Assembly (NCBI GenBank): GCA_049303795.1
Contig: JBAQNM010000005.1
Coordinates: 121,597 to 185,596, forward strand
Direction of reading: 5' to 3'
Length of the DNA stretch: 64,000 bases
Origin: Candidatus Moraniibacteriota bacterium
GTDB lineage: Bacteria > Patescibacteriota > Minisyncoccia > Moranbacterales > UBA2206
This document shows positions 1 to 64,000 of this stretch, one piece after another. The position numbers and the translations under genes are program-made. The first letter of the stretch is position 1. Each line of letters starts with the position of its first letter. The notes below the pieces were generated by a model. That model was not told the DNA's origin and ran no database searches. It saw nothing but the letters and a program-made list of their open reading frames with translations.

Positions 1-272
1 ACTCTCGGATAGCCTTTTCAATAATTGGAAGACCCCCTTTATCCCAAGGAGAAATCACTATCATGCGTGGCTCAGGAATGGAAATACTAGCAATTTGCTT
101 CAAAGGAGAAAATGAACCGTAATACTCTACCGTTAAATTTTCTACCATAGCGCTAGACGCTCTGCCAGTTCTAATTTTACCTAATTCTTCTTTGAAATGA
201 GTAACTACTTTTTCAAAGTTAGCTTTGTTTTTCTCTAGTATTTCTTTATACATAAATTTTAAAAAATTAATT

Positions 273-1349
273 TTATTTACCTACAAAAGTAGCAATAATC
301 ATATTGGGATCGAGTGGATTATATTTTAGCATATTGATTCCTTTTGTTAAATCAAACTGAGAAGTCGTCCAGGTTTTCCCATCATCAAGAGATTTATATG
401 TGGCTTGTAGTGCGCCATAAAAAATCTGCCTTGAATCAGCTGGATTGATTGCTAGGGCACCTATTGGAGAATTCGAGGGATTATTCAAAACAACAACTTT
501 TTCCCAAGTTTTTCCAGCATCTTTAGTACGGATAATTCCTTTTTTTCCAGCTAAATAAAGCCATCCTGTATGACTAGGATCTGCTTCTATAACACTAAAA
601 TCAGAACCAAACATACCCGTTGTGGTTAGATTACCCGTTAAACTGTCAAAAGAATTTCCACTATTTGAGCTATAAAAAATATCACCACTTTTTGTTAAAA
701 GATAAATCATATTACTATTAATAGAGTCGACAACGATTCTAGAAACTGCTGATTTTGCTTGAAAAATATTCTTCCAAGAAACGCCACCATCAACACTTTT
801 TATAAGTTGATTGTCACTTGTTGAGGCATAAACAACTCCAGTATTATGACCGTCAGTTACGAGATATATTATCATAGGACCTTTAGCGGCAAATGTATAG
901 ATTTCATCCCAGTTAGCACCGCCATCAACACTTTTAGCTATCTTACCTCTTCCTGCTAAAACTGCACTTGCATAAACAATATTAGTATCAACAGGATCAA
1001 GAGCTAAGCCATAAACACTCGCAGCTCCAAAATCAAGAAAATCCCAACTAGTACCACCATCAATTGTTTTTATAATTCCACCGGTCAAAAGTCCTGCGTA
1101 GGCAATATTAATATTCTTTTTATCAAAAACTAATCGATATGAATTAACATCTGAACTTTTAGGTTTATTATTACTAGTATTTGATGCCTGCCAAGTTTTT
1201 CCACCATCCCTGGAAAGCCAAAGACTCTTGGAAAATGTATACTTTTGGGAATCCATTGAGCTCGATGTTGAACCAGCCCCACCAAAAGTACAGCCAGCTA
1301 AAAATAACAATAAAAAAATTCCGATTGAAATAGTTAATTTATTCTTCAT
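273..1349 (-). CDS. BNR/Asp-box repeat beta-propeller lipoprotein (Ycf48/sialidase-like fold)
   Basis: N-terminal signal peptide with lipobox (LLFLAGC). Seven S-x-D-x-G-x-T/S-W motifs (SRDGGKTW, TIDGGTSW, SVDGGANW, SVDGGVSW, TKDAGKTW, SLDDGKTW) typical of BNR propellers. Confidence 0.6.
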   Translation of the reverse strand: MKNKLTISIGIFLLLFLAGCTFGGAGSTSSSMDSQKYTFSKSLWLSRDGGKTWQASNTSNNKPKSSDVNSYRLVFDKKNINIAYAGLLTGGIIKTIDGGTSWDFLDFGAASVYGLALDPVDTNIVYASAVLAGRGKIAKSVDGGANWDEIYTFAAKGPMIIYLVTDGHNTGVVYASTSDNQLIKSVDGGVSWKNIFQAKSAVSRIVVDSINSNMIYLLTKSGDIFYSSNSGNSFDSLTGNLTTTGMFGSDFSVIEADPSHTGWLYLAGKKGIIRTKDAGKTWEKVVVLNNPSNSPIGALAINPADSRQIFYGALQATYKSLDDGKTWTTSQFDLTKGINMLKYNPLDPNMIIATFVGK

Positions 1350-1447
1350 ATTTTTTATTATATACTATAAAACAAAAAAAATCCAATATGGACTTTTTTT
1401 GATAAAACATAGAAAACAACAATCTTTTTGAATTTTTAACAGCCACC

Positions 1448-1726
1448 CTATTCATCACTATCAAGATCTTCTGCCTGCTCCATTGCAAGTTTGTCTAATT
1501 CATCCTCAGCTTCTTTTTCTGCCTCATCCAAATCAGCGCAAATTTGTTCGATTTCAGCTATAGATTCATCAACTTCCGCAGTTGCCTCATCCATCTTTTT
1601 TCTAGCGTCTGCATTAACTTCGTCTATTTCATGATTAATTTCTTCCGCCTCCCCCACTAAATCATCAAGCTGCGCGTCTAAATCTTGAATGCTTTGACTA
1701 TTTATTGTGTTTTGATCTGTTTCCAT
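1448..1726 (-). CDS. small highly acidic coiled-coil protein, hypothetical
   Basis: 92-aa ORF, about 40% Asp/Glu, heptad-like pattern, no TM. It lies directly downstream of the 432-aa coiled-coil gene on the same strand. Confidence 0.4.
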   Translation of the reverse strand: METDQNTINSQSIQDLDAQLDDLVGEAEEINHEIDEVNADARKKMDEATAEVDESIAEIEQICADLDEAEKEAEDELDKLAMEQAEDLDSDE

Positions 1727-1748
1727 ATTTTTTAATTTTAAAAAATCT

Positions 1749-3047
1749 TTACTTTTTTTTAGACTTCATCTTCTCCTCAATAAACTTATCAATATTTTGA
1801 TTAAATTTATCTGCAGGCAATTTTTTATATTTAAGATATTTTCCAAAAATCTTTTTAAAGTCCTCAGCGTCCACTTGGCAAGCTTCCTTAAAAGTTGTTG
1901 CTTCGAGAAAATCAGCCTGATCGATAAGTCCGTCAGTAGCCTCTTTTTTGTATGTTTTTTTGAGCCACTTATTCCAGCTATCAATATAATCCCCAATCGT
2001 GCCTGCTTGTTCAACTTTTTCTTTTTTGGCAGTTTCTGCTGTCACCACTATCGGCGGAGTTTCTTCAATCACCTCTTCCGCGCTCGAACTTTCTTGTCTT
2101 GTATGTGATTTTATTTCTTCCCTCTTGCTAGATTCATTACCTTTTTTTCGCGCTTCTAAATCAATCTTTATTGGCCTACCTTCTTTCACGCGAATAAACT
2201 CTTCTCGCTTATCCCGATATGGATTAGCTTTTTCATCAACTTTGGCAACTTTTTTATCTATTTCCACTCTTTCTTTTGCAAGATATTCTTTTTCCACCCT
2301 TATTTTTTCGCGACCCTGAGCTATTAAACTCTCCAGCCTCATTATATTTTTATCCCTCTTGATTTCTTTTTCTGATTTTTTCTTCATTATCAAAATATTC
2401 TCTATTTTTGTCCTCTCTTCTTCATTGCTAGCCAATCTAGCTAATAACTCTTTGTGCCTTGCCTCTGTTACCACTGATCGCAGATCCACCAAATCCCTAC
2501 ATGCATTCAAACTTTCCGATCTTCTTTCCATTGGATCAAGTTTTTCGTTATAGCGACCAATCAACCTATCAGCAATTGCGTCTCTTCGGTTGACATGCAA
2601 TCCAGCTTTATGTTCTCGAGCTTCAAGCTTACTTTGAAGTCGATCTCTTTTATTAAATAATTTAGCTTTCTCCTCATCCACTTCTCTTAAATTTATCCGT
2701 AAAGATTCAATACTTTCTGACATTCCTTGTTTTTCCAAATTCACAATAAGATCCTCATTCTCTTTTTTTATTTGATCTTGAATAGCAATATCGGAGTCAA
2801 TGTCATCAATTTCATTCTTCAAAGAAACAGCTTTTCCTTCATGACTTTTCATCCGAGAGTTATTATAAGCAATTTCCATTTTTCCAACCATTCGACTTAC
2901 TCCAGGAATTTTATAGAGACCTTCATACATTCTCCTCAATACGCCTTTTGCGTTTTCAGGTGCTCTGTCTACTGTCTCTCTTGGTTTTGGGATCGGATTA
3001 TTTACTTCCGCTGACCCGGCTGGATTTGGTGTTTTTTCTGGTGACAT
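1749..3047 (-). CDS. charged coiled-coil protein, hypothetical
   Basis: 432-aa ORF rich in K/R/E with long predicted coiled-coil stretches. No TM, no recognisable catalytic motif. Confidence 0.5.
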   Translation of the reverse strand: MSPEKTPNPAGSAEVNNPIPKPRETVDRAPENAKGVLRRMYEGLYKIPGVSRMVGKMEIAYNNSRMKSHEGKAVSLKNEIDDIDSDIAIQDQIKKENEDLIVNLEKQGMSESIESLRINLREVDEEKAKLFNKRDRLQSKLEAREHKAGLHVNRRDAIADRLIGRYNEKLDPMERRSESLNACRDLVDLRSVVTEARHKELLARLASNEEERTKIENILIMKKKSEKEIKRDKNIMRLESLIAQGREKIRVEKEYLAKERVEIDKKVAKVDEKANPYRDKREEFIRVKEGRPIKIDLEARKKGNESSKREEIKSHTRQESSSAEEVIEETPPIVVTAETAKKEKVEQAGTIGDYIDSWNKWLKKTYKKEATDGLIDQADFLEATTFKEACQVDAEDFKKIFGKYLKYKKLPADKFNQNIDKFIEEKMKSKKK

Positions 3048-3224
3048 ATTTTTTATATTCTAAATTTTAAACTATTCCAAAAACTTAAATAAATTAATAT
3101 TATCCTTAAGACAACTTTATTGTATTATACAGCAACAAATAATGCAAGAGTGCGCAAAATAAAAAAGCGCCAAATATAATCAAGACGCTTCACTAACTTC
3201 CAGGATCCTTGTTTTTTGTAATTG

Positions 3225-3298
3225 TGGGTCGTGGAGGATTCGAACCTCCGACCGTTTGCTTAAAAGGCAACTGCTCTACCAGGCTGAGCTAACGACCC
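3225..3298 (-). tRNA. tRNA-Lys (anticodon UUU)
   Basis: The reverse complement reads GGGTCGTTAGCTCAGCCTGGTAGAGCAGTTGCCTTTTAAGCAACGGTCGGAGGTTCGAATCCTCCACGACCCA. This folds as a cloverleaf with a 7-bp acceptor stem, GTTCGAATC T-loop and anticodon loop CTTTTAA (TTT). CCA is not encoded. Confidence 0.85.
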
Positions 3299-3325
3299 AA
3301 AAATATATTTTTCGATAACTTTGAC

Positions 3326-3353
3326 ATTATACCACTCAAAAACTTCTCGTCAA
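3326..3353 (-). promoter_or_regulatory. sigma70-like promoter for tRNA-Lys (TTGACG - 16 nt - TATAAT on minus strand)
   Basis: The minus strand reads TTGACGagaagtttttgagtggTATAAT about 25 nt upstream of the tRNA 5' end. Confidence 0.35.
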
Positions 3354-3435
3354 GCAATTTTTAATTTTTAAAATAAAACCCGGATATAATCCTAACCAGA
3401 ATAAATAAACTAGCACCTATTTTTTTCTTTTTTTA

Positions 3436-4815
3436 TCAAACTTCTTTCCATGGAACATTTTTCCATTCCACGCCTTGTCTGCATAACAAATCTTCCGCTT
3501 TTTGTGGTTCCAGCATAATCTCTTCTATTATTTTTTCCATTCGCATTGCTTGCGAGCCTTTAACTAAAACCACATCACCTGCACGCAAGATTTTTTGTAA
3601 TTCCTTTCCGGCATCCATCGGATTTGAAAACTGATAGATTTCACCAATAAATTTGCGTCTTTTTAATTCACTAATGGCAAACTGCATTCTGCGACCTACG
3701 GCAATAAAAATATCACCCTTAATTTCTAAGAATTTTCTTGCTAGCAAAGTATGATCGGCTTCAGTATTTTCCCCCAACTCTAACATGTCACCCAAAGCAA
3801 CAATTTTGCGTTTGTCATTCCCCAGCTCGCGCAGAACCTCCAGAGCGGCTTCGGACGAATTGAGTGCGGAATTATATGTATCATCTATGATATGTGTGTG
3901 TTTAATTCCTGGGATCAAATTCAATCTTCCAGTGGGCGAGAAAAAATCATCTAAACCCTTTCCGATTTCCACTAGATTCATACCCAACCCAACACCAACA
4001 GAAATACCAGCCAACGCTGCATAAACATGTTGCTTGGCTAGCGCTCTATTTAAACGCATTGGCATTGTCGTGCCTTGATAGCTAAGCTTAAAACTTAATC
4101 CGTTAATTTCCTGTTCAACCGGACTATTTTGATTATTATGATAATTCAAAAAAACATCCAACGCTCGCACATCAGCATTTTCAGAAAAACCAAAAGATAA
4201 AACGTTTGATCGTAATTCTGTTTTTAATTTAGCCAGATACGCATTATCAATATTTATTACAGCTAAGCCTTTTTCATCTAAAGCTTTCACTAGGACTGCT
4301 TTTTCTTTTAGAATACCGTTTAGTGTTTTAAAATATTCAAGATGACTAGCTGATATTTCCGTAATGACAGAAATATTTGGTCGCACAAAATCAGTCAGAT
4401 ATTTTAAATCACCTGGCCTATCAGCTGCCATTTCTAAAATTAAAATTTCGGGATACTTAACTGGAAAAATGATAATACCTAGCCATTTCAAAGAAACCAA
4501 AAACCAACCTAGAAAAGATTTTCCGCCACCATCTATTCCGATTATTGTCAAAGGAACGCCAATTTCATTGTTATAATTTTTTTCGCTTTTTCTTATTCGG
4601 AAGTGCCCTGCAAGTACAGCTGTAATAGCTTCTTTGGCAGAAGTTTTTCCAACCGATCCAGTAATTGCCACGATGCGAGGCTTATATTTTCTAAGGATGG
4701 CGCTCGCCATAAAACGTAAAATACGCTCTAGTCGCTTCACCTTCTGAGATTTATTATTTTCCAAACTATTTTGATGGTTATCTTTTTTTATCTTTTTTTT
4801 CATCTTTTTCGTCAC
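3436..4815 (-). CDS. murF: Mur ligase family, UDP-MurNAc-pentapeptide synthetase (MurF-like)
   Basis: ITGSVGKTSAKEAI P-loop typical of MurF, Mur ligase middle and C-terminal domains, dcw neighbourhood next to ftsI. The Lys-rich N-terminal extension may not be translated; an alternative start is at MASAIL (about nt 4710). Confidence 0.65.
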   Translation of the reverse strand: MTKKMKKKIKKDNHQNSLENNKSQKVKRLERILRFMASAILRKYKPRIVAITGSVGKTSAKEAITAVLAGHFRIRKSEKNYNNEIGVPLTIIGIDGGGKSFLGWFLVSLKWLGIIIFPVKYPEILILEMAADRPGDLKYLTDFVRPNISVITEISASHLEYFKTLNGILKEKAVLVKALDEKGLAVINIDNAYLAKLKTELRSNVLSFGFSENADVRALDVFLNYHNNQNSPVEQEINGLSFKLSYQGTTMPMRLNRALAKQHVYAALAGISVGVGLGMNLVEIGKGLDDFFSPTGRLNLIPGIKHTHIIDDTYNSALNSSEAALEVLRELGNDKRKIVALGDMLELGENTEADHTLLARKFLEIKGDIFIAVGRRMQFAISELKRRKFIGEIYQFSNPMDAGKELQKILRAGDVVLVKGSQAMRMEKIIEEIMLEPQKAEDLLCRQGVEWKNVPWKEV

Positions 4816-6694
4816 TTTGAATAATTAAATTGTCCAATGGTTTATCTATTTCGATTTCTTCTTCTTTTTTTAGAAAATCATTTCTCAAGGTATGCGTTTG
4901 ATTAAATTTATCCCAAGCTACTTGTGAATACTCTTCCGTTGGCTCAATATTATAATAACCTAACAAAAATTTCATTAACTCTCCAAAAGTTGGCGCAGCA
5001 CTTGATTCTGCCCACTGAACAGTTTTAGGATCATCCAGACGGACCAATATTGTGAAACGAGGATTATCCGTTGGTGCAAAACCAGCAAAAGATCCAATGC
5101 TCTCTCCCTCAGTATAACCTTTAGCACTATTACTCGCCACCTGTGCTGTTCCAGTTTTTCCTCCAACCAAATAACCTGGCACATCTGCTTGTTTTCCGTG
5201 CCCTTCAACGACCACACTGCGAAGCATTTTTGCTACTTGCTTAGCAGAATCTTCAGAAATCACACGACGAACTTCTTGAGGAGCAACTTCTGTTTCTGTC
5301 CCATCAGCATGGATTACTTTTTCCACAATTTGTGGTTTTAGAAGAACGCCATTATTGGCAATAACATTATAAGCTGAGATTAATTGTAATGGCGTAACCG
5401 TGATACCCTGTCCAAATGAAGCTGTGAAAAATTGAATATCACTTTTTAAATTTTTTAAATTATTTAAATTTCCAGCCGCTTCTCCAAAAAAATCACTCCC
5501 GGTAGAATTACCAAAACCAAATTTTTTCACATATTCACCAAAAGTATAATTTCCCATTGATCTTTCTGCGAAAATTACACCTGTATTCAAAGACTTTTCA
5601 AGCACTTGAGTCATTGTTTGCAATCCATTAGATTTCAAATCAGAATTACGGATAGAATAACCTGCCTCAGATACAACTCCAGTATCAGTATAGGTTGTAT
5701 CAGGATTTATTTTCCCATTATCAATTGCTGCAGCCAAAGTAAATGTCTTAAACACGCTACCACATTCATAAGGATCGCTGACCGCTAAATTACGAAAAGC
5801 TTCCATATTATCTGTCTTGGCATATTCATTAGGATTAAAAGTCGGGTAATTAGCCATTGCCAAAATTTTTCCACTTGCTGCTTCCATTACAATTATCGTT
5901 CCTCTGTCAGCTTGATATTTTTCTACTGCCGCCTTTAACATTTTTTCTGTTTCATATTGAGCAATGTGATCAATAGACAGAATATAGCTGTCGCCATCTT
6001 TGGCATGTGTTATGGCTTTTTCTCCTGTAGCAATCCACTTTCCGGAAGTATCTTTATTTTGGAAAAGCTCTCCTTCTTGACCCTTTAACTCATTATCAAA
6101 AAGCAATTCCGTTCCATATCGCCCACCAAAATCATTATTTTTCCAACCTACGAAACCAAGAACATGCGCTGCTAATTCTCCGGCTGGATAGTAGCGCAAT
6201 GACTCATCTGAAAGATAAACTCCTTTTAATTTTAATTCTTTTATTTTGGTTGACTCGTCATCACTCAATCGATGTTTCAAAATTTCGTACATATCATCCT
6301 TTTTATTTAGCTTTTCAAAAAGCTCATCACGATCAATTGCTAGAATCTCGGATATTTTATCGCTAGCATCTTTCGGACTTTCAATTTCTTTCGGTACTGC
6401 ATAAGCCATACTAATTTCTTTATTAACAGCAACTGGATAAAGAGCATCCCTATCTTTTAAAAATATTTCTCCTCGATTAGGAATTAGATTTCTAAAAATG
6501 GAATGTTGATTTTCCGCCAAAGCTAAATAGGAGTCATGTGCGCTAACTTGCAATGAATACAAACGAAGAAATATTACTATAGAAACTCCAATTATCATAA
6601 CTAACAAAAAATAAATTCTAGAATTTTTCAATCTTTCGGGTAACTCACAACGACTACCAACTTTATATTTTTTTTGTCTTTGCGGATTTGCCAT
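4778..6694 (-). CDS. ftsI: class B penicillin-binding protein / peptidoglycan D,D-transpeptidase (FtsI/PBP2-like)
   Basis: N-terminal TM anchor, SVFK (SxxK) active-site serine motif, SxN-like and KTGTA motifs. Located between ftsL and murF. Confidence 0.8.
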   Translation of the reverse strand: MANPQRQKKYKVGSRCELPERLKNSRIYFLLVMIIGVSIVIFLRLYSLQVSAHDSYLALAENQHSIFRNLIPNRGEIFLKDRDALYPVAVNKEISMAYAVPKEIESPKDASDKISEILAIDRDELFEKLNKKDDMYEILKHRLSDDESTKIKELKLKGVYLSDESLRYYPAGELAAHVLGFVGWKNNDFGGRYGTELLFDNELKGQEGELFQNKDTSGKWIATGEKAITHAKDGDSYILSIDHIAQYETEKMLKAAVEKYQADRGTIIVMEAASGKILAMANYPTFNPNEYAKTDNMEAFRNLAVSDPYECGSVFKTFTLAAAIDNGKINPDTTYTDTGVVSEAGYSIRNSDLKSNGLQTMTQVLEKSLNTGVIFAERSMGNYTFGEYVKKFGFGNSTGSDFFGEAAGNLNNLKNLKSDIQFFTASFGQGITVTPLQLISAYNVIANNGVLLKPQIVEKVIHADGTETEVAPQEVRRVISEDSAKQVAKMLRSVVVEGHGKQADVPGYLVGGKTGTAQVASNSAKGYTEGESIGSFAGFAPTDNPRFTILVRLDDPKTVQWAESSAAPTFGELMKFLLGYYNIEPTEEYSQVAWDKFNQTHTLRNDFLKKEEEIEIDKPLDNLIIQSDEKDEKKDKKR

Positions 6695-6808
6695 TTCAAT
6701 TTTTAGTTTTTAGTTTTTTAAATCTTCACGAAAACCATCTTTAATACCACAAAAAAATTATACCCCAATAAAAAGTACAAAAAATGAGAAGAACTATTTA
6801 TTGCGTAC

Positions 6809-7171
6809 TTATTTTAACGCCACTAAATCATTAAGTTCTAGATAAGACACATTCACAGGACTAACTAGATTAAACTCTGGTGCTACTTTTTCAACTGAAT
6901 ACATAGAGCGAAGCTCCATTTCACGAATCTGCATTTTATCATTATCTTTTTTTAAATTGGCAATTTTTGTTTCTACCTCCTTTATTTCATAACCCTTCAT
7001 AGCCAGATCATTAACTTGAAATAAATAAAAAGCACTGAAAAATACAACAAATGCAACCGTCAAAAAACCTGCACCAGCTAGACCGATTTTAATACTCCCT
7101 CGTTTTCCCGCTTCTTTGATTATCCTTTTTTCAACTGCACGCGTATTATTGATAATTATTACTTTTGCCAT
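6809..7171 (-). CDS. ftsL: cell division protein FtsL/DivIC-like (single TM plus coiled coil)
   Basis: 120-aa ORF with one TM helix followed by a coiled coil. It sits between rsmH and ftsI, as in dcw clusters. Confidence 0.5.
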   Translation of the reverse strand: MAKVIIINNTRAVEKRIIKEAGKRGSIKIGLAGAGFLTVAFVVFFSAFYLFQVNDLAMKGYEIKEVETKIANLKKDNDKMQIREMELRSMYSVEKVAPEFNLVSPVNVSYLELNDLVALK

Positions 7172-7211
7172 TTTTTTATTTTTGTTTTTATTATTTACGA
7201 TTCAAATAGAA

Positions 7212-8147
7212 CTAAATAAACTCACAAATACGTAATTTTGCGCTTCTCGCTCTGGGATTATCCTCCAGCTCCTTCCCTTGAGCGATTATTGGTTTTTTCG
7301 TCACAATCTTCACTTTTGCCTTTTCGTGACAAAGGCAAATTGGAAAGTTTTTTGGACAAATGCAGCCCCTGGCATTTTCCCGAAATAATTCTTTCACAAT
7401 TCGATCTTCCAATGAATGGAAGGAAATCACCGCAAGCCTTCCCCTAGGCTTGAGCGATCCCAACGCACTCGGTACAAATTCTCTTAAACTCTCGAGCTCT
7501 TGATTAACTTCAATTCGGATTGCCTGGAATGTTTTCGTCGCTGGATGAATTTTTCCATAACGATATTTTCCTGGCACATTCTCTTCAATAATTTCTGCCA
7601 ACTCTTTCGTATTTTCAAACAACTTTTTTTCTCTATATTTCAAAATTCCTCTTACAATATTTCTCGCAAATTTTTCCTCACCATATTCTCGCAAGATCCT
7701 TTCCAATTCTTTTTGACTATATTCATTCACTATTTTCTTTGCAGTCAATTCTTGCTTCTGATCAAAACGCATATCCAATGGCGCTTCCAACTGAAAACTG
7801 ATTCCGCGCTCCTTACTCTCCAACTGATCTGAAGAATAACCGATATCAGCCAAAATCGCGTCCACCTTTTCAATTCCTAACTCTTCCAATTCTTTTGTTA
7901 AATTTCTGAAATTCACATTCACTAGAATTATATTTTCCAAATCCCGCTTTTTCATTTCCACTTGGAATTTTTCTATCGCCAGCTCATCTGCGTCAAAAGC
8001 GATTAACTTTCCAGAACTTCCGATTTTTCTGATAATTTCCAGTGAGTGTCCCCCGCCACCAAGCGTTGCATCAATCACCGTCATACCTTCTTTCAAATTC
8101 AATGCGTCAATCGCCTCTTCTAGTAATACTGATTTATGAATTGTCAT
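7212..8147 (-). CDS. rsmH: 16S rRNA (cytosine1402-N4)-methyltransferase RsmH (MraW)
   Basis: N-terminal HKSVLLEEAIDAL...DATLGGGGHS signature, 311 aa, follows mraZ. Confidence 0.9.
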   Translation of the reverse strand: MTIHKSVLLEEAIDALNLKEGMTVIDATLGGGGHSLEIIRKIGSSGKLIAFDADELAIEKFQVEMKKRDLENIILVNVNFRNLTKELEELGIEKVDAILADIGYSSDQLESKERGISFQLEAPLDMRFDQKQELTAKKIVNEYSQKELERILREYGEEKFARNIVRGILKYREKKLFENTKELAEIIEENVPGKYRYGKIHPATKTFQAIRIEVNQELESLREFVPSALGSLKPRGRLAVISFHSLEDRIVKELFRENARGCICPKNFPICLCHEKAKVKIVTKKPIIAQGKELEDNPRARSAKLRICEFI

Positions 8148-8153
8148 ATTTTT

Positions 8154-8588
8154 TTAATATACGCCGAGCTTTCCTAGCTGTTCAGCAATTTCATCGCTAT
8201 TTTTTTCAGCATTTTTCTTATATTCATTCCACTTTATTTCATCCCAAATTTCCAAACGATTATAGATTCCAGCAATAATCACATTACGATCGAGTCCAGC
8301 ATATTCTTTCAAATAATCAGGAATCAGAATTCTACCTTGTTTATCCGTTTCCACATCAGTCGCTCCGGCTAGCATCAAACGCACAAAACTTCTGGTTGAT
8401 GCTTCTCCCACTGGAATGGCTCCCAACTTGGACGCCAACTCTTGCCAAACTTTCATCGGATAAATAAATAAACACTTATCCAGTCCACGCGTCACCACCA
8501 CTTTATTTTTAAGTTCGACACGAAATTTACTCGGCACTGCCAATCTTTTCTTAGGATCAATAGAATGTTGATATTCTCCAATAAACAT
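8154..8588 (-). CDS. mraZ: transcriptional regulator MraZ
   Basis: MFIGEYQHSIDPKKRLAVPSKFR matches the MraZ N-terminus, with two MraZ repeats. The ORF track begins at a GTG 12 nt upstream (8600); the ATG at 8588 matches homologue starts. Confidence 0.85.
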   Translation of the reverse strand: MFIGEYQHSIDPKKRLAVPSKFRVELKNKVVVTRGLDKCLFIYPMKVWQELASKLGAIPVGEASTRSFVRLMLAGATDVETDKQGRILIPDYLKEYAGLDRNVIIAGIYNRLEIWDEIKWNEYKKNAEKNSDEIAEQLGKLGVY

Positions 8589-8682
8589 ATAATTCCCCAC
8601 TTTGTGACACTTTTATATACTGTAAATCTATTTTACCCCACAGCACAACATTCGTCAACATATTTTTTCACATTTTTTACAA

Positions 8683-8712
8683 CAAAAAAACAGCTTATTT
8701 GAGCTGTTTTTA
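8683..8712 (-). terminator. rho-independent terminator hairpin downstream of split comEC (bidirectional A-run/T-run flanks)
   Basis: aaaaaaaACAGCTtatttgAGCTGTtttt: 6-bp perfect stem with 6-nt loop flanked by an A-run and a T-run. It lies between the comEC MBL-domain ORF end (8780) and the mraZ start. Confidence 0.4.
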
Positions 8713-8779
8713 AAAAAGTTATCCACAGTTTAATACTTAATAAAAAAACCCTGCTTTATTTTTTTATTTAAAACGTTTT

Positions 8780-9643
8780 TCAGGCATTTTCCAAAACACA
8801 TTTATTTTTTATTTTCCCACAATTATAAATCACGTCCCCTAGAATATCCGTACGAAAAATAGCAATATTTTTAACGCCTAAGCGCTCCAAGACTTCTGAC
8901 GTTGGATGGCCATAGCGATTATTTTTTCCCACTGAAATGACTGCCTGTTCCGGATTAACCTTATTCAAAAATTCAATGCTCGTAGCAGATTTTGATCCGT
9001 GATGAGAGACTTTCAAAACTTTCGTGGAAGAAAATAAATTTTTTTTAAGCATCTGCGCTTCAACGTCGAGAGGCAAATCTCCAGTAAACAGAAAACTATT
9101 TTCACCAAAGGATAATCTCGTCACAACACTGGCCGAATTTGTGTCTTTTAAATTTTCCATATTTTCACCATTCGGGCTGAGCACTTCCAATTCTATCTCA
9201 TCAGATATTTTTATTTTCATTCCACGCACCGCCAAAAGTTTGGAAGTTTTTTTATCTTCAATTATTTTTTCATATGCGCCAAAAACTTGTGAGTCACTTT
9301 TCGCTCCACTTTCGATAGCATGATCAACTGTATAATTTCTAAGCACTTCAACTAATCCGCCAATATGATCAGCGTCAGGATGAGTTGCAATCACCACTTC
9401 AATTTCGCGATCCCAAAAAGGAATTTGCTCGCCTAATTTTTCCATTAATTTTTGTCCGCTTGCACCACCATCAATCAAAACCTGCTTGCTTCCTTGAGAA
9501 ATTAGGATTGCATCACCTTGTCCCACATCTAAAAACGCCACGGAAAGTTTTTGATTTCTAGCTTGAAAAATTAAACCAAAAAAAATAAGGCTGATTAGCG
9601 CTAACCCACCAAGAATAAAATAAATCAATTTTCGGTTTTTCAT
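8780..9643 (-). CDS. comEC: ComEC C-terminal metallo-beta-lactamase-fold domain protein (separate ORF)
   Basis: N-terminal TM, HPDADHIGG metal-binding motif of the MBL fold. It overlaps the upstream competence-domain ORF by 4 nt (ATGA). Confidence 0.7.
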   Translation of the reverse strand: MKNRKLIYFILGGLALISLIFFGLIFQARNQKLSVAFLDVGQGDAILISQGSKQVLIDGGASGQKLMEKLGEQIPFWDREIEVVIATHPDADHIGGLVEVLRNYTVDHAIESGAKSDSQVFGAYEKIIEDKKTSKLLAVRGMKIKISDEIELEVLSPNGENMENLKDTNSASVVTRLSFGENSFLFTGDLPLDVEAQMLKKNLFSSTKVLKVSHHGSKSATSIEFLNKVNPEQAVISVGKNNRYGHPTSEVLERLGVKNIAIFRTDILGDVIYNCGKIKNKCVLENA

Positions 9644-11124
9644 GTATTTCCTTTATTTTTTACTTTTCTTGCAAAATAAACCACACCTATCATTAGTATA
9701 TACCAAATAACAACCCCTACCCAACCGATCTTCACGTTTAGTGATGTATATTTCATCTGCGCAAACTTTCCTATCATCAAAACTTCGTAGTGCAATGGCA
9801 AATAAACCAGCCAGGAAAATATTATGGCTAGTGGCTTAAAAATAAAACTTGCCACAATAGTCAAAAATCCTAAAAGCATCGTAAGTGGTAGGATTGGCAA
9901 GATTAGCACGTTCGCCAAAGGCGAAATGATTGCAAGTTTTTGAAAATTAAATAAAATAATCGGCAAAACAAAAACCTGCGCGCTGAGTGACATAAAAAGA
10001 ATTTCGATAATAAAAGAAATCGGCGCAGGATACTTTTTTATTTTTTCGCCAAAATACTTATCCAGTAGCGGATAAAAATATACAATCCCAATCGTTGCCA
10101 AAAAGGACAGCTGAAAACCAACGTCATAACGAAGTAGCATTGGATTCCAAGCCAGCATCACGGCAGCGGAAAAAAGAATAGCGTTTTGCGCATTGGCCAA
10201 CCGTCCGTTTTTCATCGCATAAAGAAGCAGTGTGCCCATCACGCCTGCGCGAATTGCCGAAGCGGGAAAACCGGTCATTAAAATAAAAATCCAAACTCCC
10301 AAAAGAGCAAACCAAAAAGCTTGCTGACGCCACAAGCCAAAAAATATTCCAATTAGCATTAAATATTGCGCCACAATTGTAATATTATAACCGGACACTG
10401 CCACGATATGCGTCATGCCTGTACGCGAAAAATTATCTTGAATTTTTTTCGATAGCTTGTCATCACCACCAATAATCAAACCCTCCAACAGTCCCGATTC
10501 AGGCGAAGGAATGAGCGCAGAAATATTAGCACTAAATTTATTTTTTAATTTAATTATTGAGGCATAGAAAAAATTGCCCTGATTTTTTCCTGTTTTTTCA
10601 ATTTTTGGTTTTTGACAAAGATAAAAAATATCCTCCCGCGCTAAATAGGCCTGATAATCAAAGTCACTATCCTCTCTATTTTTTGGCGTCTCAAGCTTGC
10701 AAGCTAATTGCAACTCTTCGCCATAAGTATAATTTTGATAAATACTTTCTTGGATCAAAATATTATAATTTTTATTTTCCGGTGCAAAAATAATTTCTTG
10801 GCGAGTTTCTTTTATTTTTGGTTCGACCAAAATAACCCCCCTTCCTGAAAAATCAATTTCTTGCGGTGAATTTTTGAAAGAATTTATTTTATCAATCTTT
10901 TTCTGAGTGAGCCAAAAACCGAAAATAAAGATTAGAATGCAAAAGGTCGCAAGCATCACTAACTTATTTTTATAAAAAATAAAAAAAAGAATTAGTGCCA
11001 AAAGAAAAATAAAATACAAAAACAAACTTCCAAAAACAGACGGATAAAAAAATGAGGCGATAAAAATTCCCAAAATAAAACTTAGGGAAAATAATAAAAA
11101 TATTTTTGCTTTATTCACCTTCAT
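9640..11124 (-). CDS. comEC: ComEC/Rec2 DNA internalisation channel, membrane competence domain
   Basis: Polytopic membrane protein with SRTGMTHIVAVSGYNITIV, matching the ComEC competence-domain signature (sGlsHllaiSGlH). Confidence 0.75.
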   Translation of the reverse strand: MKVNKAKIFLLFSLSFILGIFIASFFYPSVFGSLFLYFIFLLALILFFIFYKNKLVMLATFCILIFIFGFWLTQKKIDKINSFKNSPQEIDFSGRGVILVEPKIKETRQEIIFAPENKNYNILIQESIYQNYTYGEELQLACKLETPKNREDSDFDYQAYLAREDIFYLCQKPKIEKTGKNQGNFFYASIIKLKNKFSANISALIPSPESGLLEGLIIGGDDKLSKKIQDNFSRTGMTHIVAVSGYNITIVAQYLMLIGIFFGLWRQQAFWFALLGVWIFILMTGFPASAIRAGVMGTLLLYAMKNGRLANAQNAILFSAAVMLAWNPMLLRYDVGFQLSFLATIGIVYFYPLLDKYFGEKIKKYPAPISFIIEILFMSLSAQVFVLPIILFNFQKLAIISPLANVLILPILPLTMLLGFLTIVASFIFKPLAIIFSWLVYLPLHYEVLMIGKFAQMKYTSLNVKIGWVGVVIWYILMIGVVYFARKVKNKGNT

Positions 11125-11342
11125 AAATCAATATCCACCATTTTCCTTTGCGTGCTTTTACCGCCAACGATCGAAATCTCGCTTTTAGCAACACCAAAAT
11201 ACTCCGCCAGTAATTTAACCAGCGCCTCATTAGCTTTGCCATCAACCGGTGGCGCGGTTAATTTCACTTTATATTCCCCTTCACTAATTTTTTCGACACT
11301 GTTTTTCGAAGCTCTGGGAATAACTTTAATGTAAACTCTCAT
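11121..11342 (-). CDS. DUF167/YggU family protein
   Basis: 73-aa ORF MRVYIKVIPRASKN...VDGKANEALVKLLAEYFGV matches the UPF0235 (YggU) family. Confidence 0.7.
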   Translation of the reverse strand: MRVYIKVIPRASKNSVEKISEGEYKVKLTAPPVDGKANEALVKLLAEYFGVAKSEISIVGGKSTQRKMVDIDL

Positions 11343-12180
11343 TAGTTTTTAAGAAAAAAATATTTTTCAATTTTAAAAGAAGACTCGCCAGCATCAGCCC
11401 CAGAAGAAGAATATTCATTCCGATAAAAATTTCTCGTACGATGCCAGCCTTAAGATCCGTTCCAAGATAATAAGCGTGAAAAAACGCAACGCCATAAAGT
11501 GCGATGTTCAAAAAATGCGTAACACGCCAAACGCGGTAAGATATGTGCTTGCGAAAATAAGAAGTAAGGATAATCGCAATCATCGAATACATTCCCAGCA
11601 CGCCCAATGTTATCATTTCCGGATTATAAGTGGAAGCGAATGGCACAAGAACATCTTTGAGGCTGAAATCAAGATATTCATCCGTCAAAAGAACCAGTCC
11701 GTGAATGAGGACAAAAATCAATGCCTGAACAGAAATCCAACCATGAAAATTAAGCGAATCAATTGGTTTGAAAATCTTTTTTAAACCCGGAAAGCGAATA
11801 GCAATCCCGAAAAAAATCGCAAGATACAAAAGCAGAAAAGCGATAAGCCCTCCAGCTCTTGTAAGATACCAGGACCATTTTTCCGGCTCATCTTCGAAAT
11901 ATTCCCGCACGGTTATATTTTGCACAGCGCTTGGATTAATACTATCAAGAGGATTAGTATTGCCAAGCACCTCCACCCCATCCAAAAAACCATCGCTATC
12001 TGTGTCGGGCAGGTTGGGATCAGTTTTATAAATTTGCTTTTCTCCTTCGTCAGTCAGGCCGTCTAGGTCATTATCAAGCACCAGATTGTTTCCGTAATCC
12101 ACTTTCTGCTCCTCTGCTAAAACCAAACTGAAATGTGATCCCAAAAAGATTAGCGTAATAATAAAAAGTATTTTTTTCAT
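11326..12180 (-). CDS. exported Ca-binding (TSP3-like) domain fused to a ferric-reductase-like bis-heme transmembrane domain
   Basis: Signal peptide, DxDxDG-type Asp-rich repeats (DLDGLTDEGE, DTDSDGFLDG), then six predicted TM helices. His pairs are spaced 14 and 13 residues apart within helices (HGWISVQALIFVLIHG and HFLNIALYGVAFFHA), as in NOX/FRE/MsrQ heme b ligands. Confidence 0.55.
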   Translation of the reverse strand: MKKILFIITLIFLGSHFSLVLAEEQKVDYGNNLVLDNDLDGLTDEGEKQIYKTDPNLPDTDSDGFLDGVEVLGNTNPLDSINPSAVQNITVREYFEDEPEKWSWYLTRAGGLIAFLLLYLAIFFGIAIRFPGLKKIFKPIDSLNFHGWISVQALIFVLIHGLVLLTDEYLDFSLKDVLVPFASTYNPEMITLGVLGMYSMIAIILTSYFRKHISYRVWRVTHFLNIALYGVAFFHAYYLGTDLKAGIVREIFIGMNILLLGLMLASLLLKLKNIFFLKTNESLH

Positions 12181-12184
12181 ATTT

Positions 12185-13111
12185 TTAATAAATATTATTT
12201 TTCATTCCCTCGGAAATCACAGCATTCCCTCGATAATCTAAAAAAATGCTCTTGACTTTATTTTCATTAGAAAATTTCATACCTGCCTCCTTGCCTTTAA
12301 GAAACAGCATCTTAGCCCAAAAATCCGCTTCAGTGACAGTCTCAGCGACAACAGTAACAGATTGCAAGGCAAAGGAAAAATTTTCTGGATTTTTCGGATC
12401 AATCAAATGATGGAACTTTTTTTCACCACTTTCCCATTTACGCTTTCCAATACCCGAAGTCGCGACCGCTTCATTTTTTAAGCTGATAAGCATCCTATCC
12501 TCTATAATTCCCTCGACATCAATCTTCCAGGTTTCTTCTTTTTGATCTTTTCCGAAAGCAAACATGTCCCCACCGGAATCAATAAGAAAATTTTCAAATC
12601 CAGCTTGCCGTAGCATTTCCACTGCCCTATCTGTGATATAGCCCTTAGCAATTCCCGCAAAATCCATCCGCTGATTGAAACAAATTTCTTCGCCTCGAAT
12701 TATTAAATCTTTTTCCAAATCACTCACGCTAATTTTGGGAAAAGATTTTCCACTCGAAGCTACAAACCTATTTTGTTTAAAATCTTTCTCATATCCAATC
12801 CGTTCTAGAACTTCAATAATTCTTGGATCAAACAGCCCCTCACTTAATTTATAATAATATAAAATTTCTTTCGCTAAAGATAAAAAATGCGTCGATGGTT
12901 TTAAAAATTTTCCTAAATTATCATTAAACTGATTCAATTCACTATCCCGATCAAAACGACTGAACCTTTTCTCAAATACAACATAAAAATTTTTAAGTGT
13001 CTCTGAATCTTTTTCGGCTTTATCTTTTAAACTTTCCGCGCAAACTATCTGAAAATAAATATCTGTCCCAAGCGCTTTAAATTCTTTTTCCACTGACGCC
13101 TTTTTTCCCAT
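12185..13111 (-). CDS. apbE: FAD:protein FMN transferase (ApbE family)
   Basis: DFAGIAKGYITDRAVEMLRQAGF...IDSGGDM matches the ApbE signature. Start chosen at MGKKAS (13111), which removes the overlap with the upstream ORF. No obvious signal peptide. Confidence 0.75.
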   Translation of the reverse strand: MGKKASVEKEFKALGTDIYFQIVCAESLKDKAEKDSETLKNFYVVFEKRFSRFDRDSELNQFNDNLGKFLKPSTHFLSLAKEILYYYKLSEGLFDPRIIEVLERIGYEKDFKQNRFVASSGKSFPKISVSDLEKDLIIRGEEICFNQRMDFAGIAKGYITDRAVEMLRQAGFENFLIDSGGDMFAFGKDQKEETWKIDVEGIIEDRMLISLKNEAVATSGIGKRKWESGEKKFHHLIDPKNPENFSFALQSVTVVAETVTEADFWAKMLFLKGKEAGMKFSNENKVKSIFLDYRGNAVISEGMKNNIY

Positions 13112-13112
13112 C

Positions 13113-13439
13113 TTATTTCTTCTCAAATTTATCAACAATACCATTCTTATCATCATCCACGACAATATATATTTCCGGAATAGTAGGATGCGGATCTTTT
13201 TGATCTAAAAGGCCATCGCCATCACTATCTTTTTCAATGATTGTTTTTGTACTAACATCAGTTGTAACTTTTGTTTCAGTCTTTGCTGAGCTACTACTTG
13301 AACCGTCACGATCTTCTGAAGAATACTCTTCTTCGTCATCCTCATCCTCGTCATCATCGGCCACAGCAAAATTTAATGAAACCGCAAGACTAAATACTAG
13401 AAGTATGACTAATAAAAAAGCTTTGAATTTTTTTCTCAT
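13113..13439 (-). CDS. small secreted acidic protein with TSP3-like calcium-binding motif
   Basis: Signal peptide, DDDEDEDDEEE run, Ser run, and DSDGDGLLDQKD motif. Confidence 0.4.
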   Translation of the reverse strand: MRKKFKAFLLVILLVFSLAVSLNFAVADDDEDEDDEEEYSSEDRDGSSSSSAKTETKVTTDVSTKTIIEKDSDGDGLLDQKDPHPTIPEIYIVVDDDKNGIVDKFEKK

Positions 13440-13450
13440 AATTATTTAAT

Positions 13451-13768
13451 TTATGATTTTTTTGTCGTACGACTACTCTTACTTGTCGATGAGCTAGGTT
13501 TGGTCACTGCAGTATTAGTTGTAGTTGTAATCTGTTGAGTCTTCAAGGTTTGCGGAGTACTACTCAATTCGCGCAATTTACTTTCCCGATCAGCAGAAAT
13601 AATACTCTGCGCGCTTAACATATTTGAATCAATTGGACTAATCGTTGAATCCGTTTCAGTTTTAATCGCAACGTCTTTCTGATCCTGATTTTTAATTATT
13701 AAAACAGCAATAACCATTAAAAGTATATTGATCACAAAAACTAGAATTTTATTAAGATGTTTTTGCAT
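13451..13768 (-). CDS. small membrane-anchored Ser/Thr-rich protein, hypothetical
   Basis: 105-aa ORF with an N-terminal TM helix followed by a low-complexity S/T-rich tail. Confidence 0.35.
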   Translation of the reverse strand: MQKHLNKILVFVINILLMVIAVLIIKNQDQKDVAIKTETDSTISPIDSNMLSAQSIISADRESKLRELSSTPQTLKTQQITTTTNTAVTKPSSSTSKSSRTTKKS

Positions 13769-13836
13769 AAATAAATTTTGTGAACCTAAGTGAACCCCTC
13801 AAAAGATTATAACAGAAATTAAGTGTAAAGACAAAA

Positions 13837-14541
13837 CTAGCGTCTAATTCCCATCTTCCCAAAATTTGTCTCAATTTGGCCTTTTATTTTTTCCAAATCA
13901 ATCTTTTTTCCTTTCGTCTTCTTTTTTAAATTATTATCAAGAATGACAGCTTCGCGATATTCCTGCAAATAATATGCATCTGCGCCATTAAGCCATTTGG
14001 CAATTTCCAAAAAATCAAGTTCTTCATGCAAGCCAGGAACGACAGTTGTGCGAAATTCATAAGCCACGCGACTATTGCGAATTAAATCAACGCTTAGTTT
14101 AATACGCTCTATGTCAACTTTTATGCCAACTGTTTCACTGTATTTGTTTAATTGATTTTTAATGTCCATCGCTACAAAGTCCAAAAGCTTCAAATCCAGT
14201 AATTTTTTAAGCACATCCGGTCTCGCACCATTTGTATCCAGCTTAACCAAAAATCCCAAAGCTTTAATTTTTTTGATAAATTCAATTAAGTCCGGTTGCA
14301 GAGTTGGCTCGCCTCCTGTGATACAAACTCCCTCGAGTTTGCCTTTGCGTTTTTTTAGAAATTCGAAAAAATCTTTTTCAGTTTTATCAGCCATTCCGGA
14401 TAAAATCTTTCCACCACCCAAAACTAACTCGGGATTATGACAAAATGGACAGCGAAAATTACAACCAGCTGTAAAAACTGTTGTCGCTATATAGCCCGGA
14501 AAATCGATTAGAGTTAGTCTTTGTTGACCAGAGATAATCAT
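13837..14541 (-). CDS. nrdG: anaerobic ribonucleoside-triphosphate reductase activating protein (radical SAM)
   Basis: N-terminal CNFRCPFCHN (CxxxCxxC) radical-SAM cluster motif typical of NrdG, immediately downstream of nrdD. Confidence 0.85.
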   Translation of the reverse strand: MIISGQQRLTLIDFPGYIATTVFTAGCNFRCPFCHNPELVLGGGKILSGMADKTEKDFFEFLKKRKGKLEGVCITGGEPTLQPDLIEFIKKIKALGFLVKLDTNGARPDVLKKLLDLKLLDFVAMDIKNQLNKYSETVGIKVDIERIKLSVDLIRNSRVAYEFRTTVVPGLHEELDFLEIAKWLNGADAYYLQEYREAVILDNNLKKKTKGKKIDLEKIKGQIETNFGKMGIRR

Positions 14542-14606
14542 AAACTTTTAAAATAAGCCATCCTAACTTTTTGGAAAAGTAGGATGGCTTACTATCTTTT
14601 TTTAAT

Positions 14607-14867
14607 TTAACAACAAGCTGGACTTTCTACCTGAAATTCTTTTCTGTCAGCATATTCTGCTTGCTTTCCATTATTCCATTGCGCTACCGGCCTAATATAA
14701 CCAACGACGCGCGAATAGACTTCTGTTTTTTGAAAATTTCGTAAAACCGAATCCGCTTCGTGACAGCTTTTGCATTTATGATACTCGTTTTCGCCAACCT
14801 TATAAGCCACAAACTCTTCGTTCTCTTGAAGCTCGCGAGAACAATCATGACAAATATATTTTTCCAT
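14607..14867 (-). CDS. free-standing zinc-ribbon plus glycyl-radical domain protein, paralogue of the NrdD C-terminus (putative NrdD spare-part / autonomous glycyl radical cofactor)
   Basis: 86-aa ORF with CHDC...CKSC zinc ribbon and C-terminal KTEVYSRVVGYIRPVAQWNNGKQAEYADRKEFQV. The last 32 residues of nrdD in this window read KTEVYSRVVGYIRPVEQWNNGKKAEFCDRKEFKV. Many synonymous nucleotide differences indicate an old, selected duplicate. Confidence 0.6.
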   Translation of the reverse strand: MEKYICHDCSRELQENEEFVAYKVGENEYHKCKSCHEADSVLRNFQKTEVYSRVVGYIRPVAQWNNGKQAEYADRKEFQVESPACC

Positions 14868-14945
14868 ATTTTTTTATTTTGCAAGATGTAATAATTATTG
14901 CATAAAGCAAAATGCTTTTAATTTTTTATTTTATTTTAAATTTTA

Positions 14946-17168
14946 TTATTTTTTCACCTTGAATTCCTTGCGATCACAAAACTCAGCCTTCTTGCCATTA
15001 TTCCATTGTTCTACTGGTCTGATATAGCCCACTACGCGTGAGTAGACTTCCGTTTTTTGCTCCATCACACACTTCGGACAAAACAGATGTTCTCCTTCCA
15101 AATAACCGTGTACCGGACAAATACTGAAAGTTGGCGTAAGTGTGAAATAGGGCAAGGAATAATTTTCTGCAATCTTGCGCACTAGTTTTTTAGTTGTTTC
15201 AATATCCCAAATTCGCTCACCCAAAAATCCATGTAGCACTGTTCCTCCGGTATACTTCGTTTGCAAACCGTCCTGCAATTCCAATGCTTCAAAAATATCC
15301 TCCGTAAATTGTACCGGCAGTTGTGAAGAATTAGTGTAGTATGGCTCAGAATTTTCATTTTTCACTTTTTCGTTATTGGCAAAAATAATTTCCGGATATT
15401 TTTTCTGATCAATTCGCGCCAAACGATAGGAAGTGCCTTCTGCTGGAGTTGCTTCCAAGTTATACAAATTACCGGTTTCTTTTTGATAACCAATAATTCT
15501 TTCTCGCATATGCACCAAGATTTCTTCAGCTAATTTTTGTCCCGCAGGTGTTGTGATATCTTTTCCAATTAGATTAAGCAACGCCTCATTCATTCCGACA
15601 AGACCAATAGTTGAAAAGTGATTAGCCCAATATTGTCCACGACGCAATTTAATTGGTGCTAAATAAAATTTGGTGTAAGGATAGAGTCCACCATCAGTCA
15701 ATTTTTCCACCATCGTTCGTTTCGTCTCCAAACTTTCCTTCGCGAGATCCATCAGATGATTTAGATCCTTAAGAAATTCTTTCTTGTTTTTTGCTGTATG
15801 TCCCAAGCGAGGCAAGTTGATTGTTACCACGCCAACTGAGCCAGTCAAAGGATTAGCACCAAACAAACCTCCTCCGCGCTTATGCAGTTCTCGATTATCC
15901 AAACGCAAACGACAACACATACTGCGCGCATCATCCGGATCCATATCAGAATTAACAAAATTAGCAAAATAAGGAATACCATATTTAGCAGTCATTTCCC
16001 AAATTGCATCAAAGCGCTTATCCTTCCAATCAAAATCCTTGCTAATATTGTAGGTTGGGATTGGGAAAGTGAAAATTCGTCCATTAGCATCACCCTCTGT
16101 CATCACTTCAGCAAAGGCCCGATTGATCATATTCATTTCATCTTGAAACTGTCCATATTTTTCAATTTGTGGCAAGCCACCAAAAATCACAGCCTCATCA
16201 GCTAAATTTTTCGGACAAGTAATATCCATTGTGATATTGGAAAAAGGAGTTTGGAATCCAACACGTGTGGAAACATTCATATTGAAAACGTAAGACTGAA
16301 TTTCTTGCTTCACCTCTTCATAGGTCAATTTATCATAACGCACAAACGGAGCGAGCAATGTATCGAAATTAGAAAAAGCTTGCGCGCCGGCTACTTCACC
16401 TTGAGTAGTGTAGGTGAAATTTACCATTTGCCCTAAAATTGATCCGAGATGTTTCGCCGGTTTACAAGCAACCTTACCTGGAACGCCAGTGAATCCTCTT
16501 CGCAGAAGATCTTGAAGATCCCATCCACAACAATACGCTGCCAAAAGTTGCAAATCATGAATATGAAAATCTCCACCTTCATGCGCTTCACGAATCTCTT
16601 TAGTATAGACACGATTCATCCAATACTTAGAACTAACGATTGAGGAAATATAATTATTCAAACCTTGCAAGGAATATGCCATATTAGCATTCTCTTTCAC
16701 CTTCCAGTCAATTTCTTGAATATATTTATCCACTAAATTTACTGCTTCATCTAATGATTGTTCTGCTTCACGATTTTTTCTGTGTTGCTCGCGATAAAGG
16801 ATATAGGCCTTGGCTGTTTCTTCAAAATCCAAAATCATCAAAACCCTTTCCACTAAATCTTGAATTTCTTCAATCTCTGGGACATAACCTTCCTTGTGCT
16901 TTCGGCCTAATAATTTAATTACTTTTTCAGTAACTTTTTTCGCCTCATCAACTCCGCCTTCTTTAGTTGAAGACAATGCCTTGGCAATCCCTCGCGTGAT
17001 TTTATTTTGATCAAAATTTGCCAACTTTCCATCTCGCTTGATGACTTTTTTAATTTTAATTCCTTCTTTTGAGCTAGCAATGTTTTTCTTGCTGACCACT
17101 TTTAAAGCTACTGCCTTTTTCGGTGCTACCACCTTTTTTCCCCCAATGTTTTTCTTTTTTGTTTTCAT
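14946..17168 (-). CDS. nrdD: anaerobic ribonucleoside-triphosphate reductase (class III RNR) with N-terminal ATP-cone
   Basis: 740 aa with ATP-cone (VIKRDGKLANFDQNKI), large glycyl-radical enzyme barrel, C-terminal Zn site and RVVGY glycyl radical motif. Flanked by nrdR and nrdG. Confidence 0.9.
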   Translation of the reverse strand: MKTKKKNIGGKKVVAPKKAVALKVVSKKNIASSKEGIKIKKVIKRDGKLANFDQNKITRGIAKALSSTKEGGVDEAKKVTEKVIKLLGRKHKEGYVPEIEEIQDLVERVLMILDFEETAKAYILYREQHRKNREAEQSLDEAVNLVDKYIQEIDWKVKENANMAYSLQGLNNYISSIVSSKYWMNRVYTKEIREAHEGGDFHIHDLQLLAAYCCGWDLQDLLRRGFTGVPGKVACKPAKHLGSILGQMVNFTYTTQGEVAGAQAFSNFDTLLAPFVRYDKLTYEEVKQEIQSYVFNMNVSTRVGFQTPFSNITMDITCPKNLADEAVIFGGLPQIEKYGQFQDEMNMINRAFAEVMTEGDANGRIFTFPIPTYNISKDFDWKDKRFDAIWEMTAKYGIPYFANFVNSDMDPDDARSMCCRLRLDNRELHKRGGGLFGANPLTGSVGVVTINLPRLGHTAKNKKEFLKDLNHLMDLAKESLETKRTMVEKLTDGGLYPYTKFYLAPIKLRRGQYWANHFSTIGLVGMNEALLNLIGKDITTPAGQKLAEEILVHMRERIIGYQKETGNLYNLEATPAEGTSYRLARIDQKKYPEIIFANNEKVKNENSEPYYTNSSQLPVQFTEDIFEALELQDGLQTKYTGGTVLHGFLGERIWDIETTKKLVRKIAENYSLPYFTLTPTFSICPVHGYLEGEHLFCPKCVMEQKTEVYSRVVGYIRPVEQWNNGKKAEFCDRKEFKVKK

Positions 17169-17209
17169 ACCGTTTTGTATTTATATATAAAAATTTATTA
17201 AAAACTATT

Positions 17210-17659
17210 TTATTTATCGAACGTGTCCAACTCTTTTTTGAAACTTTCGATACTGCCAAATGACTTATAGACACTAGCAAATCTTACATAGGCCACTTCA
17301 TCCAATTCGCGTAGTTTCTTAAGAATGATTTTTCCAATATCTCTTGAAGTTATTTCTGGTTTTTCTTTTGTTCGAATTTCATATTCAATCTCCCCAATAA
17401 ACTGCGCGATTTTTTCTTCCGTTACCGGTCTTTTTTCCAAGGCCTTGCGCACACCTGTTTCAATTTTGGATTTATCATAATCGACCTTTATCCCGCTTTT
17501 CTTGATCACACTAAGGCGCAAGAGCTCTATTTCTTCATAGGTGCTAAAACGTGAGATGCATTTAAGACATTCACGACGCCTTCTGGTGATTTTCCCTTCG
17601 TTGGTTTCTCGCGAATCAACGACTTTAGTTTCGGGATTACTACAAAATGGACAATTCAT
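17210..17659 (-). CDS. nrdR: transcriptional repressor NrdR (zinc ribbon plus ATP-cone)
   Basis: MNCPFCSNPETKVVDSRE...RRRECLKC zinc ribbon and ATP-cone, 149 aa. Confidence 0.9.
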   Translation of the reverse strand: MNCPFCSNPETKVVDSRETNEGKITRRRRECLKCISRFSTYEEIELLRLSVIKKSGIKVDYDKSKIETGVRKALEKRPVTEEKIAQFIGEIEYEIRTKEKPEITSRDIGKIILKKLRELDEVAYVRFASVYKSFGSIESFKKELDTFDK

Positions 17660-17687
17660 AATATTTTAGTTTTTATACTACATATAG

Positions 17688-17739
17688 TGTAGCTAATTAG
17701 AATTATACCACAAGCAAAATTATTGGCAAGTAGCTCATT
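17688..17739 (-). promoter_or_regulatory. candidate nrdR-nrdD promoter (TTGCCA - 16 nt - TATAAT, minus strand) with adjacent palindromic NrdR-box-like operator
   Basis: The minus strand reads TTGCCAataattttgcttgtggTATAATtctaattagCTACACTATATGTAGtataaa. The palindrome CTACAnnnnnTGTAG sits just downstream of the -10, about 30 nt upstream of the nrdR ATG. Confidence 0.4.
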
Positions 17740-17787
17740 CTAAGCCAAAATTTGAACTTATCCACAGACACTAATTTCTTTTTTCAA

Positions 17788-17822
17788 CTAAAAAAACTTC
17801 TCAAATAAATTGAGAAGTTTTT
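17788..17822 (-). terminator. rho-independent terminator downstream of the dsbA-like gene
   Basis: AACTTCTCAAataaaTTGAGAAGTT: 10-bp perfect stem. On the minus strand it is followed by a 7-T run, and on the plus strand by TTTTT. Confidence 0.55.
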
Positions 17823-17857
17823 AATAATAATCTTATAAAAAATATAGCGCTGCTAAA

Positions 17858-18934
17858 TTACTTTGCTAATTCCTTTTCGATTAGTGATTTAAATTGATCA
17901 GAAGTAATCGCTCCACTTTGCACTTGATTGTTGATGAAAACACTTGGAGTTCCTGAAATTGCGAAATTATTAGCCTCATCAACATCTGCATTGATTTTAT
18001 CTTGATATTTCTTACTGTCCAAACATTGATTAAACTGATCTTGCTTCAAACCCAGATTTTTAGCATATCCTTTAAATTTAGCCACATCATTCTTATTTGA
18101 CCAACCAACTTGATCAGAATAAAGTTTATCAGCATATTCCCAAAACTTATCTTGTTCTAAAGCACAACTAGCAGCTAGGGCAGCGTCATTAGCTTGAGCA
18201 TGAGTGTCGAGTGGTAAAAATTTATAATCAAAATAAATATCATTACTGTCTTTATAATTTTTCATTGCGTCACGCAATACCGTGTGGAAAAGCTTGCAAT
18301 AAGGACACTGAAAATCAGAGAAAACAATCACTTTTACCTTAGCATCTTTGTTTGATCCAAAAATAGCATCATTATCACTGATTTTTGGCAATTCGACATA
18401 TTTTCCAACTGGAATTCCAATGTCTTGTGTGCGCAATATAAACTGACTATCTTTTTCTTCGAAAAGCACGTTAGCCTGAGCATAAAAATCTGTATTTTTA
18501 ATTTGTGAATCGAAAACAAAAGAAGGTAGGGTTTTTATATTAAAAGCTTGGATCAATTTTTTGCCTTCGTCGGAATTATAATCAACCTTAGTTGTTGCAA
18601 TTGTTGGCAATATCCTCCTCATCCAAACCAAAATCTCATCCACATCACATTCTTCACAACTTTCATCAGTTATAACTTTTGCACCGACTGCTGGCTCTCC
18701 ATATGCCACCCAAGTTTTCCCATTAGCTTCAAAAATATCAGACTGATTTAATTTTTTAGCAGAAAAACCATCTTTTCTTATTAACTGAGACAAGTCAATA
18801 AAAAGACTGCCCAAAAGCATGCCGGACAATAAAATGATAACGGAAATTAAATTCTTTATTCTATTATCATTATTCTTATCATTATTCTTATTCTTCATTG
18901 CATCATCCTCCCCTGTTTTAATATCTTCTTCCAT
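17858..18934 (-). CDS. membrane-anchored DsbA-like thiol:disulfide oxidoreductase (thioredoxin fold, CPYC)
   Basis: N-terminal TM anchor and FSDFQCPYCKLFH active-site motif of the DsbA/BdbD family. Confidence 0.75.
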   Translation of the reverse strand: MEEDIKTGEDDAMKNKNNDKNNDNRIKNLISVIILLSGMLLGSLFIDLSQLIRKDGFSAKKLNQSDIFEANGKTWVAYGEPAVGAKVITDESCEECDVDEILVWMRRILPTIATTKVDYNSDEGKKLIQAFNIKTLPSFVFDSQIKNTDFYAQANVLFEEKDSQFILRTQDIGIPVGKYVELPKISDNDAIFGSNKDAKVKVIVFSDFQCPYCKLFHTVLRDAMKNYKDSNDIYFDYKFLPLDTHAQANDAALAASCALEQDKFWEYADKLYSDQVGWSNKNDVAKFKGYAKNLGLKQDQFNQCLDSKKYQDKINADVDEANNFAISGTPSVFINNQVQSGAITSDQFKSLIEKELAK

Positions 18935-18970
18935 AAAATTAGTTATTGCTAATTATTTAAAATTTATTAA

Positions 18971-19483
18971 TTAATCTTGCGGTTGATTGCTTTCAATATT
19001 CTGACTATTTTGCTTGCCATCATCAACTGCCGAATCAATCTCCTCATCAGAGTTGACAGCTTCATCTTGCATTTGTGTAGAGGCACTTCTCGTTTTAGTT
19101 AAATCAGCTTGTATCTTATTCATGTCGTAGCTTTGAGACTTTATCTTCATTAAATAATCGTTATAACCAATTGTTATTTTCTTTAATGATTCAGTTTTAA
19201 AAGCAACCCCAATTAAAATTCCTAGAATAAAAATCATTATCAAGCGCGAACGAAATTCTTTTTTAGTTTTTTTAGCAATTGCTTCATTGTCCATTTCTTC
19301 TGAAAATTGAGATTCATCTATTAAAATAACTCCTTCATTATTTTCTTTAATAGGATCGTTTACAACTTCGCCAGACTGAACAGATTCAATTTTATCAGTT
19401 AAATCTTCCTCATCTTTTTCTTCGACAACCGCCTCTTCTAATATTTCCTTCCATTCTTCTTTTTCTCTTGTATACTCTCTCAT
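18971..19483 (-). CDS. hypothetical single-pass membrane protein with acidic N-terminus
   Basis: 170-aa ORF with one TM helix (LIMIFILGILIGVAF) and acidic flanks. No recognisable domain. Confidence 0.4.
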   Translation of the reverse strand: MREYTREKEEWKEILEEAVVEEKDEEDLTDKIESVQSGEVVNDPIKENNEGVILIDESQFSEEMDNEAIAKKTKKEFRSRLIMIFILGILIGVAFKTESLKKITIGYNDYLMKIKSQSYDMNKIQADLTKTRSASTQMQDEAVNSDEEIDSAVDDGKQNSQNIESNQPQD

Positions 19484-19628
19484 ATATTTTTGAAGCTTGA
19501 TTATTTGCTTAATTTCCTTGCCTCTAGCTTACCACAAACAGAAAAAGGCTACAACTTGCGCCTTTTTTAATTTATTGTCTAATATTTTTAATAATTATTC
19601 CTAGTTTTATTAAAAAAATTTAATAACT

Positions 19629-19656
19629 TTGAAAAAATTTACTTTACTGCTATAAT
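19629..19656 (+). promoter_or_regulatory. sigma70-like promoter (TTGAAA - 16 nt - TATAAT) giving a probable leaderless transcript of the SpoIID-domain gene
   Basis: The TATAAT ends 7 nt before the ATG at 19664 and there is no Shine-Dalgarno sequence. Confidence 0.4.
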
Positions 19657-19663
19657 ATATTCA

Positions 19664-21109
19664 ATGATAAAAATAGAAAAAAAATTAAAATATTCTAAAA
19701 TAGCTATCTTTCTTTTAGTTGTTTTCTTGTTCGCTACTTTCGCTTCCAATTCTGCCAATAATGCTAAGGCTGAAGATAATGATGCTGACTATGACGCTTA
19801 TAAAAAATATGAGCTTTATTTGAAATATCAAAAAAAACAGAACTACGAAAAATACGAAAAGTATAAAAAATATAAGAAGAAATATGGCTTCAAGAGCTCC
19901 TCTGAAAGAGCTAAGGCTAAGGAGGCCTATGACAAGTACAAACTTTACAAAAAAAGTCCTTCAAAATATCCAACCTATAAACAGTATTACGATCAATATA
20001 AGAAATATTCAAAATATAAAAAATACTATTCACCATACAAACAATATAGTCGCTATGGAAAATACGAAAAATATAATAAAAGTGAATATGACGCTGGAAA
20101 AAATTATGGTGGAAATGAATACAAAGAAGCGCATGCCCGCTATCTTAACAGCCAAGAAAACGGAGGTTTAGGTGAAGCTACTCTCGGAGGCGGAGCTCTG
20201 GGGCCAGATATTGCAGTTGGCATCTATAACTACACGAAATCAGATCTTCGAGATGAAACTTATATTCGAGTAAAAGCAACTAAGGACTACACCGTTAAAA
20301 ATGAATCTGGACAAGTATTGGCCAATATTCCAAAAGACACTTATACGCGCGTTCAATATATTTCAGATGGAGATTTGAAAGTTTATGAATCAATGGATGA
20401 GGTTAACGCTGGATCAGATGTTTATTTTGAATCAACCGATGGAAATAATTCTGATATTGTTTTTGACTTAAATCGTCCTTCTTCTGATTATGATCAGTAT
20501 CGTGGAAAAATAAAAGCCCATTTTTATGATAGTCCCGAAAGCGATGGCGATCGAATCTGGGTAATCAACACCCTTCCTTTGGAGCATTATGCTTGGGGAA
20601 TTGGAGAAATTACCGGAACCGGTGATACAGATTACAATAAAACAATGACTACCATGTTTCGCACTTATGGCTATTGGAAACTTCGCTGGAGCACGCAATA
20701 TATTCCACAAGGCTTTGTTGTTGTAAGTACACCTTCCAATCAAATCTATAATGGATACGATTGGGAAACAGCTCATCCTAATATAAAATCAGCTGCCGAA
20801 GACACCCAAGGGAAAATAATGATGTATGGCAGTGAAATCGCTCTTTCTCCTTATTCATCCTGGACCGATGGCCGAACAAGAAGTTTTGAAGAACGTTGGG
20901 GCTCAACACTCTATCCTTGGTGTCGATCAGTTAGCGATTCCTATGGAAAACATGCCACAAAAAGTACCGCTGAGTTAGAAGCTGAGGGAAATCATATGGT
21001 TGGTCTCAGCGCTCATGGCGCATTAGCCCTCGCCACTGATCATGGCTACAATTGGGAAAATATTCTAAGATATTATTTCTACAAAGTTAGATTCTTAAAA
21101 GCGTACTAA
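19664..21109 (+). CDS. secreted SpoIID/LytB-domain protein with N-terminal Lys/Tyr-rich low-complexity region
   Basis: Signal peptide, then about 100 aa of K/Y-rich low complexity (KYEKYKKYKKKYG...). The C-terminal region has SpoIID-like motifs (NQIYNGYD..., KIMMYGSEIALSPYSSWTDGRTRSFEERWGS). Confidence 0.6.
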   Translation: MIKIEKKLKYSKIAIFLLVVFLFATFASNSANNAKAEDNDADYDAYKKYELYLKYQKKQNYEKYEKYKKYKKKYGFKSSSERAKAKEAYDKYKLYKKSPSKYPTYKQYYDQYKKYSKYKKYYSPYKQYSRYGKYEKYNKSEYDAGKNYGGNEYKEAHARYLNSQENGGLGEATLGGGALGPDIAVGIYNYTKSDLRDETYIRVKATKDYTVKNESGQVLANIPKDTYTRVQYISDGDLKVYESMDEVNAGSDVYFESTDGNNSDIVFDLNRPSSDYDQYRGKIKAHFYDSPESDGDRIWVINTLPLEHYAWGIGEITGTGDTDYNKTMTTMFRTYGYWKLRWSTQYIPQGFVVVSTPSNQIYNGYDWETAHPNIKSAAEDTQGKIMMYGSEIALSPYSSWTDGRTRSFEERWGSTLYPWCRSVSDSYGKHATKSTAELEAEGNHMVGLSAHGALALATDHGYNWENILRYYFYKVRFLKAY

Positions 21110-21113
21110 AAAT

Positions 21114-21692
21114 ATGAAAAAGAGTCTTAAGATATTTATTTATATTTTCGCTTTGGCTCTTATTAGCTTAGCTATTTTTATTGGATTGATAGCTAAAAAT
21201 CGCTATTATGATAAACCTGAACCAGAAAAAAATCCAACGGAAAAAATTCTTTTTCAAGGAGAAAAAACTGAGAATAAAGACACAAATCCAAATGACACCC
21301 CGGGAGAATTTCTAGATCCGGAAGACAAAGAGGAAGACTTGGAAGAAGAAATGCAGTTAGAGAAAGACTTTGCTGAAAACAATACAGTTGAAAAAGAATC
21401 CTACTTGGAAATAAAAAAGGATGACTGTAAAAATAAATGTGCTGATTTTAAAGATGAAAAAGCTGATTTTCGTTATTGCCAAGAAGTCTGTGGTCTCGTT
21501 GAGCCTAAAAAAGAATCCTCCTCAGAGGAATGTGAAGATTTAGAAGACTTGGAAATGGATTATTGTTTGCGAGATTTTGCAATCTCTAAAAAGGACTATG
21601 AGCTTTGCGAAAAAATTGAAGATAAAAACATAAGTCTGAATTGTCAGAATCGCATCACAGAAGAAATCCTAGAAGAGCAGAAGAAATTATAA
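21114..21692 (+). CDS. membrane-anchored acidic Cys-rich protein, hypothetical
   Basis: N-terminal TM helix, acidic linker, eight Cys in four pairs (CKNKC, CQEVC, Cx10C, Cx11C). Confidence 0.45.
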   Translation: MKKSLKIFIYIFALALISLAIFIGLIAKNRYYDKPEPEKNPTEKILFQGEKTENKDTNPNDTPGEFLDPEDKEEDLEEEMQLEKDFAENNTVEKESYLEIKKDDCKNKCADFKDEKADFRYCQEVCGLVEPKKESSSEECEDLEDLEMDYCLRDFAISKKDYELCEKIEDKNISLNCQNRITEEILEEQKKL

Positions 21693-21704
21693 TAGAAAAG
21701 CATT

Positions 21705-22958
21705 CTATTCTTTTCTTAGTGCTTCCATAGGACTTAATTGTGAGGCTTTGCGAGCAGGCCAATAACCAAAAATCATTCCCGTTCCGGCGGAAAAGCCCAG
21801 GCCGATTGTAGCTGACCACCAAGTGATGGGAAATTTTAAATTGAAACCATAGCTCACGGCGATTATTTCTCCGAGTTTGGAAATTCCAAAACCCAGTGCC
21901 AATCCGATAATCCCACCCAATAGTGTGATGAAAATTGCCTCAAAAAGAAACTGAAAAAGAATCTGCGAATTTTTCGCGCCGATTGATTTCTTTAGCCCAA
22001 TCTCAAATGTTCGTTCCGTCACTGAGACATACATCACATTCATAATCCCCACCCCTCCGACAATAAGTGAGATAGAAGTAAGCGCAATAAGAAGCAAATT
22101 AACTGAGAAAAAAACTTTATTTAGAATTTCCAAAACTTCCACGATTGAATTGACGGCAAAATCATCGTCGTCGGGATTTTCAATGTCATGCTGTACGCGA
22201 AGCACATCAATTGCCTCAGCAATAGTTAAATCTAATTTACTCATATCTTTAACATTAAAAATTGCCATTTGCAAATAATCAATTCCGGCTAATTTTTTCT
22301 GAACCGTGCGAAGCGGAATATAGGTTATTTGATCAAAATTAAAAGGCCCGGCTGCGCCTCTTTCTTTCAAAACTCCAATCACGCGATAAGTTTGACCCTT
22401 TATCTTCACCTCTTTTCCTACCGCCTCACCATCACCAAAAAAATCTTTTTTTGTTTCCGAACCCAATACCACAACCTGCCGGAGACTCTTATCATCATCC
22501 TCGCTAAACATCATCCCTTTTTCTATTTCTGTTTTTTTATCGACATCCGTCACGCTGGCTGTCGTGCCCATAATAATCACTTGTTTATTTTTATTCTCAT
22601 ATTTTATCACTTGTTGATTCATAATTGCAGCATACCAAGCTCCGACATTGGAAAGTTTGGCCACCGCCTCCATATCTTCCAATTTCAAAGTAGTGATTTG
22701 CATTCCACCCATTTGTCCACTGGCATTCTGGGTGGAAGTTTTGGAAACTTTCGGCACCTTAATTTCAATTTCAATAATGTCCGAGCCAAAAGAAGAAACC
22801 TGATCAACTAAAAAGCCTTTGACTCCTGAGCCAAAAGACAAAACTAAAATCACACTCACCACACCAATTACAATTCCCAGAAGCGACAAAAACGTCCGCC
22901 CTAAATTATTATGGATACTTTTGAAAGCTAATTTGATTGGAACTAAAAAATTATTCAT
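21705..22958 (-). CDS. ABC transporter permease, FtsX/MacB family
   Basis: 417 aa with an N-terminal TM, a large extracytoplasmic domain and three C-terminal TM helices (FtsX fold). Paralogue of the adjacent permease; 8-nt overlap. Confidence 0.8.
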   Translation of the reverse strand: MNNFLVPIKLAFKSIHNNLGRTFLSLLGIVIGVVSVILVLSFGSGVKGFLVDQVSSFGSDIIEIEIKVPKVSKTSTQNASGQMGGMQITTLKLEDMEAVAKLSNVGAWYAAIMNQQVIKYENKNKQVIIMGTTASVTDVDKKTEIEKGMMFSEDDDKSLRQVVVLGSETKKDFFGDGEAVGKEVKIKGQTYRVIGVLKERGAAGPFNFDQITYIPLRTVQKKLAGIDYLQMAIFNVKDMSKLDLTIAEAIDVLRVQHDIENPDDDDFAVNSIVEVLEILNKVFFSVNLLLIALTSISLIVGGVGIMNVMYVSVTERTFEIGLKKSIGAKNSQILFQFLFEAIFITLLGGIIGLALGFGISKLGEIIAVSYGFNLKFPITWWSATIGLGFSAGTGMIFGYWPARKASQLSPMEALRKE

Positions 22959-24198
22959 ATCTTAATGCTTCCATCGGACTAATCCTTGAAGCTTTTCCCG
23001 CAGGATAAATACCAAAAATTATTCCAATTGCAAAGGAAACTCCAATAGCTGCCACAATTGATTGCCAAGAAATTATAAAAGGCCAAACATATTGCAATGA
23101 TTGAATGATAATTGCCGTTAAGCCAGAAATCGCAATACCAATAATAATCCCGATTATTCCACCCAAAAAAGAAATAAAAGCTGATTCAATTAGAAATTGC
23201 GTCCAAACATCAGTGTTTTTTGCGCCAACTGCCTTTCGCAGTCCCACTTCCCTAATTCTTTGATTGACTGCCAAAAGCATTATGTTCATAATCCCCACTC
23301 CACCAACAATCAAAGAAATTGTTCCAATGGCTAACAAGAAATATCGAAGCACATCCGTTACTTGCTTAATTATCTCCACGGCTGAAGCCATGTCACGCAC
23401 AGAAAAATCATCATTCGCCGGATCATCAATGTCATGTTGTTCCCTAAGTGTTCGGGTGATATTTTCTTTGGCTAAAGAAATAAGGCTGGCATCTCTAACT
23501 TTAAGACGAATAAATCCTAAATGATCAATACCTAGAAGAATTTTTTGGGCAGTTTTCAAAGGAACAAAAATTGTATCGTCTTGGCTATTAACCCCAAAAC
23601 CAGATGAACCTCTTTTTTCCAAAACACCAATCACCGTAAAATTCTGATCCTTAATTTTTATCACCTTATTAAGTGGATTGTCTCCATCAAAAAGATCCTT
23701 TTTTAAATTAAACCCGATCACGACCTCACGCGACATATTAGTTTCTTCGTCTTCAGAGAAAAATCTACCCTCAGCTACTTTCGTATTTTCCACATCAATA
23801 TAACTGGCCGTTGCTCCCTGAAAAGAGGCCACGATATTTGTTCCGTCATACTCAGCTGTAGCGGTTCCTGAAACATAGCCAGCGCCAGCTGTCACTTCCG
23901 GCACATCCTTTCCATTTCGTAAAACTTCCAAATCATCATATTTCAAAGTTGTAATTGAAATTCCCATCGCAGTCGCTGGCGGGCCATTTTCATCTGACGC
24001 TCCCGGTAAAACACCGATTAAATTTGAACCAATGCCCGTAATTTGATCCAGAATCAATGCCTGCGCCGATTGCCCAATCGCCATAATAATAATCACCGAG
24101 GCCACCCCAATTATTATTCCTAGCATGGTCAAAAAAGAGCGAAACTTCGCCGCTAAGAGATACTTTAGAGAAATTTTAATAGGAGAAATTATGTGCAT
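22951..24198 (-). CDS. ABC transporter permease, FtsX/MacB family
   Basis: 415 aa, same topology as the adjacent permease and clear sequence similarity to it (e.g. shared MEALR C-terminus). Confidence 0.8.
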   Translation of the reverse strand: MHIISPIKISLKYLLAAKFRSFLTMLGIIIGVASVIIIMAIGQSAQALILDQITGIGSNLIGVLPGASDENGPPATAMGISITTLKYDDLEVLRNGKDVPEVTAGAGYVSGTATAEYDGTNIVASFQGATASYIDVENTKVAEGRFFSEDEETNMSREVVIGFNLKKDLFDGDNPLNKVIKIKDQNFTVIGVLEKRGSSGFGVNSQDDTIFVPLKTAQKILLGIDHLGFIRLKVRDASLISLAKENITRTLREQHDIDDPANDDFSVRDMASAVEIIKQVTDVLRYFLLAIGTISLIVGGVGIMNIMLLAVNQRIREVGLRKAVGAKNTDVWTQFLIESAFISFLGGIIGIIIGIAISGLTAIIIQSLQYVWPFIISWQSIVAAIGVSFAIGIIFGIYPAGKASRISPMEALRYE

Positions 24199-24299
24199 AA
24201 ATTTTATCTATATTAACTACCTACATTTGTCTTAGGGTTCCATACTCTCGCCAAATCAGCGGAACCATGGATCCATTAAAGGATTATATTATATAATTT

Positions 24300-25856
24300 T
24301 TATTCTGGCTTTTCAGCAATAACTAAGTAATAAGGTTGATCTTTAACTTCTTGATTTTTTAAATCTGTTTGAATTTCGATATTTATAAACCCAGCCTCTT
24401 CCAGCGTTTTCTTCATTAGCTCGTTTGCATCTTCAGCGCTTCTTAATTGGACGAATGGCAGATAATAATCATTATATTCAATAATGTCTATACCCTTTAT
24501 CCAAAATCCGGTTGTTAAATCAGAGAATCCTGCCACACCTTGATGACCGATTATAAATTTCTTTCCCGGCTTTAAGGCTCTGTAAATTTCCTGGCTGGTT
24601 TTTGGAAAATCAACATAAAAAACTAACTCAATCGCAAAGGCCCCATCAAAATAATTTTCTTTAAAAGGCAAATTGCTGACATCCCCCCTAATTAAATCTC
24701 GATTAAAATTTTTAACATTTCTTGATAAATCAATATTGATGCTTTTTTCAAATCCAAAATTCCTTTGGCCTCCGCCCATATTTAATACTTTCTCTTCTCC
24801 TGCAAAAATACCCGCTAATTTTTGAGTTAATTCTTCAACTGGTTGCCCAATTCTTGTGCTATTTTCATAATAATCTTCTTGGTTTTCCCAACTATCTCTT
24901 CCCCAATTAAAATAGGTATTAATACTTCCAGCCAATGGTCTTTCCTCAATAGCGTAGTTATGACTTACTGCCCCTTCAATTTTGTCAAAACCCAAAGGCA
25001 GTCTTGAAAAATTCAATAAACCATGCCCCCGAAACGCCTCATGTAAATCTTGGTTCATTACATTTTTTTTCATTTCACTAAATTCTGCCGTTGCAAATAA
25101 ATCTTCATTTTTTCTGATTTCAGAAAACTTATAATTCAGATATCTATAAAGGCATCTAAACTTATCATCCCTTTTGGAATCTTTCCAATTAAAACGATCG
25201 CTTCGCGATATATCTTTTTCTTCAAAGGAAGGCAGGGCTTTTTTCACAAAAGCAAAGATGCCATCATTTATTTCATCATCACTTAAATTCTTGCAATGAT
25301 CCATATTTTCTTTTCTTTTTTTAGCAAAATATTCCTCTCTAATATCCAGCCCGGCACGTTCAAAAAAACCTGAGTAAAACTCCTTTTTTTTCTCCAAACT
25401 ATCGGCATAAACTCCTTCGGCAATCTCAGTTACTTTTTTTTCTGCATCAGTAGCTTCAAATCCTATTCTCTCACCTACTATTGAAGAAATACTAGTAATA
25501 ATGCCCTTGCTTTCTGGACAAAAAGAATTCCTACCAGTAATAATATAATGTAATTCTGACAACTCCAAAACAGACAGTTTTCTAAGTTCCCTTATCGCTT
25601 CTTCTTTCGTTATTTTATGGACTGGTAAAATTTTTTCCAAAGTTTCTATCAACTTATGTACCTCTGGCCTATCTTTATATTTATCTTTATCCAAAAAGTT
25701 GCCTCTTTCCTCCGGACTAGATTCTTTTTCTTCTAGCTTTTCGTCAGCTGTTTTTTGGTTTTTAACTATTTCAGTTGGTAATTCATTAGCATCAGATCTT
25801 TTTTTATTTCTTTTGCTAACAGAGGAAATTGTCCATTTTTCAAAAATTGATCCCAT
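24300..25856 (-). CDS. hypothetical protein with C-terminal class I SAM-dependent methyltransferase-like domain
   Basis: C-terminal VLNMGGGQRNFG (motif I-like), IRGDVSNLPFKENYFDGAFAIELVFY (motif II-like) and ALKPGKKFII (motif III-like). The N-terminal 300 aa are unrecognised. No TM or signal. Sits between the ABC ATPase and permease genes. Confidence 0.5.
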   Translation of the reverse strand: MGSIFEKWTISSVSKRNKKRSDANELPTEIVKNQKTADEKLEEKESSPEERGNFLDKDKYKDRPEVHKLIETLEKILPVHKITKEEAIRELRKLSVLELSELHYIITGRNSFCPESKGIITSISSIVGERIGFEATDAEKKVTEIAEGVYADSLEKKKEFYSGFFERAGLDIREEYFAKKRKENMDHCKNLSDDEINDGIFAFVKKALPSFEEKDISRSDRFNWKDSKRDDKFRCLYRYLNYKFSEIRKNEDLFATAEFSEMKKNVMNQDLHEAFRGHGLLNFSRLPLGFDKIEGAVSHNYAIEERPLAGSINTYFNWGRDSWENQEDYYENSTRIGQPVEELTQKLAGIFAGEEKVLNMGGGQRNFGFEKSINIDLSRNVKNFNRDLIRGDVSNLPFKENYFDGAFAIELVFYVDFPKTSQEIYRALKPGKKFIIGHQGVAGFSDLTTGFWIKGIDIIEYNDYYLPFVQLRSAEDANELMKKTLEEAGFINIEIQTDLKNQEVKDQPYYLVIAEKPE

Positions 25857-25885
25857 ATTTCGATCTTCCTTAACTTAATTAAATT

Positions 25886-26623
25886 TTATTTCAATATTTC
25901 TTCCGTCCCATCCGCAATCCTTCTGTTCTTCACCGAATCATCAGCGACGATTTCTCCATCTTTCATATAGATAATTCTCTTAGCGTGTTCGGCGGTATAA
26001 GTTTCGTGAGTGACAAGAATAATTGTTCGTCCCATATTATTAAGATCCTGCAAGATTTTCATCACTTGTAGCCCAGATTTTGAATCTAAATTTCCAGTTG
26101 GCTCATCGGCAAAAATAATTTCCGGATCATTGACTAGGGCGCGCGCAATCGCCACTCTTTGTTTTTCTCCACCGGAGAGTTGATTGGAAAGATATTTTTC
26201 ACGATGCTCCATTCCAACAGATTTCAAAGCTCGCATCACTTTCTCTTTATTTTTTCCATCTGGTTTCGAATCATACAAAAGCGGAAGCTCCACATTTTCA
26301 AAAACCGAAGTTCGAGGAAGTAGATTAAATGATTGAAAAACAAAACCAATTTTTTTGTTTCTAATATTCGCCAAAGTGTCATCATCAAAATCAGCCGTGT
26401 CTTTTCCTTCTAAGAGATATTCTCCTTCCGTCGGACGATCAAGGAGCCCAACCACTTGCATCAAAGTTGATTTACCACTTCCACTTGGTCCCATAATCGA
26501 AAGGAACTCGCCCTTTTCGACAACAAAACTCGCATTGCAAAGCGCCGGCGTTTTCACCCCCTCATTTTCATAAGTCTTACAAAGATTTTGGATTTGGATT
26601 AAAGACATAGGATTATTTCTCAC
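25886..26623 (-). CDS. ABC transporter ATP-binding protein (MacB/LolD-type)
   Basis: Walker [11 protein letters not shown]-loop, signature [15 protein letters not shown], Walker B IIFADEPT. Confidence 0.9.
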
Positions 26624-27611
26624 TCGAAAGTATTATAATATCTTCCCCACCATTCAGTCCTGAAATAATTTCCACCATCCCTTCATCGCCTCTTGCTCCA
26701 GTTTTCACGTTGATTTTTTCTATGACATTTTCCGCTTTCAAAATTTCCACATATTCTTGATCTCCGTCATTTTTCACGGCGCGATAGGGAATTGTCACAA
26801 CACCATCTTTTTGAAAAATATTAATATCAGCATCAGCACTCATTCCAATTTTCAATCTCTCATCAAGCTTTTTCAATTTTATTTTAGCTTTATAATAAAC
26901 CACGTCTTGAATTACAGTTGAAGCCGGCTCAATTTCAAAGATTTCCCCTTCCAACTTTTCATCACTTAGCAAGGCATCAAAAGCTATTTCGGCTTTTTGG
27001 CCGATTTTCACATCTACAATGTCAGACTCTGGAACATCGATTTGAATATATGGCTCACCTAAACTAGACACGCTCAAAACAGGACTATTAGCTATGACAT
27101 TTTCCCCAAGCTCTGAATTCTTTTTTGTCACAATTCCATCCATGGGAGAATAAAGACTTGTTTCTCCGATATTTTTAATGACTTCTTCAACCATCTCTTG
27201 AGCTTTTTTTATTTGCGCCCTCTGTGCATTTTTTTGATGATAACTGTAGACATCCTCCTTCTTTTTCATATCCAAAAGTAACTTCTTTTGCACCTCTACC
27301 TCGTAATTAGCTTTGGATAATTCATCTTCCAATGTTCCCTTGTCAATTGCTGCGATTTTTTGATCTTTCTTCACCTGATCTCCCACATTCACTAAACGAG
27401 CTTCAATTTTTCCACTTAATTTAAAAGATAGATTTGCTTCAATCTCAGGAACAATTTCGCCCGTTGCCGAAACTGTCTTAGCAATTGTTCCCACCTTGGC
27501 CGTTTCAGTTGTATAGGTTATTTTTTTTGGTTGTGATTTCCAATAATAGATTCCGCCAATAATCAAAACCAGCAAAATCAAAATCACATAAGTTTTTTTC
27601 TTTTTGAACAT
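26613..27611 (-). CDS. HlyD/MacA-family periplasmic adaptor (membrane fusion) protein
   Basis: N-terminal TM anchor, coiled-coil hairpin and lipoyl/beta-barrel segments. Overlaps the ATPase gene by 11 nt. Confidence 0.75.
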   Translation of the reverse strand: MFKKKKTYVILILLVLIIGGIYYWKSQPKKITYTTETAKVGTIAKTVSATGEIVPEIEANLSFKLSGKIEARLVNVGDQVKKDQKIAAIDKGTLEDELSKANYEVEVQKKLLLDMKKKEDVYSYHQKNAQRAQIKKAQEMVEEVIKNIGETSLYSPMDGIVTKKNSELGENVIANSPVLSVSSLGEPYIQIDVPESDIVDVKIGQKAEIAFDALLSDEKLEGEIFEIEPASTVIQDVVYYKAKIKLKKLDERLKIGMSADADINIFQKDGVVTIPYRAVKNDGDQEYVEILKAENVIEKINVKTGARGDEGMVEIISGLNGGEDIIILSSEK

Positions 27612-27618
27612 ATATTTT

Positions 27619-28050
27619 TTATAATAAACTTTTTTGCTTTCCTTGTATATTCAAAGCTTCATTCACTAAAGCATCCGCGATGGAATTTTTCTCTCTGGGG
27701 ATATGCTTAAATATAACATTTTTGAAGTCTAACATCAAATTCCAAATTTCGATAAAATTCTTTTGCACATTTTCATCTTTGATTTTATACTCATGATTCA
27801 TTTGTTTCACAATAAGTTCACTGTCCAAATTGCATTCGATCTCATATTGTTTAGTTTTATCCTTGCCCAAAAGTTGTTTCAATTTTTTGAGACCATATAT
27901 CAAAGCTGAATATTCCGCCACATTATTCGTCGTCTCGCCAATACATTCTCCGTATTTTTTATCCAAAGTTTCAATCCAAACCCCAATCCCTGCTGGACCC
28001 GGATTACCCCTTGAACCTCCATCCGTGAATATCACTATTTTTTCTGACAT
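27619..28050 (-). CDS. rnhA: ribonuclease HI
   Basis: 143-aa ORF with IFTDGGSRGNPGPAGIGV and a conserved DEDD catalytic-residue pattern of type 1 RNase H. Confidence 0.8.
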   Translation of the reverse strand: MSEKIVIFTDGGSRGNPGPAGIGVWIETLDKKYGECIGETTNNVAEYSALIYGLKKLKQLLGKDKTKQYEIECNLDSELIVKQMNHEYKIKDENVQKNFIEIWNLMLDFKNVIFKHIPREKNSIADALVNEALNIQGKQKSLL

Positions 28051-28079
28051 AATTTTATCTGTTAATTATTTTTTAAAAA

Positions 28080-31000
28080 TTAATACTCGGTTTTTGCTAA
28101 TTTTTGAATTGCCTTAATGTTTCTAATTATTATTTGATATTTAAGCGGTATTTCTATATTTTCATCTGCCAAGCTACCAATGATTGTTCGTATGGCCGAA
28201 AAGCTATCCATCCTCCCCAAGCTCACTATCCACTCTTTACCAAGCTTCCATTCTATTTTTCGTTTGATAGCGTTCTTGATAAATCCTCTTTCTTTTTTGG
28301 TTTCCAAAACTAAATCCAGAAACTCTGACAAAAGCTCTCGTCCTTTTTTTCTATTTTCAAAAAGGTTTTTAAAAAATTCGGTTTCTTTAGGATTAAATCG
28401 CAAATACATATTTCGATCAATCACTCCAATACCCTGTCTGCCATCCGAATCTTCATTGATCATATAGTTTCCCCTGTGCGGGTCAGAATGAAAAATTGCT
28501 GTCGCATTATCTTTGAATTCGGGCAATTCCAATTGGCCAAGTTGATACTGGAAAAAATTTTTCAATGTCTCTACGGCCTCTATTTTGCTTTGACTTGGAA
28601 TATCTTTGGCCTCCAGGAATTTTCTGGCCGTTGTTCCAAGCGCTACTTCCTCTGATTTAAATTTTATCTTATCCAACATAACCGCTGGAGCATATAATCT
28701 ATTTCCGCCTTCTAAACCTTCGGAAAAATTTTCAATCACTTCTCGAAAATCAGAATCATCTTTTTCAAAATCCGTATAACTTATATCGCCAACACACCAA
28801 TTATTCCCCAAGTCATTTAAAATCTTCCCCCTTCTAGCTAAATTTTTATTATCCCTGCTGGACTTAGGATCGCTCTCAATTTCATCCAAGGCGGTAAATA
28901 AAGTTTTATAATTTGCTCCGACTATTGCCAAAGCATTAGGATTGAGCAATTTAACAACCACTTCCTTTCCAGGTGGATTTTTCAGAGTAGCAAAATAAGT
29001 GGTAAATAAACTTCCAGCTCCTGCTTTTTTTCCGATTCTATCGATATTTTTTATATATTCAATGACTTCTTGATCGCCATTTTGAAATCTGGTTAAAAGA
29101 TTCTCCCAAAAAATCAACTTGTTCACTAAGACATTAGAATCCAAGCAACTAGCTAATCGTTCCTGCACTTCTGGTTTAAAATCCATCATCTCCACCGAAC
29201 TTTGCATAATTCGAGTGGTCAGTGCATTTGTTTCCGCTGCCTTAATCAATCCTTCCAGACCAGGATCAATTTTTTTTATCCTGTCATTATCACTTTCTTC
29301 CATTCTTTCTCTTTCTGTCTCATCTTCTTCTAAAAACCCATGACTAAGTTTTTCTAAACAGGAATCGTATATTTCATCGCCCCTTTTGGCAATTTTAGCC
29401 ATTGGGCAATTGGGCGAATAGCGATAATTATGCCCAAACTTAACAATTTTCTTATTTGAACTTTTCATTATTCTTTCTAGCTTGCTTCTTGAAATTTCAA
29501 GATACCCACCTTTTTTATTTTTGTTCTTCTCCTTTTCCTTACTGTTTTCTAACGACTTTTTAAGCTCTTTATACTCTCCCATAATCTCTCCGTAGTCAAC
29601 AGCATTTTCATCCAGCGCAGAAAAAAGAAGCGGAGCCAGCATTGAGCACAAAGGAAAGCTCAAATAATGTCCCTCGGATTTAATACAAAGTTTTTTCACT
29701 AATTCCGCCAAAAAACTATCTTTTAAATTAAGCGATTTAACTGCCAATTCTCCCAGAGTATTCCTTTTTTCTTCGCTTGAAAAAGCACCATCAGAGTCGT
29801 TTAATAGCTTATGAACAATCCCCGCTCTTTCCATAAAACTCAAACTTTTCAATTCTTCGAAAAATTCCCTAAGTGTTTTAAATGAGCTTTTTGCCTCGTC
29901 ATTAACTAAAAATTTATTCTCTGTCTGATCAAACGAAACACTCCTATCCATTTTTAAAATAAAAAAAGCTCTCTCTGTTTCTTCAGTTTTAAAAGCATCT
30001 TGGCAGGTTCTTAACCAAAATTTAGCTAAGTTAGTGCTGATTTCTTTTTGACTTTTTTTATCCCCTAGGCACGTTTTTAAAATACTAATAAAACCTGAAT
30101 GGCCCAAAAAATCGCCTGCCATAGCAGTAACGGCATCCCCCTGAGCAATCCTATCTAATATTTTTGAACCGTTTAGATAATCATCCACCTTAATATTCAT
30201 TTTTTCCTTAAAAAATATATACTCGTCTATCGTTTCAATTTGCTCTGCAATCATCACCATCCCTTCGGGACCAATTTGATCGTAATTTTTGATAAGATGT
30301 TCAGTTTTATCAGCCAAAGAAACCTCTGGAAATTCAAGATACCTCTTGTTGATCTCCCGCAAGATATTTTTCTTAAACAACGAATTCGGAAAATATTTTT
30401 CGATAAACTGATACGCCATATCGTATTCTTCTTTTTTAATTCCTTTTTGAATAATTTTCAGAAAATCTTCTCGGGCAGTTGAAAAAAAGATATTATTAAA
30501 AATTTTTTCCGAAAATAAATCTATTTGCTCCAATATCTGATTATCGTCATCCAAAAGAGCCTTCAATCTTTTTTCGAGATTATTATAAAGTTCTTCTAAA
30601 TTTTCAAAATTACTCTCTTTATTTCCTTCCACTATTAAATCTTTAATTAATGGAAGTTCTGAAAATCTGGTATAATTTTTTATCTTAACCTCAACATTTA
30701 CCCCATCCTCCGTCCTCTTATTATTTCTTATTTCCGTGTTTTTGATTATGGTGGCAAGGACTATCTGTTTAACTACTTTCTCATCATCACTTCTATTCCC
30801 TATAAATAATAGCGGCCTAAGAATTTTCTCGAGTTCTTCCTTAGAAAATACAACATTATTGGCCTTAGCCTCAATTGCAAATTCATTCAAAGCCTTTTCA
30901 ATAATTTCATAAAACTCATTTGTATCCTGAGGAAAGAATAATATTGCTAAGTTTAGCTTCCAATTTAATTTAATTTTTTCCTTATTTATGGCGTGATCTA

Positions 31001-33092
31001 TTGTTTCGGAAATGCCATTTTGATCGTTTTCTAAAATATCCTTTTCTAACTGTAAAAAAACAGTTTCTAAGATTTCTCTTCTATTCTTATCATCCAATTT
31101 AGGATGCTCTAAGACCTCCCCTGCCTGACGCAAAAATCCATCCAAGTCTGCTTGACCAAACCTTAAGCAATAACTTAAATTACCATATACGGCGTTTTTA
31201 TAATATTTAATTAGCTCCTCTAGACTTAGCGGTGGTTCCTCATGCTTGGCATCTTCAGGAAAAATTTCTTCAAAAGCCTCCTTTCCCAACATTCCACTCT
31301 CCGGAAAAACAAAAAGTCTTCCCTCGATTATTTCCTTGGTTTTATCTCTCTCCGTTTTTTTCTCATCAAGCAAGTAATGATGCCACCTTGCCCCATCTCC
31401 ATTTTCTCTTAACAGCCCTTTTTCCTTGGCTTTTTCAAAAAACTCCTTTATTTTTTTTCGCTTTTCCACTTTCTCTCCCTTTGTCATCTTATTTCTTGTT
31501 GCCAGGTAATTCAGGTCAACATAACTCATTAAAATATCAGCTATAAATCTGTTACTTGAAATTTCTCTAATAATTTGTGAATGATTTATTTTCACCAATT
31601 CTTCTAAAAAACTTTCTTCATCGACTGAAATAGCCCATTCAATTTTACCTTCAAATTTTTCATTTAAAATATTTAAATGTTTAGAAAAAAATTCCAAAAA
31701 ATTTTTTGCTACATATTCAGGCAGTTCTTCGTGCTTATCCAAGGGAGATGAGATACCGAAAAAATCCACATCAAACACAATCCTACTGATTTCAGCGTAT
31801 TTTTCTTGAACTAAATTATCAAAATTATTTGAAATTTTATGAAAATTTTCTTGGCTCCTAAGCAAGTCTTGCATTTCTTTTTGATAGTACATGCCCCTCG
31901 ATTGCACTAGTGTACTTAAGAAAAAATCAACCTCTTCGCCTTTCCCCATTCTTTCTTGAACAAAAGAAAAGAAGGCTCGACTGAAAATCGCTCCAATTTT
32001 TTTCTCGTTTTCATCATAAGCATATTCTTGATGGGCTAAATATCTGCCAAAAACATCTCGTAGGTCTTTGGCATGCAACTTAGATATGGCAACCTTGACC
32101 GTTTCAAAAATTATTTTTTCATCTTTATCAGTTATTTCTGCTTGAATTTTCTGATAACCAGCCGTCCTTAAGAGTTTCGGGTAATCTTCTTTTATATTGG
32201 CAAATATTCCCAAAACCGCTTCCAGGTTTGATTTTTGACATTCTCTTGATAACTCTTCTGGTATGGGAGTAGGCGCTTTAGCACTGGTTTCGAAATCTTT
32301 CACATAGTGCAATCCCATCATCCCTGACGCGCGAGAATCTCCAGTCTGATGAATAGCGCCACGGCCTTCTGGAGAAATTTTCTTTATCCCTTCAAAACCA
32401 AAAGTGCTAAGCCCAACCTTCTCTAAATAATAAGGAGCTGAAAAATCCGCCGCGATTTCATGCGACCAATTAATTCCCAAGCTTCCCGTTTTTTTCTGAT
32501 TTTTGCGATGATTGTCATTCTCAGCTTGCTCAGAAGTTTTATGAACCAAATGCCCCACTTCATGCCCCAAAACGTAACCAATTTCGTCCAGCGAATCAAG
32601 TTTGTTTATAAGAGCCTGTGAAATAAAAATAGTTCCATCTGGATAAACAAAACCTCCAGCTTCTTCCATTTTGTTTATTATCACCACCTTAGCTTCCCCT
32701 GCATTTCTTCCTACTAGCATTTTATCCACGATGTCCTGCAAAATTCTGGTTCTGTCCGTTCCCCATTCCAGATCCTTGGTGCGACTAAGATAATCAAATT
32801 CTTTTTGTATTTCTTCTGTATGGTCTTCTTCAGAACCATCTTCAAATTTAAACCTAACCTCTCTTTGAATCTTCAATTTTTTTCCATTCTCAAAATCATC
32901 TTTTTCGTTTCTCATGCTCCTCGTCCTTTCCAAAAAACTTTCCAACTCAAGCGACTGATTCCTTAACCTATCCTTCAGTTCTCTGGTCTTTCTTTTTTCA
33001 AACAAAACACCCGCCGGTACAATATCCGCTTTTTTAGAAATCAACTCTGATTGAGGTTTTCCATTTGGGATAATATATTTAAGCTCTCCCAT
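28080..33092 (-). CDS. giant cytoplasmic multidomain protein: N-terminal M48-type HExxH zinc-metalloprotease-like domain, about 1100-aa helical region, C-terminal ABC1/UbiB-family atypical kinase domain
   Basis: 1670 aa with no TM or signal. FVYPDGTIFISQALINKLDSLDEIGYVLGHEVGHLVHK matches the M48 (HtpX/Ste24) consensus. Near the C-terminus, GKKAGAGSLFTTYFATLK...EVVVKLLNP and IFHSDPHRGNYMI...GRQGIGVIDRN match the ABC1/UbiB motifs. Confidence 0.6.
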   Translation of the reverse strand: MGELKYIIPNGKPQSELISKKADIVPAGVLFEKRKTRELKDRLRNQSLELESFLERTRSMRNEKDDFENGKKLKIQREVRFKFEDGSEEDHTEEIQKEFDYLSRTKDLEWGTDRTRILQDIVDKMLVGRNAGEAKVVIINKMEEAGGFVYPDGTIFISQALINKLDSLDEIGYVLGHEVGHLVHKTSEQAENDNHRKNQKKTGSLGINWSHEIAADFSAPYYLEKVGLSTFGFEGIKKISPEGRGAIHQTGDSRASGMMGLHYVKDFETSAKAPTPIPEELSRECQKSNLEAVLGIFANIKEDYPKLLRTAGYQKIQAEITDKDEKIIFETVKVAISKLHAKDLRDVFGRYLAHQEYAYDENEKKIGAIFSRAFFSFVQERMGKGEEVDFFLSTLVQSRGMYYQKEMQDLLRSQENFHKISNNFDNLVQEKYAEISRIVFDVDFFGISSPLDKHEELPEYVAKNFLEFFSKHLNILNEKFEGKIEWAISVDEESFLEELVKINHSQIIREISSNRFIADILMSYVDLNYLATRNKMTKGEKVEKRKKIKEFFEKAKEKGLLRENGDGARWHHYLLDEKKTERDKTKEIIEGRLFVFPESGMLGKEAFEEIFPEDAKHEEPPLSLEELIKYYKNAVYGNLSYCLRFGQADLDGFLRQAGEVLEHPKLDDKNRREILETVFLQLEKDILENDQNGISETIDHAINKEKIKLNWKLNLAILFFPQDTNEFYEIIEKALNEFAIEAKANNVVFSKEELEKILRPLLFIGNRSDDEKVVKQIVLATIIKNTEIRNNKRTEDGVNVEVKIKNYTRFSELPLIKDLIVEGNKESNFENLEELYNNLEKRLKALLDDDNQILEQIDLFSEKIFNNIFFSTAREDFLKIIQKGIKKEEYDMAYQFIEKYFPNSLFKKNILREINKRYLEFPEVSLADKTEHLIKNYDQIGPEGMVMIAEQIETIDEYIFFKEKMNIKVDDYLNGSKILDRIAQGDAVTAMAGDFLGHSGFISILKTCLGDKKSQKEISTNLAKFWLRTCQDAFKTEETERAFFILKMDRSVSFDQTENKFLVNDEAKSSFKTLREFFEELKSLSFMERAGIVHKLLNDSDGAFSSEEKRNTLGELAVKSLNLKDSFLAELVKKLCIKSEGHYLSFPLCSMLAPLLFSALDENAVDYGEIMGEYKELKKSLENSKEKEKNKNKKGGYLEISRSKLERIMKSSNKKIVKFGHNYRYSPNCPMAKIAKRGDEIYDSCLEKLSHGFLEEDETERERMEESDNDRIKKIDPGLEGLIKAAETNALTTRIMQSSVEMMDFKPEVQERLASCLDSNVLVNKLIFWENLLTRFQNGDQEVIEYIKNIDRIGKKAGAGSLFTTYFATLKNPPGKEVVVKLLNPNALAIVGANYKTLFTALDEIESDPKSSRDNKNLARRGKILNDLGNNWCVGDISYTDFEKDDSDFREVIENFSEGLEGGNRLYAPAVMLDKIKFKSEEVALGTTARKFLEAKDIPSQSKIEAVETLKNFFQYQLGQLELPEFKDNATAIFHSDPHRGNYMINEDSDGRQGIGVIDRNMYLRFNPKETEFFKNLFENRKKGRELLSEFLDLVLETKKERGFIKNAIKRKIEWKLGKEWIVSLGRMDSFSAIRTIIGSLADENIEIPLKYQIIIRNIKAIQKLAKTEY

Positions 33093-34800
33093 TTTTTAAA
33101 TCAATAATATTTAACTGTATCTTTTTATTTCCATTCCAGCTATCTTCTTGCAAATTAAACACTATGTCTATATTATCACCTTTTTTCAAGTCAGAAAATT
33201 TCTCTCCCAGCTTAAAAGCAATTGCCTCGAAAAGCTTAGGACTATTATCAGTGGCTTTTAATGTTAATTTTAAATGCTTACTACCATTACCAACTGCTCG
33301 CACATCACTAATTTGCATGTCTTTCATCATAAAAACCGGCTCCTTGTTTCCCATGCCAAAAGGCTCCATTTTTTTCAATTCCTCCATAAATTCCCAGTTT
33401 ATTTCTGAAGCCCTAATTTCCAAATCAATCAATAGTCTGGAAATTGTTTCCTTATTTTCAAGCTCTGCTTCAATTAATTCTGTCATTTTTGTGCAAAATT
33501 TTTCGAAATTTTCAGGAATAACTCGCACCCCGGCCGCTTGAGAATGTCCACCAAATTTAGAAAGCAAACTGGCACACTCCTCAATCTTTTCAATAATATT
33601 TAATTCCGGGATACTGCGCAATGATCCGACATACTCATCATCTTGAGCCTGAAAAACCACCACTGGCTTTCCGAATTTATCCACTGCTTTTCCAGCAACA
33701 AGCCCAAGGATTCCCACTGGCCAATTCGGATTTGCAACATAAATAAATTTTTTATCACTAAAATCACGTAGAGCAGTTTCCTCAATTTCCTTTATAATTT
33801 CCGTTGTCATCTTTTGCCTCTCTAAATTTTTAGCTTCAACATCCAAGGCCATCAGTCGAGCCTCCACACTATTCTTTTCCGCAATTAACCGATAAGAAAC
33901 GCTAGCATGATCCATTCTTCCAGCAGCATTAATCCTTGGAGCTATTTGAAAAGCAATTTTATGTGTATTAGGAATGCTATTTTCTGAAATTTCAATTCGG
34001 CCAACTTTAAACATTTCCTGCAATCCCACTCGACGCGTTTTTGATAAAACCACTAAGCCATATTTTACTAAAATTCGATTCTCACTCAAAAGTGGCACGC
34101 AATCTGCTACGGTTCCAATCGCCACTAAATCCAAAAACCACTTCAGTTGATCGTTTTTTTCCGGCATCATTTCTTGATATAATCCTTGCGCCAGCTTAAA
34201 TGCCACTCCCACGCCAGCTAAATCAGTAAATGCAAAGCCAGAATTTTCCAGATGAGGATTAATCACTGCCACAGCGCTTGGTAGAGCTTCCGGAATATGA
34301 TGATGATCTGTTATAATCACATCGATTCCTAAACTTCTAGCCTTTTCTACTTCGAAAATATTTGTAATTCCAGAATCAACAGTGATAATCAACGTCACTC
34401 CATCCTTTGCTAAAAACTCAATCGCTTTTTCATTCATACCATAACCCTCTAATTGACGATCAGGAATATAGTAAGTTAAATTGGAGAGTCCCAACTCTGA
34501 AAGAGCTTCAAACATTAAAACCGTTGCTGTCACACCATCAGCATCATAGTCACCAAAAATAACGATTCGTTCTTTTTGTTCTTTAGCTAAAACAATACGC
34601 GCTACAGCCTCACGCATACCTGAAACATTTTCAACATTTGAAAGATTGGCATAATCAGAGCTAAAAAAATCTTCGATTTCTTTTTGTGAAAAAACTCCAC
34701 GATCAGAAAGCAACGCTAAAACAATTGGGTCATATTTTTGCAAAATGATCTCATCAAATTTGATATTCTTTTTTTCTCTCAACTCCCATTTTTTTGGCAT
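33079..34800 (-). CDS. recJ: single-stranded-DNA-specific exonuclease RecJ
   Basis: DHH motifs (IFGDYDADGVT, VIITDHHH), DHHA1 domain and C-terminal OB fold. 573 aa. Confidence 0.85.
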   Translation of the reverse strand: MPKKWELREKKNIKFDEIILQKYDPIVLALLSDRGVFSQKEIEDFFSSDYANLSNVENVSGMREAVARIVLAKEQKERIVIFGDYDADGVTATVLMFEALSELGLSNLTYYIPDRQLEGYGMNEKAIEFLAKDGVTLIITVDSGITNIFEVEKARSLGIDVIITDHHHIPEALPSAVAVINPHLENSGFAFTDLAGVGVAFKLAQGLYQEMMPEKNDQLKWFLDLVAIGTVADCVPLLSENRILVKYGLVVLSKTRRVGLQEMFKVGRIEISENSIPNTHKIAFQIAPRINAAGRMDHASVSYRLIAEKNSVEARLMALDVEAKNLERQKMTTEIIKEIEETALRDFSDKKFIYVANPNWPVGILGLVAGKAVDKFGKPVVVFQAQDDEYVGSLRSIPELNIIEKIEECASLLSKFGGHSQAAGVRVIPENFEKFCTKMTELIEAELENKETISRLLIDLEIRASEINWEFMEELKKMEPFGMGNKEPVFMMKDMQISDVRAVGNGSKHLKLTLKATDNSPKLFEAIAFKLGEKFSDLKKGDNIDIVFNLQEDSWNGNKKIQLNIIDLKNGRA

Positions 34801-34809
34801 TTATTTATT

Positions 34810-35370
34810 TCACCCGCATTTCGGACAAATTATTTTTGCGTTAAATTCTCCCTTCTCGAGATCAACAACTTTCAAGACGACAACGATTTCTTCCTGACAA
34901 TCAGGACACCTCAAGCCTTCTTTTAATTTCAAATCATTACTTAAGCGACTAGCATCCATTTCGACACTATTCAATTTCAAAGAATACGTAGCTGAATCAA
35001 ATAATGCATTTACTTGAGTCACGACTTCTTTAGGCGTAGTCATGCCCATTACGAAAAAATTTTTTATTCCCATCTTTAAAGCTTTTTCATGATCCTCTTC
35101 GCGCCCCATGTGCGACGACATGACAATAGGGATTCCGCTTGTAGAAATATTTTTACTTAAACCCTCCTTTAATCCAAAACCATCCATACGTGGCATCATA
35201 ATCCCGGTAAAAATAATATCGGGAATCTCCTTTGTTGCCTTATCCATACCTTCAACTCCATCAGTCGCCTCAATCACTTCATAACCTTCGCTTTTGAAAA
35301 CATCGGCATATACGCTCCTAATCGATTCATCGTCATCAACAATTAATATTTTACGCTTTGTTTTTTCCAT
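34810..35370 (-). CDS. atypical orphan response-regulator receiver domain fused to a C-terminal C4 zinc ribbon
   Basis: REC fold with the acidic pocket (VDDDES), but the phospho-acceptor position aligns to Gly (DIIFTGIMMPRMDG versus consensus llDxxMPxmdG). The C-terminus has CPDC...CPKCG. No histidine kinase gene nearby. Confidence 0.65.
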   Translation of the reverse strand: MEKTKRKILIVDDDESIRSVYADVFKSEGYEVIEATDGVEGMDKATKEIPDIIFTGIMMPRMDGFGLKEGLSKNISTSGIPIVMSSHMGREEDHEKALKMGIKNFFVMGMTTPKEVVTQVNALFDSATYSLKLNSVEMDASRLSNDLKLKEGLRCPDCQEEIVVVLKVVDLEKGEFNAKIICPKCG

Positions 35371-35380
35371 TTTATTTAAT

Positions 35381-37444
35381 TTAAATAATTATTTTCACAT
35401 CGACTGCGATAGCCTCTTTCTTATTATTATAAATCAAAAGCGGATTAATATCGAATTCTAAGACGCTATCTATTTCTGAAGAAAAATCACCCAATGCCAA
35501 AATAATATTATTAATCTCTGCTAAATTGTAGGTCTTTTGTCCACGTGTTTCACGAAACAAGAATCCCAGCTTTCCTGACTGCAAAATTCTTGAAATTTCT
35601 TGCTCTGAAAATGGCGGGATAAACATTTCGGCAATTTTAAATATCTCAGTGTAAATTCCTCCCAAACCACAAAGTATTACCGGACCAAATGTAGCATCTT
35701 TCTTAATACCTAAAATCAATTCCGTTCCATGCGCCAACATTGGCTGAATAATTAATTTAGCACCAGGAAAATTATTGCGCATTTTATCGAAAGCTGTTTT
35801 TAAATCTGCTTGATTTTTAATATCCAAAATCAATCCCTGCTTATCAGTTTTATGCAACACCGCGTCACTGTCAACCTTCATAACAACCGGAAAATTATTC
35901 AACATTGGCAATTCCGCGCCTGCTTCAATTTCGATCACTTCAACAGTTTTTATTCCATACATATCCATAATTTCTCGACTTTCAGAAAAATATAATGCTG
36001 ATCTATTTTCATTTTTGGCATTTTTAATTATCTCTGATATTTTTCGATGCCTTTCTTCGTTAATATTTCTTTTTTTAATATTTACCCTTTCTATTTGAAA
36101 ATCATTCCAACGAGAATAACCGTCAACAGCGATCACAGCCGAATCTGGAAAACTAAAGTTACATACACCATTTTGTCTAAGTTTTTCAATCCCCCGCTCC
36201 ACCTTTTCTCCGCCCAAAAAAACAGCCGCTATAGTCTTGTCGGTTTTTTCTTTAAAATTTATTATCTCCTGAGCAATTTCATCCACTGGTGTTTGCTCCT
36301 GAGGAGTTAGCAGGCAAATTATACTACCGATTTCTTCGATTTTAGAAATTACTTCGAGTACATTTTTATAACGATCGGCATGTGCATCACCCAAAAGATC
36401 AATTGGATTTTCCACTGATGATTCCTCAGGAAGAAATTCTCGTAATTTATTTTTTGTTTCTTCAGTTAAGATTGCTAATTGAATCTTTTTTCCACTAAAA
36501 GCATCAGAAATTAGCACACCAGCTCCACCGGCGTTAGTAATGATTACGACCTTTTTATTTTGAATTTCTCGAGAAAAACTAATAAAAGTTACCAAATCAA
36601 AAAATTCCTCCAAATTATCAGCCCGTAAAACACCAGCTTTTTCAAAAACTGCGGAAACAACTTCATCATTTCCAGCTAATGCGCCTGTGTGGGAGCTAAT
36701 AGCTTTTTGAGTTTTTTCATTTTTTCCCGCTTTCAAAATTACAATCGGCTTTACTCGCGAAACTCTTTGAGCGATTTCAATGAATTTTTTCCCCTCTTTT
36801 ATTCCTTCCAAATACATTCCGATTACTTTAGTATTTTCATCTTGCGCTAGATATTCCAACATTTCCGCTTCTGTAATTTGCATCTTATTTCCAATAGAAA
36901 CAATATTAGAAAATTTTATTCCTTCTTTTTTCGCTTTATCCATAAGAGCCACAGCTAAAGCACCAGACTGAGAAATAAAAGAAATATTCCCCGCTTCAGG
37001 CATTCCTCCAGCAAAAGAAGCATTCAGTCTTAATTGCGGGACGATAAAACCTAAGCAATTTGGACCCAAAATATTGAGATTATTTTCCCTAGCAATCTGC
37101 GCCAAAACTTCTTCCTGTTTTTTCCCCTCATCTCCAATCTCTGAAAATCCTGCTGAAATAACCACGTAGTTCTTTATTTTTTTTGCATTATTCTGAATTT
37201 CCTGATTCACAAATTTTGCCGGAATAGCTATGATCGCCAAATCAATTTCAGCCTCTATTTCATCTAGAGCTTTATAACACTTCTTGCCAAAAATTTCATC
37301 GTATTTTGGATTAACCAAATACACCTCACCTTCAAAGCCAAGCTCCAAGATGTTCCTCGCCATCACAGTACCAATCTTTCCAACTTCTTCCGAAGCACCA
37401 ATAATAGCAATTGATTTTGGTTTAAAAAGTTTTTCTAAATTCAT
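35381..37444 (-). CDS. acetyl-CoA synthetase (ADP-forming), fused alpha/beta subunits
   Basis: N-terminal CoA-binding Rossmann (IAIIGASEEVGKIG), succinyl-CoA-synthetase-like flavodoxin domain, C-terminal ATP-grasp domain. 687 aa. Confidence 0.75.
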   Translation of the reverse strand: MNLEKLFKPKSIAIIGASEEVGKIGTVMARNILELGFEGEVYLVNPKYDEIFGKKCYKALDEIEAEIDLAIIAIPAKFVNQEIQNNAKKIKNYVVISAGFSEIGDEGKKQEEVLAQIARENNLNILGPNCLGFIVPQLRLNASFAGGMPEAGNISFISQSGALAVALMDKAKKEGIKFSNIVSIGNKMQITEAEMLEYLAQDENTKVIGMYLEGIKEGKKFIEIAQRVSRVKPIVILKAGKNEKTQKAISSHTGALAGNDEVVSAVFEKAGVLRADNLEEFFDLVTFISFSREIQNKKVVIITNAGGAGVLISDAFSGKKIQLAILTEETKNKLREFLPEESSVENPIDLLGDAHADRYKNVLEVISKIEEIGSIICLLTPQEQTPVDEIAQEIINFKEKTDKTIAAVFLGGEKVERGIEKLRQNGVCNFSFPDSAVIAVDGYSRWNDFQIERVNIKKRNINEERHRKISEIIKNAKNENRSALYFSESREIMDMYGIKTVEVIEIEAGAELPMLNNFPVVMKVDSDAVLHKTDKQGLILDIKNQADLKTAFDKMRNNFPGAKLIIQPMLAHGTELILGIKKDATFGPVILCGLGGIYTEIFKIAEMFIPPFSEQEISRILQSGKLGFLFRETRGQKTYNLAEINNIILALGDFSSEIDSVLEFDINPLLIYNNKKEAIAVDVKIII

Positions 37445-37446
37445 AT

Positions 37447-38451
37447 TTATAGTTGATTAATTTTAACTTCTTTATTTTTTTCTAAAATACTTTCTTCATT
37501 CAATAATCCCTCAATTGCACCATAATGTTCAACTACGCTAGCACTATTAGTAATTCCCCATCTCAAACAATCAGAAACTTCCATGCGTTTAAGATACGCC
37601 GCTAAAAATCCACTACAAAATCCATCGCCAGCACCAGTAGAATCAATAGCATTAACTTTAAAAGCTGCTGCATAAAAAATTTCGGTTTCTTTATTTGCCC
37701 AAGCACCATTTTCTCCATCTGTTAATATTATAATTTTCGCCCCAAGCTTCTTTAGTTCTTTTATTAAAAACTTCTCGTCGTTCATTTCTTCAACAGAAAA
37801 AGCTCTCTCCATGCTAGAGATAATTTCAATTGCTTCATCTTTATTCACAAAAACAATCTCACAATTTGAAATAGTTTTAATCACTTCTTCTGAGTTTTCT
37901 TTTATATAAACTTCTCGCGGATTAAAGGCTATTTTTTTATTTTCCGCTTTTGCTATTTCTATAATCGAACTAACCTGTTCTTTCCAGTCGCCATGAACAT
38001 CGCTTATAAAAAACCATTCAGCCTCCCCAAACCTATCCTTATCCAAATTTAATTTTCCGCTGGAATTCTTATTGGTGAAAATAATCCTATCCGCGCTTTT
38101 TTCATCTACTATAATCGCCGACAAATCACTCATCTTACCCTCTTCTTTTTTTATAAAATCTGTTTTGATGTTGTTTTTTTCCAATTCCTCGATCACCCAG
38201 TTTCCAACTAAATCATCTCCGACATTTGAAACACAACTTGATTCCACTCCAAGTCTAGAAAGTCCCACTGCAACATTTGCTGCACATCCCCCAAGCATTT
38301 CATACCTCTCTTTTATTCTTATTTTCGCCCCCAATTCATATGCCACTTTCTTTTGACTCATTATATCCTCAGGTGTTTCAATAATCTTCCCCTCATTAGT
38401 AGGAAAAAATATGTCTTTTCCTGCTGAACCAAAACAAATTATTTTATTCAT
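37447..38451 (-). CDS. PfkB-family carbohydrate/nucleoside kinase
   Basis: Ribokinase-like fold with C-terminal DSTGAGDGF anion-hole motif. Confidence 0.7.
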   Translation of the reverse strand: MNKIICFGSAGKDIFFPTNEGKIIETPEDIMSQKKVAYELGAKIRIKERYEMLGGCAANVAVGLSRLGVESSCVSNVGDDLVGNWVIEELEKNNIKTDFIKKEEGKMSDLSAIIVDEKSADRIIFTNKNSSGKLNLDKDRFGEAEWFFISDVHGDWKEQVSSIIEIAKAENKKIAFNPREVYIKENSEEVIKTISNCEIVFVNKDEAIEIISSMERAFSVEEMNDEKFLIKELKKLGAKIIILTDGENGAWANKETEIFYAAAFKVNAIDSTGAGDGFCSGFLAAYLKRMEVSDCLRWGITNSASVVEHYGAIEGLLNEESILEKNKEVKINQL

Positions 38452-38471
38452 AAAATCTAAAAAATATTTGA

Positions 38472-40028
38472 TTATCTTAAGAGTGACTCTCTATCCATTA
38501 TTTGTGGTTTTTCAATTTCTAATATCTCTAAAATTGTTGGAGCAATATTACCAAGCACCTCGTTATTTTGTAATTTTAATTTTTTAAATTTATCACTAAT
38601 CAAGAGAAATGGTACTGGATTTTTTGTGTGAAAAGTATAGGCTTGATTTTCCTTTTCATCAAACATTTTCTCTGCATTCCCATGATCAGCTGTGATAATC
38701 ATATTGCCTCCTTGTTTTAAAACTTCCTTAGCTAATACCTCTATTTGTTTATCTAAAATTTCACAAGCCTTAACTGTAGCTCCGAGATCGCCCGTATGTC
38801 CAACCATATCGGCATTAGCAAAATTGACAGCGTAAAAATCATAAGCTTCTTTTCGTAGGCCATTCATGATGTAGTCAGTTATTTTTGGTGCTGACATTTG
38901 AGGCATCTTAGCATAGGAATCAATCTTCGGAGAAGGAATCATGACGCGATCTTCATCATCAACCGGATCGGCATAGCCACCATTAATAAAGTAGGTTATG
39001 TGAGCAAATTTTTCTGTCTCAGCAATGTATAATTGCTTTCTTTTGCCCAAAATCATTGGCAGTGTTCCTAATAATTTTTGATCATCCCAGACAGTATGCA
39101 AATCAAGATCGGGTCCAAAATTAGTCAGTGCTACAAAATATAGATTTTTAATATGATCAATTATTGGCATATCATCATTAATAATAGATTTCATATTATA
39201 AGCAACGAATAATTTTGAAAATTGACGAGCACGATCTGACCTCAGATTAAAGAAAATAATACTATCATTTTCTTTCACCTTCGCCACTGGCGCATTATTT
39301 TCACAAATTACATTTGGTAAGATATATTCATCCGTAAGACTTTCCTTGTAAGCTTTCTCGATGGCCTCCTCTGGGCTACTCGCTATTTCTCCTCGAGAAA
39401 AAACCATTGCATCATATGCCTTTGTCAGTCTATCCCAATTTTTTGAACGATCCATAGCATAAAATCTTCCACCTAAAGTTGCAATTTTTCCAATTCCAAT
39501 TTCAGCTATAATTTTCTTGTAATATTTCAAATGCGTTAGGGCACTTCTTGGATATGAATCTCTCCCATCAGTAAAGAGATGGCAATAAACTTCTTTAATT
39601 CCATTTTCTTTAGCCAATTTCAAGATTGCCCTAAAATGAATTGGGTCGCTATGCGGACTATCGGAATCACCCATTAGCCCCATTACATGAAAATTTCCAC
39701 CATTTTCTTTTGCATGTCGGATAGACCCAATTAACGCCGGGTTTGTAAAAAAACTTCCATCCTCAATACTTTTTGTTATATAATAACTATCTTGAGGTAC
39801 AATTCTTCCAGCTCCAATATTCATATGCCCCGATTCCGATCCACTCATCTTATTGTCTGGCAATCCGACATCTTTCCCTGTTGCTCCAAGCTGGGTGCTT
39901 GGATAGATTTCAAATAAACGATCAAGTATTGGTCTTTTTGACAAAGTTATTGCATTATATCTACTTTTAGGTGCAATTCCATAGCCATCAAGGATAACTA
40001 GTAATGTAGGTACTTTTTTGTTATTCAT
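38472..40028 (-). CDS. gpmI: 2,3-bisphosphoglycerate-independent phosphoglycerate mutase
   Basis: 518-aa ORF starting LLVILDGYGIAPKSRYNAI, metalloenzyme superfamily motifs (DGRD, HGNAE). Confidence 0.9.
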   Translation of the reverse strand: MNNKKVPTLLVILDGYGIAPKSRYNAITLSKRPILDRLFEIYPSTQLGATGKDVGLPDNKMSGSESGHMNIGAGRIVPQDSYYITKSIEDGSFFTNPALIGSIRHAKENGGNFHVMGLMGDSDSPHSDPIHFRAILKLAKENGIKEVYCHLFTDGRDSYPRSALTHLKYYKKIIAEIGIGKIATLGGRFYAMDRSKNWDRLTKAYDAMVFSRGEIASSPEEAIEKAYKESLTDEYILPNVICENNAPVAKVKENDSIIFFNLRSDRARQFSKLFVAYNMKSIINDDMPIIDHIKNLYFVALTNFGPDLDLHTVWDDQKLLGTLPMILGKRKQLYIAETEKFAHITYFINGGYADPVDDEDRVMIPSPKIDSYAKMPQMSAPKITDYIMNGLRKEAYDFYAVNFANADMVGHTGDLGATVKACEILDKQIEVLAKEVLKQGGNMIITADHGNAEKMFDEKENQAYTFHTKNPVPFLLISDKFKKLKLQNNEVLGNIAPTILEILEIEKPQIMDRESLLR

Positions 40029-40044
40029 CTTAATAATATTTTAT

Positions 40045-41304
40045 CTAACTTAACTCTTCTTCTATTTTGAGCAAACGATTATATTTACAAATTCTTTCTC
40101 CTCTTGAAAGTGACCCGGATTTCATATATTCGGCGCCTGCCCCAACTGCCAAGTCAGCGATAAAATCATCAGTCGTTTCTCCACTACGATGGGAGACTAC
40201 CGTTTTCATTTTATTCTTCTTAGCCAACTTCATACAATCAATCGCCTCGGTCAATGTTCCAGCTTGATTAACTTTAATGAGCACTGCGTTACAGCTATCA
40301 TCCCCCTTTAATGCAATCTTTAATCTTTCAACCTTAGTGACCAAAAGATCATCCCCAATATTCACAACATTACCCCCTATCTTTTTATTCATTGCTCGCC
40401 AACCATCCCAATCATTTTCATTTAGACCATCTTCAACTGAAATCACATTATATTTTCCAATCCATTCTTTATAAATATTAACTAGCATCTCTCGAGTGAG
40501 CATTGAATTTTCTGGTTTAAAAATATATTTCTCTTCTTTTTCATCATAAAAAGAATTAGCCGCTGCATCTATACCGATACCGATTTCATTACCTTTCTTA
40601 TACCCTGCTTTTTCTATTGCGTTATTTATTATTTCCAAGGCCTGTGAATTACTTTCCAGTTTTGGGGCAAATCCGCCTTCATCACCAACTCCTACGGAGT
40701 ATCCCTCTGAAGAAAGTATTTTTTTAAGCTCATGAAAAATTTCACTGCCTGCTCGAAGCTGTTCGCTGAATTTTTTTATTCCCCTTGGAATAATTTTAAA
40801 TTCCTGAATTGAAAGTCCGGAGTCACTATGTTTCCCTCCATTCAAAATATTAAACATCGGCACAGGAATTATAAATTTAGCTCCTTTTATTCTAAAAACT
40901 TTCCGAATATGCTTATATAAAGGAATTTTATTATCTATTGATGCTGCGCGACATACCGCCAAAGAGACTCCTAAAATTGCATTGGCTCCAAGATTAGACT
41001 CATTATCAGTTCCATCAAGCTCAATCATGAAATTATCAATTTTTTCCTGTTCATTAGCATCCATTCCTATAACTTTTTGAAGTTCTCCATTTACATTTCC
41101 TACTGCCATAAGAACACCTAGGCCGCCATAACGCTTCTGATCATTATCTCGAAGCTCCAGATCTTCATACGTTCCCGTGGACGCGCCACTTGGCACCGCC
41201 GCACTCGCACGCGCTCCTGACTCCAATTCAACGTCCACCTCTACTGTTGGATTCCCTCTCGAATCCAAAATTTCTCTTGCATAAATTTTTTTGATTTTTG
41301 ACAT
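40045..41304 (-). CDS. eno: enolase
   Basis: MSKIKKIYAREILDSRGNPTVEVDV N-terminus, 419-aa ORF. Confidence 0.95.
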   Translation of the reverse strand: MSKIKKIYAREILDSRGNPTVEVDVELESGARASAAVPSGASTGTYEDLELRDNDQKRYGGLGVLMAVGNVNGELQKVIGMDANEQEKIDNFMIELDGTDNESNLGANAILGVSLAVCRAASIDNKIPLYKHIRKVFRIKGAKFIIPVPMFNILNGGKHSDSGLSIQEFKIIPRGIKKFSEQLRAGSEIFHELKKILSSEGYSVGVGDEGGFAPKLESNSQALEIINNAIEKAGYKKGNEIGIGIDAAANSFYDEKEEKYIFKPENSMLTREMLVNIYKEWIGKYNVISVEDGLNENDWDGWRAMNKKIGGNVVNIGDDLLVTKVERLKIALKGDDSCNAVLIKVNQAGTLTEAIDCMKLAKKNKMKTVVSHRSGETTDDFIADLAVGAGAEYMKSGSLSRGERICKYNRLLKIEEELS

Positions 41305-41385
41305 ATTTTTTCAATCTAAACAAATTACAATTGTTTCTTAATTATACACTGATACCATTTTTAATACTAAATCATTCGACTTAAT

Positions 41386-42447
41386 TTATTTTTCTTTTAA
41401 AACTTCAATTCCAGGCATCGCACTTCCACTTAAATAATCCAGCATTGCGCCACCACCAGTAGAAACAAAATCAATTTTTTCCATTACACTATTACGCTCC
41501 AAAATTTCCAGCGTTTCCCCGCCACCAACTAATACATAAGCTCCGCTTGCCAAAACTGCTGCTAATATTTCGTTTGAGCTAGTAGCATATTTCTCTTCTT
41601 CAAATTTGCCAGTTGGACCATTCCATACAATCATCTTGGCTTGCATAATAATTTCTTTAAATTTCTCCAAAGTATTTGGTCCAATATCAAGACGATCATC
41701 AATAAAATCAACCGGCAAAATCACCTTGTCTGAAAATTCTATTTTTTCGTCCATCGCTTCATTAGCAATTTTTCCTCCTACTAAAATATGGTCGTATTTT
41801 TCTTCAAAAAATTTAATTACTGGCAATTTAGTTTCAATTTTAGCGCCACCAATAATTGCCACGGCGGGCGCTATTGGATGCTCCCTAACAATTGTCATTT
41901 CAGCCACTTCTTCTTGCAAGCGTAATCCGGCATAGCTAGGAATAAATTTGGTAATGCCAGTTACTGAAGCTTGATCACGATGAGAAACTGAAAAAGCATC
42001 ATTTACATAAATATCAAAACCTTCGGCTAACTTTTCAGCGAAATCACTATCATATTTTTCACCTTTTTCCACATCACCTTCTCCTGGATAAAATCTAACG
42101 TTTTCAAGCAGTAATGCATCGCCCTCTTTTAGAGAATCCATCCCCGCCTGAACACTATCACCGATACAGTCAGAAACAAAATCAACATTAACCCCCAGGG
42201 AATATTCCACATCCGTAGTAAGTTGTTTCATTGAAAATTCAGGCATAACTTTTCCTCCTGGTCGACCAAAATAAGAAAGTAGCGCTACCTTTGCTTTTTT
42301 ACTTAATAAATAATCCAATGATTCTTTAGCTGCTTTTATTTTGAAAGTTTCTTTCGCTCGTCCGTTCTCAATTGCCACATTGAAATCCACTCGTAATAAT
42401 ACCTTTTTGCCTGAAACATCGATGTCTTGAATTTTTCTAAGATTCAT
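41386..42447 (-). CDS. pgk: phosphoglycerate kinase
   Basis: VLLRVDFNV N-domain motif and GGGA..D hinge region. 353 aa. Confidence 0.9.
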   Translation of the reverse strand: MNLRKIQDIDVSGKKVLLRVDFNVAIENGRAKETFKIKAAKESLDYLLSKKAKVALLSYFGRPGGKVMPEFSMKQLTTDVEYSLGVNVDFVSDCIGDSVQAGMDSLKEGDALLLENVRFYPGEGDVEKGEKYDSDFAEKLAEGFDIYVNDAFSVSHRDQASVTGITKFIPSYAGLRLQEEVAEMTIVREHPIAPAVAIIGGAKIETKLPVIKFFEEKYDHILVGGKIANEAMDEKIEFSDKVILPVDFIDDRLDIGPNTLEKFKEIIMQAKMIVWNGPTGKFEEEKYATSSNEILAAVLASGAYVLVGGGETLEILERNSVMEKIDFVSTGGGAMLDYLSGSAMPGIEVLKEK

Positions 42448-42472
42448 AGATTTTCTTCTTTAAAGTTTTTAA

Positions 42473-43795
42473 TTATAAATTCTTATATAATGGAAATTTT
42501 TTGCAAAGATTTTTAACTTCTTGATGAATTTTTTTGAACTTTTTATTTTTTTCAATAAATACTCGGAATTTTTTTATAACCGCCTTGAAATCTTCTTTCT
42601 TTTCAGGAAATTGAAAATCTTTTATTTCTTCCATAACATCAGCAATCCAATCAGCTATTTTTTTCATTTCTTTTTCTTTCATTCCACGCACCGTAATAAA
42701 CGGCGTTCCAAGGCGCACTCCACTTGGATAAAACGGCGAAGAAGGATCAGAAGGAATTGTGTTTTTATTAAGTGTTATTCCAACAGCATCCAGCGCTTCT
42801 TGCAAAAATACTCCTCGACCCTTTCCGCAATCAATTAGCATTAAATGATTATCGGTTCCATTACTAACTAATTTTAACCCTCTTTTCATAAGTTCCGCCG
42901 CCATTACCTTGGCATTTTTCACTACTTGTTGCCCCCATTTTTTGAAAGATGGTTTCATTGCTTCACCAAGCGTTACTGCAATAGCTGCCGTTTGATGATC
43001 GTGTGGCCCACCTTGAAGACGAGGAAAAATAGCTTGATTGATTTTACTTCCAAGCTCTGGATCTTTTTTAAGACCCTTAGCAGTTACCAAAATCATTCCT
43101 CCACGAGGCCCGCGAAGAGTTTTATGCGTAGTCGTTGTAATAATATGCACATATTTAACTGGACTTTTATGCACTCCGGCAACAATCAATCCTGCAATAT
43201 GCGCGACATCAGCTGCCAAATATGCACCGACCTTATCTGCAATTTTGGAAAGTTTCTCAAAGGGAAATTCTCGTGCGTAAGCTGTTGCGCCAACCCAAAT
43301 TAATTTTGGCTTGTGTTTTATAGCTAGCCTTTCAATTTCTTCCAAATCTAAATAACCATCTAACTTCACATGATAGGCGATTGTATTATAAAACATACTG
43401 GTCGCACTAGATTTCCAACCATGAGTAAGATGACCACCATCAAGAAGATTTTGCCCCATTACCGTGTCCCCTGGCTGACAAACAGCGACGTAGACTGCAA
43501 GATTAGCGGGGCTGCCAGAATAGGGTTGAACATTAGCGAATGGAACGCCAAATAATTTCTTAGCGCGCTCAATAGCAATAGTTTCAATTATATCAACATT
43601 GGCTTGTCCGCCATAATATCTTTTATATGGGTATCCTTCACTATATTTATTCGTAAGCACTGTTCCAAGTGCTTCAATGACCGCTGGCGAGGCAGCAATT
43701 TCCGAAGGAATAAGTTCAAGCCCTTCTTCCTGTCTTTTCACTTCTGCCATTATAGCATTATAGATCTTGGGATCTTGTTTTTTTAGGTGTTTCAT
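42473..43795 (-). CDS. glyA: serine hydroxymethyltransferase
   Basis: PLP-lysine region TTTTHKTLRGPRGG and overall SHMT architecture, 440 aa. Confidence 0.9.
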   Translation of the reverse strand: MKHLKKQDPKIYNAIMAEVKRQEEGLELIPSEIAASPAVIEALGTVLTNKYSEGYPYKRYYGGQANVDIIETIAIERAKKLFGVPFANVQPYSGSPANLAVYVAVCQPGDTVMGQNLLDGGHLTHGWKSSATSMFYNTIAYHVKLDGYLDLEEIERLAIKHKPKLIWVGATAYAREFPFEKLSKIADKVGAYLAADVAHIAGLIVAGVHKSPVKYVHIITTTTHKTLRGPRGGMILVTAKGLKKDPELGSKINQAIFPRLQGGPHDHQTAAIAVTLGEAMKPSFKKWGQQVVKNAKVMAAELMKRGLKLVSNGTDNHLMLIDCGKGRGVFLQEALDAVGITLNKNTIPSDPSSPFYPSGVRLGTPFITVRGMKEKEMKKIADWIADVMEEIKDFQFPEKKEDFKAVIKKFRVFIEKNKKFKKIHQEVKNLCKKFPLYKNL

Positions 43796-43799
43796 ATTT

Positions 43800-44666
43800 T
43801 TAAATTTTTATTGTTTTTAAATAAGCTCTCAATTTATCACCAATCTCCGGATGCTTGAGACCTAAATAAATACTAACGCGAAGAAGATTAAATGGATCGC
43901 CGGTATCCAACCATTGTCCTTCTAGAATTTTTCCATAAAGAGGCTTTCCCTTTTTCATCATCATCTCAAATGCATCAATCAGACGAATCTCGCCAGAATT
44001 GCCGTGCTCAATTGTAGCTAAAACATCAAAAACTTCCGGAGTAATGATATACGCTCCAGGAGTCACGGTAAGCGCCGGGGCTTCCTCATTTTTAGGTTTC
44101 TCAACAAGCTGTTTAACCTCTATAGTACTTTCATCAAGTTTTATTCCTGAATAAACTCCAAATTTATGTACCTCTTCACGAGAAACTTCTGTAAGACCAA
44201 TAACCGGATCTTGATATTTGTCATAGGTATCCATAAGTTGTTTCACAATCGAAACTTTACTGTCATAGACAGTGTCGCCAAAAACAACTACCACTGGCTC
44301 ATTTCCAACTAAATGCGCGGCTTGCAAGACAGCGTGACCATCACCTAGTTGAAGTGACTGACGCACATAGGAAAATTTGGCCAGTTTTTGAATTTTTTTC
44401 AATTCTTCCAGCAGATCCGTTTTATTCTTTTCCGCCAATTTATCCTCAAGCTCATAAGCAATATCAAAATGATCTTCGATTGCGCGCTTACCACGACCAG
44501 TTACAAAAATAATTTCTTCAATTCCGGCCGCTACAACATTTTCAACGACATATTGCACTGCTGGCTTATTGAGCACGGGAAGCATTTCTTTTGGTTGAGC
44601 TTTAGTCGCTGGTAAGAATCTAGTTCCAAAGCCTGCCACCGGCAAAATTGCTTTTCTAATTTTCAT
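43800..44666 (-). CDS. galU: UTP--glucose-1-phosphate uridylyltransferase
   Basis: KAILPVAGFGTRFLPATKAQPKEMLPV N-terminal signature of GalU. Confidence 0.8.
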   Translation of the reverse strand: MKIRKAILPVAGFGTRFLPATKAQPKEMLPVLNKPAVQYVVENVVAAGIEEIIFVTGRGKRAIEDHFDIAYELEDKLAEKNKTDLLEELKKIQKLAKFSYVRQSLQLGDGHAVLQAAHLVGNEPVVVVFGDTVYDSKVSIVKQLMDTYDKYQDPVIGLTEVSREEVHKFGVYSGIKLDESTIEVKQLVEKPKNEEAPALTVTPGAYIITPEVFDVLATIEHGNSGEIRLIDAFEMMMKKGKPLYGKILEGQWLDTGDPFNLLRVSIYLGLKHPEIGDKLRAYLKTIKI

Positions 44667-44749
44667 ATTTTTTAAAATTAGCTTGTTATTTTAATTCTAC
44701 TATCCAATATAGTAAGCATATCAAATTTTACGACAAAAATCAAAAAAGC

Positions 44750-44778
44750 TAAAAAATCCCGACTAATCGGGATTTTTA
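44750..44778 (-). terminator. rho-independent terminator downstream of speH (bidirectional)
   Basis: aaaaAATCCCGActaaTCGGGATTttt: perfect 9-bp-plus stem, 4-nt loop, A-run and T-run flanks. Confidence 0.5.
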
Positions 44779-44801
44779 AAATACTACCTCTATTGAATTA
44801 C

Positions 44802-45206
44802 CTAGCAAATATTCTCCACTGGATATTTCGTACCTCTTTTTACAAAATTAGTCTCGACGTATTCTAGCTCAAAAACTTTTTTAAAATAATTCTCAATAAA
44901 TTCAACATCCATTCCGTTTCTACAAGTATAAACGTCTATACTAACAAATCGACGATGCGGAAAAGTATGAATACTAATATGGCTTTCTATAATCATAATA
45001 ATGCCAGACCAACCGCCTGGGTCCTTGGTATCATTCGGATCTGCCCATGCGACAATCGGTTCAATCATTGTCTTCATTCCTAATTTCTGCGGCAAATCTT
45101 TCAAGGAATTGAAAACCAAATCACGATCATTTAGTTTTTCAAAATTTCCCATGTAACCATCAAGCATCAGATGCTCTCCGAAATTACAAATTTTTGTTTC
45201 ATCCAT
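44802..45206 (-). CDS. speH: S-adenosylmethionine decarboxylase proenzyme (class 1, SpeH-type, pyruvoyl-dependent)
   Basis: ESHISIHTFPH self-cleavage and active-site motif of small AdoMetDC. 134 aa. Confidence 0.75.
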   Translation of the reverse strand: MDETKICNFGEHLMLDGYMGNFEKLNDRDLVFNSLKDLPQKLGMKTMIEPIVAWADPNDTKDPGGWSGIIMIIESHISIHTFPHRRFVSIDVYTCRNGMDVEFIENYFKKVFELEYVETNFVKRGTKYPVENIC

Positions 45207-45279
45207 CTTTTGAATTTTAAAATTAGATTAATTACCAAATTCCACTATAACTTACAGCAAAAAATGCTTTTTGTCAAGG

Positions 45280-46476
45280 TTATTGGGTAAAAGCGGTTGC
45301 TTGTTTATCAGTAATGTATGGAAATTCATCAATTAGTTCGCCCGAATAATAAAACTCATACGAAAGAGAACCGAAAGAATATGCACCATCACTGATAGTT
45401 ATTTTTGAACCGCCTACTTTCGGAGCAGGGTTTGGTTTGGATTGGGGAAATCCTACATTAAAAAGTGTACCGACAATCTCAGGACGATAAGCAATACTAT
45501 ATCCCGAACGCTCCCATTGCATCATCATTTCTTTCATATATATTGCGCCATAAAGATATGCGTAATAGTGATTTTTGTCATCAGTTAGGCGCGAAAAACG
45601 CTCTTGCGTTGGATTACCTGAATTTAAATCTAATAAATGTTCGTATTCAGGCCCTAAATAATATGGTGAAGATGCGTCTTTTAGATGGTTTTCCGTTTCA
45701 ATTGCTGTTGCCTCCTTAACCCCCATCACGCCAAGAGAAATTTTCGTGGCGTTACCAAGTATTTTCAATGGCTCAAAGAACTTTTTGAATAATTCCCTCT
45801 GTGAATGGAAAAGACGTAATTGCTCGACAATCAAAGCGGAGACAATTAAACGCGGTTCGATTCCAACTGCATTACCAACTTGAATAATCAAATCTTTATC
45901 TTTTAAAATACCACCCTTGATAGAAGCCCACTCTTCCTCATTTGCCCACTTAAAAACATTCTGGTTATTGCCAATCGAAGGGTCAATCTTTGATACTCCC
46001 TCCAAGGAATCGCCTTTCCTAGTGATATCTTCACAGTTTGCAATCTTATTTTGATACGCCGAATCATCTTTTAATCTAAGACTAACTGCGAGAATCATTT
46101 TTGAAATCAATGTGTCATTTTCCGTTTTTTGATAGACAGAAAGAATTTGTTCGGCATTTAAACCTGAAACCTTACTGATTGCATTTAATTTACAAAAATT
46201 TTCGTCTTTGATTCTTTTAATCAACCTCAGGTTTTCAATTTTATTTTCAATTTCTATATTTCCCAAATCATTTGTTTGACTATTACTAGCCTCTATTTTA
46301 GAAATTCTTTCACTTGCTTCTGCATTTTTTTGGAACCTATCATTATTCAGATCGACTAAGCCACCAGTATTTGTAATCCCATATTTTACAGACAAAAATC
46401 CGCATCCCAAAAAAACCAAATAACAAATTGCTAATATAGACAAAAATTTAACTGTTTTTATTAACTTATCTTTCAT
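45280..46476 (-). CDS. membrane-anchored exported protein of unknown function
   Basis: 398-aa ORF with an N-terminal TM helix and a large extracytoplasmic domain. No recognised motifs. Confidence 0.4.
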   Translation of the reverse strand: MKDKLIKTVKFLSILAICYLVFLGCGFLSVKYGITNTGGLVDLNNDRFQKNAEASERISKIEASNSQTNDLGNIEIENKIENLRLIKRIKDENFCKLNAISKVSGLNAEQILSVYQKTENDTLISKMILAVSLRLKDDSAYQNKIANCEDITRKGDSLEGVSKIDPSIGNNQNVFKWANEEEWASIKGGILKDKDLIIQVGNAVGIEPRLIVSALIVEQLRLFHSQRELFKKFFEPLKILGNATKISLGVMGVKEATAIETENHLKDASSPYYLGPEYEHLLDLNSGNPTQERFSRLTDDKNHYYAYLYGAIYMKEMMMQWERSGYSIAYRPEIVGTLFNVGFPQSKPNPAPKVGGSKITISDGAYSFGSLSYEFYYSGELIDEFPYITDKQATAFTQ

Positions 46477-46478
46477 TC

Positions 46479-46847
46479 CTATAGTCTTGCGTCTTCATTG
46501 ATTACAATTTTTTTCTTCAATGATCTTGCCCCCCTTCTTTTAAGATCTTTAATTTTGTCTTTATCTTTTACAATTTGAATGCTCAGCTCTTCACAAGCGA
46601 TATCAGCTGATCCCTCAATACTCTGAGATGTTTCTTCAGCACGATAAAGCTTATACGGTGTTTTAGTCATCAATTCAACGCGATACTTGCCTTTTTTATC
46701 CAGACTTATTTCAACATCAAATTCCAAAATATTTTTAATCAAACGATTAATTTTTCGAAGTCTTTTTTCAATATAACTTTCCGCTTTTTTATTTGAATCC
46801 ATTCCTTTAAACATCACTCTTATGACTTGTTTTTTTTCGATTACCAT
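46479..46847 (-). CDS. hpf: ribosome hibernation promoting factor / RaiA family (short form)
   Basis: 122-aa basic protein with the beta-alpha-beta-beta-beta-alpha pattern and conserved positions of the sigma-54 modulation protein family (VELMTK..., ...ADIACEELSIQIVKDKDKIKD). Confidence 0.6.
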   Translation of the reverse strand: MVIEKKQVIRVMFKGMDSNKKAESYIEKRLRKINRLIKNILEFDVEISLDKKGKYRVELMTKTPYKLYRAEETSQSIEGSADIACEELSIQIVKDKDKIKDLKRRGARSLKKKIVINEDARL

Positions 46848-46922
46848 AAACTTTGATCTCGCTAGAAAAGAAATAAATTTCTCCTAAAGCTTGATTATTA
46901 AAATTTAACTGCATCTAATTAT

Positions 46923-47858
46923 TTAAAAACCTACATATTGAACCTCTTCTTTTAACTCAACACCCAATTCATCTCTTACTTTCATTTTAATAAAACTTGC
47001 AAGTATTACAACATCTTGTGCTTTGGCACCACCCAAATTAACTAAAAAATTTGCATGCTCATGACTAATCATCACTTGACCGATTTTTTTACCACGAAGA
47101 CCAACCTCATCAATCAACCAGCCCGCAGGAATTTTTGAGTCACACGTTTTTTGACCAGTCTCTTTTTCAAACCTAGCAATAAGCTTCCCATCATCCACCT
47201 TTGGATTCTTGAAAAAACTACCCGAGCTTGACTCTTTCGGATTTGGATGAATTGACTTAGAGCGTTTTTCAATGATCTCCTTGACCTTTTTTTTAATCTC
47301 TTCTTCCTGGCCTTTTTCTAACCTTAAAATAACTGAAATTATAATTAAATCACCCTTCTCTTTGAAAATACTACTACGATATCCAAATTCGCAATTTTCT
47401 TTTTTATACTCCTTAATTTCACCCCCCACCTCCATTACCTTAACCAGCTCTATATTATTTGCGATTTCTCCGCCATGAGCACCAACATTTCCACGAATTG
47501 CACCACCGATTGTTCCAGGAATTCCCGCGGCCCATTCTAAGCCGGCCAGCGATTCTTTTATTGCCAAGCTTACCACTTCCGAAAGATTGATACCTGCCCC
47601 GCATTCTATCCTCTCATTTAAAACCTGACACGCCATATTTTGCATTCGAATAACCAAGCCATCAAAACCATCATCGCTAATCAGCAAGTTACTCCCACCA
47701 CCTAAAATAAAAACTTTTAAATCATTTTCTTTAGCATAATTCAAAGCCTCTCCTATTTCTTCCTCATTTTTAATCTCACAAAAAAATTTCGCCATTCCGC
47801 CAATACGAAAAGTAGTGAATTGCGCAAGAGGAACATTTTGTCTAATTAAAATTTTCAT
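46923..47858 (-). CDS. murB: UDP-N-acetylenolpyruvoylglucosamine reductase
   Basis: FAD-binding N-terminus (FTTFRIGGMAKFF...ILGGGSNLL) and C-terminal MurB domain. 311 aa. Confidence 0.85.
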   Translation of the reverse strand: MKILIRQNVPLAQFTTFRIGGMAKFFCEIKNEEEIGEALNYAKENDLKVFILGGGSNLLISDDGFDGLVIRMQNMACQVLNERIECGAGINLSEVVSLAIKESLAGLEWAAGIPGTIGGAIRGNVGAHGGEIANNIELVKVMEVGGEIKEYKKENCEFGYRSSIFKEKGDLIIISVILRLEKGQEEEIKKKVKEIIEKRSKSIHPNPKESSSGSFFKNPKVDDGKLIARFEKETGQKTCDSKIPAGWLIDEVGLRGKKIGQVMISHEHANFLVNLGGAKAQDVVILASFIKMKVRDELGVELKEEVQYVGF

Positions 47859-47916
47859 ATTTTTTACCCTTTTATGATTCTATTATACACCATATTTTAA
47901 AATCAAAAAACCCATT

Positions 47917-50637
47917 TCAATGTTCTTTTTTCCTGACCTCCTCCCAAAAAAATACCACTATAAATGAGCCAAAAACAACTAACCAGTCAAGCCAATCAAT
48001 TGGAGACATGTGCAAATATTTTTGACAAAAAGGCAAATACATAAATAAAATTAAAATTAAAACTGATATGAAGATTGACCAAATCGCGTATTTATTTTTA
48101 AAAAATCCCAAACGAAAAGGTGAGAGTGTTTCACTTCTTGCTTGCAATAGGTTCGCCATCTGTGTCATTGAAAGCACAGCATAGGCAGCTGTGGTAGATT
48201 TAAGATATAAAACACTATCAATAGAAAAAGCTTGGCTAAAATACCAACCACCACGAAGCATAGACCAAAGAAATGCAACCACTGCACCAGCTGCCATAAT
48301 AATACCTAAATAGATAATACGTCGAAAACCTTCAAAACTCATAATACTTCGCTTAGAATTCAAACTTTTCTTATCCATTCCTGGCTCTTCAGGCTCAAGA
48401 CCCAACGCAAAAGAAGGAAAGACATCTGTTCCTAAATCAATTGCTAGGATTTGAACTGCTGAGATTGGAGATGGAATTTGCAATAAAACTCCAAAAATTA
48501 CCGTAAAAAGCTCACTAGCATTCGAGGTAAAAACATAATGCACAAATTTTTTAAGATTCTGAAAAATCGTTCTTCCTTCACGAATACCTTTTACAATTGA
48601 CGCAAAATCATCATCCATAAGAATCATATCTGCCGCTTCCTTAGAAACATCCGTACCAATAATTCCCATTGCCACACCAATATCTGCTTTTCTCAGTGCT
48701 GGGGCATCGTTCACACCATCTCCTGTCATAGCAATCACCTCACCATATTTTTTTAAAACTGTTGCGATACGCAATTTTTGCTCCGGTGCAATTCGAGCAA
48801 AAACACAAGCACCTTTTTTTATTCTTTGGTATAGCCCCCTATCTTTTATGGTGTCTAGCATTTTTCCATTAATTATTACTTCAATATCTTCATTTTTTTT
48901 ATCATCTAAAAGACCAACATTTCTAGCAATTGCTCTTGCCGTCACTTCATAGTCTCCTGTAATCATAACAACGGATATACCTAAGTTTCGACATTCTGCA
49001 ATTGCTCGCGAAACATCCGTGCGCGGAGGGTCAATCATTGCCATCATTCCAACCCAAACTAAATTTTTTTCAGCTTCTAGCAAATATTCAGTCTTACTAA
49101 CTCCTTCTAACTCACGATAAGCAAAAGCTAAAACTCGAAGCGCATCATTTGACATTTGATTGTATTGCAATTTAATTTCCCCTCTTTCTTTTTCAGTTAA
49201 TGGCAAAATAGCATCTCCTGTTTTAATAAATTCACAAAGATCCAAAATTACATCAGGAGAACCCTTGACATAAGAATTTATTTTTGCATTCTTATAGACA
49301 ACACTCATTCGCATCCGTTCAGAAGAAAAAGTATTTTCAGTTATTTTACGCTCTCCTCTTTCATAGAATTTTTCCGATTTATTATATTTTTTTCCTGCTA
49401 CAATAATTGCTCCCTCAGTTGGATCGCCGACTATTTTATATTTTCCATCATCCAGAATCAAATTTGCATCATTACAAAGAGAACCAATACGAAAAATCAA
49501 TTCCAAATTAGCGATTTTTTCTGGATCAACTTTTTCCGCATTGAGATAGAAACTACCCTTTGGATTGTAACCAACACCATCCAGATTAAACATTTCCTTG
49601 TTTACCACTACCTTTGTAACGGTCAACTCATTGCGTGTGATGGTGCCAGTCTTATCTGTACAAATGATAGAAACTGAACCTAGTGTTTCTACTGCATTTA
49701 ATTTTTTAGCTAAGACATTATCCTTAATCAGCTTCTTCATCCCAAAAGACAAGGCCACAGAAATTGCCGCTGGCAATCCCTCTGGCACAACCGAAACGGC
49801 TAGCGCTAATGCAAAAATAAAATTCTGATAAAGTGACATCTTGAAATATTGTCCAGCAATCAAAACAATGATTCCCACAAAAATTGAAAGAACTGCTACA
49901 TCCCTACCTAAGACCTGCATTTGTTTTTGCAACGGAGTTGGTTCGTCAACCACTTCATTGGTAAGATGTGCAATTCGACCAAGCTCCGTTTTCATTCCTG
50001 TTCCAGTTACGACAAATCTTGCTTCACCAGTTGATACTGTTTCTCCCATGAAAACCATATTATCGATATCAGCAAAAGCAATATTGCTAATAGCTAATAT
50101 TTTTGTCTCCTTTTTTCTTGGCTTAGATTCTCCGGTGAAAATAAAGCTATTAACGCGTAAATTATAGCTTTCCAGGAGATATCCGTCAGCTGGAACATTA
50201 TCACCAGCAGAAACAAAAACAACATCGCCAGGAATAATTAACTTAGCATCCAATTGCCTTTTTTCGCCATCCCTATATACCAAAGCATAATTAGTAGTCA
50301 ATTTTTTTATGCTTTCTAAAACTCGATCGGCTTTAAATTCTTGAAAAAAACCAACTGTTGCATTAATTAAAATAATAATCGAAATAATAGTTGCATCACG
50401 AAATTCACCAAAAGCCAAAGCTAAGAAGGCTGCCACTAAAAGAATCCACACCAAAGCATTATTAAATTGATCCCAAATTAATTTAAATAATTTCCACTTA
50501 TGTTTTTTAACAATTCTATTCTCTCCAATTTCTTTTAATTTAAACTTTGCCTTTTCTTGACTTAATCCATCCTGACAAGAATTAAATTTTTTAAAAACCT
50601 CTTCTGGGCTTAAATTATAGATTTGTTTTTTAAGCAT
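47917..50637 (-). CDS. P-type cation-transporting ATPase, type IIA Ca2+-ATPase-like (YloB-like)
   Basis: CTDKTGTIT phosphorylation motif, VPEGLPA in TM4, ITGDYEVTA hinge, GDGVNDAPAL. Ten predicted TM helices. 906 aa. Confidence 0.85.
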   Translation of the reverse strand: MLKKQIYNLSPEEVFKKFNSCQDGLSQEKAKFKLKEIGENRIVKKHKWKLFKLIWDQFNNALVWILLVAAFLALAFGEFRDATIISIIILINATVGFFQEFKADRVLESIKKLTTNYALVYRDGEKRQLDAKLIIPGDVVFVSAGDNVPADGYLLESYNLRVNSFIFTGESKPRKKETKILAISNIAFADIDNMVFMGETVSTGEARFVVTGTGMKTELGRIAHLTNEVVDEPTPLQKQMQVLGRDVAVLSIFVGIIVLIAGQYFKMSLYQNFIFALALAVSVVPEGLPAAISVALSFGMKKLIKDNVLAKKLNAVETLGSVSIICTDKTGTITRNELTVTKVVVNKEMFNLDGVGYNPKGSFYLNAEKVDPEKIANLELIFRIGSLCNDANLILDDGKYKIVGDPTEGAIIVAGKKYNKSEKFYERGERKITENTFSSERMRMSVVYKNAKINSYVKGSPDVILDLCEFIKTGDAILPLTEKERGEIKLQYNQMSNDALRVLAFAYRELEGVSKTEYLLEAEKNLVWVGMMAMIDPPRTDVSRAIAECRNLGISVVMITGDYEVTARAIARNVGLLDDKKNEDIEVIINGKMLDTIKDRGLYQRIKKGACVFARIAPEQKLRIATVLKKYGEVIAMTGDGVNDAPALRKADIGVAMGIIGTDVSKEAADMILMDDDFASIVKGIREGRTIFQNLKKFVHYVFTSNASELFTVIFGVLLQIPSPISAVQILAIDLGTDVFPSFALGLEPEEPGMDKKSLNSKRSIMSFEGFRRIIYLGIIMAAGAVVAFLWSMLRGGWYFSQAFSIDSVLYLKSTTAAYAVLSMTQMANLLQARSETLSPFRLGFFKNKYAIWSIFISVLILILFMYLPFCQKYLHMSPIDWLDWLVVFGSFIVVFFWEEVRKKEH

Positions 50638-50654
50638 TTTGTTTTTGATTTATT

Positions 50655-52049
50655 TCACACTTCCCTCAATTTCTCCACCACTTCCCAAACATTCCCAGCA
50701 CCAATGGCAATAACAACATCGTTTTTTCCAACTTTGCCTTTTAAAAATTCCACCACTTCATCAATTGTTGAAACATACTCCGCCTTACCATGGTTATATT
50801 TATTTATTAATTCCACCAACTCTTTTGAATTCACCTTTCCTGAATTTTCCCTGGCTGAACCATAAATATCTAGAATAATAACCTCGTCAGCATCATCAAA
50901 AGATTGCGAAAATTCTTGAAATAATGCCTCTGTTCTAGAGTATGAATGTGGATGAAAAATTGCTATAATCTTTTTTTTCGGATAAATTTCGCGTGCTCCT
51001 TTTAATGTCACTTTTATCTCTTCCGGATGATGACCGTAATCATCAATCAATATTGCGCCATTACACTGCCCAATATATTCAAATCTTCTTTTTGTTCCCT
51101 TGAAGTTAATGAGTCCTTTTCTGACTTTTTCCATATCTAGATTTAATTTATGACAAACTACTATTGCTGCACAAGCATTTAAAACATTATGCTTTCCAAC
51201 CAAACTAATTTCGAACTCGCCCAAATTTATATTTTTATGTTCGATATTAAAAATCTGAGTTTTAAGATGTGACTCGGAATCCTTTATTTTCATGTTCGAT
51301 ATTCTATAATCACTCTCGTCTGAAATACCATAAGTCAAAACAGTACAATGGGCATACTTGGAAATTTCTAAAGTATCTGTACTACCTGCCCAAACGACCA
51401 AAAATCCAACTTTTGGAATGCGCGCTACAAAATCCTTAAAAGCTTGTTTGTATTCATTAAAAGTTGGATATGTATCTGGATGATCCCAATCAAGACTCGT
51501 CAAGATAACTGCCTTTGGATCATACAACTTTAATTTGTTTTGAAATTCATCCGTTTCCGCCACAAAGAATTCTCCCTTTCCAGAAAGAGCATTTCCTTCC
51601 CAATTAATAACCCGACTTCCAATTATCGCACCTGGATCAACACCAATTTCTTTCATGATATGCGCTAGCATAGCAGAGGTAGTTGTTTTTCCGTGCGTTC
51701 CGCAAACAGCAATTCCATATCTCTGATTAAAAAGTTCAGCCAATATTCTTGGATAACTAATCATTTCTAGGTTTCGCCTTTCCGCCTCCTGAAATTCTAC
51801 ATTATTATTTTCATTGTATGCCGTAGAGTAGATCACCAGATCAATGTCTGCCGGAATATTCTCAGGAGAAAACTTTTCAAAATATTCTACGCCCAATCTT
51901 TGAAGAATTTCATCAGTGAAAAATTTCTCTGATATATCTGAGCCAGTAATTTCAACTCCCATCGCATGTAAAATTTCCACAACCGCAATCACGCCAGAAC
52001 CTTTGATGCCAATCACGTAAGCTTTTTTGATTTTTTTTAAATCAAACAT
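50655..52049 (-). CDS. murC: UDP-N-acetylmuramate--L-alanine ligase
   Basis: YVIGIKGSGVIAVVE...GSD N-terminus and CGTHGKTTTSAM P-loop. 464 aa. Confidence 0.85.
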   Translation of the reverse strand: MFDLKKIKKAYVIGIKGSGVIAVVEILHAMGVEITGSDISEKFFTDEILQRLGVEYFEKFSPENIPADIDLVIYSTAYNENNNVEFQEAERRNLEMISYPRILAELFNQRYGIAVCGTHGKTTTSAMLAHIMKEIGVDPGAIIGSRVINWEGNALSGKGEFFVAETDEFQNKLKLYDPKAVILTSLDWDHPDTYPTFNEYKQAFKDFVARIPKVGFLVVWAGSTDTLEISKYAHCTVLTYGISDESDYRISNMKIKDSESHLKTQIFNIEHKNINLGEFEISLVGKHNVLNACAAIVVCHKLNLDMEKVRKGLINFKGTKRRFEYIGQCNGAILIDDYGHHPEEIKVTLKGAREIYPKKKIIAIFHPHSYSRTEALFQEFSQSFDDADEVIILDIYGSARENSGKVNSKELVELINKYNHGKAEYVSTIDEVVEFLKGKVGKNDVVIAIGAGNVWEVVEKLREV

Positions 52050-52089
52050 ATTTTCAACAATTATTGATTATCTGATCTTTATTTACAAT

Positions 52090-53190
52090 CTATTTAATCA
52101 TCCCCAGAATTCCATCCGCAATTTTGTCTGCTGCATCCGGATGATAGAATGTTTGAATATTTTTAGCCAATTTATTTCTGAGAATATCATCCTCCATAAT
52201 TTCATCGATCTTTTCCAAAAGAAGATGTTCGCCCATATTATTTTCTTCCATCACAACACATCCCCCAACCCGAGCTAGAGAATAAGCGTTCATTCTTTGA
52301 TGATCATTAGCTGATTTTTCAATCGGAATAATAATTGATGGTTTTCCGTTAGCAGCAATTTCAGAAATAGAATTTGCTCCTGCTCGTGAAATAATCAAAT
52401 CTGCTGCTGCTAATATATCTATGAGTTCTTCTTTCAGAAAAGGAACGATATGGAAACCATCATGCCCTGATTTAAAACCTAATTCACCCGCCCTACGTCT
52501 AACTTCTTCAAAATTAGCCTCGCCAACCTGATGAATAATTTGATATTTACGCATAAGCTGTGGCAAAATATGTAGAATTCGATCATTAATGCTTTTAGCT
52601 CCCTGTGATCCTCCCCAAATAAAAATCGTTTTTTTTGATTCCGTTAAGCCAAAAATTTGACGTGCCTTTTGCGCATCGCCTTTATTAATATCATCACGCA
52701 AAGGATTACCCGTCAAAACAACTTGCCCCACTGGAAAATATTTTTCTGCTTCCAAATAAGCCACTGCGACACGCTTAGAAAATTTTCCGATCATCGAATT
52801 AGCCAGTCCCGGATTAGAATCGGATTCATGAGTTAAGACTGGTATGCGATATAACCAACCAGCTATCACCACCGGAAAAGATGCATACCCGCCCTTAGAA
52901 AAAATAGCATCTGGCATATAAACAAAAAGTAGCCACAAAGACTTAATGATCCCACAAGGAACTCTAAAGAAGTCAAACATATTGTGAAAAGAAAAATAAC
53001 GTCGTAATTTTCCTACTGGAATATTTTTAATTGGAATATTTTCTCTGCCCATGATATCATCTTCTAACTTACCTTTTGGCCCAATAAAAAGAAACTCTGC
53101 ATCAGGAAGTCGTTCTTTAATTTTTCTTGCCACAGAAATTAATGGCATGATATGCCCACCCGTTCCTCCGCCTGTAAGTACTATTCGCAT
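52090..53190 (-). CDS. murG: UDP-GlcNAc:undecaprenyl-PP-MurNAc-pentapeptide GlcNAc transferase
   Basis: MRIVLTGGGTGGHIMP N-terminus, GT28 family. 366 aa. Confidence 0.85.
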   Translation of the reverse strand: MRIVLTGGGTGGHIMPLISVARKIKERLPDAEFLFIGPKGKLEDDIMGRENIPIKNIPVGKLRRYFSFHNMFDFFRVPCGIIKSLWLLFVYMPDAIFSKGGYASFPVVIAGWLYRIPVLTHESDSNPGLANSMIGKFSKRVAVAYLEAEKYFPVGQVVLTGNPLRDDINKGDAQKARQIFGLTESKKTIFIWGGSQGAKSINDRILHILPQLMRKYQIIHQVGEANFEEVRRRAGELGFKSGHDGFHIVPFLKEELIDILAAADLIISRAGANSISEIAANGKPSIIIPIEKSANDHQRMNAYSLARVGGCVVMEENNMGEHLLLEKIDEIMEDDILRNKLAKNIQTFYHPDAADKIADGILGMIK

Positions 53191-53229
53191 AAATTTAACT
53201 TAAGTTGATTAATTATAAAACTATTCTAA

Positions 53230-54330
53230 TTATATCTTACTATATTTTGAGATATTAAGCAGTACCCCAATGCCAGCCAGAAGAAAAACGAGAGATGTTC
53301 CGCCATAACTAATAAATGGCAGAGGAATTCCAGTAAGTGGAATTAAACCCGAAATTGCAGAAATATTAATGAAGGCCTGAAAAATAATCCATGAAGTGAT
53401 ACCAACCGCCACTAATTCAGAAAATTTATCTGGTGCATTTTTAGCAATACGAAATCCTGTTATAGCAAAATAAAGAAAAAATGAAACTAACACAACGCAA
53501 CCAATCATTCCCAGCTCTTCGCCAATTATGGCAAAAATTGAATCCCCAACAGGCTCTGGCAAATAATTGAATTTTTGCATACTATGACCAAGACCAACAC
53601 CAAAAATTCCGCCTGATCCAATTGCTAAAAGTGCTTGGTTGATTTGATATCCGATACCACGCGGATCAATTTCCGGATGAAGGAAAACTAAAAAACGATC
53701 CATACGATATGATTCAAATTTAATAAGCAAGGCTAATGCGGAAAAACCAGCGACAGCAATTGAAATTATATGCGCCAACCTCGCGCCAGAAATAAAAAAA
53801 ATAGACATAGTGATAAATATGATCACACCTAGAGTTCCCATGTCTGGTTGTTTTTCTAACAAGAAACTGACAACACCCACCACCATTAAAAACGGTAAGA
53901 GTCCCTCATAGAAATCTTTGACTTTTTCAGCACGACTTTCAAACCAAGCTGCTAGATAAAAAATAATTGATAATTTAAGCATTTCTGATGGCTGAAAGGA
54001 AAATGGTCCTAACTGCAACCATCGACTGGCACCATAGACTTTTGAACCAATACCAGGAATGAAAACTAAAATCAAACAAAAAATACTGGCCACAAAAAAT
54101 GGTAAAGACATTTTTTTCCAAAAAGTATAATTAATTTTTTGTGCAATATACATAATTAAAAATCCAGGCAAAACACCATAAATCAATTGATGTTTAAAGA
54201 AATAATAAGAATCACCAAAACGACTGCGTGAATAAGCTATTCCCGCTGAAGCAATCATTGCCAATCCAAAAGCAACCAAAAGAATAATGATGAATAATAA
54301 GTTTTTATCGATTACTTTTTTTTCTTGCAT
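53230..54330 (-). CDS. ftsW: SEDS-family peptidoglycan polymerase FtsW
   Basis: Ten-TM FtsW/RodA/SpoVE protein immediately upstream of murG. Confidence 0.8.
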   Translation of the reverse strand: MQEKKVIDKNLLFIIILLVAFGLAMIASAGIAYSRSRFGDSYYFFKHQLIYGVLPGFLIMYIAQKINYTFWKKMSLPFFVASIFCLILVFIPGIGSKVYGASRWLQLGPFSFQPSEMLKLSIIFYLAAWFESRAEKVKDFYEGLLPFLMVVGVVSFLLEKQPDMGTLGVIIFITMSIFFISGARLAHIISIAVAGFSALALLIKFESYRMDRFLVFLHPEIDPRGIGYQINQALLAIGSGGIFGVGLGHSMQKFNYLPEPVGDSIFAIIGEELGMIGCVVLVSFFLYFAITGFRIAKNAPDKFSELVAVGITSWIIFQAFINISAISGLIPLTGIPLPFISYGGTSLVFLLAGIGVLLNISKYSKI

Positions 54331-54337
54331 TTTTTAG

Positions 54338-54994
54338 TTATTTTTTTAATTTTTTATCAGAAATTTTTGAACGCCATTTCTCAATTTCATTATGATTTCC
54401 GCTAAGCAAAACATCTGGAACATTCCAACCGTTGAACTCTTGTGGCTTGGAATATTGCGGATATTCTTTATAACCAGGAGAACTGTGAGATTCATACTTA
54501 GCACTCTCCTCATTTCCTAGAACTCCTGGTAAAAGTCGCGTCACAGAATCAACTAAAATCATTGCCGGTAGCTCTCCGCCAGTAAGAACATAGTCACCAA
54601 TTGAAATTTCTTCATCAGCAATATATTCCGCCACTCGTTCATCCACGCCTTCATAGCGTCCACAAATAAAAATCAAATTTTCATATCTAGCGAGCCTTCT
54701 TGCCGTATTCTGAGTATACCTTCTGCCTTTAGCAGAAAACAAGATAATTCTGGTTTTTTTTGTTTTATTCTTAATTGATTTGATGCAATTAAAAATCGGC
54801 TCAACTTGAAGCACCATTCCTGCGCCACCGCCATAGGGCGTATCATCCACTTTTTGATGTCTATCAGTCGAATAATCACGCAGATTATGAATATCAATTT
54901 TGATTATTTTTTTTTCTAAAGCACGTTTAATAATCGACTCCCTGAAGTAGGCATCAAAAATAGCTGGGAAAATTGTAACTATGTTGAATTGCAT
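54338..54994 (-). CDS. trmD: tRNA (guanine37-N1)-methyltransferase
   Basis: [16 protein letters not shown] start with SPOUT fold motifs. The ORF-track start at 55021 would overlap the upstream terminator hairpin; the ATG at 54994 matches homologues. Confidence 0.85.
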
Positions 54995-55016
54995 ATATAC
55001 AATAATAGCAAAACAA

Positions 55017-55049
55017 AACAAAAAAGGCTAACCGCAATCAGCCTTTTTC
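55017..55049 (-). terminator. putative rho-independent terminator downstream of the KH-domain gene
   Basis: aaaaaAAGGCTaaccgcaatcAGCCTTttt: 6-bp stem with A-run and T-run flanks. Confidence 0.35.
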
Positions 55050-55069
55050 ATAAATTCTATTTATATAGA

Positions 55070-55411
55070 CTAGATTGACATATCGCCAACAACTTCATCA
55101 ATACTCTTTCTTTCTTCTCTTGGCTCCCTGTCTTCTCTTGGTTTTCGCTCAGATCCTTCTGGTTCGTTAATCTTAAGATTAACTCTGGCATTGTTTCTAG
55201 CACCAATTACACGAAGCAATGTGCGAAGAGCTTTAGCAGTTGCACCCTCTCTTCCAATAATCATTCCCATATCTTCTGGATTAACATCAAGCGTAATGAG
55301 CACGCCCATTTCGTCGATTTTTCTTTCCACCTTAACATCATCAGGATGATTAACAATTTGCTTCACAACATACTCCACAAATTCTACGTCACTAACTTGA
55401 ATTGTAGTCAT
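55070..55411 (-). CDS. KH-domain RNA-binding protein (YlqC/KhpA-like) with charged C-terminal tail
   Basis: GMIIGREGATAKALRTLL GxxG KH motif. Adjacent to trmD, as in the rpsP-ylqC-rimM-trmD context. Confidence 0.7.
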   Translation of the reverse strand: MTTIQVSDVEFVEYVVKQIVNHPDDVKVERKIDEMGVLITLDVNPEDMGMIIGREGATAKALRTLLRVIGARNNARVNLKINEPEGSERKPREDREPREERKSIDEVVGDMSI

Positions 55412-55593
55412 TTTAGTATTTCTAGATTAAAGATTAATTCTTATAAAGTAAAAGTGCTTCGGAAGATCGACCACCCCTATTGCCACGCTCTTACTTTTCG
55501 TTTTTATTATACGAATTTTTTATTATTTTGTCAAAAAATAATTACCTAAAAAATATGAAAAAATATCGCACCCAATACTTACCTTATTTAAGC

Positions 55594-56361
55594 CTAAATG
55601 CTAGCTCTATCAATTCCAATACTCTTTAATAAATTTTCAAGCTCTAGACCTTCAATCTTACGAGACTCTCTTGATTTTAAATTACCAAGTTCGACATTCA
55701 TAATTCTTACGCGCTTGAGATCCTGAACCGTCCGTTCTAATCTTTCACACATTCGCCGAATTTGTCTTTTTTTGCCTTCGGTTAAAATTATGGAAAAAGT
55801 CAGATCGTCTATTTTTCTCACTATCGCACTTCTAGTTTTATATCCATCATCTAAAATCACTCCGTCGGTCATTTGCTTGATGAAGGCTGGGCTCATTTTT
55901 CTATCGACAGTAACAAGATATTCTTTTTCATGATAATGATCAGGATTAAGCATGCGATCAGTAATGCGACCATCGTTAGTCAGAATAATTAAGCCATGAG
56001 AATCTTTATCTAAACGTCCAATAGGAAAAACTTTTTGAGGAAATTTTACAATATCTTCAATGCTTTTTTCACCTGCTTGCGGACTATGAGTAACAATGCC
56101 ACGAGGCTTATTGAAAGCCAGGTAGATTAATTCCTTATTTCGACGAATATTTTTATCAATTTTAACATCATCCCCATCTTGAACTTTATCACCCAAAACA
56201 GCCAACCGATTATTAATTTTGACTCGACCCGACTTAATAATTTCATCCGCCTCTCTTCGCGTGCAAAAATTATTATAGGCCAAATATTTATTAATCCGAA
56301 TCGGGAAAACGATTTCTTTTTTCATGAAAATACCTATTATACTTAAACCCCAATCTAGCAC
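55594..56361 (-). CDS. pseudouridine synthase, RsuA/RluB family with S4 domain
   Basis: S4 domain near the N-terminus and catalytic GRLDKDSHGLIILTNDG motif. Confidence 0.8.
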   Translation of the reverse strand: MLDWGLSIIGIFMKKEIVFPIRINKYLAYNNFCTRREADEIIKSGRVKINNRLAVLGDKVQDGDDVKIDKNIRRNKELIYLAFNKPRGIVTHSPQAGEKSIEDIVKFPQKVFPIGRLDKDSHGLIILTNDGRITDRMLNPDHYHEKEYLVTVDRKMSPAFIKQMTDGVILDDGYKTRSAIVRKIDDLTFSIILTEGKKRQIRRMCERLERTVQDLKRVRIMNVELGNLKSRESRKIEGLELENLLKSIGIDRASI

Positions 56362-57191
56362 AAAACATTAATTTTGTCCACTACATCGTCAATTAAAAAT
56401 TTTGCTGTTGATGCGCCTGCCGCAATACCGATTTTTTCAGCATTCGAAAACCATTCACTTTGCAATTCACTAGCCGTTTCTATATGATAAGTTGGAATTT
56501 TTTGCTCCTCGCTTAGTTGCACTAACTTTCCAGTATTGCTTGAGTCTCTTCCTCCAATCACAATCATCACATCCACCTCTTTGGCTAAGGCAGAAATCTC
56601 CGCTTGTTTCGTCGAGCTATCCAAACAGATTGTATTTTCAATAATTAATTTTTTATTCTTTTCTAATAAATTAGCTACCGTATTTTTTAAGAGATCTATT
56701 TTTTGGGTTGTTTGACTAAGAATGCCAACTGTTTTTTTAAATTTTAAACCTTTAGCTTCAGCCGCATTATGAATCATCATTGCTGAATTACCAGCCCAAG
56801 CATTAATCCCTAGCACTTCGGCATGATTTGGATCACCACAAATTACTACATCACAATCATCCTCATAAAATTTTCTCGCCACCATTTGAGCGCGCCTCAC
56901 AAACGGACATGTTGCATCTAAAATATCTACCCCGTTAGCTTTAATTTTTTCCACTATTTCTGGGGCAATGCCATGACTACGAACTATAAATTTACTACCA
57001 GCCGGAATATCTTCTATTTTTTTAACAGTTACTAAGCCTTTTTTCTCTAATCTTTCAATGACTTGATGATTATGAATCAGCGATCCTAAGCAATAAACAG
57101 TTTCTCCTTGCTCAAGAGCTTTTTCTACAATATCAACGGCTCTTTTCACTCCAAAACAAAACCCGGCATTTTTAGCAATTATTATTTGCAT
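56355..57191 (-). CDS. ispH: 4-hydroxy-3-methylbut-2-enyl diphosphate reductase
   Basis: AKNAGFCFGVKRAV N-terminus with three conserved Cys for the 4Fe-4S cluster. 278 aa. Confidence 0.85.
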   Translation of the reverse strand: MQIIIAKNAGFCFGVKRAVDIVEKALEQGETVYCLGSLIHNHQVIERLEKKGLVTVKKIEDIPAGSKFIVRSHGIAPEIVEKIKANGVDILDATCPFVRRAQMVARKFYEDDCDVVICGDPNHAEVLGINAWAGNSAMMIHNAAEAKGLKFKKTVGILSQTTQKIDLLKNTVANLLEKNKKLIIENTICLDSSTKQAEISALAKEVDVMIVIGGRDSSNTGKLVQLSEEQKIPTYHIETASELQSEWFSNAEKIGIAAGASTAKFLIDDVVDKINVLC

Positions 57192-57211
57192 ATATCCATA
57201 TAACTTAAAAT

Positions 57212-58267
57212 TTATTTTATCTTCTCAATTTCCTCCAAAAGTGCGGAAAGAATTTGATCTTCTTTGACTGATTTTATCACCTTACCTTTAGCAAAAATTG
57301 CGCCCATGCCTTTTCCACCAGCCACTCCGATATCCGCTTCACGCGCTTCACCAGGACCATTAACCACACAACCCATCACTGCAATGTGAATATCTTTATC
57401 CATACCTTTAACTGCCTCTTCTACTTTCTTGGCTAAATTAATTAGACTAATTTGCGTCCTTCCGCAAGTTGGACAACTCGTCACTGTCACTCCTCTTTTT
57501 CGTAACTTCAATGATTTTAAAATTTCCCAAGCCACATCAATTTCATCCAACGGATCAGCAGTGAGTGACACCCGAAGAGTGGCTCCAATTCCTTCGTAGA
57601 GTAAAATTCCAAGTCCAATTGAAGACATAATCGTGCCACGAAAAATTGTGCCCGCTTCTGTCACCCCAATGTGTAATGGATATTTAACTTTCTTGGAAAG
57701 CAAACGATATGCCTCAACTGTTCTTTCAATATCAGAAGCTTTGAGTGAAATCAGAATATCCTTAAAATTGTGACGTTCCAAAATTTTAATATGACGCATC
57801 GCCGATTCCACCATTCCTCTAGCTGTCACTTTGTCTTTATATTTTTTCAAAATATCTTTTTCCAGTGATCCCCCATTAATTCCAATTCTAATTGGAATTT
57901 TTTTCTTTTTACACGCCATCACAACCGCTTTCACTTTTTCATCAGAGCCAATATTGCCCGGATTAATTCGAACTTTATCAACTCCCTGCGCAACAGCCTC
58001 TAGCGCTAATTGATAATCAAAATGAATATCTGCTACTAGCGGAATATGAATTTGTTTTTTTATCTCGCCCAAAACCTTTGCCGCTGTCATATCCGGCACT
58101 GCCACACGCACAATCTCACAGCCAATTTTTTCCAAAGCTAAAATCTGCTTGACTGTTGCCTTAACATCACGCGTATCAGTATTACACATTGACTGAACTC
58201 GCACCGGATTGTCTCCACCCAATTTATACGGACCGACTTTGACAACTTTTGAAATATATTTTTTCAT
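57212..58267 (-). CDS. ispG: 4-hydroxy-3-methylbut-2-enyl diphosphate synthase
   Basis: VKVGPYKLGGDNPVRVQSMCNTDT N-terminus and C-terminal CPTCGR...GCVVNGPGE cluster motifs. Confidence 0.85.
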   Translation of the reverse strand: MKKYISKVVKVGPYKLGGDNPVRVQSMCNTDTRDVKATVKQILALEKIGCEIVRVAVPDMTAAKVLGEIKKQIHIPLVADIHFDYQLALEAVAQGVDKVRINPGNIGSDEKVKAVVMACKKKKIPIRIGINGGSLEKDILKKYKDKVTARGMVESAMRHIKILERHNFKDILISLKASDIERTVEAYRLLSKKVKYPLHIGVTEAGTIFRGTIMSSIGLGILLYEGIGATLRVSLTADPLDEIDVAWEILKSLKLRKRGVTVTSCPTCGRTQISLINLAKKVEEAVKGMDKDIHIAVMGCVVNGPGEAREADIGVAGGKGMGAIFAKGKVIKSVKEDQILSALLEEIEKIK

Positions 58268-58286
58268 AACTCTAAAATTAAATTGA

Positions 58287-58760
58287 TTATAATTTTCCTT
58301 GCTTTACTAAATCAATAGATGACGGACCAATTTGAGTTTTCATTATGAGCTTTTTATTTTTTTGATTTAAAGCATCATTTATTCTTTCCACTTGTTTTGG
58401 CGAAGTATTTTTAGGAATATCTTTTAAAGAAAAATATTCAATTTTATCAGCCTCACTTGTCTTTTTTATTTTGCCACCAACGATCTTGCACACAAAAGAA
58501 AATACTATATCAGAATTATTCTTACTATAAATCCCAGCTAAATAATCTATTTCTACATCCAAACCAACTTCTTCTTTTACTTCCCTAACTGCACATTCCC
58601 AAGGCGCTTCACCAGCCTCCACACCTCCGCCAGGCAAATTCCAAAGGTCATAATCGCGCCGATGACACAAAAGAACTTTTTTTTCTTCATCTAATATTAT
58701 CGCAAACGCTCCGATTGTGAAAGTTTTTTTCATAATATTATTTCTACCCAATCTCCACAA
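58287..58760 (-). CDS. NUDIX hydrolase
   Basis: Nudix box GGGVEAGEAPWECAVREVKEEVGL. It overlaps ispE by 17 nt inside the MEP gene block. Confidence 0.75.
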   Translation of the reverse strand: MWRLGRNNIMKKTFTIGAFAIILDEEKKVLLCHRRDYDLWNLPGGGVEAGEAPWECAVREVKEEVGLDVEIDYLAGIYSKNNSDIVFSFVCKIVGGKIKKTSEADKIEYFSLKDIPKNTSPKQVERINDALNQKNKKLIMKTQIGPSSIDLVKQGKL

Positions 58761-59613
58761 AAAATTCCGGGTATTTTTTCTTGAAAATATCTTTGACTTT
58801 CAAGGCTTCTTTTTTGGTTTTGAAAATTCCAAAAACTGTCGGACCCTTGCCTGTGATCGAAGCGCCCAGCGCGCCAAAAGAAATCAAACCATTTTTGATT
58901 TCCTTGATAATCGGGAACTTTTCCTCAGCCACGATCTCAAAATCATTATACAGCCAATTAGACATTATTTCCAAGCTTGAAGAATTCTTGATTAACCTCC
59001 GAGAAATATCTCTTCTCTTCTTGTTTTCCATAAACCACATCCGCCTATCCAACTCACCATAGGCCCAACCGGTGCCAATCTCGCCCTTAGGATTAACCAG
59101 TAGAAAATTCAGTTTTGGAAAATTTTTAATCGGTTTCAATTTTTCTCCCGCTCCACTCACATAAGCACAATTTTCTTTTTGCAAAAAAAATGGAATGTCT
59201 TTCCCAATCTGCGCCGCCAGTGCAACCAGCTTATTAAAATTCAAACTATTTTCAAAATAGTCATTAAGTGCCAAAAGAACACTCGCTCCGTTAGAACTCC
59301 CTCCACCCAATCCCGCCAAAGCCGGAATTCTTTTTTTAATTTTAATCAAAATTCCAACTTTCTTTTTTGTCAGCTCAAAAAATTTTTCTGCTATTTTCCA
59401 GCAAATATTCTTTTCATCCGTTGGGATGCTCTTATCGTCACAAAATATTTTGATGCCATCTTTTTTTTCATCAAAAATAATCTCGATTTCATCATAAAGA
59501 TTTTCGGCTTTGACCATCACCGAACGCAGACCATGAAAACCACTGGGCAATTTTTTGATAATTTCCAAAGTCAGATTTATCTTAGCCGGTGAAATTGCTT
59601 TAATTTTCTTCAT
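58744..59613 (-). CDS. ispE: 4-diphosphocytidyl-2-C-methyl-D-erythritol kinase
   Basis: SPAKINLTLEI N-terminus and GHMP kinase motif PALAGLGGGSSNGAS. Confidence 0.8.
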   Translation of the reverse strand: MKKIKAISPAKINLTLEIIKKLPSGFHGLRSVMVKAENLYDEIEIIFDEKKDGIKIFCDDKSIPTDEKNICWKIAEKFFELTKKKVGILIKIKKRIPALAGLGGGSSNGASVLLALNDYFENSLNFNKLVALAAQIGKDIPFFLQKENCAYVSGAGEKLKPIKNFPKLNFLLVNPKGEIGTGWAYGELDRRMWFMENKKRRDISRRLIKNSSSLEIMSNWLYNDFEIVAEEKFPIIKEIKNGLISFGALGASITGKGPTVFGIFKTKKEALKVKDIFKKKYPEFFVEIG

Positions 59614-60088
59614 TTTTAATTAGACTAATAATTACAAAAACTTGAATTCCTTCTCCTCGACCAAACGCTGTCAAACCATCTCCGCTCGTGGCATTAATTC
59701 CGATTCGTGATTTTTCAATTTCTAAAAGCTCCACCAATCTATTTTTCATTCGCTCTTCAATTGGCAATATTTTTGGAGTTTTCGTTTCAATAGAAATTCC
59801 CAGATTATTTATATCATACCCATCTTCTTTCATATGAGAAAGCGCCACTTTCAAATACTCCGCGCTATCAGTTATTCCCTGACCGCACATTTCATCAGCA
59901 TACACGGAAAAATTGACTCTTCCCAAAGCTTGTTCAATGGACGCGCAAATAGCGTGCAAAATCGGATCGCCATCAGAATTAGATTTCAATCCTTTTTCTC
60001 CTTCAATCTTGATTCCACCCAAAACCAATTTTTTATTCGCATCATCCGAAAACCGATGCGAATCTTGTCCAAAACCTATTTTAAACAT
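59600..60088 (-). CDS. ispF: 2-C-methyl-D-erythritol 2,4-cyclodiphosphate synthase
   Basis: MFKIGFGQDSHRF N-terminus (metal-binding D/H), 162 aa. Confidence 0.85.
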   Translation of the reverse strand: MFKIGFGQDSHRFSDDANKKLVLGGIKIEGEKGLKSNSDGDPILHAICASIEQALGRVNFSVYADEMCGQGITDSAEYLKVALSHMKEDGYDINNLGISIETKTPKILPIEERMKNRLVELLEIEKSRIGINATSGDGLTAFGRGEGIQVFVIISLIKNEEN

Positions 60089-60141
60089 AAGTTTCTAAAT
60101 AATTAAATTTTATAGTTTTCCTTGCTTAATTATACCACTAG

Positions 60142-63100
60142 TTACACCTCAAAACACTGCTGAAAAGAATATTCATAAGGACTATAAGAAAATCTCACTT
60201 CTTTTTTTAAACTATATTTCCCATAAGATTTTTTTTGAATTATTTCTTGGATTTGAAAACGATTAGATGCTATTACAGGATTGAAACGATCAAGATCATC
60301 ATTATTAGGACGACGTGGTATTAATATTTTTTCCAACCCCATTTTTTCCTTCACCTCTCTAGCATACTCTATCATCCTATCAAACAATTCCTCATTTTTC
60401 ACTTGACCCAAAATATCCAGCGAGGGATTAATTCCGGGTAAGCATAGATTATTTTCTCGAATGAAAAAGTGCATTCCACCCATAGCTTTTTTGGTTTTTG
60501 AATCAAATATTATGCAATTCATAAATTGGGGATCGTTCCAAAGTTTTTCGTCCGAAGCCACACAAACTCCCATATTATGACCCGCCACTCCGTGTTCTTT
60601 TTTCTTAGAAATGACAAATTCTAGCTCTCTTTTTTCGGCTTGTCCTGATTGCTCTTCGAATTTGAATTTATCCACCTCTTTTCTCATTTTTTTGTTAATA
60701 TCGGAAATTAAATCAGAACTGATTTTTTGATAAACCAGCTGATCACTGTCATGCTTGGCAGAAAATTCGTCAAAGGCTTTCAAAAATGCTTTGGAATTAT
60801 AATACTCTTCAGATCGATAGTCTTCTTCAGTTAAACTACCTTCATATTCTACAATAGTAGCCCCAACCTCATTTTTAATTTTATCAACATCCATGTCTTT
60901 TATTATTCCATAGCTCATCCCGAAATCTTTCAGAAATTCATCCAAATTGCCAATGACTTTTTCTTTTTTAACTGGATCATCTTGTTTTTTAATAGCATTA
61001 AGCATGTTATTCACTTTGGCGAAATTCTGAGATTGGCTGCTTCTCAATCTATTGAGCGCATCATTTTTTAATTCTTCAAACTCTTTTTCGTGCGTTTCTC
61101 GCCATTTCTTGAAACAATCCTTAATTAGATCATTTTTGATTCTCTCACCAATAAATTCCTTATATTTCATAAGCCCCTCAATACTAATTTCAAATCCGCT
61201 TTCGAGTTTTCCGCCACCGCGCGCAAGATGATAGCGATACATACTTTCAAATAAATATTCTTTGTCCTCATCTTTTTCAGAACTTTTATTTTTATATATC
61301 TCTATCAATCTTTCGGCAATTTCTACTTCATTTAGTTTCACCTTATCTTCTTTTTCAAATTCAGCATTTACTTTTTTGATCGCCTCTCCCAGCGCTACCC
61401 ATTCTTTCAAATCCAATTCTTCTCCTTCGCCTAAATTATATTTGCCGGTAGAAACTTCGATTTTTTGGTATTGCAATTCTTCCAAACTTTTTGGCACATC
61501 ATTTCGCCTGTCCGGCCGATTTTTGTTGAGCTGATCATATTGGTCTGCTGTCAACCCAGACGCCGGAGGAAAAGTATAATATGAAATTGCCGAATACAAA
61601 CTATTCTTAAAATCACTTTTTTTAATTTTTCCTTTGTAAATCTTGTCTTGTGTCTTGCTTATCATATCTTTCAATTCCTTCATTCCTTCCAAATTATTTT
61701 CCGTTTTATTTTTCTTATATTGAGAATAAATATCGAAATGGGCAATATTGATTTCTGACAAATACTCTTCAATAATTTCTTTTTCCCGCCCAATATTCCC
61801 CACCCCGACTTTAGACAAAACATTATCCAAAATATTCCTAGCTTGTGTGCCATATTTCTTTCCAATAAGCGTAATGCATTTCACATCTTCCGATGTTAAA
61901 TTTTTATAATCTGGAATCTTTTTTATTGAATCAAAATACAAATGCGCCGCGCCTCCCTGAGCGTTCATAATCGGCTCAATATCTCTACTGAAAGAAAAAT
62001 TCTTTAAATTACGCAGGGATAAAGCAATATACTTGCCGATATTAGGAATTTCTTTTATTTTAATGATGTCTTTAATTGTAGCTCCATCTGGAAAATCCGG
62101 AGCAGCTTCTTCAAAAATTCCTTCCGGCATGGAAAATTTTTCCTTAATTTCTTTTGCATGATCAGCGCGATCTTCTAAAATATCATCAATAAAAAAATTT
62201 TTGACAACTCTCTGAACAGCTTGTTCTGATAAAGAAAGACTTTGTTTAAATTTTATACTATCATCAATACTGCAACATGACAAATAATATTCAAACCCAA
62301 CCTCCTTTGGATCATCCGCATTTAACATAGCATCGAGTATTTTCCTTAAAGTAACCCCCTTCTCACTCTTATCATTTTTTTGCGAAGTTTTTATTTTTAA
62401 AAGTTCCATTTCTTCTTTATCATCAAAAGGAAGAGCTTCCAATAGTTTTTTCTGCCAATCTTTTCTAATCTTTTCTAAATATTCCTTTTTCTGAAACTGA
62501 TAGCTAGAATTAGTTAAAATATCCGTATTCTTTTCAACATATTCCAAGAAATCATCCGTGACTAATGATTCTGTGAGAAAAGGGTTTTTGTCTTGAAGGC
62601 CCCCCAAAACATTCGTGGAAAAAATAAATTGTTTTAATTTTATAATCCTTTCTTCTTTTTTGTAAGTATCCTCAAGAAGACTTTTTTTGCCAAATTTTTC
62701 GCGTAGTTTTGAATTTTTTATCGCTTCTAAAGGAGCACTGATATGATCCACTAAGCTCTTTTTTTGACTTGAATTATTCACAATAGTCACTACAGCTGAA
62801 GTTAAATTTTTAATTATTTCTTCATTTTTAGGAGAAAAACTTAGTTTTTCAGCAAGCAAAAAAATGTCTCGCAAAAACATTTCTTCAATAACCCCCTCAA
62901 AAACTTTCTTTTCCGGAAAATGTCCATCAAATCTATTCACAGCATCCTGCATAACCCGATCAAAAATTTCCTGTTGTAATTGTTGTTTTGATTTTTCTTC
63001 ATCAATTTCAATTTTTTCCTTATTAACAACCAGGTACATTCGCATATCATCCGCAATATAGTTCCCCAAATAAGTCAAAAAATTATCCGCTTCTCCATAA

Positions 63101-63729
63101 GGCAAAAAACCCCGTCCTTCCGAATTTTCTCTTGATTTTTCCTTTTTGTATTTCTTATACAAAGCTAGTCCAGGAATCATACGATTTTCAAAATCTTCTT
63201 TTCTATTTGCTTCTCTTTCTAAATATTCTTTTAATTTTATATCTTTATTGTATTCTGAATTCATCTGTCCTCCAAAAAAATCAAACTCACCATCTTTGCA
63301 TCGATATACTGCCTCCGCTAAAAGCTTCATCACTGGCTCATATTTTTCATAAATTGTTTCATTTTGTTTTTCATCTATCTCATTTTTTCCACCATTATCA
63401 TTCTCTTCTAATTTCATTGCCTCCGCTATTGCCATTTTGGCTTTTTCTAAAAGTTTTCTAGCTTTTTCTCTAATTTTTGAAAATTTTCCACCGATCTCCA
63501 AATCAGTTTCTATTTTTCCAACATCCTCAATTTCCAAACCAATTGTACTGTTTGCTTTTTTCAAAGCATTTGCACCTGATTCTTCCAAATCATTTCCAGC
63601 TTCTTCCATTTCCAAAACAGCTTTCTTGGAAAATTCCTCTGGGCTATTTGAAATTTCCAAATTTTCTAAAAGTAATTCTTCCGATTTATTTTCTTTCGGT
63701 AACGTATTTTCAATATTAGGTTCCGCCAT
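60142..63729 (-). CDS. giant (1195 aa) cytoplasmic hypothetical protein, largely charged/helical with a Cys/His-containing C-terminal domain
   Basis: Long uninterrupted ORF with no TM or signal. No recognisable catalytic motif except a conserved-looking C-terminal block (HGVAGHNMGVCVASDEKLWNDPQFMNCIIFD...GGMHFF). Confidence 0.5.
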   Translation of the reverse strand: MAEPNIENTLPKENKSEELLLENLEISNSPEEFSKKAVLEMEEAGNDLEESGANALKKANSTIGLEIEDVGKIETDLEIGGKFSKIREKARKLLEKAKMAIAEAMKLEENDNGGKNEIDEKQNETIYEKYEPVMKLLAEAVYRCKDGEFDFFGGQMNSEYNKDIKLKEYLEREANRKEDFENRMIPGLALYKKYKKEKSRENSEGRGFLPYGEADNFLTYLGNYIADDMRMYLVVNKEKIEIDEEKSKQQLQQEIFDRVMQDAVNRFDGHFPEKKVFEGVIEEMFLRDIFLLAEKLSFSPKNEEIIKNLTSAVVTIVNNSSQKKSLVDHISAPLEAIKNSKLREKFGKKSLLEDTYKKEERIIKLKQFIFSTNVLGGLQDKNPFLTESLVTDDFLEYVEKNTDILTNSSYQFQKKEYLEKIRKDWQKKLLEALPFDDKEEMELLKIKTSQKNDKSEKGVTLRKILDAMLNADDPKEVGFEYYLSCCSIDDSIKFKQSLSLSEQAVQRVVKNFFIDDILEDRADHAKEIKEKFSMPEGIFEEAAPDFPDGATIKDIIKIKEIPNIGKYIALSLRNLKNFSFSRDIEPIMNAQGGAAHLYFDSIKKIPDYKNLTSEDVKCITLIGKKYGTQARNILDNVLSKVGVGNIGREKEIIEEYLSEINIAHFDIYSQYKKNKTENNLEGMKELKDMISKTQDKIYKGKIKKSDFKNSLYSAISYYTFPPASGLTADQYDQLNKNRPDRRNDVPKSLEELQYQKIEVSTGKYNLGEGEELDLKEWVALGEAIKKVNAEFEKEDKVKLNEVEIAERLIEIYKNKSSEKDEDKEYLFESMYRYHLARGGGKLESGFEISIEGLMKYKEFIGERIKNDLIKDCFKKWRETHEKEFEELKNDALNRLRSSQSQNFAKVNNMLNAIKKQDDPVKKEKVIGNLDEFLKDFGMSYGIIKDMDVDKIKNEVGATIVEYEGSLTEEDYRSEEYYNSKAFLKAFDEFSAKHDSDQLVYQKISSDLISDINKKMRKEVDKFKFEEQSGQAEKRELEFVISKKKEHGVAGHNMGVCVASDEKLWNDPQFMNCIIFDSKTKKAMGGMHFFIRENNLCLPGINPSLDILGQVKNEELFDRMIEYAREVKEKMGLEKILIPRRPNNDDLDRFNPVIASNRFQIQEIIQKKSYGKYSLKKEVRFSYSPYEYSFQQCFEV

Positions 63730-63734
63730 ATTTT

Positions 63735-63902
63735 TTATTGTTTAATTTTTTTCAAAATATTTTCTTTCTTTTTTTCTTCCAGCCTTTGAATAAATTCATT
63801 GATTATTTCATTTTGCTCGCTTTTCAATTTAGAAATTTGAGTTAAATATTCTCTTTTAATTTTTTCTATTTTTATGATTATTTCTTGATTATCTTTTTTC
63901 AT
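63735..63902 (-). CDS. small (55 aa) coiled-coil protein, hypothetical, translationally coupled to the downstream giant gene
   Basis: The reverse complement gives MKKDNQEIIIKIEKIKREYLTQISKLKSEQNEIINEFIQRLEEKKKENILKKIKQ. Its stop lies 5 nt before the giant ORF's ATG. It is below the ORF-track length cut-off. Confidence 0.3.
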   Translation of the reverse strand: MKKDNQEIIIKIEKIKREYLTQISKLKSEQNEIINEFIQRLEEKKKENILKKIKQ

Positions 63903-63918
63903 AATTTCATTCTTTTTA

Positions 63919-64000
63919 TTTCTTATTCTTTAAAATTATCCTCGCCAATTCCAAATCAATCGGCGTGGTTATTTTAAAATTATTTTCCGAGGCCTGAATT
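63919..64000 (-). CDS. 3' end of a CDS running off the window (partial)
   Basis: The minus-strand frame is open from the window edge to a TAA at 63916-63918 (…ITTPIDLELARIILKNKK*). Confidence 0.2.

Follow-up and report, generated by a model that had tools for sequence, protein, structure and literature searches.

The nrd locus

On the minus strand of the window, the whole 64,000-nucleotide stretch of Candidatus Moraniibacteriota contig JBAQNM010000005.1 that was analysed here, the genes of a class III ribonucleotide reductase (RNR) are arranged in the order nrdR, nrdD, an 86-aa ORF, a hairpin and nrdG. The sequence-only reading had proposed a small ORF between nrdD and nrdG in an operon with nrdR, and it was found as described at 14607..14867 (minus strand, as are all features below), with an ATG start and 86 codons plus stop. 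The product, referred to here as the mini-protein, reads MEKYICHDCSRELQENEEFVAYKVGENEYHKCKSCHEADSVLRNFQKTEVYSRVVGYIRPVAQWNNGKQAEYADRKEFQVESPACC.

The gene nrdR (17210..17659), upstream of nrdD, encodes a 149-aa repressor with a Zn ribbon and an ATP-cone (TIGR00244, 172.9 bits; Pfam Zn_ribbon_NrdR and ATP-cone). The catalytic subunit is encoded by a complete nrdD (14946..17168; 740 aa; NF006126, 1081.8 bits; PF13597 positions 1-562), and consists of an ATP-cone, a barrel carrying SMCCRLRLD, a C-x2-H...C-x2-C ribbon and its own glycine loop; residues 187-735 align to the T. maritima NrdD structures 4coi and 4u3e. This cis glycyl-radical loop comprises residues 704-739, QKTEVYSRVVGYIRPVEQWNNGKKAEFCDRKEFKVK (14952..15059), as delimited by BLASTP and nucleotide comparison with the mini-protein gene. 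The NrdD C-terminus as quoted in the sequence-only reading does contain the glycine loop, but the protein runs two residues (KK) further. Since the chain is complete and not split, the mini-protein is an extra copy of the loop, and these two are the only glycine loops in the whole window. The radical-SAM activase NrdG (13837..14541; 234 aa; TIGR02495 (NrdG2), 205.6 bits; Radical_SAM and Fer4_12) would presumably install the radical on NrdD and the mini-protein alike.

The best promoter candidate of the operon is a sigma-70-like sequence at 17702..17729 (TTGCCA-16-TATAAT preceded by TG, 11/12 matches; assigned by consensus match only), which sits just 3′ of a terminator-like hairpin that belongs to the preceding gene. 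Between its −10 element and nrdR lies the NrdR-box-like palindrome ACACTATATGTAGTAT (17675..17690), read from the sequence, which we take to resemble the published NrdR-box consensus. A palindrome in the spacer between nrdD and the mini-protein gene was rejected as a possible second NrdR box, as it does not resemble the one 5′ of nrdR and shows no enrichment in the window. Directly 3′ of the mini-protein stop codon a hairpin followed by a U-rich stretch was detected (14554..14592; MFE −23.4 kcal/mol, z = −6.6), which may act as a terminator or attenuator ahead of nrdG. Twelve related loci have a hairpin at this position as well; 9 of 14 pairs show compensatory changes, and the motif AAAGATAG precedes the conserved hairpin there. 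The location of the mini-protein gene inside the nrd operon and 5′ of this hairpin makes co-transcription with nrdD probable.

The mini-protein and its glycyl-radical loop

The N-terminal part of the mini-protein forms a putative zinc ribbon with Cys6, Cys9, Cys32 and Cys35 (C-H-D-C x22 C-K-x-C; 14763..14852). It is followed by the glycyl-radical loop, residues 46-81 (14625..14732), in which Gly56 (codon 14700-14702) is the presumed radical residue. The AF2 model (pLDDT 83) displays a beta-hairpin whose tip carries the glycine and which leads into a short helix. The protein ends in a vicinal cysteine pair, Cys85-Cys86 (14610..14615), in a tail of low confidence (mean pLDDT 56). This conserved C-terminal Cys-Cys was a feature left without comment in the sequence-only reading.

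The Pfam family NRDD (PF13597) matched the mini-protein with E = 2.3e-12 over profile positions 510-562 of 562 only, which is the C-terminal match anticipated in the sequence-only reading. At E ≤ 1 the Pfam scan otherwise returned three weak unrelated matches and no match to Gly_radical (PF01228); by descent the mini-protein thus stands outside the GrcA/YfiD family (IPR011140), and the likeness discussed below is functional only. Scores against the NrdD models TIGR02487 (37.4 bits, cut-off 326) and NF006126 (32.3 bits, cut-off 548) were far below the cut-offs, with only the last ~40-55 model positions covered, so that the label 'anaerobic ribonucleoside-triphosphate reductase' is misleading for this protein. 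In the mini-protein a zinc site with four invariant cysteines is followed by the YSRVVGY loop, which is the order of elements at the NrdD C-terminus. Structure searches with the mini-protein returned generic Zn ribbons only and no NrdD match, and the family profile gave zero matches to PDB sequences at E ≤ 0.01.

In BLASTP, mini-protein residues 46-81 and NrdD residues 704-739 were identical at 30 of 36 positions (83%; E = 1e-19), which is far above chance. The two ribbons differ, C-x2-H-x9-C-x2-C in NrdD as opposed to C-x2-C-x22-C-x2-C in the mini-protein, and could not be aligned. A ribbon followed by an NrdD-like loop had been proposed from the letters; the loop is indeed a close copy, whereas the ribbon is not a copy of that of NrdD.

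At the nucleotide level the two loops share 81 of 108 positions, and 17 of the 30 codons with a shared amino acid carry synonymous differences. For the loop core of 30 codons pS was 0.94 and pN 0.084, which means saturation of the synonymous sites between the copies. By this pS value, the likeness of the two loops in the window does not stem from recent gene conversion or from a duplication made in assembly. Gene conversion is plausible in the related loci L001 and L057, where pS was 0.12-0.14. Across genomes, the mini-protein loop agreed with NrdD from its own genome at 27.4/30 residues and with NrdDs from other genomes at 24.1/30 (permutation p<1e-4), and is in this sense matched to its own enzyme.

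Conservation of the mini-protein family

Close homologues of the mini-protein formed 553 clusters, mostly from Moranbacteria (CPR), and the best 120 of these were all 80-113 aa long. At 50% identity and E ≤ 1e-10, 556 clusters were obtained, of which the best 150 were all free-standing proteins of 42-159 aa. Hundreds of full-length homologues have a common start, M-x-K-x-x-C-H-D-C, and a common stop region. The zinc ligands and the glycine of YSRVVGY, whose conservation had been named as decisive, were invariant across 121 sequences, as were E49, Y51, S52, R53, V55, G56, Y57, R59, P60, Q63, W64, K68, E71 and R75. A motif of the RVxG[YF] type was also present in every diverse mini-protein inspected. 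Comparison of orthologues gave saturated pS values of 0.73-1.18 and pN values of 0.17-0.27. The suggestion that the ORF is an old duplicate kept under purifying selection is thereby borne out, both by the two copies in the window and by the orthologues (pN 0.08-0.27), and its dismissal of an assembly artefact or recent pseudogene agrees with the pS of 0.94 between the copies and with the conserved homologues. Judged from these comparisons, the 86-aa ORF is a real gene of the expressed type under purifying selection.

The synteny of the locus is kept among relatives, but the mini-protein is absent from the close relatives L077 and L088, which retain the cis loop. The mini-protein is thus dispensable where NrdD has a loop of its own. 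Database names for the family were only 'anaerobic ribonucleoside-triphosphate reductase' or 'hypothetical', and neither a separate name nor an unrelated function was given to it by any source examined, in line with the sequence-only reading.

Oxidative-stress neighbourhoods and viral copies

Mini-proteins encoded away from nrd genes were found directly behind a gene for a PerR-like regulator that overlaps the start of the mini-protein gene, and other neighbours were Fe/Mn SOD, rubrerythrin, desulfoferrodoxin or hemerythrin. Such oxidative-stress neighbours were present in 6 of 16 genome loci (Pfam) and 15 of 54 metagenome loci (tblastn census); the surveyed loci were picked by similarity, and these and other proportions are not prevalences. 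The Fur-family regulators beside mini-proteins scored best on PerR models, ~40 bits or more above Fur and Zur models. Zur regulation and zinc economy are ruled out for these neighbours by the score difference as well as by the co-occurring SOD, rubrerythrin and desulfoferrodoxin. No PerR gene adjoins the mini-protein gene of the window, which lies in an nrd operon and not in an oxidative-stress operon.

Among viral sequences of IMG/VR, a free-standing mini-protein was encoded in 30 of 39 loci with nrdD and nrdG absent within up to 8 kb, and the viral genes adjoin those for terminase, portal, endolysin or SbcC. These phage-borne copies parallel Y06I of phage T4 (PMC8683613). PHROGs contained no dedicated family; the matches there were weak and fell on the C-terminal end of phrog_487, a phage NrdD family, and on phrog_4132 (function unknown). 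A search of INPHARED phage genomes with the loop alone gave four matches; of the three inspected, two were full-length NrdDs and one was a small protein of 144 aa from ANMV-1 virus (AJP62049.1). Cultured phages are thus essentially devoid of this family.

Relatives in which the mini-protein is the only loop

In seven related loci (L056, L058, L059, L061, L062, L063 and L149) NrdD ends after its own ribbon or keeps a decayed loop remnant such as EQSSTVYLKVVMAD, and the sole glycine loop is that of the mini-protein encoded between nrdD and nrdG. Beside truncated NrdDs of Saccharibacteria, Dojkabacteria, Bipolaricaulota and Thermotogae (L090, L094, L109, L117, L118, L120, L121, L128 and L201), loop-only mini-proteins of 42-78 aa were detected. 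The truncated cores keep SMCCRLRLD, YC[CV]GW[DS]L, LEA[TS]PxE and YTNS[ST] in an alignment covering all such loci except L120, L149 and L201, and in every one of the loci named in this paragraph the catalytic chain is split into two ORFs. Three designs of mini-protein can be distinguished: zinc ribbon and loop, extended ribbon and loop, and loop only.

In the NrdD tree, chains accompanied by both loops, by the mini-protein only and by the cis loop only (L077 and L088) were interleaved, as is the pattern when redundant parts are lost reciprocally. As far as sequence comparison can tell, the mini-protein and the cis loop are evolutionarily interchangeable.

A candidate spare part for class III ribonucleotide reductase

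The sequence-only reading, which had raised the idea of a GrcA/YfiD-like repair module for class III RNR, held in all parts that computation could check. Based on these observations, the mini-protein most likely functions as a glycyl-radical subunit of class III RNR, either a spare one like GrcA or an alternative one. More specifically, it is probably an autonomous glycyl-radical module that serves as a GrcA-like spare for oxygen-cleaved NrdD. That the radical module would work in trans is suggested by the lineages with the mini-protein only, the oxidative-stress neighbourhoods and the viral copies without nrdD and nrdG.

The mechanism may be depicted as follows. NrdG with SAM would abstract the C-alpha hydrogen of Gly56 in the mini-protein, as it would from the equivalent glycine of NrdD; the two genes are adjacent, and the loop matches that of the known NrdG substrate. 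The activated mini-protein would then put its hairpin into the NrdD barrel beside the finger-loop cysteine, in the place of the C-terminal loop of NrdD. As the NrdD of this organism retains a loop, the mini-protein would be called upon once that loop is gone, after cleavage of the backbone by oxygen at the radical glycine. It would then bring its zinc ribbon alongside the ribbon that NrdD retains and the strand remaining from the cleavage. Synthesis of dNTPs would thereby be restored by making 86 residues and not 740, and the mini-protein would act on NrdD as GrcA/YfiD acts on pyruvate formate-lyase (PFL).

GrcA/YfiD of E. coli and Y06I of T4 are, like the mini-protein, small free-standing copies of the C-terminal glycyl-radical domain of a glycyl radical enzyme, with the radical glycine in a motif of the RVxG[YF] type (S-R-V-V-G-Y in the mini-protein) and presumed activation by the activase of the parent enzyme. 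Both families include phage-borne versions; GrcA/YfiD is linked to oxygen damage, and for the mini-protein such a link is suggested by the gene neighbourhoods of relatives (PMC8683613, PMC13450708). They differ in that the parent of the mini-protein is class III RNR and not PFL, and the lack of sequence relationship between the mini-protein and GrcA indicates an independent origin. Furthermore, the mini-protein carries a zinc ribbon where GrcA has a disordered N-terminus, ends in a Cys-pair tail, is encoded between the genes for the enzyme and the activase, and is the sole radical loop in some lineages. Formate-lyases alone among the glycyl radical enzymes have identified spare parts according to a June 2026 review (PMC13450708), and spare parts for other glycyl radical enzymes were left open there and in 2021 (PMC8683613). 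In line with the notion that the arrangement may be new, no description was found in the literature searched on NrdD spare parts, split nrdD, NrdD of Moranbacteria or anaerobic RNR of CPR bacteria.

The alternative that survives best is that the mini-protein is the regular or an alternative radical subunit and that the cis loop is a redundant leftover heading for loss. In at least three branches of the Moranbacteria clade, and in L149, the cis loop is gone or degraded and the mini-protein is kept, obligately split NrdDs with loop-only mini-proteins are common in other CPR lineages, and the mini-protein gene of the window shares the nrd operon and probably the transcript of nrdD. The cis loop of the window is, however, under strong purifying selection by the pN and pS values given above, L077 and L088 lost the mini-protein and not the loop, and the oxidative-stress neighbourhoods of related mini-proteins suggest conditional use. 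The data also allow a regular or alternative subunit, which is unlikely in our estimate. The same intact and strongly constrained NrdD loop bears on the spare-part reading as well, in that nothing in the window, as judged from its sequence, requires the mini-protein.

A plain spare-part model does not account for the Cys-pair tail. The mini-protein might, besides or instead of a radical, deliver reducing equivalents from the Cys pair and the ribbon cysteines to the active site of this thiol-dependent (MCCR-type) NrdD, by analogy with the electron shuttling of the C-terminal tails in class I and II RNRs. Of 120 close homologues, 105 have at least two cysteines after the loop (CC, CxC or CxxC), whereas such a pair is essentially absent from full-length NrdD tails (2 of 48, one of which is an ORF read through stop codons). 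The low-confidence tail is consistent with flexibility, and the NrdD of the window has an SCCR-like MCCR motif as in the T. maritima and N. bacilliformis type, for which a protein reductant is used (PMC4493059). In class II RNR a Cys-rich domain with six C-terminal cysteines binds zinc and transfers electrons (PMC5704485). The mini-protein resembles this domain of NrdJd and the Cys-pair tails of class I and II enzymes in its six cysteines, a potential zinc-binding set of four and a terminal pair on a flexible end, and differs in having a glycine loop between ribbon and pair and in being separate from the enzyme. Against a general role, the pair is missing from most phage and diverse mini-proteins (present in 12 of 149), which marks it as something added in one lineage and outside the core function. 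Delivery of reducing equivalents is rather improbable as the main explanation, and an electron-shuttle role would at present be speculation.

Two further known systems frame the spare-part reading. The C-terminal domain of NrdD itself (T4, 1h7a and 1h79; T. maritima, 4coi and 4u3e) likewise has a zinc element followed by a glycine hairpin, whereas the mini-protein is free-standing, lacks the barrel and has a longer ribbon and the extra Cys-Cys tail. The class II RNR of P. aeruginosa is split into NrdJa and NrdJb (PMC4520616), and the relatives with the mini-protein only likewise have two polypeptides that presumably assemble; the NrdD of the window is unsplit, in contrast, and what is separated is the loop with the radical cofactor and not a part of the barrel.

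A regulator or decoy, which mimics the NrdG substrate or competes for the NrdD pocket and so lowers RNR activation, would present the same recognition loop as NrdD, as the mini-protein does. The conserved Cys pair of the tail could then sense the redox state as a switch, and the phages that carry the mini-protein only might interfere with the host RNR. Such a protein would need neither the invariant loop residues, including the glycine, nor the match to the NrdD of the same genome, and the explanation fails for lineages in which the mini-protein holds the sole glycine loop of an otherwise intact NrdD core. Phages usually raise the dNTP supply and do not lower it, and we regard this explanation as very unlikely. 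That the ORF is an artefact of gene calling or a non-functional leftover from the duplication of part of nrdD, as its shortness, the lack of an obvious Shine-Dalgarno sequence and the fragment-like annotation could suggest, is effectively refuted by the hundreds of full-length homologues with common start and stop region, the invariant residues, the saturated synonymous sites beside a conserved protein and the conserved synteny.

A broader interpretation of the spare-part reading has, in our estimate, an even chance of being correct. Class III RNRs would in this case have widespread and hitherto unrecognised detachable radical cartridges of 40-160 aa, which are encoded by CPR bacteria, other anaerobes and their phages, carry the glycyl radical in trans and repair oxygen-cleaved NrdD, often under PerR-type control. 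NrdD would be an obligate two-subunit enzyme in several lineages, and the Cys-pair tail of the Moranbacteria may help re-reduce the active site. The Desulfobacterota are an example of the anaerobes outside the CPR.

Significance

Oxygen destroys glycyl radical enzymes irreversibly, and to our knowledge GrcA/YfiD for PFL has been the sole known remedy for 25 years. The locus described here and its relatives provide a concrete, clonable candidate for a spare part of the DNA-precursor enzyme of strict anaerobes. Natural controls are on offer in the truncated NrdDs that would depend on a mini-protein, the relatives devoid of one, the phage versions and the versions adjoining genes for PerR-like regulators. 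If the interpretation is true, hundreds of small proteins mis-annotated as 'anaerobic ribonucleoside-triphosphate reductase' would be corrected, studies of NrdG would gain a minimal substrate and phage biology a new class of auxiliary gene. Trans-acting radical domains would also have evolved independently at least twice. The ultra-small CPR bacteria may depend on NrdD for their dNTP supply, and a spare radical domain would help explain how they survive under transient oxygen.

Organisation of the nrd operon

The nrd operon of the window (G+C content 35%) lies on the minus strand. A promoter-like site with a good sequence match (17729..17702) and an NrdR-box-like palindrome read from the sequence, ACACTATATGTAGTAT (17690..17675), precede nrdR (17210..17659), nrdD (14946..17168), an 86-aa ORF (14607..14867) and nrdG (13837..14541), which confirmed the gene order of the sequence-only reading. 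NrdD is complete, with an ATP-cone and a full-length match to the NRDD profile (NF006126, 1081.8 bits). The 86-aa product, here called the mini, matched Pfam NRDD over its final 53 positions only (E=2.3e-12), as had been expected. Its residues 46-81 and NrdD residues 704-739 were identical at 30 of 36 positions (E=1e-19), which rules out a chance likeness and agrees with the claim that the mini copies the C-terminal glycyl-radical (Gly) loop of NrdD. The DNA of the two loop copies was identical at 81 of 108 positions, and 17 of the 30 codons encoding identical residues differed synonymously. Over the 30-codon loop core the proportions of synonymous (pS) and nonsynonymous (pN) differences were 0.94 and 0.084; the synonymous divergence ruled out an assembly artefact or a recent duplication, and the earlier view of an old duplicate with synonymous differences was upheld. 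No third copy of the Gly loop was found within the window.

In the 78 nt that separate nrdD from the mini there is a near-perfect 16-bp palindrome, TGTAATAATTATTGCA (14887..14902), dissimilar to the NrdR-box-like site 5' of nrdR and not enriched in the window (3 matches with up to 3 mismatches versus 1.4 expected). Downstream of nrdG are genes for two small proteins rich in Ser, Asp and Glu that match no family (13113..13439 and 13451..13768), an ApbE flavin transferase (12185..13165) and a ferric-reductase-like membrane protein carrying a bacterial TSP3 repeat (11326..12180). Past nrdG, the related loci L004-L006 have a similar arrangement of one unassigned small ORF, ApbE and Ferric_reduct (L004 7397..9322). 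Just upstream of the operon, 17858..18934 encodes a 358-aa protein with a CPYC-bearing DsbA/Thioredoxin_4 domain and an N-terminal stretch that appears hydrophobic, and this gene has its own terminator-like hairpin at its end. The sole tRNA gene, tRNA-Lys (anticodon TTT, 3224..3298), was the only family detected by an Rfam scan of the 64-kb window.

Anatomy of the mini

In full-length numbering, the mini contains a zinc ribbon (Cys6-His7-Asp8-Cys9, 22 residues, Cys32-Lys-Ser-Cys35), the motif L42-R-N-F, the Gly loop (E49-V-Y-S-R-V-V-G56-Y-I-R-P-V-x-Q-W-N-x-G-K-x-x-E-x-x-D-R-K-E-F) and a C-terminal tail (...P-A-C85-C86); numbers in alignment A1 and in the AlphaFold2 model, both of which begin at residue 2, are one lower. 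Alignment of 121 homologues showed no variation at the four Cys of the ribbon, at His7 or at fourteen loop positions, Gly56 among them, so the Gly and Zn ligands named by the sequence-only reading are conserved. The model made from this alignment was confident (mean pLDDT 83), with beta strands at the two Cys knuckles, a glycine-tipped beta-hairpin, a helix and a low-confidence tail. The zinc element of NrdD (C-P-V-H, nine residues, C-P-K-C) could not be aligned with the ribbon, and the close copy of NrdD is confined to the loop. The zinc site of T4 NrdD is required for radical formation; the ribbon of the mini may stabilise the isolated hairpin or aid recognition by NrdG.

A Cys pair follows the loop in 105 of 120 close homologues, in 12 of 149 diverse minis and in 2 of 48 counted NrdD tails, one of these from an ORF read through stop codons. 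The adjacent NrdD is of the MCCR/SCCR type and related to that of T. maritima, for which a protein reductant instead of formate is indicated (PMC4493059). In class I and II ribonucleotide reductases (RNRs) electrons are delivered by flexible Cys pairs at the C-terminus, and in class II NrdJd by a six-Cys zinc-binding domain (PMC5704485); the mini likewise has six Cys. By analogy, a role of its tail in re-reduction is possible.

Size and designs of the family

A word-indexed search with the mini returned 553 clusters (90% identity), of which the best 120 were all 80-113 aa long, mostly 86-88, and came, where named, from metagenome-assembled genomes (MAGs) of Moranbacteria, Parcubacteria or Patescibacteria; their database names were "anaerobic" or "oxygen-sensitive ribonucleoside-triphosphate reductase" or "hypothetical". 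When 1.84 billion representatives were scanned exhaustively with an HMM, 556 clusters (50% identity) scored E<=1e-10; the top 150 were without exception 42-159 aa long. Of 149 inspected, 141 begin with Met, and all 149 lack P-T-F-S-I-C, the motif found ahead of the ribbon in genuine NrdDs; the minis are therefore not contig-end fragments. Three designs were distinguished: ribbon plus loop, as in the window; a longer N-terminal extension and larger ribbon insert plus loop (about 95-135 aa); and the loop by itself (40-60 aa). When a loop-only member served as the query in a further search, 128 clusters were obtained, the best 120 of 39-74 aa, and again the names were generic or lacking. The family is thus large and nowhere annotated as a distinct family. 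In the representatives P0155 and P0245 part of the Gly loop is tandemly duplicated (e.g. ...EVYSRVVGYLSPVSHWNEGKKEEWEVYSRVVGYLSPVSHWNEGKKEEW...); they may be genuine proteins with two loops, or artefacts of assembly.

Three genomic states

The order nrdR-nrdD-mini-nrdG was kept in relatives (L001-L006, L052-L064, L073); the mini was missing from two operons (L077 and L088). In state (i) a complete NrdD accompanies the mini (the window, L001, L004, L052-55, L057, L060, L064, L073 and others). In state (ii) (L056, L058, L059, L061, L062, L063, L149) NrdD stops right after its own ribbon or retains a decayed loop remnant, with C-termini such as ...CPKCMADQGEKEYLKSDR*, ...EQSSTVYLKVVMAD* and ...EQKTEVFLKVGEEEL... 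(asterisk, stop), and the sole Gly loop of the operon is the ribbon-plus-loop mini. In state (iii), a natural split of the class III RNR (L090, L094, L109, L117, L118, L120, L121, L128, L201; Saccharibacteria, Dojkabacteria, Bipolaricaulota, Thermotogae(-like) and other MAGs) NrdD is truncated past the ribbon and followed by a loop-only mini, e.g. MKKVTRQRCEVYSRVVGYIRPISQWNVGKQAEWGDRKFFKMNSCGC, as a separate 42-78 aa ORF upstream of nrdG; in L090 and L128 the NrdD and loop ORFs overlap in different frames, and a frameshift or sequencing error is possible there. When the truncated cores of all state (ii) and (iii) loci except L120, L149 and L201 were aligned, the finger-loop motif SMCCRLRLD and other conserved motifs were intact, and these proteins look like working enzymes missing just the radical loop. 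NrdD frames of 949-1106 aa, in which the NrdD match is broken by about 1 kb, were seen in L018-L020, L046-L048, L117, L119 and L199; the break has the look of an in-frame insert, perhaps an intein.

In a neighbour-joining tree built from 681 columns of the NrdD cores, the three states were interleaved inside the Moranbacteria clade, with state (ii) at three separate positions. Either loop copy has been lost, never both, as expected if both loops do the same job. The mini loop matched the NrdD loop of its own genome at 27.4 of 30 residues and other NrdDs at 24.1 of 30 (permutation p<1e-4). Low pS (0.12-0.14) in the pairs of L001 and L057 suggests occasional gene conversion there; in the saturated pairs, including that of the window, the match to the own NrdD is maintained by selection, since the synonymous sites are saturated.

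A conserved hairpin ahead of nrdG

A strong hairpin (14592..14554, minus strand; dG -23.4 kcal/mol, z=-6.6), placed immediately past the stop codon of the mini, separates the mini from nrdG. Its position and its stem of about 14 bp are conserved in the window, L001, L004, L052-L060 and L063, and 9 of the 14 pairs showed compensatory changes across 13 loci compared. A conserved AAAGATAG motif precedes it, the whole element spanning 14554..14600 of the minus strand, and Rfam gave no match to the hairpin in the window. The hairpin may act as a terminator or attenuator that fixes how much enzyme is made relative to activase, or it may serve in RNA processing or stability. As a terminator it would end most transcripts ahead of nrdG and leave NrdD and the mini in excess over NrdG. 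L004-L006 have a longer mini-nrdG spacer (6267..6490), with a 50-aa called ORF and a fourfold ATTATAG tandem repeat ahead of the hairpin.

Minis among oxygen-stress genes and in viruses

Minis not adjoining nrd genes had oxidative-stress neighbours by Pfam in 6 of 16 genome loci. A Fur-family regulator gene overlaps the mini start in L065, L075 and L076; Fe/Mn superoxide dismutase (SOD) lies just 3' of the mini in L076, as do rubrerythrin and desulfoferrodoxin in L072; a hemerythrin-HHE protein is encoded nearby in L071 and rubrerythrin upstream in L078. PerR models gave the regulators their highest scores (E 1e-23 to 1e-30), some 40 bits or more over Fur/Zur models and below the curated cut-offs. 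A metagenome scan with an alignment of the non-nrd-linked minis, followed by a tblastn census of neighbours, yielded 54 free-standing minis, 11 of them adjoining nrdD or nrdG and 15 with oxidative-stress neighbours (PerR-like upstream 11, SOD 6, desulfoferrodoxin 3, rubrerythrin 2, hemerythrin 1). As loci were picked by similarity and many contigs are short, 6/16 and 15/54 count co-occurrences and do not give frequencies. Even so, the association is specific and fits a part needed following oxygen exposure. On CPR contigs, a putative operon of PerR-like regulator, mini and often Fe/Mn SOD was observed (L065, L075, L076, L132, L133, L136, L137, L139, L140, L144, L146, L148, L151, L153), the regulator stop overlapping the mini start in the first three.

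An IMG/VR scan gave 39 loci, 9 with full-length phage NrdDs and 30 with free-standing minis (24 distinct sequences, 40-141 aa, all three designs). No nrdD or nrdG was found beside these 30 in the available flanks (up to 8 kb per side); neighbours include large terminase, portal, endolysin and SbcC-like proteins. L010, a 101-kb viral contig, encodes an 86-aa ribbon-plus-loop mini, 61% identical to that of the window, next to a peptide deformylase gene. The sole small protein among the inspected matches in deposited phage genomes was a 144-aa product of the ANME-1 virus ANMV-1 (KP703175.1, L049 3686..4120), annotated "anaerobic ribonucleoside triphosphate reductase"; it is an extended free-standing mini, and the family thus reaches archaeal viruses. 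A phage bringing the loop alone must depend on host NrdD and NrdG. T4 Y06I, a phage homologue of GrcA, is a precedent for a phage-borne spare part (PMC8683613).

Discussion

NrdG removes a hydrogen from NrdD at its C-terminal glycine. The sequence comparisons imply that the mini would be a substrate of NrdG able to fill the NrdD loop site in trans. For activation by NrdG the glycyl-radical domain has to swing out of the barrel (PMC12662201). In glycyl radical enzymes (GREs) oxygen cuts the backbone at the radical glycine, and YfiD binds oxygen-cleaved pyruvate formate-lyase despite an overlapping residual strand (PMC13450708); the same problem would arise for NrdD and the mini.

That the mini gene is real and conserved is almost certain, and the mini probably carries a glycyl radical and acts in trans with the NrdD core. 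The main rival to a repair role is that the mini serves as a routine alternative radical subunit, and in states (ii) and (iii) the trans mini must be the normal mode of the enzyme. In the organism of the window, where NrdD is complete, the mini would step in when the cis loop is missing, which matches the spare-part role first proposed; that it replaces an oxygen-damaged loop here we hold at an even chance or slightly better.

Functionally, GrcA/YfiD/Y06I is the closest system. The mini has no Gly_radical Pfam match and is therefore not a member of the GrcA family by descent; to NrdD it is a fragment-level relative, with scores roughly tenfold below the NrdD equivalog cut-offs. The papers searched describe neither a free-standing nor a split radical loop of NrdD. 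A 2021 research paper and a June 2026 review identify spare parts for formate-lyases only, with other GREs undetermined (PMC8683613, PMC13450708). On sequence grounds, the mini is classed as a putative independent evolution of the spare-part principle for class III RNR, to which it adds the ribbon, the Cys tail, obligate two-piece forms, PerR-like neighbourhoods and phage carriage. A question stated as open in the field is now directly testable with a few small constructs.

Follow-up and report, generated by a model that had tools for sequence, protein, structure and literature searches.

The lysine/tyrosine-rich (K/Y) stretch encoded at positions 19787-20115 belongs to a conserved module, predicted to fold as a helical domain, near the N-terminus of a secreted SpoIID-type enzyme. 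We propose, at roughly even odds (probability about 0.5), that this module would bind polymers of the cell envelope and so serve a secreted SpoIID-type lytic transglycosylase of Moranbacteria-lineage Patescibacteria as its targeting (address) module. The targeting model is preferred because of the module's conservation, the purifying selection acting on it, its predicted autonomous folding, its restriction to one lineage, its portability and its equivalence to the modules that occupy the same slot in related proteins, the last of these being an argument by analogy. In what follows, the window is the whole 64,000-nt stretch of DNA analysed. The features discussed are these:

17858-19483, - strand: upstream neighbours, a membrane-anchored DsbA-like thioredoxin and a 170-aa acidic transmembrane protein
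19629..19656, + strand: sigma-70-like promoter (TTGAAA, 16-nt spacer, TG-extended TATAAT), from a consensus match only
19664..21109, + strand: gene for the secreted K/Y-module SpoIID-family enzyme, 481 aa (open reading frame; 364 homologs)
19664..19771, + strand: predicted signal peptide, residues 1-36 (read from the sequence and from the AxA-type motifs of homologs)
19778..20152, + strand: K/Y module, residues 39-163 (conservation, AlphaFold2, dN/dS)
within the module, + strand: predicted helices at residues 39-74, 79-97, 103-137, 140-145 and 151-163 (AlphaFold2)
20153..20203, + strand: Gly-rich linker, residues 164-180, with no secondary structure predicted
20204..20563, + strand: beta-rich middle domain, residues 181-300
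20564..21106, + strand: SpoIID-type lytic-transglycosylase core, residues 301-481
20606..20608, + strand: GAA codon for E315, the predicted catalytic glutamate (alignment)
21114..21692, + strand: co-transcribed partner gene, 192 aa, starting 4 nt past the enzyme's stop codon
21705-24198, - strand: downstream neighbours, two MacB/FtsX-type permease genes

The tract proper covers residues 42-151 of the 481-aa secreted protein encoded by the ORF at 19664-21109 (+ strand). An earlier note on this DNA, made from the sequence alone, had pointed to this region; its coordinates and the peptide it quoted are correct, and the ORF is present. Lysine accounts for 31 residues of the tract (28%) and tyrosine for 29 (26%), against background frequencies of 9.8% and 3.2%, respectively, over the remaining 49 window ORFs of 120 aa or more. 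Together, Lys and Tyr make up 61 of the 110 residues, as compared with a background of 13% and with 27 in the runner-up 110-aa stretch of the window; the binomial chance of finding at least 60 such residues per 110 is about 4e-25. While the enrichment is thus real, the description "almost exclusively K and Y" goes too far, as the remaining 45% of the tract consists of S, E, D, A, Q, G or N. Glutamate is represented by only 7 residues, against 31 lysines, and the net charge of residues 42-151 is +21, against -12 for residues 170-481. In 20 of the 31 Tyr-to-Tyr intervals the spacing is exactly three residues. The aromatic-residue spectrum of the tract has its sole peak at period 3.0, matched by 35 of 20,000 shuffles, and gives no signal at 3.5-3.6, nor does it reveal any heptad periodicity.

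The next in-frame Met after M1 is M245, and the tract can therefore not be skipped by a later start. A start codon downstream of the tract, previously deemed unlikely, is discarded on this basis and because the signal peptide is conserved. The predicted signal peptide, correctly placed ahead of the tract in the earlier reading, begins with a K-rich n-region, continues with a hydrophobic core of 15 residues and is predicted to be cut after residue 36, at AKA|ED, and AxA-type motifs occur at the equivalent position in homologs; AlphaFold2 pLDDT is below 50 at residues 1-10 and 23-39. The promoter at 19629-19656 agrees with the consensus at 11 of 12 positions, is the best site in the region and ends 7 nt upstream of the ATG at 19664. 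No Shine-Dalgarno sequence is visible before this ATG, and the arrangement suggests that the transcript may be leaderless or near-leaderless. The gene and its downstream neighbour (21114..21692) are indeed the only plus-strand genes in the 64 kb, the other + strand ORFs of at least 120 aa lying inside - strand genes. Elsewhere in the window (1-64000), all non-shadow ORFs of at least 120 aa are on the - strand and GC skew is uniformly negative; the skew is positive only in the interval 20001-22000, over the two + strand genes.

A homology search returned 364 relatives, the named ones being Candidatus Moranbacteria/Patescibacteria. The tract is in register in all of the best 120 of these 364 homologs (120/120), which share the motifs YQKYELYLKY, KYGF, KYKLYKKNP and YKKYxKYKKYVxPYxKYSxYxKYKKY. 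Within the module (residues 39-163), 17 aromatic positions reach a conservation of at least 90% in a 71-sequence alignment, and Y115 does not vary at all. Tract length is exactly 126 residues in all close homologs, and each of the two common indels (residues 58-60 and 140-142) takes out exactly one 3-residue unit. When the closest homolog (an 88% identical protein; dS about 0.9) is taken as reference, the tract has a dN/dS of 0.032, the catalytic core one of 0.056 and the beta domain one of 0.09. Synonymous codons often differ between homologs at conserved Tyr and Lys positions. Such codon differences, together with the synonymous divergence of about 0.9, indicate an old tract whose maintenance acts on the protein, and they led us to reject a recent microsatellite-type expansion. 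Tandem Repeats Finder detected three period-9 arrays of about three copies each and one two-copy period-21 repeat in the tract DNA, and no decapeptide-type tandem repeat. An internal duplication of the module was likewise rejected, since alignment of its first and second halves with hhalign gave a probability of 18%, which is no evidence. The tract is thus kept up by selection on the protein and does not stem from replication slippage. The earlier note had advised looking for similar tracts in the SpoIID proteins of relatives: they are found, in register, in the best 120 homologs and also in 50 of 80 species-level loci (see below), so that in close relatives the tract is neither absent nor highly variable. 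As a separate observation, in the homologs P0110, P0112, P0115, P0119 and P0126 a spacer rich in Pro, Thr and Glu and about 100-150 residues long separates the signal peptide from the K/Y module; these spacers recall the wall-spanning regions of Gram-positive surface proteins.

Modelled alone with AlphaFold2, the module forms a five-helix hairpin-like domain with a pLDDT of 96.8 and a pTM of 0.81, figures to be read with the caveat that long basic helices can score high yet not be rigid. In the full-length model the module helices have pLDDT values of 95-97 (95-98 over the AlphaFold2 predictions as a whole), and there is a dip to 67 at residues 161-170, the module/linker boundary. The long helices measure about 35 residues, or about 50 angstroms, in the model, and conserved turns (KYGF, NP and P124) lie between the helices. 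In alpha-helical geometry, a period of 3.0 distributes aromatics all round each helix (mean resultant 0.19-0.35); it follows that many conserved Tyr should, going by the periodicity alone, be solvent-exposed and interleaved with Lys. The tract is thus predicted to be an autonomously folding helical domain. The term "low-complexity region", used in the earlier note, fits its composition but misleads as to its nature, which is that of a conserved, predicted folded domain. A single alpha-helix (ER/K) domain was considered and rejected: such domains consist of alternating Glu and Lys/Arg runs that form one isolated helix devoid of tertiary contacts, whereas here Lys far outnumbers Glu (31 to 7) and the model has five helices, conserved turns and the pTM given above.

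Pfam searches with the full protein and with the tract alone, at E values up to 10, produced only a chance match to Cucumo_2B (E = 0.29), and among the known wall-binding families in Pfam the tract matches neither LysM, SH3b, SPOR, PG_binding_1, CW_binding_1/2 nor SLH. A PDB profile search aligned nothing over the tract region and yielded no close structure.

The SpoIID-type peptidoglycan-cleaving domain that had been recognized after the tract is supported by both a profile search and a fold search, the window protein having the SpoIID catalytic-domain fold. E315 is invariant among 71 sequences, and its counterpart in the alignment is the glutamate of the "GEM/SEM" motif of SpoIID, which in Clostridioides difficile SpoIID is E101, a catalytic residue essential for activity (PMC6221140). 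The window protein has no Pfam match above the curated cut-off, PF08486 included, and scores 56.3 bits on TIGR02669, for which the cut-off is 83.3. Many orthologs pass the PF08486 threshold, and the shortfall of the window protein from the SpoIID/LytB cut-offs is due to divergence, not to absence of the domain. By profile and fold, then, the protein belongs to the SpoIID/LytB family, though as a divergent member, with a putative lytic transglycosylase activity. The beta-rich domain between tract and core (residues 181-300) has no clear relatives.

The distribution of the module beyond this family was examined with a tract-only profile. An exhaustive HMMER search of 1.84 billion (1.84e9) cluster representatives returned 11 proteins and confined the module to the SpoIID family of Moranbacteria/Patescibacteria (plus fragments) and to three secreted S8 proteases; in a word-indexed database of 5.8 billion proteins the same profile found one fragment only. 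The three subtilases combine a Fervidolysin-type prodomain and Peptidase_S8 with a K/Y module at the extreme C-terminus, preceded by a spacer that is Pro/Glu/Thr-rich or otherwise of low complexity. In one of these fusions a CHB_HEX_C_1 domain directly precedes the module. The module ends at profile position 123-125 in all three proteases (3/3), and two of the three genes were checked and are complete and internal to their contigs. At one locus (L007), the S8-K/Y gene (1128-3116) is followed 260 bp further on by a SpoIID-K/Y gene (3375-4883), and over a core of about 155 nt the DNA of the two modules is almost the same, while the flanks have diverged, for an overall identity of 84%. This pattern indicates recent copying, that is, module transfer or gene conversion between the two genes. 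Proteases carrying the module also occur in loci that do not have the Cys-rich partner gene described below.

The place of the module within the enzyme family was assessed in 80 loci collected by scanning one genome per species, with all ORFs screened by HMM; these loci are labelled almost without exception Moranbacteria, Moraniibacteriota or Patescibacteria. The K/Y module is present in 50 of the 80 and absent from 30, which are the more distant members. The latter retain the catalytic core, and most retain the downstream partner gene too. Their N-terminal slot is filled by DUF5648 repeats, by F5/8-type-C (galactose-binding-like) domains or by FG-GAP-like repeats. DUF5648 has been described as a propeller of three blades with a part in recognizing glycans (bioRxiv 10.1101/2025.01.06.631476). 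The slot occupied by the K/Y module is thus the one in which this enzyme family places exchangeable binding-type modules. As regards the database labels themselves, many MAGs with third-party annotation (L013, L019, L020, L029, L032, L033, L036, L042, L054 and L060, among others) are labelled "uncultured Bdellovibrionales", "Micavibrio sp." or "Candidatus Saccharibacteria"; on a gene pair of the Moranbacteria type, these labels are probably taxonomic mislabels by an automated pipeline.

In the targeting model, cleavage of the signal peptide would release a protein whose module, of about 125 residues, forms a long helical hairpin-like rod. The recurrence of Tyr at every third position would leave the rod covered on all sides with Tyr and Lys side chains, allowing it to bind multivalently an anionic or glycan polymer of the envelope, such as the glycan strands of peptidoglycan or a wall-associated acidic polymer. 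Lysines would provide electrostatic contacts and exposed tyrosines sugar-stacking (CH-pi) or cation-pi contacts. Binding would hold the catalytic domain on its substrate and orient it, and in some genomes the tag would also keep a secreted S8 protease at this location. We infer both the ligand and the binding chemistry by comparison, and the surface concerned may be the cell's own or that of a host. Attachment to the wall or surface, the role put forward in the earlier note, is the best supported of the functions considered; its main argument, again an analogy, is the presence of glycan-binding-type modules in the same slot of orthologs. It counts against targeting that none of the known wall-binding domain families matches the module and that the conserved acidic, membrane-anchored partner described below could be a protein ligand instead. 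We regard as unlikely the more far-reaching proposal that the module represents a new domain class which episymbiotic CPR bacteria use as an address tag, delivering lytic transglycosylase and S8 protease onto the host envelope. If that were the case, the module would be part of the attack/attachment toolkit of Moranbacteria.

The main alternative, possible if on the doubtful side, is that the module is a docking or regulatory coiled coil, which would dock on an acidic membrane partner or else block the active site until such a partner relieves the inhibition. The gene adjoining that of the enzyme does encode a membrane protein, having an N-terminal transmembrane helix, an acidic linker (net charge -16) and a domain with 8 invariant Cys. 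The net charge of this membrane-anchored acidic protein is -21, complementary to the positive charge of the module. The domain architecture, moreover, parallels that of RipA/Cg1735, in which the hydrolase is autoinhibited by a coiled coil at its N-terminus until a conserved transmembrane protein lifts the block (PMC9897464). Finally, the partner's linker is more acidic in K/Y loci, and tract and partner charges are correlated in the raw data (rho = -0.54). This correlation, however, is gone in 23 independent sister pairs (rho = -0.05), and charge compensation between tract and partner is accordingly no more than a possibility. Three further facts argue against docking: the partner persists in orthologs that do not have the K/Y hairpin, the module is also found on proteases in partner-less loci, and its sequence shows no heptad periodicity.

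In 49 of 50 K/Y loci and in 21 of 30 non-K/Y loci the enzyme gene is followed immediately, on its own strand, by the partner gene; four of the nine non-K/Y exceptions have no more than about 600 nt downstream of the enzyme gene, too short a distance to accommodate the partner. Its product has no Pfam or PDB relative; weak matches to SpoIIIAH and DUF4834 in a few members look compositional, and no known family was found for the Cys-rich domain. Going by gene order, the enzyme and its partner are an undescribed two-gene cassette of Moranbacteria. The wider gene neighbourhoods of the inspected loci are otherwise unrelated. A functional link with the DsbA-like and MacB/FtsX neighbours was considered and rejected, as these are common only to the closest relatives (L089 and L090) and not to L001, L003 and L005, but the location of a DsbA-like gene beside one for a secreted partner with 8 Cys may be relevant.

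Quite improbable is a role as a passive stalk or spacer, that is, a rigid rod that sets the distance of the catalytic domain from membrane or wall and has no part in binding. The length of the modelled helices would suit this function, and in some homologs the module is preceded by a Pro/Thr/Glu-rich spacer about 100 residues long. A spacer, on the other hand, has no need for some 17 conserved Tyr and a dN/dS of 0.03; cleavage at the predicted AxA site would detach the protein from the membrane; in the S8 proteases, where it forms the extreme C-terminus, the module has no further part to hold at a distance; and orthologs substitute globular binding-type domains rather than other rods.

The adhesive or cross-linking tract suggested by the mussel-foot-protein analogy of the earlier note, in which Tyr would be converted to DOPA or dityrosine for covalent or mussel-like adhesion, or would bring about Tyr/Lys-mediated polymerization of the kind proposed for Tyr-rich spore-coat proteins, resembles Tyr/Lys-rich adhesive and coat proteins in composition and is very improbable, given that the tract is predicted to be ordered and helical (pLDDT about 97) instead of disordered, that its strict positional conservation, fixed length and low dN/dS (0.03) are unlike those of adhesive repeat proteins, that its DNA contains few tandem repeats and none of the decapeptide type, and that no tyrosinase, peroxidase or laccase gene is linked to it in the five loci with inspected gene calls.

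We return to the targeting model to consider what the module would add to current knowledge. A secreted hydrolase with an exchangeable accessory module follows a well-known logic; the K/Y module itself is undescribed. It has no Pfam family and no solved relative; we found no paper describing a Tyr/Lys-rich wall-binding module and none linking SpoIID with Patescibacteria. Its design, a polycationic helical domain with Tyr at every third position, is unusual. Patescibacteria represent a large share of bacterial diversity, and how they position secreted enzymes on their own or their hosts' envelopes is almost unknown. What is defined here is a lineage-specific portable domain, on an enzyme pair conserved across Moranbacteria. 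Binding to a wall polymer would make the module a cell-wall-binding domain of a new type, with uses in engineered lysins or in surface display, and an unusual structural case of alpha-helices coated with Tyr at period 3. Should it dock on the partner, it would provide a new example of hydrolase control.

Comparison with known systems helps to place these proteins. Relative to the SpoIID/LytB enzymes of Bacillus anthracis (4RWR) and C. difficile (5I1T), the core of the window protein is shorter, and the positions aligned with the Cys/His zinc site of the C. difficile enzyme do not preserve that site. The SpoIIP/SpoIIM context of sporulation SpoIID does not apply, the source organism being non-sporulating; conversely, the N-terminal K/Y module, the beta domain and the Cys-rich partner gene, all three of which accompany the window enzyme, have no counterpart in sporulation SpoIID. 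The tract also differs from the coiled coils of RipA/Cg1735, RipC, PcsB and EnvC in having no heptad periodicity, in its extreme K/Y composition and in being found at the C-terminus of proteases as well.

Mussel adhesive proteins have no ordered fold and rely on DOPA, and they share with CotC and CotU a high content of Tyr and Lys. It is in this richness that the likeness of the K/Y module to mussel foot proteins and CotC/CotU lies; these proteins are disordered or prone to assembly and need oxidation of Tyr, whereas the module is predicted to be folded, is of fixed length, is conserved position by position and is fused to enzymes. The Tyr-rich CotC and CotU form assemblies of high mass, and dityrosine cross-links are found in spore coats (PMC7944565). 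A further parallel is offered by wall hydrolases with swappable modules, such as endolysins and their cell-wall-binding domains, the common trait being an exchangeable accessory module, which in the present case moves between SpoIID-type and S8 enzymes. Set beside the known wall-binding modules, the K/Y module is distinguished by being all-helical in prediction, polycationic and Tyr-periodic.
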